Virus record (IMG/VR): IMGVR_UViG_3300017908_000245
Span: 1-30,092 of that record
Source of the DNA: a virus
Taxonomy: Duplodnaviria; Caudoviricetes
DNA: 30,092 nt
Strand: one strand, 5' to 3'
Both the position numbers and the translations under genes were made by a program. Shown piece after piece: positions 1 to 30,092 of the stretch; position 1 is the first letter of the stretch, and every line of letters begins with the position of its first letter. Under the pieces are notes generated by a model. That model was not told the origin of the DNA. It did not search any database and worked only from the letters and a program-made list of their open reading frames with translations.

Positions 1-3000
1 TGCATTAATATTAGTGCTTGTATATTCTAGTAATATTAGATTATTACTTAAACTTGCTGTTACGTCTGGAACAGCATTTGTAATTGTGTTTACAATATCA
101 GCAGTGGACATTCCATTGTCAGCATGTGTTAAAACAAATTGGATAGCATCGTTTTCATTATAATTGTTTATGTTATTGATTGTTACTGCTTGACCATTTA
201 AGTTATATTGGCCTACTGTTAATGTGTTACCATCTACGATTACATCTTGTAGTTGGTAGCCTGTTACACTTAATGCTTGTGAAATAGTATATGTGTCAAG
301 TAAGTCTATTACTGGAGTATGTGTTATTGTGACTTCAATATATGCAACATCAACCCAATCAAAAGGAGGCATGCTTATAGTAAGAACTTGACCATTTAAA
401 TCTCCAGTTGAATCAATAGTATCTGTTCCCCCGCCATTATAAGTAATTACACTTTGAATATTAGCTACATTATATCCAGTAAGGTCAGCAGATATTGTAA
501 CAGTCTTGCTTGAAATACCTGTAAAATCTGCTGGATGTTGAAATGTTTCAACAATATCAGGAGGTGTTACGCCTATATTTTGTATAGCTGTGTTTTGTTG
601 AATATTTGTAGGTATGTTGTCAAAGTCAACAACTGTTCCGTTGATTGTAATTGTTTTTCCTGCTACAGTTTGGAAAGTAGGATTAACAATATTGCCTAGT
701 AATTGTGCTGGACCAATTACACCTTGTGTGCTGCTTGTTCCTCTAAATGTTAGAACATTGCCGTTGATTGCAAGTTGATCCAAATTGCTTACAACTGGAC
801 TTACCACACTACCTGTTGCTACAATGTCACTTATTTCTATTGTAGTTTCAACAAGTGTAACAGGATTGTTATCAATGTTTACAACTGTTCCATAAGGAAA
901 AATTGGATTTGTAATACTTCCTGTTTCGAATATACCTTCGTTGACAGTTGACAATCCTGTTGAATCTACTATACATTTGTATAGTGCGCTTTGTCTTCTT
1001 ACAATGTCGCCGAGTCCATAACTCTTTGTGCTTGACCAACTTTCTATTGTTGCATAATCTGCTGTGCTATCATAAACATTAGGCATGTCTTTTGTATTAA
1101 AGCTGTAGTATTTTGCTTCAGTAGACAGCGGACTACCTGCTGTGTTTAGTTTAGTTTGTGTCTTATCAAAGTCTGTGATGTTAAACTCTATTTTGTTTTT
1201 GTTTACAAATCTTGTATCATTGTCAGTGATAGCAATACTATCACCTGTGCTTGGTTGTTCTGCAAATTCTATCACTTGAGGATCGTTGCCAAGTTCACTT
1301 TGTAGCAGTTTAATCTCTGTGCTTTCTTTTCTTGTTGTATCTCCAAAGTAACTGTGATTGAACATATACTTTTCATACACATCAATGTCTTCTGCACCTT
1401 TTATAAATCTTGCAAGTCTGTCAACACTTGCATTAGTTCCTGCTTCTTTGATGGCGCCTTGATAAAATTTTGTAATCACATTAGGATCTAAGTGTAAGTC
1501 TCTTAGCCATTCTCTGTCGATGTTGCCAATGCTGATGTCTTTGGCTTTCTTTACATCTTTGTTAAACTCAGGCACATCAGTTCTATAGTATTCGTTTGTT
1601 TCTTCTACGCTACTGTCAAAGTTTTGAACAATATGATCATCAAACACTAGATAGCCTGGTGCTTTTTTGTTACCATCCCAATCTCTTGTTTTACCACCTC
1701 TTACTAATAATCTATCTTGTCTGTTATGCTTTACGTCATCATAAACTGTGTTGTTAAATGTTGTTGTATTGTTAAACACAAATGCATGTTGATAATCTGC
1801 AACTGCTACAGAAATACTACCAAAGCTACTATTGTTTTTACTTGCAAATGTTGCTGTGTTATTCTCTCTTGTTACAACAAGGTTTTCATCTGTTGCAAGT
1901 GTTCCATTTTTGAAAATTATATCGTTTGAATAATAAGCAAACGTATTTGATTTTTCTATTGCACCCTGTGATGTTGTAAATGTAATATTGTCGCCTAAGT
2001 CTAATACTAACTCGTCACCTTCTATTGCTCTAATAGTCCATCTTACAAATGTATTTGCTTGTGCTTCTTTGCCAATTGCAAAACTAAACCCAATGCCTTC
2101 TAAGTATTCAAAGTAACCAAGTATAAACGTGTAAACATCTTGTATTTTAGACAGTGTTGTACCATAATCTATAACACTTGGATTAGTTACAAACTTTTTA
2201 TATTTCTTAAGAACTTTACCAGAAATATCAACTGTAGTGAAAGGACTTGTGCTTGTAGTGATAGGTTCAACAAATTTAAATTCTTGTCTGTTGTTACTTA
2301 ACCCTCTTAGTTGATAACCTTCTCTTTCTCTTTTTATTATAAGTTCGCTAGCATTTACAAATAAATGAGGATAGTCTCTGTGCATTACAATATTGTAATC
2401 ATTGTTACTGATTTTAAATGATCCACTCATGCTGCTTTCTGCAAACAATTCAACACTATCTTTTCTAGTAAAACCGTTTACTTTTTGTATTAGATTTGTA
2501 TCAATGTATTTGTATGTGTCTTGTAAATTGTCTTTGTAATTGTTTCTAATATTATAATTGTATTGTGCTTGACTTAAACCATTTGCAGTGAATTCAGCTT
2601 CAATATACTTGTATTCGATTTCAATATTTCCGTCAAGAACATTACTTGTAAACACTGCCTCGTTTGTAATATCAAACAATCTTTTGTTTATTAAAATATT
2701 TTCAACACTACCATCTGTTGCAAAGTTTACAACTGCTTTTAGGTTTTGATTAAAACCGTTGCCTTGGATAATGCTTCTTTCATTGTTTGTGTTGCTGTAT
2801 GTATTGTTAGAAGTGATAATAATTTCTGATAATACTTTGTTGCTTTTATAACCAGGTATAATAAAAGATTGGTTGTTAAACAATTCTTTATCAATTTCTG
2901 CAATTCTAAATTGGCTGTTATCGTTTACAATTGATTTCATTATGCCTGGCTGGAAAAATTCTGTAAATGCACGTGCTGGTAAAAGTTTTAGTATAGCATC

Positions 3001-6000
3001 TAATGTTACACTGTAGCACTGTGCAGTTTGTCTAAATTCTTGTTCGGTAGGACCCCAATCACCAAATACAAATGGTTTTGCTCTTTGCTGTAGGCTTGGG
3101 TGATTTCCTGGAACTAACACTTCAGCAGGATCTCTTAATGCACCTGTGTTATCTACTGGACTTTGTGTATCCCAATCCCAATAAGTTCTTGCGTAGTCAA
3201 CCTCTTGATATACCAATGTGCCTGGTTCTGATACGTTACCAGTTTTTAGTGCTTCTATTAGAGCATACCTCTTTGTAGCATCTGTCCAACTATAATGTGC
3301 ATCCCACCATGTTGGCTTGTATGGGAGACCCAACATGTGCCATGGAGTTGTATGCGGAGTAGCAGTGCCAAATAAAATATTGTAGATACCAACATAGTGA
3401 CCTGGTAGTTTTGCTACATTTAGTCTACTGTTTGATCCTAATATGAATTGAACACTATCTTTGTAATTCCATGTCCAACCTTCTGGATCTGTTTCGTCAT
3501 AAATTAATTCTTCTATTACAACATCTTTGTTATTTGCTCTTGCCCATTTTGCATAGTAAGTGTATACATAATCATCTAATTGATCTAATGTATACCATGT
3601 GTATCTGTGTTGACTAGGCATAAACTTGTCAATTGTTTTGTAGTTGGTGTTTCTTTCATACAGGCTATCCTGCTTGACTAAGCCAGCATAAATCATACAC
3701 TCTAATTCGTATTGAGCAGCATTTACAATATCAAAGTATTGGCTGTTCATATCATGTAAATCATAGTTAGATGCTAATGGATATTTTCTATTATCGTGTG
3801 TAACTAAATGTTGATCTACAACTTGAGGCTGTTGTCCTAGTTGTAAGCCTAACTTTACCATGCTTTGTGGAACATAGCTACTATTATCCATTTTATAAAA
3901 ATCAATGTCAAGTGAAGGATATTCACCATTTGCACCAATTACTGGTGTTACTAGTAGAGTAACTTTATTTCCGTTGATTGTATATTCTTTATCTTTGACA
4001 AGTATTCTACGTGTCATATTATTATTAATATTTTCTGTTAACCATACATAAACATGATCTCTAATATTCATGTCGCCGTTTGCAGATTTGTCAATTACAA
4101 ATTCTGTTTGACTGTTATCAATTGTGTAAAGATTTGTAATTGGTTCTACTGTGTAAAGCATGTTGCTTGTTTTGTAAAGATCTGTGCCTTTTTTATTTGC
4201 AAGCAGAACAGCTAATGCCTTATTAACAATTTCCTGTATTGATGTTGAACTGTTGCTTGCATACAAACGTTTTACTTGATTTCTAAATCTAACAATAAAC
4301 GCATCATAATCTTGGCCTTGTTCATAAATTGCGCCAGTGATACTTTTTGTTTTGTCTATGTATTGAACATCATGCATGATACCACTGTCGTTGTTCAACA
4401 TAATCTTACCACCGTAATTTGACAGTCTTTGAATTGAGCTAAAGTTATTTTTGCCAAATACATTGCCTTCAAATCCTGGCATTGCAAGCATCATGTCTTT
4501 CCAATGTGATGCTGTTTCGCTTAATGTAAATATATCAAATGTTTCATTTAAACTATTTGATTGCCATAACGTAGGCAAACTTGCATTGCTGGTTTGATTA
4601 TTTGTATCAATGTTAAGGTATTCTAAATCAACAATGTCACCTACATTATAGTTTGCCTGATTGATTGTTATGTTGTCGCTGTTTATTGTTACAGAGTTAG
4701 CAACAGTATTTTTTCCATTTACTGTAAGTCTATGAAAATGATTATCAACACTTGCAACACTTGTAATTTTAAATACTGCATCTGTGCCTATTGTTACTGT
4801 GTCTGTTGACAAAGATGACAATGACTTTGTTTCCAAAGGTTGAATAGTTTCGCTATTGTTTGCTAGCACCAATGCTTGATCAAGCAAGTTTGTAATTTTA
4901 ATAGTTGATTTTGTATCTACAAGTATACCATCTTTAAACTTGTCTACATTTTTATAAATGCCAGTGCCTTGCTCTGTAATTTCTTTAATATTGATTACAC
5001 CGTCTAGTATACAAACTACATACTCAAATGTTGGTGTAAAATTATCATAGCCTACAGGAATTACAAGAGTGTTGTTTGTGTCTGTAATTGTGTATTGCAA
5101 ATGTTCCCATGCACCCAATGTAATATCACTTGTTTTATAAAGGGTTGTTAGAATATCATCAACTTTAAAATAATTGTAACCTCTTCCTTTATATTGGTAG
5201 CTAAGTTTACTGTCTATGTCGTCTGTGATAATAAAGTCTTGTTTGTATTTGTTACTGTGATTTATAAACTCAATTTCTGCGCCATTTGCTGTGTCTCTAT
5301 AAGATAGTTTTTTACCTAAGATAGGATCAACATGTGTATCGCCGCCTTTGTAGCCAAATATTTTATTACCAAAAAACTCACTGTCAAACTCGCTTACTTC
5401 ACTGCCTTCTGAAGTATAAAGTTTAAACATTGGCTCTTGGTGTGCAAATTTTTTTGCTTGGCTTTTTTCTAGTAAACCATTTTCAAAATATACATCAGCT
5501 TTTTGATATTTTTTTAAATCTGCAAATGGTGTAAAGTCAATGAATGCACAATGACCATCTTGTAATAGTTTTTCTTCTACTAGAATATTACCTGCTGTCA
5601 TTTTATAAAGGTGTGTTGTATATACATCTGCAAATAAAACATAGCTGTGTTCTGGGATATTACTATCAAGTGGCATAATCAAATCGTTACCGCTTGGTAT
5701 TGGAAGATAATCGCCCTCTGGCTTGATATAAAAATCTACGTGTCCTAACCAATGATAGTCTAATGAACTGTCATAATCACATGCATCAAACATATTCATG
5801 TTTGATTGGAATTCTATGATACTTCTCTTTGCTTGCAACTCTGCATTGATGTATTGTGTTAAATCAAGGTGAGGCATAAGTTGTTTATACGTGTTAATAC
5901 AATCAACATGAACCCATGCATTAATTCTAGAAAATGCTGTGTGTCTACTGTCATCTCTTGCAATTACAATGTAATCTGGTGATGTTTCAATAAGTGCTTC

Positions 6001-7038
6001 ATAATCCCAGTTTTCAATATCATAAGATTCGCCTAGGTTTGAATTTGCAGTCACTGATGTAGCTGTAACTTTACCTTTGGTTACTTTTAAATAATATATA
6101 CCAGGTAAGTCTGGAAATTTTACATAGGTATCTAAAACAAGTTTGTCATTGTTAGATTCATGTCTAATCATGTTAAATCCATCAAAGAAAACAGGTTTTG
6201 CATTAGTTGCATCATTGTTAAATGCATCAATCATTGCTAGGCTGTCGCCTTGTCCGTTGTAGATACTTGCTGTATTATGTTCTACATTATATACTACATT
6301 CCTATCCCAATATCCACTTGATTCAATATTGCCTTTGTATTGATTACTATATCTATACTTGCCATTTTGTTCTCTAAACAATATCAAGTTAATACCAGTG
6401 CCTACACCGCTGACTAGATATGTGTTGCCTGATGCTGTGCCCCAGTCGCCGTCAAATCTAATCAACATTCCATTGTGTAAATCAAAAGTATTATTATCAT
6501 CTTGTAATGTATATGTAGATTGATTTTGAATTAGGTTAAGTATTTCAACCAAACCAAGTGTGCTATTTTCTGCAACATATGTTGGTAAATTTTGTGCCCA
6601 ATAGTAGCTGCTATAGTTGATAAGCATGTCAATATTAATTGGGGGATTAAACACATGTGACTGTGTTGAATATGCACTTGCATAATTGTATTCGTTAAAG
6701 TTTGTAGCAATTCCATTTACTACATCATCAAATGTTAAAGTGTTAGTAATATTGTTGTTTGCATCTTTTGTAACGATGCCAGGTTGTAACTGACTTATTT
6801 GTTTAGCGGTATTGTTGTTTTGAATATCAACATATGTATCATTAAGTGTTCTGTCTTTGCCATGCACACTTCCAAAAAAGCCATTGTAGTCTTTTAGATT
6901 ACCTTTACTGATCATTTGATCCAAGGTGCTATCTAACCAAACTTTGTTAGTATCTGTTTGGAAAGTTTTTGGTAAAAAATTACTGCTCTTGATTTTGTTA
7001 TTAGGATACTGTCCTGCTCTTTTTTTGTTGTCAGCCAT
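1..7038 (-). CDS. Giant virion structural protein (baseplate wedge gp7-like / fibre-bearing), 3'-truncated by the window edge, >=2346 aa
   Basis: ATG at 7038, 2 nt after the gp6 stop. Translates MADNKKRAGQYPNNKIKSSNFLPKTFQTDTNKSWLDSTLDQMISKG. Spot checks at 1-60, 600-1060 and 3001-3060 are open in the same frame. It is absent from the ORF track, consistent with no in-window stop. Contains PWHMLGLPYKPTWW and FVFGDWGPTE motifs and a CBM5/12-like segment. The gp7-like label is inferred from position after gp6. Confidence 0.8.
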   Translation of the reverse strand, partial: MADNKKRAGQYPNNKIKSSNFLPKTFQTDTNKVWLDSTLDQMISKGNLKDYNGFFGSVHGKDRTLNDTYVDIQNNNTAKQISQLQPGIVTKDANNNITNTLTFDDVVNGIATNFNEYNYASAYSTQSHVFNPPINIDMLINYSSYYWAQNLPTYVAENSTLGLVEILNLIQNQSTYTLQDDNNTFDLHNGMLIRFDGDWGTASGNTYLVSGVGTGINLILFREQNGKYRYSNQYKGNIESSGYWDRNVVYNVEHNTASIYNGQGDSLAMIDAFNNDATNAKPVFFDGFNMIRHESNNDKLVLDTYVKFPDLPGIYYLKVTKGKVTATSVTANSNLGESYDIENWDYEALIETSPDYIVIARDDSRHTAFSRINAWVHVDCINTYKQLMPHLDLTQYINAELQAKRSIIEFQSNMNMFDACDYDSSLDYHWLGHVDFYIKPEGDYLPIPSGNDLIMPLDSNIPEHSYVLFADVYTTHLYKMTAGNILVEEKLLQDGHCAFIDFTPFADLKKYQKADVYFENGLLEKSQAKKFAHQEPMFKLYTSEGSEVSEFDSEFFGNKIFGYKGGDTHVDPILGKKLSYRDTANGAEIEFINHSNKYKQDFIITDDIDSKLSYQYKGRGYNYFKVDDILTTLYKTSDITLGAWEHLQYTITDTNNTLVIPVGYDNFTPTFEYVVCILDGVINIKEITEQGTGIYKNVDKFKDGILVDTKSTIKITNLLDQALVLANNSETIQPLETKSLSSLSTDTVTIGTDAVFKITSVASVDNHFHRLTVNGKNTVANSVTINSDNITINQANYNVGDIVDLEYLNIDTNNQTSNASLPTLWQSNSLNETFDIFTLSETASHWKDMMLAMPGFEGNVFGKNNFSSIQRLSNYGGKIMLNNDSGIMHDVQYIDKTKSITGAIYEQGQDYDAFIVRFRNQVKRLYASNSSTSIQEIVNKALAVLLANKKGTDLYKTSNMLYTVEPITNLYTIDNSQTEFVIDKSANGDMNIRDHVYVWLTENINNNMTRRILVKDKEYTINGNKVTLLVTPVIGANGEYPSLDIDFYKMDNSSYVPQSMVKLGLQLGQQPQVVDQHLVTHDNRKYPLASNYDLHDMNSQYFDIVNAAQYELECMIYAGLVKQDSLYERNTNYKTIDKFMPSQHRYTWYTLDQLDDYVYTYYAKWARANNKDVVIEELIYDETDPEGWTWNYKDSVQFILGSNSRLNVAKLPGHYVGIYNILFGTATPHTTPWHMLGLPYKPTWWDAHYSWTDATKRYALIEALKTGNVSEPGTLVYQEVDYARTYWDWDTQSPVDNTGALRDPAEVLVPGNHPSLQQRAKPFVFGDWGPTEQEFRQTAQCYSVTLDAILKLLPARAFTEFFQPGIMKSIVNDNSQFRIAEIDKELFNNQSFIIPGYKSNKVLSEIIITSNNTYSNTNNERSIIQGNGFNQNLKAVVNFATDGSVENILINKRLFDITNEAVFTSNVLDGNIEIEYKYIEAEFTANGLSQAQYNYNIRNNYKDNLQDTYKYIDTNLIQKVNGFTRKDSVELFAESSMSGSFKISNNDYNIVMHRDYPHLFVNASELIIKREREGYQLRGLSNNRQEFKFVEPITTSTSPFTTVDISGKVLKKYKKFVTNPSVIDYGTTLSKIQDVYTFILGYFEYLEGIGFSFAIGKEAQANTFVRWTIRAIEGDELVLDLGDNITFTTSQGAIEKSNTFAYYSNDIIFKNGTLATDENLVVTRENNTATFASKNNSSFGSISVAVADYQHAFVFNNTTTFNNTVYDDVKHNRQDRLLVRGGKTRDWDGNKKAPGYLVFDDHIVQNFDSSVEETNEYYRTDVPEFNKDVKKAKDISIGNIDREWLRDLHLDPNVITKFYQGAIKEAGTNASVDRLARFIKGAEDIDVYEKYMFNHSYFGDTTRKESTEIKLLQSELGNDPQVIEFAEQPSTGDSIAITDNDTRFVNKNKIEFNITDFDKTQTKLNTAGSPLSTEAKYYSFNTKDMPNVYDSTADYATIESWSSTKSYGLGDIVRRQSALYKCIVDSTGLSTVNEGIFETGSITNPIFPYGTVVNIDNNPVTLVETTIEISDIVATGSVVSPVVSNLDQLAINGNVLTFRGTSSTQGVIGPAQLLGNIVNPTFQTVAGKTITINGTVVDFDNIPTNIQQNTAIQNIGVTPPDIVETFQHPADFTGISSKTVTISADLTGYNVANIQSVITYNGGGTDTIDSTGDLNGQVLTISMPPFDWVDVAYIEVTITHTPVIDLLDTYTISQALSVTGYQLQDVIVDGNTLTVGQYNLNGQAVTINNINNYNENDAIQFVLTHADNGMSTADIVNTITNAVPDVTASLSNNLILLEYTSTNINA

Positions 7039-7040
7039 TT

Positions 7041-10000
7041 TTATTGTCCTGCTCTAATATTAGCATCTGTTATTGCATCAATAATACTGATATCATTGAT
7101 TTTTACATCTGGTATAAACATTTCGCTACTGCTTGGTGTAATTTCAAACAAGTCACCAAATACACTATCTGTACCTTGAGGAACGATAACAAAACTACTA
7201 ATTACTCCAGTTAGCTCTTGATGAATGTAAGCCGCTAGTTCAGTAAAATAAAAAGTTTCGCCAAAGTCCCAATTTTCTATTGCAAAATACTCATTGATTT
7301 TTTCAATGATTCTAGTTTTAATGTCGTTGTCTGTAACGTTAGTATTTTTAGCTTTGATGACTCTAAACTTAGCTTGTAATTGTGGTTGCGCTGTGTTTCC
7401 AAACAATGGTTTATATGTTACACTTCTATAAACTACACTGTCACTCATTGCCTTTTTGTTTTCTACATCAGAAAAAGTTTTTGATAATTGATTACTTGTT
7501 GATGGATTAGGCATGTCTTTGTTACCTAGTAAGTATTGTTTAAAATCTTCATCATATGTTTTACTTAACACAAATACATCAATTACATTTGTAAAGCTAG
7601 GATCTACTAGCACATTGTCAGCTGGATTATGTTCCCATTCAAATCTTAAAAACTCTTTGCCTGTAAGTGTTTCTAAAACACCATCATCATCTGTGTCAAA
7701 CAGTAATGTATCTGTTGCAATATCATCAAACGCTCTTGGATTATTTGGCCTCACATCATTGTTGCTATCTTCTAAACTAACAATTACTCTATGACTATTA
7801 GCCATACCATTTTTGTTTGTATGATATCCAGTGATAAAAAACTTACCAGCTACTTCAAAATTATCATTCAACACACTGATTGTATCTTTTTCATTTTTAA
7901 GTGTGTAAGTGTCTAACTCATATTCATTTGAAATGTTACTGAATTCAACATTTGCACTGCTAAATTCAAACCTAATTGTTCTCATAATAATTTCATATAC
8001 ATCATTGTTGTAATCAAACCATAGTAGCCAATTGTTTTGATCATTTGTTGTGTTGTATGATGCAAAGGGTGTATCTTTATTAATAGATACATTAGGTTCA
8101 AAAATTTCCCAACTTGTTTTTGCAATGTTGTAGTATATTGCAAATGTCTTTTTGTTTTCAATATATTCTAAAATGATTTGTGTTTCTCTGCTAGAAAATA
8201 CTCTGTTAAAAGCTGGGTAAATGTTTTTTACATAACTACCAGATACAATATCTGTATCTATTGCTATTGCACCTTTACCGCTGCTTGTGAGTCCTGTAGG
8301 ATCGCCCGAAGCATCATATATACCTAGGCCGTTGTTGAAAATATTTACAACCTTTGCCCATGTCGTTGTATATCCAGCACCGCTGTCTTTTGGTGTTGCA
8401 AATTCTATTAAACTACCTACTTCAATATTCTTTGTGTAAGAACTTTGACTTTGACCAACTTTAATAATTGGTGTATCGTTAACTAGTTCCTGCACTAGAT
8501 ATCCACTATTATTGCCAAACGATGATGTTGTGCTTGTTTGCCATTTAAATCCATCAGTGGCTGAACTATCTGCACTATCTGCAGGATATGTTGGATAACC
8601 CGTTGGCTTGAGTGCATCAAATGCAGGTGTAAACTTTGTATAATACAAGTTTAAAAGTTCACTGTTGTTTAAAATATTTTTTACATACTTGTTAAACACT
8701 GTGCTATATGATTCGTTGCTTGCAGTTGAAATACTTGTTGTATTATTGTATGAAAACAGTTTACCATCTTTGTTATAAACATTTACACTAGTATATGCAC
8801 CTGTTGGGTCCATTGTATGGTGATATCTGCTGTGTCCACTGTGTGTTCTGTTGATTGACTTTGTTTTAAGTGCATCACTGCTTTGTGTTTGAATTAGATT
8901 GTTGTAATCACTTGCTGTGATCATTCTACCCTGTGCGCTGTAATTGCGTGGTGCATTTTCTTTGATGCTGTCTGCACTTTCACTGCTGCTTGCGCCCACG
9001 ATAGGTGCTTTTAGTTGTAAGCCTACAACTGCTTGATATTGGTTACCATCTGAACCTGTGTAATTGATTGTAATCTTTTGTGGGCCTAAATCATCAGGAC
9101 GAAGTGTGTATGTTTGATTAACACTTGTTCTAAACCATACACGAATGTTGCCCTTTGGAAGATTACCAAAATTGCTGTCACTAAAGCAAACACTGATTTG
9201 ATTATTTTCACGTGTCTTTACACTAAAAATATTTCTCTTGTTTCCAGGAAGCACGTTGTAAATTTCATTTTGTCCATATACGTTTTCTACTTTGGTCCAA
9301 TAGTTTACAGTGTTGTTGCTGTTGTTTACAGTAGATACCCACACATCACTAAAGTTAATGTTGGCAACATCAATATCCAGTTTCATGTTACTGATAGGAT
9401 CAGTAATATTAAAATCTCTTGATTGTAGGTCACCTTGTTTAACACCAACAAAGAATCCTGTGTTGTTGCTTGTAACACCTTGGCCGTCGTTTTTGTAAAC
9501 TACTGTAAAACTGTTAAGTCTGTCAGGTGTAGTCTCAATTACTGTGCCTCTATCGTCTATGTCTAAACCAATAGCATTAAACACACTGCTTCTACCGCTA
9601 GCACTGCCTTGCATTGTAAATTTAATTTGATCTGGATTGTTTTTTAATCCGTAAAATTGGTATGTAACATTATCTATAATAGTTTGCTTTACTGGACTAC
9701 CAAACATGTTAGTGTCTTGCATTAGTGCGTTCATAACAGTAATAAAGTCATCCATGTTGTTTACGCTTGATGTATTTTCAAAGCGTAATTCTTTACCGCC
9801 CAAACTAGTTCCATCGCTACCAATTACTGATTCGTTTGTTTTTACACTTACAACTTTCATTTCACCAAATGCTGGCACATTACGTCTTGGTGTGTATCCT
9901 AAAAATTCTGCAAGTTTAAAAATACTTTCTTGTCTTTCAGCTGTGCTTAAAAAGTTGTTGCGTGTGTTTAAGTCAACTCTAAATGCTAAGTTGTGTCCAA

Positions 10001-10211
10001 ACTGTGCAACCACATCAAGCAGTGCTACAAATTCTGATGATTCAATCCAGTCGTTGTAGTTTTCTGGATAGTTGTTGCGAACATAATCAACCATTGCACT
10101 ACGGATTGTATCAAAGTCATATGCTTGTAAATTTGCATTGATAAAACTATCATACACCACAGTGTAGTCTTCAGCCGCAAAAAGTTTTGTTTGTCTAGTG
10201 TTTTGTGCCAT
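7041..10211 (-). CDS. Baseplate wedge subunit, T4 gp6-like (extended, 1056 aa)
   Basis: N-terminus YDFDTIRSAMVDY...EFVALLDVVA...FLSTAERQESIFKLAEFLGY and the later ESADSIKENAPRNYSAQGRMITASDY are typical gp6/baseplate-J motifs; lies next to gp25. Confidence 0.88.
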   Translation of the reverse strand: MAQNTRQTKLFAAEDYTVVYDSFINANLQAYDFDTIRSAMVDYVRNNYPENYNDWIESSEFVALLDVVAQFGHNLAFRVDLNTRNNFLSTAERQESIFKLAEFLGYTPRRNVPAFGEMKVVSVKTNESVIGSDGTSLGGKELRFENTSSVNNMDDFITVMNALMQDTNMFGSPVKQTIIDNVTYQFYGLKNNPDQIKFTMQGSASGRSSVFNAIGLDIDDRGTVIETTPDRLNSFTVVYKNDGQGVTSNNTGFFVGVKQGDLQSRDFNITDPISNMKLDIDVANINFSDVWVSTVNNSNNTVNYWTKVENVYGQNEIYNVLPGNKRNIFSVKTRENNQISVCFSDSNFGNLPKGNIRVWFRTSVNQTYTLRPDDLGPQKITINYTGSDGNQYQAVVGLQLKAPIVGASSSESADSIKENAPRNYSAQGRMITASDYNNLIQTQSSDALKTKSINRTHSGHSRYHHTMDPTGAYTSVNVYNKDGKLFSYNNTTSISTASNESYSTVFNKYVKNILNNSELLNLYYTKFTPAFDALKPTGYPTYPADSADSSATDGFKWQTSTTSSFGNNSGYLVQELVNDTPIIKVGQSQSSYTKNIEVGSLIEFATPKDSGAGYTTTWAKVVNIFNNGLGIYDASGDPTGLTSSGKGAIAIDTDIVSGSYVKNIYPAFNRVFSSRETQIILEYIENKKTFAIYYNIAKTSWEIFEPNVSINKDTPFASYNTTNDQNNWLLWFDYNNDVYEIIMRTIRFEFSSANVEFSNISNEYELDTYTLKNEKDTISVLNDNFEVAGKFFITGYHTNKNGMANSHRVIVSLEDSNNDVRPNNPRAFDDIATDTLLFDTDDDGVLETLTGKEFLRFEWEHNPADNVLVDPSFTNVIDVFVLSKTYDEDFKQYLLGNKDMPNPSTSNQLSKTFSDVENKKAMSDSVVYRSVTYKPLFGNTAQPQLQAKFRVIKAKNTNVTDNDIKTRIIEKINEYFAIENWDFGETFYFTELAAYIHQELTGVISSFVIVPQGTDSVFGDLFEITPSSSEMFIPDVKINDISIIDAITDANIRAGQ

Positions 10212-10212
10212 T

Positions 10213-10596
10213 TTAATACTCTAAAGTTTCTTCAAACTCTTTGTCAAATTTAAGTTGCAAATCTGTTGCAGTTTTGGTAGGTAGATATGTAAGGTTAGCA
10301 CTAACATACACAAAGCTCTCATCTTCTGTTACTGTAATTGTTGAGTCTTGTAATCTAAATCTAGGATCGTAATTTACAATTGTAATTACATCTTCTTCAA
10401 TCTCTGAAATAGTTAAATCATCTAGAGGCTGAAAGACTAGATAGGGAAGATTACTACCAAAATCAGGATTAGTCCATTTCTCACCTTTACGGATATGGAA
10501 ATGGTTGTCTAGGTCTTGTATTGCTAGATCTATGCCAGTAAGAGTCTTAGTAGTTGACTTTGTGTTTTTAGTTGTATAACCAATAATATTACTCAT
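10213..10596 (-). CDS. Baseplate wedge / sheath initiator, gp25-like (GPW/gp25 family)
   Basis: Motif IRKGEKWTNPDFGSNL...LVFQPLD...IVNYDPR; 127 aa; directly upstream of gp6. Confidence 0.9.
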   Translation of the reverse strand: MSNIIGYTTKNTKSTTKTLTGIDLAIQDLDNHFHIRKGEKWTNPDFGSNLPYLVFQPLDDLTISEIEEDVITIVNYDPRFRLQDSTITVTEDESFVYVSANLTYLPTKTATDLQLKFDKEFEETLEY

Positions 10597-10601
10597 ACAA
10601 C

Positions 10602-10609
10602 TATTTATG
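10602..10609 (-). promoter_or_regulatory. T4-type late promoter (CATAAATA)
   Basis: Minus strand reads CATAAATA-GTTGT-ATG, a 7/8 match to the T4 late -10 box TATAAATA; a gp55 sigma is encoded in the window. Confidence 0.7.
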
Positions 10610-10629
10610 TGAAAAATTAACTACATACT

Positions 10630-11172
10630 TTATGAAGTTAATTTTATCAGTTCTTGGGGCCAATTTAGGAAGTATTGCCAGCCCTCATCCGGCACAGTAA
10701 GTGGATAATACTTGCTACTGTTGTTGATTTGATGCCATGTAGGCTTGTAAGGTGTGTTAATTGGTTTGATTAACTTGCTACCTTTTTTAACATTGCACGG
10801 TCCACATGCTGATACTGTGTTTGTCCAGCCTAGTTTACCACCTTTTGATTTAGGAATTACATGGTCAAGTGTTAAATCATCATAGCCAAAATTATCGCCG
10901 CAGTATTGACATTGATAATCATCTCTTATGTAAACATTGCGGCGTGTAAATTTTGCTTGTGAGGGTTGTCTGTGATATGTGTTGAGCATTACCACACTGG
11001 GCATGGGTATGCTGAGATTTGCGGATCGCAAAAATCTACCTTCGTAGTTGCGTATGACATGAATTTTTTCTGCAAACATCGCCTTAACGGCATTCTGCCA
11101 ACTGATTGTGCTCAGTGGGAGATAACTCAATGGTTGTGCGTCTGCATTTAAGAGTAATACGCTGGTATGCAA
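10630..11172 (-). CDS. HNH endonuclease (McrA/HNH_5-like, Zn-binding)
   Basis: CQYCG...LTLDHVIPKSKGG...NTVSACGPCNVKKG; N-terminal VLLLNAD..PL; TTG start with a GAGG RBS upstream. Confidence 0.9.
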   Translation of the reverse strand: MHTSVLLLNADAQPLSYLPLSTISWQNAVKAMFAEKIHVIRNYEGRFLRSANLSIPMPSVVMLNTYHRQPSQAKFTRRNVYIRDDYQCQYCGDNFGYDDLTLDHVIPKSKGGKLGWTNTVSACGPCNVKKGSKLIKPINTPYKPTWHQINNSSKYYPLTVPDEGWQYFLNWPQELIKLTS

Positions 11173-11196
11173 AACAGTTTTCCTCGTTAACGTTTG

Positions 11197-11204
11197 TATT
11201 TAAA
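11197..11204 (-). promoter_or_regulatory. Possible late promoter variant (TTTAAATA) for the HNH gene
   Basis: TAAATA core 24 nt upstream of the HNH start, in the short intergenic gap. Confidence 0.4.
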
Positions 11205-11219
11205 CTCTTACTTTTTAAG

Positions 11220-11939
11220 TTAACCTAGTTGTTTTACCAAGCGCATTCTTGCTTGATCCATACCAGGAAGGAAACGTTTTGTTTCTACAAAATATACACG
11301 TTCAGCTTGTAACTTTTGTATGTCTGTTGTCATTTTTCTAGGGTAATCACGTTCTACTGCTTTGAGACTTGCAGCCTTAATGAAGTCTCTCTTTTTCTCT
11401 GTTCCATAATCGCCTAGCATGATTATTTTTGCTTCTAGTTGTCTAATAGCTCTATCAACACCACTGTTGGTAAGTGCAGTAGCATAATAATTCCATTGTC
11501 TATTTTTTACATAATCATAAACATCAAAAGTTCTTATCTGTGTTCCTACTTTTTTAAAGTCGCCTGTTTTGTAGTAAACACTCAACAACCCATCATATTG
11601 TGATTGTGTAAGTGTGTCCAATGGCAAGAGTTTTTTTAATTTTCTTTCTGCAATCTTAAGTTGATCAATAAAGATATTGTAAGCCTCGTCCTCTGTTAGG
11701 CCGTTGCTGTCAATACCAATGCTTAAATTATATCCTATTTTTGTGCTTCCGTCAAGATCAATATAACTGTAAGGAGTATATTTTTCTGTTCTTAAAATGA
11801 AGTTGATAATTTCATCACTTGCTTCAAAATCCTTTACCGGCTTTAAGTCATTGACACGACTACTGTCGACTACACTAAATGTGGTGTAATCGATAAGCAT
11901 ATCATCTGTAATAACATTTGGTAAATTAATAACCGGCAT
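11220..11939 (-). CDS. Baseplate-associated lysozyme-like protein (GH24-like, possibly degenerate)
   Basis: INFILRTEKYTPYSYIDLDGSTKIGY resembles the E-x8-D...IGYG phage-lysozyme motif, and LTQSQYDGLLSVYY matches the lysozyme helix. TAATG-coupled to the spike gene. Confidence 0.65.
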   Translation of the reverse strand: MPVINLPNVITDDMLIDYTTFSVVDSSRVNDLKPVKDFEASDEIINFILRTEKYTPYSYIDLDGSTKIGYNLSIGIDSNGLTEDEAYNIFIDQLKIAERKLKKLLPLDTLTQSQYDGLLSVYYKTGDFKKVGTQIRTFDVYDYVKNRQWNYYATALTNSGVDRAIRQLEAKIIMLGDYGTEKKRDFIKAASLKAVERDYPRKMTTDIQKLQAERVYFVETKRFLPGMDQARMRLVKQLG

Positions 11940-13150
11940 TACTTGTTACCTTCTCCTGTTGTAAACTTTTCATATTGTCCTGTTGCACCTTTCCATGGAT
12001 GGTGCTCTGGAACTCTAGTTGCTACACTTTCAGTTATACCTGTGTTCTCACTTAGTTGGTTTGATTTAGGTTTTGTTGCACTGTCTGGAGTAGGACCATT
12101 CATATCTATTCGACCTGCTTGCTCTGTCCAATTTCCTGCTATTAAAACATTACCGTTTGCATCTGCCTGAAGATTGATGTTTGCTGCACTGTAAATATCG
12201 ATGTTGTCAATTGTGCTTTCAATTTTTATACCTGTGCCGGTGCTTTTAATGTTTACACCTTGATCAGCTTGCATGTTGATGTTACCACCTGCATGTAAGT
12301 TGTAATCACCTTCTGTGTGTATGCTAATGCCTTCTTGGCTGTATACGTCTATGCGTCCATCTTTGTCCATTTCAATGTAGGCGTTTGCTGCATGGTTGTT
12401 AATAAAAACTGTGCCTGTGGTATCGTCCATTAATACCTGTGCTCCGCCTCTTGTTTTGATGCGTATGTTTTTGCTTACACCTTCAGCATCACCGTCATCT
12501 AATGTAAGTGTATGTCCACCTAGTGTTGTAATTCCAAAAACCTTGCTTGGTGATTCTCTTCTTGCACTACTTTGACTGTGTCCACGCAATAAGTCGCCAG
12601 CAAGTCCTTGTTCTACTAAATTTAACACTGCCACAGTATCAGTAGGTCTTGTATCTGGATCAACTGTATCATATGGATTCTTTTCACTAGCAGGTGTGAC
12701 ACTTTGAGTATCACCAACATAACTTAAACTACTAGCATTGCCGCCCATCATGTGATTTCTATCTTTTGCAATTAGGTTGCCAATTAAAATACCTTGTTCC
12801 ATTGTGCTTGTAAACGCAACAACTACCTGTGTGCCAATTTCTGGAGGTTGCGGCCACATGCCATAACTTTTTGGACTTTGTTCACTGTCTTTGAATTGTT
12901 GACTGCTTTCTTTAATGTTTGTGATACCGCCAAAAGGAGTTGCAAGCAAACAAATAGTGCCTGTGTTTTTTCCATCCACTGGACTTTGAAACTCTGGAAT
13001 TCTTACATTTACTCTACCAGTGTATAGGCTATCACTGTTGTCAACCACTGTGCCAACGTAGATACCTGTGACATTATTAATGCCAAACTTCTCATCTCTA
13101 GTAGACATACTAGGTCTGCTTTTTGATCCTTTTACATTATATCCTGTCAT
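11939..13150 (-). CDS. Baseplate central spike, gp5/VgrG-like (OB-fold + beta-helix), no lysozyme domain
   Basis: GIYVGTVVDNSDSLYTGRVNVRIP and PPEIGTQVVVAF (gp5 N-terminal OB fold), GHTLTLDD...IRIKTRGGAQVLMDD, repeated beta-helix 8-mers, and IDMN near the C-terminus. Confidence 0.85.
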   Translation of the reverse strand: MTGYNVKGSKSRPSMSTRDEKFGINNVTGIYVGTVVDNSDSLYTGRVNVRIPEFQSPVDGKNTGTICLLATPFGGITNIKESSQQFKDSEQSPKSYGMWPQPPEIGTQVVVAFTSTMEQGILIGNLIAKDRNHMMGGNASSLSYVGDTQSVTPASEKNPYDTVDPDTRPTDTVAVLNLVEQGLAGDLLRGHSQSSARRESPSKVFGITTLGGHTLTLDDGDAEGVSKNIRIKTRGGAQVLMDDTTGTVFINNHAANAYIEMDKDGRIDVYSQEGISIHTEGDYNLHAGGNINMQADQGVNIKSTGTGIKIESTIDNIDIYSAANINLQADANGNVLIAGNWTEQAGRIDMNGPTPDSATKPKSNQLSENTGITESVATRVPEHHPWKGATGQYEKFTTGEGNK

Positions 13151-16038
13151 TATAGATTCTTTAATTCCTCTTGTAAATAATATGTGCTTGACTTGTGGTC
13201 TCTATACATTCTCAACTTGCTTACGTATTGTCCTTGTTGAAATCTATGTTCTACTTCTCTTAGTTCGTATATACCGCTGGTATATAAATCCATAGGGCCT
13301 TTATCAAATGCATTCTCAATTGTGTTTTTATTTAATGGAAAGTGACTTACAAAAGCTACAAAAATATCACTAGTAGCTGTAACGTTTGCAAGTGTTGAAC
13401 TGATGTTTCCTGTGAATGTTGCACCTGGTACACCCAATAGATAAGGATCACCTATCACATCTACTTCAATAACTTGTGTGTCAGCTGTCCTGTTTGCATA
13501 GCTTTCTGCAATTATAGCATCCATTTGCATTGTTGTCATAGGCTGTTCATTTGTTTCTTGTGTGTTTACTACACCTGTGTGATATTCTCTCGGTAAATTT
13601 ACAATTACATTTGCATGCTCTGTGTTGACAGGTATATCGCTTAAAAATGCTGCAGGTGTTATATTTGTTCCAATTTGTTCTCTTGTGTTTACGCCTGTGT
13701 TATATGCAGCTCTTGGTAAACTACTAATACTAAAAAGCATGTTAAATTGCGCACTATAGTTTAAAACTTCTGTATTTTTTCCTGTGTGCAAATATTCATA
13801 CTTTTTAACAATAGGTAATTTTTCAAATCTGTTTTGTTGATATGTTCTATCACCTAGTTTTTTATGGTCGGTGCCATCTGTTCTTACAACACCATACAGA
13901 TGTTTAATACCAACTGTAATTACTGTTGTCACGTATTTTTGTTGTGTGTTGTCGTCTACTTCATCTTTTTTACCAGGTGTGCCAATTATTTCTTGCTTTA
14001 TGTCAATTACTGGAGTAGTAAAACCGTTAAGCTGAGCGTCCTTAACATAATTATTCCATGCAGGCTGTCTCATAATGAAATTCTTTAGCCAAGTAACAAC
14101 GTTACTGTTTACAGTTAATCTAGTATCGATTTTGTCAGCATCGTCTGTGTTTCTTGCAACACCGCTACTGTTGGTTGTAATTACCGGCATTGCTGGTAAA
14201 TCAAAACTAGTTGGCTTACCTAATGCTTCTGATTCATAACCTTCTTGTCTAATAGTTTGATTAGCAGTATCCATATTGAATTTTATTTCCCAAGTTTTTC
14301 TTGGTGTGTTTGTTGGATTTGAAATAGTATCTTCTCTTCTTGAAGCAATTGCTTGTTCAAATCTGCCATCCTGTTCATTGTATCCATTGTTTGGTGGAGT
14401 TTCTGGTATTGGATTAATTGCAAGTATTTCTGCTTCATTTAATCCAGTTTCTAATTTGTCTACAAGTTCTTCAAGTGTTGCAACTGCCTGCACGTGAACT
14501 TCACCTGCTGTGCTTGTATTTTCTATGGCACTCAAACTTGGAACTGTTAAACATGTAAACATGTAACTTGTGCCGTCTGGACCTGTTTCGCTTGTAACAC
14601 CATACGGAACTACAGGAAAGAAATGCATACCATCATATACAACAGGTCTACCTGTTTCTGGATCTCTACCTTTAAATTCCAGTTTCAAAACATATGTAGC
14701 ATCTTTCATAGTTTTAAAATTAAACACTGGTGCTTTGCTTAGAATTCCATCTAGCAAAGTAAATCCCATAGGCTCTTTTACTTCAAACTGCATTGTGCTA
14801 GTTTGTGCAGAACCTTTTGTATCATCTCCAAACAATACAGCATTGAATAAAAAATTATCAATTGTGTATGTTGCTTCTACTCCAGATTTTGCAATAATAA
14901 CTGCCTTGTTGGGATCTGGCAAATCAGTTTTGAGATATGATTCTGGATCATCAAAAACTTCTTTGTTTGTAAGATAAAATGTCCAATTGTAAGTTGGCAA
15001 GTCAACACTTGTATACCAATTTGGTTCTGGTGACTTTTTACCTTCAGTGATAGTAGTAATATCTGTTACTGTTGGTTGTTGTGCATTTGTTCTTTCTGCT
15101 CTTGCATCATCTGTTGTATCAGTAGTATCTTGTTCTTTTAAATCTGCTTGCACTTCATTCAGTGCTTTTTTCATTGCTTGACCTTGTGCTCTTTCAACAG
15201 GATCGTTAGAATTGAATAAACTTTCTGCTTCTTTTGCATAATCGCTTGTAGCTAAATCTTCACTGTCTAAGTGTTTATTTTTTTCTAAATGAGCTTCTAA
15301 ACTTTTTTTGTATCCAACAGTTAATTCATCTTTGGCTGAATCAACTCCTTGTGCAGCCGCAGTGGACAATGCTGATACATCATCGTCTGATAGTATAGAT
15401 TTAAATGGAGTTGTTGGTGGTTCCCAATCGCCTGTGTTTGCTTCGGCATTTTCTCCTGTGTCTACATCACCATTTTTTAAAATTTGATTAGAGCCTTGTC
15501 CGCCTGCTCCTTGTAAATCGTTGCCAGCGCCAACTCCTCCATAGCCTGGAGGTCTGTTTTCTCTACCCCATTCATACAAGTCGCCTTCTGGAACATCGTT
15601 ACCAAGAAACACATGTCTTTCAGCAGCACGTCTACTAACTAAACCGTCTACACTTTCTAAACTTCCACCTGGACCTGTTCTAGCTTTGCTGTATAACATC
15701 ATTTTATCAGCAATCTCTTCTCTACTGCGAGTGCCGTTTGCTGTGAGCTGATCAATGCCACCGTTATTGTATGCAAAACTTGTTAGTGCTGCTCTTTCGT
15801 TGTCTGTCCAATTGTATGTGCTATCATATTTGTCAACATTGTTTACATAAGTTTGTATTTGTTGTTCATACAATTGATCAGCTTCAGCTTTTGAAATATT
15901 GTTAATCGGTGGCGGCTGTGATCTATCTCTACTGCCTGCATAACTACCATAACCAACTGACCATTGATTAACATCCCAATATGCTTGAGAATGAAACCCT
16001 TCAAATTTTTTGATTACATCAGTTGTGTTAACGGTCAT
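13150..16038 (-). CDS. N-terminal GH24 lysozyme fused to a probable baseplate hub (gp27/gp44-like) protein
   Basis: Residues 1-145: IKKFEGFHSQAYWDVNQWSVGYG...ALTSFAYNNG...GLVSRRAAERHVF (phage lysozyme). A Gly/acidic linker follows. The C-terminal IEVDVIGDPY...SGIYELREVEHRFQQGQYVSKL is hub-like, and the gene sits between gp53 and gp5. Confidence 0.75.
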   Translation of the reverse strand: MTVNTTDVIKKFEGFHSQAYWDVNQWSVGYGSYAGSRDRSQPPPINNISKAEADQLYEQQIQTYVNNVDKYDSTYNWTDNERAALTSFAYNNGGIDQLTANGTRSREEIADKMMLYSKARTGPGGSLESVDGLVSRRAAERHVFLGNDVPEGDLYEWGRENRPPGYGGVGAGNDLQGAGGQGSNQILKNGDVDTGENAEANTGDWEPPTTPFKSILSDDDVSALSTAAAQGVDSAKDELTVGYKKSLEAHLEKNKHLDSEDLATSDYAKEAESLFNSNDPVERAQGQAMKKALNEVQADLKEQDTTDTTDDARAERTNAQQPTVTDITTITEGKKSPEPNWYTSVDLPTYNWTFYLTNKEVFDDPESYLKTDLPDPNKAVIIAKSGVEATYTIDNFLFNAVLFGDDTKGSAQTSTMQFEVKEPMGFTLLDGILSKAPVFNFKTMKDATYVLKLEFKGRDPETGRPVVYDGMHFFPVVPYGVTSETGPDGTSYMFTCLTVPSLSAIENTSTAGEVHVQAVATLEELVDKLETGLNEAEILAINPIPETPPNNGYNEQDGRFEQAIASRREDTISNPTNTPRKTWEIKFNMDTANQTIRQEGYESEALGKPTSFDLPAMPVITTNSSGVARNTDDADKIDTRLTVNSNVVTWLKNFIMRQPAWNNYVKDAQLNGFTTPVIDIKQEIIGTPGKKDEVDDNTQQKYVTTVITVGIKHLYGVVRTDGTDHKKLGDRTYQQNRFEKLPIVKKYEYLHTGKNTEVLNYSAQFNMLFSISSLPRAAYNTGVNTREQIGTNITPAAFLSDIPVNTEHANVIVNLPREYHTGVVNTQETNEQPMTTMQMDAIIAESYANRTADTQVIEVDVIGDPYLLGVPGATFTGNISSTLANVTATSDIFVAFVSHFPLNKNTIENAFDKGPMDLYTSGIYELREVEHRFQQGQYVSKLRMYRDHKSSTYYLQEELKNL

Positions 16039-16039
16039 T

Positions 16040-16324
16040 TTACGAGAACCTTATTGGATATGTAATTGTAATTCCGCTTTTAAAGTCAACAATAGGATCT
16101 ACTAATTTGTCTTGATTTAATTCTGCAAATACCCACCATAGTTTTGCATTACCATACAAATCATGTGCTAACACATCAGGACGTTGATGATACTTAGAAG
16201 TAATTTCCATTGTATCTAATTCCATTGTATTTCTGTCACCTAGTGATGTATTGTATACATCTAAATATTTGTTATCAACTAGTTTAGTGTTTCTATACAT
16301 ACTATCTGATCTATATTCTGCCAT
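16040..16324 (-). CDS. Baseplate wedge protein, gp53-like (LysM-like)
   Basis: YHQRPDVLAHDLYGNAKLWWVFAELN motif; 94 aa. Confidence 0.82.
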   Translation of the reverse strand: MAEYRSDSMYRNTKLVDNKYLDVYNTSLGDRNTMELDTMEITSKYHQRPDVLAHDLYGNAKLWWVFAELNQDKLVDPIVDFKSGITITYPIRFS

Positions 16325-16944
16325 TAGATAAATCCTTTGTTATTTTTTAGAGATCTACCGCTTGCATAATCTCTAAGATTAAAATTTTCTTTTGTATATC
16401 TAGGAGGCAACTGAACACGTAAATCTAATGTTACTAATAAACTTGTTGGTATACTTGTTTTTTCTCCGTTGAATTCTACTTCAACATAATCACTGTCTTC
16501 AACTAAGTTGTAGTTTACGCTGGTTAAAATTACAGGAACATTTTTTGCATGCAAATGCCCATATGCATTAAAAATCAAAGACCTAGGAGGACTGCCTGCG
16601 TTTTCGCTATTTTGGCCAAAGTCTCCTTTGGTGCATGTTTTAAAAAAATGTAATGCTGCTGCTGTGTATCTTGCCTCTGCTATATCGTTAGCAGTAAATG
16701 TAGCTGTTATGCCAATTTGTGGATTTGGAGTATTTACATAATAGTTTGGCTGATAAATGCTGTGCGTAGAATCATAACTGCCATAATTTGCACTATGTCC
16801 AATTCCAATTGTTGGGGTGTATGGAAAAATTACACCTCTATCTTCTCGCAATGGTTCCAACAAGCCATCAAACCCCAAGCCCCAACCGTCAACTGTTTTG
16901 ACTTGTAATTTTACTTTTTGCTCGTCTCCAATGCCGCCGCTCAT
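16324..16944 (-). CDS. Baseplate tail-tube initiator/cap, gp48/gp54-like
   Basis: GVIFPYTPTI...GSPPRSLIFNAYG...NVPVILTSVNYNL tube-fold pattern; adjacent to gp53. Confidence 0.65.
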   Translation of the reverse strand: MSGGIGDEQKVKLQVKTVDGWGLGFDGLLEPLREDRGVIFPYTPTIGIGHSANYGSYDSTHSIYQPNYYVNTPNPQIGITATFTANDIAEARYTAAALHFFKTCTKGDFGQNSENAGSPPRSLIFNAYGHLHAKNVPVILTSVNYNLVEDSDYVEVEFNGEKTSIPTSLLVTLDLRVQLPPRYTKENFNLRDYASGRSLKNNKGFI

Positions 16945-17552
16945 GATGTCAATCTACCTTTGATAAAATCAAACACACTTTGGTCAAACTTACCAAAGAA
17001 CTTCTCAAATGCTTGTTTTTGTTCTGCTTCGTCTGCTCCACCTGCCATTGTAGCACGGAAGTCACTTGCACTCATACCTCCTTGCATTAATGGAGCTTCG
17101 TATGCAAATACTATACCTTCGTTGTGTGGAGTCATGCCTTGCATGTTAGCTGGAACAGGTTTTACTTTGTCGCCTGACAAGCGCATTGGGTCTTTTGCAC
17201 CGTAGACAAGAATTGTTGCATGTGTGTTGTTGTCTTTGCCTACAACACTTGGTTCACTTCTGTAAGGATTACTGTTTACAATCTTGTCTGCAGGAATAGC
17301 AAACATCCTGCTCATAATATCTCTTTTTTCTTCAAATGTAAAAGGGTCACTGCCATAATCACCAGCTGCATGTGCTTTTGCAGCTTTTTGACTAAACGTT
17401 GTGGCAATATATACATTGTCAGCACCAAACTTTTCTACAAGATGTTTGTATACATCTCTGTGGCCTTGATGCATTGGCTGGAATCTACCACCATAGAATA
17501 CTACATATCCACTGGCATCTTCCATGATTTGTGTAATTTCATTAATTAGCAT
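16941..17552 (-). CDS. HIGH-superfamily nucleotidyltransferase (cytidylyl/adenylyltransferase-like)
   Basis: VVFYGGRFQPMHQGH (HxGH) and MSASDFR (SxSxxR). Start revised to ATG 17552 (MLINEI...), which has a GGAGA RBS and a late promoter upstream. Confidence 0.85.
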   Translation of the reverse strand: MLINEITQIMEDASGYVVFYGGRFQPMHQGHRDVYKHLVEKFGADNVYIATTFSQKAAKAHAAGDYGSDPFTFEEKRDIMSRMFAIPADKIVNSNPYRSEPSVVGKDNNTHATILVYGAKDPMRLSGDKVKPVPANMQGMTPHNEGIVFAYEAPLMQGGMSASDFRATMAGGADEAEQKQAFEKFFGKFDQSVFDFIKGRLTS

Positions 17553-17568
17553 AGCATTTCTCCAGTAG

Positions 17569-17576
17569 TATTTATG
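17569..17576 (-). promoter_or_regulatory. T4-type late promoter (CATAAATA) heading the baseplate operon
   Basis: Minus strand reads CATAAATA-CTACT-GGAGA-AATGCT-ATG. Confidence 0.72.
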
Positions 17577-17591
17577 CAATTAAAAAACCGG

Positions 17592-17621
17592 TTGACTTAC
17601 AATGGGTTATCACCATATAAT
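17592..17621 (+). promoter_or_regulatory. Sigma70-type early/middle promoter
   Basis: TTGACT (17592-17597), 18-nt spacer, TATAAT (17616-17621); AGGAG RBS at 17631-17635 before ATG 17643. Confidence 0.78.
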
Positions 17622-17642
17622 GCTGCACATAGGAGTATAATA

Positions 17643-18506
17643 ATGACCAAAACGAGGCAACACTACTTAACAAACAAAGACCTGTTGCGTGAAATCCACA
17701 ATAGTAAAATGACTTATTGTTGGACACGCGACGAAGAATACAATCATTATGATTTAATTATTAATTCGTTTGACGAAATCAACGAAGACAGTATTTTTAC
17801 AGCAAAACAAAACAGAGCAAAAAGATTACAAAAACTAGCACACGAAGCTGAAGTAAGACGTTGGGAACAAGGACTTACTGGTAAAAAAACAAAGCCGCGT
17901 GGTGCAGATTTTGCAGTTGACTTGGATGACATTGCAGACGAGGATCTTGTATTCCGTGTAATGACATTTGAACACATTCCCGAAGAGCAACGCAAAAACA
18001 AACCAAAAACAGAAGCAGATCATCACTCAAAGTGCAACTTCCCTCCTTTCAAACATTATGCTAAGATCGAAGGAGATTGGGAAGAAGTAGCACGTAGTCA
18101 CTGGACAGGTGGACGAGACAATGGTTACTTTAGCACAGATCATGGCAACACTACTCCTGCACTCGCACGTGCTTACATTAAACTATGTGAGCGTTATAGC
18201 ATGCGAGCTAACTGGCGTGGATACACTTATGTAGATGAAATGCGTGGACAGGCATTGTTACAATTGTCACAAATTGGTTTGCAATTCAACGAAGCTAAAA
18301 GTGAAAATCCATTTGCTTATTATACTGCGGCTATCAACAACTCATTTACACGTGTTCTCAATTTAGAAAAGCGTAGTCAAAATATCCGTGATGATTTGCT
18401 TGAAGAAGGTGGATTAAATCCTTCAAGCACAAGAACATTCAATGCAGAGTGGGAAGCTCAGCAAGAACAACTCAAAAAAGAACAAGCAGAAAAAACTGGA
18501 GAGTAA
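17643..18506 (+). CDS. Late-transcription sigma factor, T4 gp55-like
   Basis: HYLTNKDLLREI N-terminus and NWRGYTYVDEM...FNEAKSENPFAYYTAAINNSF C-terminal block match the gp55 pattern. Start revised to ATG 17643 (RBS and promoter); 287 aa. Confidence 0.88.
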   Translation: MTKTRQHYLTNKDLLREIHNSKMTYCWTRDEEYNHYDLIINSFDEINEDSIFTAKQNRAKRLQKLAHEAEVRRWEQGLTGKKTKPRGADFAVDLDDIADEDLVFRVMTFEHIPEEQRKNKPKTEADHHSKCNFPPFKHYAKIEGDWEEVARSHWTGGRDNGYFSTDHGNTTPALARAYIKLCERYSMRANWRGYTYVDEMRGQALLQLSQIGLQFNEAKSENPFAYYTAAINNSFTRVLNLEKRSQNIRDDLLEEGGLNPSSTRTFNAEWEAQQEQLKKEQAEKTGE

Positions 18507-18508
18507 AT

Positions 18509-19528
18509 TTGTTTGATAAAGCTGTCATATTCACTGACATTCATTTCGGCATGAAAAACAACAGCAGATTACACAATCAAGACTGTGAAGATTTTTTGAT
18601 ATGGATGATTGGTGAAGCGCACAAGCGCGGTATTAAAAAATGTATCTTTATGGGTGACTGGCACCACAACAGAGCCAGCATCAATGTAAGCACACTGAAC
18701 TATACTGTAAGTAACTTACAACGACTAAATGATGCATTTGACGAAGTTCACATGCTAACAGGAAATCACGATTTATATTATCGTGAGAAGCGTGAGATTC
18801 ATAGTATTCCTATGACAAAACAATTTCCTAAGATTAATATTGTCAATGATGAAATGTATGTTGATGACAATGTTGCACTGATTCCGTGGTTGGTAGATGA
18901 CGAGTGGAAACGTTTGCGTGAAATAGAATGCAAATATATGTTTGGCCATTTTGAACTCCCAACATTTTACATGAACGCACTTGTTCAGATGCCAGACCAC
19001 GGAGGTTTAAAAGCAGAAGACTTGAGCAAACCTGAGAAAGTGTTTACAGGACATTTTCACAAGCGTCAAGAAAAAGGCAATGTAATTTATACAGGTAATG
19101 CATTTGCACACAACTATGCTGATGCATGGGACGATGAACGTGGGTGCATGTTTATGGACTGGAAAGGCGACATGGAATTTGTTGCTTGGCCAGATGCACC
19201 AAAGTATCGCACAATCAGTTTGAGTAGATTGATTGACGATCCTGCAAAATACTTGGGTGAAAAAACTTATTGTCGTGTTACACTTGATGTTGGTATCACA
19301 TATGAAGAAGCAAACTTTATCAAAGAAACTTTTGCACAACAATTTAACCTGCGTGAGATTGCACTCATGCCAAGCAAGAAAGAAGAACATGCGCAAGACT
19401 GGAACAAGGGTGTAGAAATAGAAGTTGAAAACGTAGACAGTATTGTAATGACACAACTTGATTCAATACAAAGTGAAACAATCAAAAAAGAAATGTTAGT
19501 TGACATTTATAGAGGACTTACGTTATAG
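18509..19528 (+). CDS. Recombination endonuclease subunit, gp47/Mre11/SbcD-like
   Basis: Metallophosphoesterase motifs FTDIHFG, MGDWHH, GNHD, GHFE, GHFH; TTG start at 18509 after a GGAGAG RBS. Confidence 0.93.
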   Translation: MFDKAVIFTDIHFGMKNNSRLHNQDCEDFLIWMIGEAHKRGIKKCIFMGDWHHNRASINVSTLNYTVSNLQRLNDAFDEVHMLTGNHDLYYREKREIHSIPMTKQFPKINIVNDEMYVDDNVALIPWLVDDEWKRLREIECKYMFGHFELPTFYMNALVQMPDHGGLKAEDLSKPEKVFTGHFHKRQEKGNVIYTGNAFAHNYADAWDDERGCMFMDWKGDMEFVAWPDAPKYRTISLSRLIDDPAKYLGEKTYCRVTLDVGITYEEANFIKETFAQQFNLREIALMPSKKEEHAQDWNKGVEIEVENVDSIVMTQLDSIQSETIKKEMLVDIYRGLTL

Positions 19529-19535
19529 TAACAAC

Positions 19536-21308
19536 ATGCTTATTATTAAAAATATTACAGTAAAAAACTTTATGAGCGTAGGCAATGTTACACAGGCAGT
19601 AACATTTGATCATGCTGGTTTAACATTGGTGTTAGGAAACAACTTAGACTTGGGCGGTGATGGATCACGTAATGGCACAGGCAAAACAACAATTGTAAAT
19701 GCACTTAGCTATGCATTATACGGCAATGCGCTTTACAACATCAAAAAAGATAACCTTGTTAATAAAACAAACAACAAAGGTATGATGGTTACTGTTGAAT
19801 TTGAAAAAGATGGACAACAGTATCGTATTGAACGTGGACGCAAGCCAAACATTTTTCGTTTCATTGTAAATGAAGCAGATGCTACAGATGGAACAGATGA
19901 ATCACAAGGTGAAGGTAGACAAACACAACAAGTGATTGAACGTGTGCTTGGTATGAGTCATACCATGTTCAAACATATCTGTGCGCTAAACACCTATACT
20001 GAACCTTTTTTAAGTATGCGAGCAAATGATCAACGTGAGTTGATTGAACAGCTACTTGGTATTACACAACTGTCTGAAAAAGCTGATATCCTTAAAGAAC
20101 TTGTAAAAATAACACGTGATAAAATACAAGAAGAAACATTTCGTATCAGTGCAGTAGAAGAAGCAAACGAACGTATTAACAAAAGTATCTCAGATTTGCA
20201 ACGTAGACAACGTGTATGGGGCACAAATAAAGAAGATAAAATAAAACAACTAAAGAGCGAATTGCTTGCACTAGAGCATATTGACATTGATGCAGAGCTA
20301 AAAGCACATGCAGATTTTGAAGATTTTAATGGTAAAAAAAGTCAAATAGACACTTTAAATGCAGAAATAGCAAGACTTACAAGTGCAGTTGACAGAGAAC
20401 AAAAACGTTTAAACAAAGCACAAACCGATCTCAACGCTACATTAGAACATAAGTGTTATGCTTGTGGACAAGAGCTACATGATGAAAAACATGCAGAAAT
20501 TGTAGCTACAAAAACAGAAGCAGTTAACGAAAGTCAATCTCACATTGACGAAGATAACAGCAAAATAGAAGATTATAAAAGCGCACTAGCAGAGCTAGGA
20601 GAGCTTGGTGATGCACCACGCACAGAGTATAATACACTACAAGAAGCGTATGAGCATCAAAATAAACTGAGCACGTTGCGCACAAACATTGAGAATGCAG
20701 AAGAAGAATCAGACCCATACAGCGAACAGATTGAAGCACTACAAGAAACAGGACTTCAACCCGTAGAATGGTCGGAGGTAAATAGACTTACCGAACTCAA
20801 AGAACATCAAGATTTTCTATTGAAACTACTAACAAACAAAGATAGTTTTATTCGTAAGAAAATTATTGAACAGAATTTGCAGTTCCTAAACACTCGCCTA
20901 GAATACTATATTACAAGACTAGGTTTACCACATGAGGTTCAATTTCAGAGCGATTTAACAGTAACAATTACACAACTTGGACAGGACTTGGATTTTGATA
21001 ATCTAAGCCGAGGTGAACGTAATCGACTTATTCTAGGATTAAGCTGGAGCTTCCGCGATGTGTTTGAAAGTATGAATCACCCCATCAATCTCGTCTGTAT
21101 TGACGAACTGGTTGATAGTGGGATGGATACTATAGGTGTTGAAAGCGCACTTGGTATTTTGAAAAAGATGGAACGTGACCGTAACAAAAACATTTTGCTA
21201 ATCTCACACAGAGATGAACTTGTTGGTCGTGTAAACAATGTATTACAAGTTACCAAAGAGAATGGCTTTACAACATTTAATACAGAAGTAGAAATTGTAG
21301 ATGCCTAA
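19536..21308 (+). CDS. Recombination ATPase subunit, gp46/Rad50/SbcC-like
   Basis: KNFMSVGN, Walker A RNGTGKT, coiled coil with CYAC zinc hook, signature LSRGE, Walker B VCIDE, LISH H-loop; start ATG 19536. Confidence 0.95.
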   Translation: MLIIKNITVKNFMSVGNVTQAVTFDHAGLTLVLGNNLDLGGDGSRNGTGKTTIVNALSYALYGNALYNIKKDNLVNKTNNKGMMVTVEFEKDGQQYRIERGRKPNIFRFIVNEADATDGTDESQGEGRQTQQVIERVLGMSHTMFKHICALNTYTEPFLSMRANDQRELIEQLLGITQLSEKADILKELVKITRDKIQEETFRISAVEEANERINKSISDLQRRQRVWGTNKEDKIKQLKSELLALEHIDIDAELKAHADFEDFNGKKSQIDTLNAEIARLTSAVDREQKRLNKAQTDLNATLEHKCYACGQELHDEKHAEIVATKTEAVNESQSHIDEDNSKIEDYKSALAELGELGDAPRTEYNTLQEAYEHQNKLSTLRTNIENAEEESDPYSEQIEALQETGLQPVEWSEVNRLTELKEHQDFLLKLLTNKDSFIRKKIIEQNLQFLNTRLEYYITRLGLPHEVQFQSDLTVTITQLGQDLDFDNLSRGERNRLILGLSWSFRDVFESMNHPINLVCIDELVDSGMDTIGVESALGILKKMERDRNKNILLISHRDELVGRVNNVLQVTKENGFTTFNTEVEIVDA

Positions 21309-21531
21309 GTATGAAGGTCTAGAAGACGACGATTTAATTTTAATAGATCCCGATACAGGTAAAACACTTAGAGTGCCTGCACAAAAGATTAGGAGTCTAG
21401 ACCTTGACACTGAACCATCTGACTTTAATATGAGGCATGCAGCTAATACTATTGAAGAAGATAAATTAGGCAAAGACATAATTAGTAAAATAAAGAACAA
21501 GATAGATGAGTGGAGCAAAAAGCAAAAATAA
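21301..21531 (+). CDS. Hypothetical protein (76 aa)
   Basis: ATG-start ORF overlapping the gp46 stop and the resolvase start; fills the operon gap. Confidence 0.6.
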   Translation: MPKYEGLEDDDLILIDPDTGKTLRVPAQKIRSLDLDTEPSDFNMRHAANTIEEDKLGKDIISKIKNKIDEWSKKQK

Positions 21532-22057
21532 AGGCAAAGGCTTTGAACGTGAAGTTTGTAATATACTAAGCGACATCTATGAAGACAACTTTGAGCGTGT
21601 GCCATACAGTGGTGCATTTGTTGGCGGTATCAACGCCGCACGTAAGAGCACACTTACGGAAAATCAAATCAAGGCTTTTAAAGGAGATGTAATTCCTCCA
21701 GATACATGGAATTATTTTAACTGTGAATGTAAAAATTATGCAGATTTTCCTTTTCATCAATTATTACAAGAAAAACCAATACCACTATTAGAACAATGGC
21801 TAGAACAAACATTAGATGCACATGATAAAGATGATTTGGATCTTTTGTTTATGAAATTTAACCGTAAAGGCATTTATTTGGCATTTCCAAAAAATCTGGT
21901 TGACAGATTTGAATTAAATCGTTACATATATTATACAAGTGAAGATTATGGCACATGGACAATTACATTTTGGCAAGATTTCCAGGCAATTACACATAAT
22001 ATAAGACAAATAAAAAATTTAAGCATTAACGGCACTAAAACAAACGTAATCAAGTAG
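21506..22057 (+). CDS. Holliday junction resolvase, Hjc-type PD-(D/E)xK nuclease
   Basis: SKNKGKGFEREV...RVPYSGA...GDVI...ECKNY catalytic pattern; follows gp46/47. Confidence 0.82.
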   Translation: MSGAKSKNKGKGFEREVCNILSDIYEDNFERVPYSGAFVGGINAARKSTLTENQIKAFKGDVIPPDTWNYFNCECKNYADFPFHQLLQEKPIPLLEQWLEQTLDAHDKDDLDLLFMKFNRKGIYLAFPKNLVDRFELNRYIYYTSEDYGTWTITFWQDFQAITHNIRQIKNLSINGTKTNVIK

Positions 22058-22069
22058 GCTAATAAAGGC

Positions 22070-22405
22070 ACTAGGCTCAGTTTGATCGGGGTTGCTCGAT
22101 CCACCTTGAGGTTATGCTATCAGCATGATCAGACACTGGTGTGCCGCAAGAGTCAATGCACTGGTTTGACAAACCAAAATGAGTGAGCTCTCCTGGACAA
22201 TTGGAACTCACGGGTAGCCCAGAGTCGCATACTATGGCAATGGGTGTTCCTGCGTTAGAAAAGCAGCATTTAATAGAAGTACCGCGTAACCGCTTCCCCC
22301 GAGTGCTAAATCGGGTTTGCTATAGTATGTGTGAAGGGGCGTCTAATCCAAGATTCTTCAGTTGCACCTAGCCGTGTGTAGGCTAAGTGTGACTGAAACA
22401 TCACA
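22070..22405 (+). ncRNA. Candidate large structured RNA of unrecognised family
   Basis: Non-coding island of 146/300 GC over 22081-22380 with at least 8 stems, including the 15-bp pairing 22226-22240/22317-22331 and an 11+5-bp hairpin at 22357-22397. Nearly all non-WC pairs in these stems are G-U on the plus strand (one C/A mismatch in the last hairpin). Boundaries approximate. Confidence 0.7.
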
Positions 22406-22417
22406 CCAAGCTATATC

Positions 22418-22425
22418 GATAAATA
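22418..22425 (+). promoter_or_regulatory. Late promoter-like GATAAATA
   Basis: Same ATAAATA core as the other intergenic sites; upstream of the 146-aa ORF. Confidence 0.5.
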
Positions 22426-22446
22426 TCAACATAGAAATAATTCTTT

Positions 22447-22530
22447 TCGTTTGAACGATTTAGATGATAGCGTAAGCAATTACTTCGAGTAGAGCAAAGC
22501 GATACGAAGAAGATGATGTCGTAGACATCA
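22447..22530. repeat. Cluster of short inverted repeats / mini-hairpins
   Basis: TCGT-TTGA-ACGA (22447-58), GC-GTAA-GC (22470-77), TACT-TCG-AGTA (22481-91), GC-AAA-GC (22494-500), TGATGTC-GTA-GACATCA (22514-30). Confidence 0.55.
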
Positions 22531-22545
22531 AGACATGAGACTATA

Positions 22546-22986
22546 ATGAACTTCCAAGAATTCCAGAACAAATTCCTAGAATGGACAGAGAATGAAATTG
22601 AAGCTAAGAAACTTGATGGATTTCCCATATGTCCTTTTGCAAGAAAAGCAAGATTACAAAATAAGATTCAATTCATAGATGCAAGAGATAATCAATCAAA
22701 TACATATGAGACATTTGACAAAGATCAATATGAAATAGGAATTGCTTGGGTTGATGGATGTGATATGGATCAAGTTGAATCTGTGATTGAACAGCAAATG
22801 CAAAAACACAACGACTTATTGTATTTTACCAGCACAACCACAAGTGGACATTTTGCAAAAAACTTTACAAACTGTGTTTTTATTCAATTGAGAGATGATT
22901 TGACAGAAAAACGCAAGTATCTACATACTACAAAATACTATGACAGTTGGCCTATAGATTATTATAAACTTATAACATCTGTTTAG
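22546..22986 (+). CDS. Hypothetical protein (CPFA motif, DUF1415-like N-terminus)
   Basis: 146-aa ATG ORF; the W...LDGFPICPFARKA motif resembles the DUF1415 N-terminus; family call tentative. Confidence 0.65.
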   Translation: MNFQEFQNKFLEWTENEIEAKKLDGFPICPFARKARLQNKIQFIDARDNQSNTYETFDKDQYEIGIAWVDGCDMDQVESVIEQQMQKHNDLLYFTSTTTSGHFAKNFTNCVFIQLRDDLTEKRKYLHTTKYYDSWPIDYYKLITSV

Positions 22987-23200
22987 ATTTACCACTCATT
23001 CTTTCTGCACGTTTGTTGAGCCTATCAACCAGTAGAACTATACTGGGTAATTCCATTTGAACAATATCCTGATAGCTGAAAGCACCGTCACTGCTGATTA
23101 CAATGTCTAGATAATTTTCTTCCAGTTTTGTGTGTTGTGTTTTGTATCTGTCAATTATTTCAGGAATTTGTTCGGGCTGACTGGTAGCTATCAGCCTGCG
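22970..23200 (-). CDS. gp51-like / tail-assembly-chaperone C-terminal ORF, probably expressed by -1 frameshift from the gp26-like gene
   Basis: Open -1 frame of 76 codons (RRLIATSQPEQIPEIIDRYKTQHTKLEENYLDIVISSDGAFSYQDIVQMELPSIVLLVDRLNKRAERMSGKSKQML*) with no ATG near its 5' end; not in the ORF track. Confidence 0.68.
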   Translation of the reverse strand, partial: RRLIATSQPEQIPEIIDRYKTQHTKLEENYLDIVISSDGAFSYQDIVQMELPSIVLLVDRLNKRAERMSGKSKQML

Positions 23201-23209
23201 AAAAAATTT
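23175..23209 (-). promoter_or_regulatory. Putative -1 programmed ribosomal frameshift signal (slippery site + stimulatory hairpin)
   Basis: mRNA reads ACA AAU UUU UUC GCA GGCUGAU-AGCUACCA-GUCAGCC: heptamers A_AAU_UUU and U_UUU_UUC, with a 7-bp stem starting 6 nt after the first heptamer. Confidence 0.65.
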
Positions 23210-24030
23210 GTTACATCAAGCTCTACTTCGGTTTCCCATTGATGTTCGCAACTTTCACATTGAACTTTGAACATGTTGTTTACACCATCGTTGCTGAGTT
23301 CATCTACTTTGCTTTTTATTTGCTCATAGTCGGCACTTGTAATATTTTGTAGCCATTCTCTGATTGTGTTTTTGTCACTAACTGCTTCGCTGTCGCTACC
23401 AGGCGTCCTTACACTATCTACACAGTTTGTAACAAGGTCTACAGTAAGTTCTGCCATTTCCACAAAAGTTTTACCAAACATTTCTTGTCTTTGTTGATCA
23501 TCCATGTTGGCGTTTTGTAAACCTTCAATCATTTTTACTTGCTTGATTTGTTGTATTTGTATAGTATTTCTATCTTCCAAGCTGTAAGGATTTAGAGTGA
23601 TTTCAAATCCATCATTGATTGTAATAACATTGCTTGGTTGTGGTCTTGACACAGCATTGTCAATGATTGCTTGACAATTGATTGCAACGTTGTTTTTGTG
23701 ACTACACTGTGGGCAGTCCACTTCTACTTCAATTTCACTGCCATAACTTGCTTGTCTAATTGCAAGCATGATTACCATTAGGTCATTGACAGGAATTTGT
23801 CTTGGGTTTGGAATATCAGGACAACAGCTTTGTATTAAACTTACACTGGCCTCACCATTAAACAACGCATCTGGTGTTTTTGTTATCAATTCGTCACGTG
23901 CAGTCATAGCGTAAACAGCTAATTCACCGTCTGCGCTAAGTTTTGGTGCTGGATCATAGTATCTACCACCACTTGGTAGGTCTATATATAGACTTGGTTT
24001 TCTGTATGCACTGATTAGGGGATTACTCAT
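23191..24030 (-). CDS. Baseplate hub assembly protein, T4 gp26-like
   Basis: YIDLPSGGRYY...VYAMTARDEL...LAIRQASYG, two CxxC motifs (CPQC, CESC), ends in NFFAG; GGAGA RBS. Confidence 0.82.
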   Translation of the reverse strand: MSNPLISAYRKPSLYIDLPSGGRYYDPAPKLSADGELAVYAMTARDELITKTPDALFNGEASVSLIQSCCPDIPNPRQIPVNDLMVIMLAIRQASYGSEIEVEVDCPQCSHKNNVAINCQAIIDNAVSRPQPSNVITINDGFEITLNPYSLEDRNTIQIQQIKQVKMIEGLQNANMDDQQRQEMFGKTFVEMAELTVDLVTNCVDSVRTPGSDSEAVSDKNTIREWLQNITSADYEQIKSKVDELSNDGVNNMFKVQCESCEHQWETEVELDVTNFFAG

Positions 24031-24043
24031 GTTTTAATTCTCC

Positions 24044-24074
24044 GATAAATACACTATACTAGAAGTATTTATCA
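24044..24074. promoter_or_regulatory. Pair of opposed late promoters (GATAAATA on each strand)
   Basis: Plus-strand GATAAATA at 24044-24051 and minus-strand GATAAATA at 24066-24073 form the 9-bp inverted repeat GATAAATAC-N12-GTATTTATC between the divergent gp26 and tape-measure genes. Confidence 0.7.
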
Positions 24075-24095
24075 TCATTATATATGTAGTTAATT

Positions 24096-26183
24096 ATGCA
24101 AGAAATTATAAACGCAGTATATCAACAATATCCTTGGGCAAGTGAAGCCACAGCTACAGATATTGCTAACAACATTGGACGTGGACCTGCAAACAGGCGA
24201 AAAATTGCACTTGCAATTACAAATGCAGTGAATCCTGCTGGTGTTGCTGAGTTAGATAGACTGTTAAAGGGACAAATACAATCAGAAAAGAAACAAGCAA
24301 AGGCAAAAAGTGAATTTACTAGAGAAATGCAAGGTGCGCAACGTGCAGTTATGACACAGAACGTTGATGGACTGGGTGCAATGACTGGTTTGTTTGAAAA
24401 ACTTGCAGGTGCCGCATCAGAACTAGGTGTAGGTGGAGCAGCAGCAGGTGCATTTGGGAAATTAGGCGGTAGTAGAAACAAATTAATTTCTGGTTTAGGA
24501 CAAGTTGGTAGAGGCGCAACAGAAGTTGTTGGTAGCAGCTTAGGTATTGCGGCAGGAATTGGCACATTTGTTGCAGCATTTATCAACGGACAGGACAAAT
24601 TGCTTAAAACAATGATTGATATTGGTTTAGCAGACTACAATATGGAAAATATGACGCAATTGCGTAATGATGCAGCAAGTTTGGGCATGGGTTTCAACGA
24701 ATATGCAAAAGTTTTACAAGTAAGTGCTAATTTAATTGGTGCAGGACATGATTCTGCTATGCAAGGCGCGACTATTTTCAGTGAAATGGCAACTAGAGTA
24801 GCTAGAGATGAAAGTGTAGTAAAATTTGGCTATAGAACTAGCGAACTTACCATGCGATTAGCACAAACTGCTGATGCATTATACAAAAGTAATCAAATTA
24901 ATAAGTTAGATGCAGGTGCAGAAGAAAAGATACTTAGAGTTTTTCAAACTACACAAGCAATTGCACTAGGGCTAGCAACAACCACTGGTGAAAACAGATC
25001 AAAGTTACTGGATGAGTTAGAAAACCAAAGACAAGACGTAGAATTAAACACAAGTTTCCAACTTGCACAGCAACAGTTTGTTGAACAAAATGGACAACAA
25101 GCATTTGACAACTTGAGAAATGGCACACAGATGTATCTTGCTAACATTGCTAGTAGATTTGGCAAAGATAGCCCAATGTATGCTGAAATAGAGAAAACAG
25201 TCAAAGCGGCAGTATATGATATTAATTATGATCAAAATATTATGAACAACATTACACCTGAACTAGCACAAATGTTCAATGAAATAGGTGGTGGGGCACT
25301 TAATGCATTTATTGAACAAGGTAATAATTTACTTGCTGGTAACACCGACGAAGCGCAAAGTGTTGTCGATGCTAGTTCGTTGTTAGGCATACTTAGTGAT
25401 CAGTTTGATCAAGGGTTACGTAGATTTGCAAGTGTTGACCCAATCACAAATGCAGCAGCACAGGCTATGGCAGCAGCTAAAGTTGCTAATGATGCGGCTA
25501 AAGACATAAGTCTAGTAGAACTCAAAGACATGATAGATGAATCTACAGGTGCTGTTGGAGTAGCTGATGAATCTATTGTAGCTATTGATAATGCAGCTAT
25601 TGCACTTACCACAACACTAGAAGCAATTATGCCAGGTATTGATACCATGGACGGTGCGCTAGACATGGTTTATGCAACTATGGGGTTCACAGCCTCAATG
25701 ATTGATGCTTTAACAGCTATTTTAGGTATAGATGGAACAGATGCAAAGTCTCAACTTGATGATATTATGGAAGCTGTTGAAAAAGGCACAACCACTGATG
25801 CAGTAATATATCAAAGAGGTTCAAAAGAATACAATAGACAAAGCAGTTTGTTAAGATTAACACCAGACGGTGATATTACAGCAAGAAGCTATGAAAATTT
25901 TATCAATACAACAAGAACATTTATGTCTGATAGTGCTATTGGTAGTGCAGACAGAGACACATTAACTGATAGAGTATCATCACTAACGGAAATGAAAGCC
26001 GAAGTTAATAATAGACTAGCCAATAGAGATGGTGAAAGAAATGCACAAGGTAGAATAACAGGTAGACCACTTACACAGCAAGAAATTGCCTTGTATAATC
26101 AGCAACTTAGAATTCTGGATGAACAAATTACTAAAGTTAACAAAAGAATTGCTGATCAAGAAAGTGTATTAGAGGGAGTATAA
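24096..26183 (+). CDS. Tape-measure-like protein 1 (695 aa)
   Basis: Ala/Gly/Gln-rich helical composition with a hydrophobic GIAAGIGTFVAAF stretch; paralogous to the next gene; adjacent to the gp26/gp51-like chaperone. Confidence 0.65.
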   Translation: MQEIINAVYQQYPWASEATATDIANNIGRGPANRRKIALAITNAVNPAGVAELDRLLKGQIQSEKKQAKAKSEFTREMQGAQRAVMTQNVDGLGAMTGLFEKLAGAASELGVGGAAAGAFGKLGGSRNKLISGLGQVGRGATEVVGSSLGIAAGIGTFVAAFINGQDKLLKTMIDIGLADYNMENMTQLRNDAASLGMGFNEYAKVLQVSANLIGAGHDSAMQGATIFSEMATRVARDESVVKFGYRTSELTMRLAQTADALYKSNQINKLDAGAEEKILRVFQTTQAIALGLATTTGENRSKLLDELENQRQDVELNTSFQLAQQQFVEQNGQQAFDNLRNGTQMYLANIASRFGKDSPMYAEIEKTVKAAVYDINYDQNIMNNITPELAQMFNEIGGGALNAFIEQGNNLLAGNTDEAQSVVDASSLLGILSDQFDQGLRRFASVDPITNAAAQAMAAAKVANDAAKDISLVELKDMIDESTGAVGVADESIVAIDNAAIALTTTLEAIMPGIDTMDGALDMVYATMGFTASMIDALTAILGIDGTDAKSQLDDIMEAVEKGTTTDAVIYQRGSKEYNRQSSLLRLTPDGDITARSYENFINTTRTFMSDSAIGSADRDTLTDRVSSLTEMKAEVNNRLANRDGERNAQGRITGRPLTQQEIALYNQQLRILDEQITKVNKRIADQESVLEGV

Positions 26184-26184
26184 T

Positions 26185-28389
26185 ATGGCAGACGACTATC
26201 AAATTGAAAATCCAGCAGGAGGTCCTCCTATAATTGTCCCTGGTTGGGCAAGTGAAGCAACATTTAGACAGATCGAAGGTGATCTCAATAGGATGACCAA
26301 AATCGATGAAGCACTTGTAAAGGTTTCTTCTAACTTCAGCAAAGATTTACAAGACATGTTCCAAGGCATTGCAGGCGGTGCAAGAGGCGACACAGCAGCT
26401 AACAAAAGCGAAACTGCTGAAACAAAAAATGCTACTAAAGCAACAAAAAAACTTGCTAGTAGAGTAGTAGAATCTGCAAGTTTTATGGGCAATACAGAAC
26501 GTCCGCTTACTAGCATTGTTGGTGCATTAAAAGAAGCAGGACCTGCAATTGGTGGTGCATTGAGTAAATTTATTGAGCCTCTTGGAAAAGCAGTAAACAA
26601 ACTAGAAGGCGGCGGCTCCGGCGGTGGACTTAGTGCTCTGGGCAGAACATTAACTGATAACAAAGGTGTGATTAGTGATGCAGCATTTATGTGGCTTGGT
26701 TGGAATGCTGGTAAATTAGAAGCGTTTAGCGAAGTGCAACAACAGATGATTGACAACGGTGCAATCATGTTTGAAAATCACAATGCTTTCAATGACTTGC
26801 GTGTTGCAGTCAACAGAAGCGGTGTAACATATGATGCATTTTCAAAAACAATTGCAGCCAACGGTAGTGCTATCAATGCGTTTGGCGGCAATGTAAGTTT
26901 GGGAACAAAAAGATTTGCAGACTTTTTTGGTAACTTAGAAGAGTCAGCAGATGCATTAGGTGACTTTGGTATTAGCAACGCAGAACTCCTGCAACAATCA
27001 GGTGAGTTTTTAGAATACCAACGTATCACTGGTGGATTAAGAAGAGGCACAGCAGGCTTAGAAGAAGATTTGAGTCAAGCATTTACACAATTGCAAATTG
27101 AAACAGCAGGATTAGCAAGTATTACAGGTTTACAAAGAAGTCAGTTATTGCAAAATAGATTACAAGTTACTAATGTTGATTTTGCTGCAGGTTTGGTAAA
27201 TCTAGAAGGAGATGAACGAGCAGCAGCAGATGAAGCTCGTAAGATTTTTGCAGATTTAGAAAGTATTGCAGGACAGGGAAGTCCTCTTTCAACACTTTCA
27301 AATGCTACAGCAAGATCATTAGCTGTTGTAAATGGTAACTTAGCTGAACTAGATATAGAAGAAGTTGCACAAGCTATGAATCCCAATGATGTTGCTGCAC
27401 TTAAAAAAGCATTTGGTCAAGATATTTTTGATCAACTTGAATTAGCTATTCAAAGCGGAGACACTGAAGCTGTGCAGAGAGTAATGTTTGATACTATTAA
27501 TGCTGATCTCACACGTTTGGGAACACAAGTTGCTAGTGTAACTGATCCATTAGCTGGAGCAAGTAACAGTTTAGCACAAGCAATGATGCAAATCAAGCAA
27601 GTGTTTGGCGACATATCTGTAGAAGAACTAGCACAGGCAAGAGAAAAAGCAGTGGCAGGACTAGCCGAAGCTGGAACAAGCACAGTGTTGTTAAATGATG
27701 CAACAAAAGCATTTTTAGCTATACAAGAAGCATTTACATTAAACATGGATACACTAAGCAAAGCATTTGGTGGTGCGTCAGAAGTTGTAAATGATGTAGT
27801 CCAGTTTTTCAACAACAATGCAGAAAGAATGTATCTAGTGCCAAATATGGGACCAGATGAAATTGCAGCTATGGAAAAAATTATTAAATTAAACGAAGCA
27901 GGTGTTCCAAATGCAATGAATAACATGGCATCACAAGGAGGTTATGGTTACATTGATGACCCTATGAATAAGTTAGCCAAAGAATACAGTGCTGCAATGG
28001 AAACTTTAAAAAATGCAGGCATGACAGATCCTCAAAATGTTGACCAAGACATGCTAAACTGGTATAAAAACAATGTGCCTGGTCTTGCTTTTGGAGGTCC
28101 AATAGCTGCAGGTAACCTACGAGTTGTTGGTGAAAACGGTCCGGAACTGTTAGTTACAGAACAAGATGGTAAAATACTTTCAAACAGAGAACTTAATGAT
28201 CTTATGAACACAGAGTTGACACCTGACTCAAACAGTAGTATAATGGAAGTTAACATCGAAGAAGAGTATAAACAAGCCATTGCTACAAAGAAGCAAACAC
28301 TAGTTGTTTTAGAAAATGTAAGAAAATTTGCTAAAAATAAGATGATGGATGATAGGCTAAAAGCTGCAATTGATGCAAGCGGGGCATAA
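26185..28389 (+). CDS. Tape-measure-like protein 2 (734 aa)
   Basis: Helical and Ala-rich; the C-terminal LAFGGPIAAGNLRVVGENGPELLV is the common TMP A.GG...VGE.GPEL motif. Confidence 0.75.
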   Translation: MADDYQIENPAGGPPIIVPGWASEATFRQIEGDLNRMTKIDEALVKVSSNFSKDLQDMFQGIAGGARGDTAANKSETAETKNATKATKKLASRVVESASFMGNTERPLTSIVGALKEAGPAIGGALSKFIEPLGKAVNKLEGGGSGGGLSALGRTLTDNKGVISDAAFMWLGWNAGKLEAFSEVQQQMIDNGAIMFENHNAFNDLRVAVNRSGVTYDAFSKTIAANGSAINAFGGNVSLGTKRFADFFGNLEESADALGDFGISNAELLQQSGEFLEYQRITGGLRRGTAGLEEDLSQAFTQLQIETAGLASITGLQRSQLLQNRLQVTNVDFAAGLVNLEGDERAAADEARKIFADLESIAGQGSPLSTLSNATARSLAVVNGNLAELDIEEVAQAMNPNDVAALKKAFGQDIFDQLELAIQSGDTEAVQRVMFDTINADLTRLGTQVASVTDPLAGASNSLAQAMMQIKQVFGDISVEELAQAREKAVAGLAEAGTSTVLLNDATKAFLAIQEAFTLNMDTLSKAFGGASEVVNDVVQFFNNNAERMYLVPNMGPDEIAAMEKIIKLNEAGVPNAMNNMASQGGYGYIDDPMNKLAKEYSAAMETLKNAGMTDPQNVDQDMLNWYKNNVPGLAFGGPIAAGNLRVVGENGPELLVTEQDGKILSNRELNDLMNTELTPDSNSSIMEVNIEEEYKQAIATKKQTLVVLENVRKFAKNKMMDDRLKAAIDASGA

Positions 28390-28392
28390 ATA
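28385..28392 (+). promoter_or_regulatory. Late promoter CATAAATA upstream of the portal
   Basis: Overlaps the TAA stop of the upstream gene, 26 nt before the portal ATG. Confidence 0.68.
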
Positions 28393-28418
28393 TACTTACA
28401 TAACAAAGGCGCCCACAA

Positions 28419-30080
28419 ATGAGTTGGAAAAAACACTTTACAAGATATAACACAGCTGACGGAACTGACGGTCGTAGCTCTGCAAAAGCCAGTAGATGGC
28501 AAAGCTGGCTCCCTGAAGTGTATTCTGGTCAGCCTAATCGTATTGAACGCTATAGCCAATACGATCAAATGGATCAAGACAGTGAAATCAATGCAGCACT
28601 AGACACTATTGCTGAATTTAGCACACAAATGGATCCAATCACAGATTTACCTTTTAGTATTAATTACAAAAGCGAACCTACAGATTCAGAAATCAGTGCA
28701 TTAGAAACTGCACTAAAACAATGGGTATCAATCAACGAATTTGAACGCAGAGTTTTTAGTATGTTTCGTGCATGCGTAAAGTATGGTGATCAATTTTTTA
28801 TTCGTGATCCAGAAACATTCAAACTAATTTGGGTAAACTCAAATGATGTAAGCAAAGCTATTGTAAACGAATCTACAGGCAGAGAAATTGATCAATATAT
28901 TATCAAAAATATTGCACTTAACTTACAAGACCTTGTTGCAGTTGATACAAAAGCACACAGTGACGCTACAAGTGTAAATCCACAAACAGGTTACACAACA
29001 AGCAGAACAAATAGTGGCGTTTATGACAGCAAAAATTCAGGTTCAACAACAGAATATGCTGTTGATGCAAGTAATGTTGTGCATGTAAGTTTAAGTGATG
29101 GTATGAATGCAAACTGGCCTTTCGGCAACAGTATCCTTGAGCCAGTTTTTAAAGTTTACAAGCAAAAAGAACTTTTAGAAGATAGTATTATTATCTACAG
29201 AGTGCAACGTGCGCCAGAAAGACGTGTGTTTTATATTGATGTAGGTAATATGCCAGCGCACAAAGCTATGAGCTTTGTTGAGCGCACAAAAAATGAAGTT
29301 CACCAAACACGTATTCCTAATATGAGTGGTGGTGGAACAAAAGTAATGGACAGTGCATACAATCCACTGTCAATTATGGAAGACTATTTCTTTGCACAAA
29401 CTGCTGAAGGTAGAGGCTCAAAGGTTGAGGTATTACCGGGCGGTGAAAACTTGGGCGAAATTGATGACTTGAAATATTTCAACAACAAACTCATGCGTGG
29501 TTTGCGTGTTCCAACTTCCTATCTACCAACTGGTAGTGAAGATGGTATTGCAGCATTCAACGATGGGCGTGTTGGCACAGCAATGATTCAAGAATTCCGC
29601 TTTGCAAAGTATTGTGAACGCTTGCAGACGACTGTTCAGAAAACACTTGACAAAGAATTCAAACTGTTCTGTAAACACAGAGGTATCAATGTAAGCAGTA
29701 GCCTGTTTGATCTCAACTTCTCAGAGCCACAGAGCTTTAGCAAGTATAGAGAAATTGAAATTGATCAACAACGTGCTAACTTGTTTGGTAGCTTGGAAGG
29801 TGCAGGTTATCTTTCAAAGAGATTTATCCTTGCACGTTATCTTGGACTCACCGAAGAAGAAGTTCTTGAGAACGAACGTCTCTGGGCAGAAGAAAATGAT
29901 CCAGCTAGCGCACCATCTGGGGACGCAATTAGTGATTTAAGCAGTGTAGGTGTTAGAGCAGGAGACATGGGTAGCTTTACACCAACAGACGTAGATGCAG
30001 AAAACGATCTAGGTGATGATGATGAGGCACCAATTGATACACCTGATGTAGATGCAGGAGGAACTGACGATGAGATTTAA
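28419..30080 (+). CDS. Portal protein, T4 gp20-like
   Basis: LLEDSIIIYRVQRAPERRVFYIDVGNMP...MEDYFFAQTAEGRGSKVEVLPGGENLGEIDDLKYF...LRVP, the hallmark gp20 block; acidic C-terminal tail. Confidence 0.96.
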   Translation: MSWKKHFTRYNTADGTDGRSSAKASRWQSWLPEVYSGQPNRIERYSQYDQMDQDSEINAALDTIAEFSTQMDPITDLPFSINYKSEPTDSEISALETALKQWVSINEFERRVFSMFRACVKYGDQFFIRDPETFKLIWVNSNDVSKAIVNESTGREIDQYIIKNIALNLQDLVAVDTKAHSDATSVNPQTGYTTSRTNSGVYDSKNSGSTTEYAVDASNVVHVSLSDGMNANWPFGNSILEPVFKVYKQKELLEDSIIIYRVQRAPERRVFYIDVGNMPAHKAMSFVERTKNEVHQTRIPNMSGGGTKVMDSAYNPLSIMEDYFFAQTAEGRGSKVEVLPGGENLGEIDDLKYFNNKLMRGLRVPTSYLPTGSEDGIAAFNDGRVGTAMIQEFRFAKYCERLQTTVQKTLDKEFKLFCKHRGINVSSSLFDLNFSEPQSFSKYREIEIDQQRANLFGSLEGAGYLSKRFILARYLGLTEEEVLENERLWAEENDPASAPSGDAISDLSSVGVRAGDMGSFTPTDVDAENDLGDDDEAPIDTPDVDAGGTDDEI

Positions 30081-30092
30081 TGAATTAGCACA
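30070..30092 (+). CDS. Start of next gene (MRFNELA...), possibly a prohead core protein; truncated
   Basis: AGGAGG RBS at 30056-30061, ATG at 30070 overlapping the portal end; product inferred only from T4-like gene order. Confidence 0.5.

Follow-up and report, generated by a model that had tools for sequence, protein, structure and literature searches.

An intergenic gap in a viral DNA of 30,092 nucleotides (the whole stretch analyzed, called here the window) encodes a conserved plus-strand noncoding RNA (ncRNA) that, as judged from covariation, is doubly pseudoknotted, and this RNA represents a real, uncatalogued class that model searches set apart from Rfam families. By analogy with known replication systems, we give slightly better than an even chance to the reading in which the RNA, the AT-rich spacer that follows it and the hairpins beyond form the primer module of a transcript-primed replication origin in Rak2-like jumbo phages. 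The window is a 30-kb fragment with an estimated completeness of 8%, and the nearest cultured counterparts of its genes (gp55, gp47, gp46, a RusA-like resolvase, gp26 and portal) are those of PA5oct, Phosso and Rak2-like jumbo phages. The gap (22058-22545) is its longest between main ORFs, with 488 nt versus 204 nt for the second longest, and the RNA part (the first 337 nt of the gap) has a GC content of 49% versus 36% for the window; both values agree with the initial annotation, which had singled out the only long noncoding gap, with about 49% GC within AT-rich DNA. A 62-aa ORF inside the RNA (22183-22371) had no family match. Elsewhere in the window, baseplate genes surround an HNH endonuclease gene (10630-11172, minus strand), and two plus-strand ORFs, of 695 aa (24096-26183) and 76 aa (21301-21531), have no PHROG or Pfam match.

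Table 1. Coordinates of the RNA, its parts and the neighboring genes in the window
Feature	Position	Strand	Remarks
Late sigma gp55, gp47, gp46	17574..21308	+	Context
RusA-like PD-(D/E)XK resolvase	21506..22057	+	Context; directly before the gap
Structured ncRNA	about 22074..22410	+	Approximate ends, deduced from conservation and the 3' end mapped for PA5oct ncRNA004
5' domain	22074..22145	+	Closing stem 22074-76/22143-45, two crossing helices, hairpins 22085-22100 and 22112-22128
Linker hairpin	22162-76	+	Covariation
Hairpin PA	22183-87/22207-11 and 22191-93/22203-05	+	Covariation
Double-pseudoknot core, conserved	22212..22329	+	Same topology in 30 cultured copies
Stem PB	22212-21/22241-51	+	Core; its loop forms PK1
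Knot PK1	22230-35/22322-27	+	Core
2-bp stem	22252-53/22263-64	+	Core; its loop forms PK2 with the loop of PD
Knot PK2	22254-57/22287-90	+	Core
Helix beside PK1	22265-68/22318-21	+	Core
Hairpin PD	22276-96	+	Core; loop near-invariant
Variable hairpin	22298-315	+	Core
Direct repeat 1 (R1)	22344..22352	+	Exact match to R2 in the window limited to 5 nt (22348-52)
3' hairpin PG, between R1 and R2	22357..22397	+	95.6% paired
Direct repeat 2 (R2)	22403..22410	+	Likely RNA 3' end or RNA-DNA junction
AT-rich spacer, 25% GC	22411..22470	+	Candidate unwinding element
Two DNA-type hairpins	22471..22532	+	Second (22514-30) has a C-GTA-G triloop
Baseplate hub gp26, convergent	23191..24030	-	Constant downstream landmark

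When folding energy was compared with that of shuffled sequences, a check suggested in the initial annotation, the plus strand had a minimum free energy of -118.4 kcal/mol and a z score of -3.48, with 1 of 100 shuffles equally good; the minus strand of the same stretch gave a z score of -2.60. In an alignment of 33 relatives, 88.7% of cells were paired and both sides had changed in 38 of 56 pairs, a level of pairing that none of 500 shuffles reached and that compares with 35 to 44% for slid controls; helix 5 of this alignment (31% paired) looks misaligned or out of register and is excluded as support. All of the stems that had been proposed from the window alone are present in its sequence, and most of them, but not all, covary over the 33 relatives. 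The proposed 15-bp pseudoknot is really a 6-bp knot, PK1, with a separate 4-bp helix adjoining it: over the 33 relatives every cell with letters is paired in the PK1 core and 96% are paired in the 4-bp helix, whereas the outer pairs of the 15-bp version are kept in just 14 to 31 and its inner pairs in 5 to 28. A second pseudoknot, PK2, which had gone unnoticed, is 94.7% paired. At the 5' end, the stem suggested at 22076-80/22106-10 is kept in 5 to 12 of 12 relatives with no double change, and it gives way to two crossing helices (22081-84/22130-33 and 22102-05/22138-41) kept in 10 to 12 of 12. Nor does the feature end at 22405, as first drawn; it continues to about 22530 with the AT-rich spacer and the DNA-type hairpins. 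The loop of hairpin PA (22194-22202) covaries weakly with the 3' strand of PG (22385-22389), the pair being 22202/22385, and from this pattern a third long-range contact is possible.

The RNA is widespread among related viral loci. By eye, it comes after the resolvase in 25 of the 26 loci that a search with this protein recovered, the 26th being cut short. A 21-nt core motif matched 120 viral loci; flanks are available for 80 of the motif loci, and in 66 of these at least one of gp46, gp26, the resolvase and the next ORF is no more than 1.5 kb away. Model R1, which was built from 33 marine-type sequences, locates the RNA in the gp46-gp26 interval of 68 out of 80 viral loci anchored on gp46; 11 of the 12 loci missed end less than 830 nt past gp46 and one at 1,710 nt. 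The same model detects a freshwater group outside its training set, at 24 to 49 bits. The upstream gene differs among relatives, with the resolvase position taken by GIY-YIG-like, endonuclease VII or other genes, and a different, longer 5' domain replaces that of the window in some relatives. Two chance matches, L090 and L094, were removed from every alignment, and L102, an outlier whose score comes from the motif alone, was kept out of the group alignments and repeat counts. Putative bacterial copies were rejected: there were 4 motif matches, about the 3 to 4 expected by chance, in which only the motif itself scores. Many marine relatives (including L003, L007, L012, L034 and L050), but not the window, have short G-poor tandem repeats in 2 to 4 imperfect copies between the upstream stop codon and the RNA.

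Searches for known families returned nothing at this position. With Rfam 15, the window had 0 matches at the gathering score and a single chance match at an E value of 6.7; 20 relatives had 0 matches, and none was below an E value of 0.5 when 5 and 19 loci were searched in E-value mode. ARAGORN found 0 tRNA or tmRNA genes in the window. In the relative G001, ARAGORN called 28 clustered tRNA genes and a tmRNA flagged with an asterisk (L158:2749-15781), the latter lying elsewhere than the RNA, and a tRNA with a CUA anticodon was called at L153:12922-12997. A group I or II intron was rejected on the intergenic position of the RNA in the loci examined, the lack of an Rfam match and the lack of a joint in the contigs of eight RNA runs. 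The P4 pseudoknot of RNase P RNA is conserved in sequence, whereas PK1 is free in sequence, and RNase P RNA, likewise without an Rfam match, was set aside. Each of several look-alikes (the T-box antiterminator, RNase P J11/12, group II domain 5, the 23S L11-binding region, and the cobalamin and c-di-GMP riboswitches) depends on particular bases that here vary or pair elsewhere, and these were rejected as well. The Polynucleobacter-1 model (RF01718) had no match in the window or in sets of 20 and 19 loci, and none at an E value of 10 or better in 5 genomes; in its description (PMC2864571), one row resembles by eye the alternative 5' domain of the L013/L033 type, but that RNA has only 141 positions and is without the double-knot core. 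No description of the family was found in the literature, including the available portions of PMC5333043, of Weinberg 2010 with its supplements and of a language-model preprint; nor was it found in the part of the PMC10690425 supplements covered, and pieces of this RNA may sit among unlabelled candidates in the remainder.

Large ornate RNAs, such as GOLLD, ROOL, ARRPOF and OLE, are likewise long, GC-rich, pseudoknotted molecules and often phage or plasmid borne; the RNA described here has no Rfam match to any of them. None of these RNAs is known to occur as evenly spaced, co-oriented copies with identity-covarying repeats.

Cultured jumbo phages carry elements of the same design. At the gp46-gp26 site, gaps of 0.8 to 1.5 kb without sizeable ORFs are present in GAP32, EJP2, PA5oct, Phosso and RsoM2USA; in RaK2 the gap is 365 nt and holds no copy. 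The helix order in GAP32 and EJP2 is that of the window RNA, and across 30 cultured copies PK1, PK2, the stacked helix and PD are 99 to 100% paired, with double changes in 4 to 6 pairs each; helix 1 of that alignment (43% paired) looks misaligned or out of register and is excluded as support. The marine model R1 gave no match on 17 cultured loci or on PA5oct, Phosso, RsoM2USA, SCTP-2 and Atu_ph07, and direct blastn of the window RNA against cultured phages gave none either. Model R2, built from the cultured core, has no match on the window RNA and matches in register only at three freshwater loci (E values of 0.005, 0.015 and 0.09), one of which is also matched by a sequence profile (E value of 3e-5). 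Some marine and cultured loci share a downstream motif by eye. Because of the synteny, the identical topology and the freshwater bridge, it is likely that the window RNA and the cultured elements share descent.

One cultured relative has been seen by RNA sequencing. PMC7318152 lists PA5oct ncRNA004 at 246116-246734 on the plus strand as a transcribed region, assigning it no structure, family or function, and gives its share of phage reads as 0.08, 0.03 and 0.02% from early to late infection, compared with 1 to 5% for two other PA5oct ncRNAs. We found that 7 of 7 helices are fully paired at the expected places in ncRNA004, with the repeats and hairpin tail as in the family, and that its listed 3' end (246734) falls on the final base of its repeat 2. 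This RNA is paralogous to the element that PA5oct has at the gp46-gp26 site; it shares helix order, repeats and hairpin tail with the window RNA but is about 620 nt long, was missed by models R1 and R2, and was matched by blastn to the syntenic copy and by eye. PA5oct ncRNA001 to ncRNA003 were dismissed as copies by eye; a small hairpin in ncRNA003 (L286, about 103165-103180) also occurs in the 5' domain of L028, L038, L051 and L119. For the marine relative L010, metatranscriptome contigs of six of eight RNA runs cover the RNA, and those of X11 and X18 do not. Two contigs end at L010 positions 3902-3903, just before repeat 2, but are offset by another that runs to 3967. No joint, skip or back-joint across the RNA was seen in the contigs of the eight runs, contigs being assemblies from which rare forms drop out. 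Altogether, the covariation, the lack of an Rfam match and the transcribed cultured relative support a new class of plus-strand pseudoknotted ncRNA, much as the initial annotation had proposed. It had also placed the RNA in one transcript with gp55-47-46-resolvase; read-through of this kind is weakly supported by three L010 contigs that bridge the resolvase-RNA junction, among contigs chosen beforehand for holding the stretch, while dependence on the operon does not extend to most cultured copies, which have a promoter-like pattern of their own.

That pattern, a loose one scored without a shuffle control, precedes the cultured copy in 30 of 35 cases; directly ahead of the window copy there is no consensus promoter. 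There are 5 copies per genome in GAP32 and in EJP2, and 4 to 5 in 121Q, Munch, BF, fHe-Yen9-04 and A4, where 23 of 23 motif matches lie on one strand with 0 control matches; three were found in RaK2 and three in PA5oct, and none was recognized in Atu_ph07 or SCTP-2. For PA5oct, a match at 32 kb was dismissed as a copy by eye, and the P9 match for the copy at 12.9 kb fell on a wrong site and was not used; nor was the PG count for the cultured copies, which was out of register. All viral contigs with at least two matches are strand-uniform (14 of 14), and only one copy each was found in fragments of 192 kb and 149 kb, both partial genomes of the window's wider clade. Spacing between copies is more regular than chance would give, with a coefficient of variation of 0.16 to 0.27 (P of 0.001 to 0.026 per genome, the seven genomes being related and non-independent), although the three copies of PA5oct are unevenly spaced. 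The copies occupy matching positions across genera, and in none of 35 cases is a copy's nearest neighbor in its own genome. From these relationships, the copies are old and vertically kept, and an active mobile element was rejected on the same neighbor count together with the single strand. Early transcription in PA5oct is almost wholly one-stranded, which could by itself align the strand of the copies; as a counterpoint, the syntenic copy has neighbors on the opposite, minus strand on both sides in five phages (GAP32, EJP2, 121Q, BF and A4).

The two direct repeats that flank PG vary together. Repeat 1 of the cultured copies is repeat 2 with an A added; one position often differs (identical in 16 of 35) and the other variable positions are identical in 33 to 34 of 35, counts in which row L317 was mis-parsed and the invariant letters were fixed by the search pattern. 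Repeat columns 217/321 are identical in 30 of 30 cultured copies, compared with 0.51 expected, and columns 226/329 in 28 of 30. On a tree built without the repeats, two repeat columns change in parallel, about 7 and 5 to 6 times. When a complementary RNA column was sought within -520 to +150, the best reached only 0.84 and 0.68. Scores of a copy's own repeats versus swapped repeats were 15.2 versus 11.7 for 40 marine loci and 19.1 versus 14.9 for 14 freshwater loci; 0 of 20,000 permutations did as well and the reverse-complement control was not significant, in statistics that ignore kinship. The window's own repeats, with a 5-nt match, do no better than swapped pairs (rank 20 of 40). Copies within one genome bear different versions of the repeat. 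Identity within a copy would therefore not be imposed by a protein site common to all of them, and the simplest partner of the repeat would be the complementary DNA strand.

Downstream of repeat 2, the spacer is 62 to 83% AT in cultured copies, whose genomes are AT-rich anyway. An octamer in the window's spacer (22418-25), which we take to be late-promoter-like, may serve the next ORF. C-GNA-G loops are stable in DNA, and among 53 loci with enough sequence such triloops cap 31 of 279 downstream hairpins, compared with none of the 239 hairpins in the RNA and none of the 275 on the other strand. These strand-specific hairpins suggest that this strand becomes single-stranded DNA. A comparison of the hairpin tail with plasmids gave no significant match, the best E value being 0.4.

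A transcript-primed origin would bring together a promoter, a folded RNA matching its own template, an AT-rich spacer, single-strand hairpins and spaced, co-oriented copies, and it fits these observations. Of the two functions guessed at in the initial annotation, the replication primer is the one that has gained several indirect lines of support; the present data speak neither for nor against a ribozyme. RNA polymerase would transcribe the element, starting at a dedicated promoter for most cultured copies and probably reading through from upstream in the window, and the transcript would fold into the knotted core, a step backed by covariation. Repeat 1 of the RNA might then pair with the template strand at repeat 2, in cultured copies with a single A looping out, as the identity covariation suggests, and the resulting hybrid would hold the duplex open. 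By analogy, the RNA end at repeat 2 could prime the leading strand, directly or after RNase H cleavage, and the displaced strand could adopt its hairpin folds and recruit helicase and primase. Of five genomes or genome fragments searched for an RNase H gene, one has it, and PA5oct is also reported to carry one. GC skew in two partial genomes tracks gene direction and is uninformative on the origin. The model assigns no role to the invariant core.

Such an origin would operate in the manner of ColE1 RNA II or T4 oriF, although it belongs to neither. In ColE1, RNase H cleaves the transcript, which is then extended, and a primosome signal becomes exposed (PMC4412123, PMC3167613); the persistent hybrid of this transcript needs contact between RNA rG and template dC (PMC4412123). 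Like RNA II as described there, the element would have a promoter-driven folded transcript, a putative RNA segment pairing with template DNA and a candidate single-strand signal downstream; unlike RNA II, to which it has no sequence or Rfam similarity, it has a double pseudoknot, carries a variable repeat of 10 nt where RNA II has a stretch of G, occurs in several copies on a phage chromosome and is not known to have an antisense RNA. In T4, according to the accessible text of PMC3016281, there are at least five origins, of which oriF and oriG consist of a promoter and an AT-rich unwinding element forming an R-loop, and three lie where transcription switches strand. The element resembles oriF and oriG in belonging to T4-like phages, in having several sites per genome in cultured phages and in the putative order of promoter and AT-rich element, and its conserved copy likewise sits at a transcription-strand switch; the T4 origins, as far as that text goes, share no common sequence motif and need about 100 bp, whereas here every copy has a conserved, covarying RNA of 340 to 620 nt. 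No description of how replication starts in Rak2-like jumbo phages was found, including in the available parts of PMC13282480 and of the Sharanji paper (PMC11895373). If the origin reading is true, a structured primer RNA on a phage chromosome would join a mechanism known mainly from ColE1 plasmids, and the orphan transcript ncRNA004 would gain a function. The candidate origins mapped in cultured phages of E. coli, Salmonella, Serratia, Klebsiella and Pseudomonas make the start of replication directly testable, and even if this reading fails, there remains a double-pseudoknot RNA class, as yet uncatalogued, that spans marine, freshwater and enteric jumbo phages and is a good target for cryo-electron microscopy.

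Other readings account for parts of these data. The RNA could grip its own locus through the repeat for a different DNA job, such as marking recombination or branch resolution, packaging, organizing the chromosome or stopping transcription, which would explain the identity covariation, even spacing and one-strand bias equally well and would suit a conserved copy beside gp46/47 and often a resolvase, endonuclease VII or GIY-YIG-like gene. We consider it unlikely, since that neighbor gene varies, the other cultured copies are far from the gp46/47 operon, and the combination of promoter, AT-rich spacer and single-strand hairpins is closer to known origins. Quite unlikely, too, is a bolder form of the origin itself, a self-targeting RNA whose core would be a catalytic or docking pocket and whose repeat 1 would be an internal guide invading its own DNA at repeat 2, the RNA itself making or presenting the priming end, possibly through the looped-out A; evenly spaced, RNA-defined origins would then need no initiator protein. 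The invariant loop bases and compact knotted core, which suggest a binding or catalytic pocket, would also suit a free, trans-acting ornate RNA (a scaffold, decoy or protein partner) with extra copies raising its dosage, and PA5oct indeed makes a discrete RNA while the phages carry other RNAs, such as the tRNAs and tmRNA of G001. This reading appears decidedly unlikely to us, as it leaves the within-copy repeat identity, the even spacing and the DNA-type hairpins unexplained, and ncRNA004 is scarce (0.02 to 0.08% of phage reads versus 1 to 5% for the two other ncRNAs).

The multiple ORF-less copies, direct repeats, extra A in repeat 1 and nearby nuclease genes are reminiscent of a ribozyme or a remnant mobile element, whether self-cleaving, self-splicing or copy-out, that would have its junctions at the repeats, but the matching positions across genera, nearest relatives that are never in the same genome, the lack of an interrupted gene in the loci examined and of a skip or back-joint in the contigs of the eight RNA runs, which drop rare forms, make this very unlikely. 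A cis-regulatory leader, riboswitch or 3' stabilizer for neighboring genes would be in keeping with the switch-like 3' region and with the same-strand ORF that follows in the window; given that the next gene is the convergent gp26 in many loci and that both neighbors are on the other strand in the five phages listed above, it is highly improbable.

Several details of the cultured loci were recorded beside these results. A recurring short module is inserted in different variable stems of cultured copies (L259, L267, L274, L304 and L305). The Phosso gap (L150:2594-3995) is bordered by an RNase HI gene, and its structured part seems to lie on the gp46 strand with a C-GAA-G hairpin on the other strand, unlike other loci. 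In Atu_ph07 (L152:3001-3300), a resolvase-like frame lies beside gp26 in a region annotated as small hypothetical ORFs in other frames, and in PA5oct four tiny ORFs, gp338 to gp341, are annotated inside the syntenic RNA gap (L148:3151-3963) and may be miscalls.
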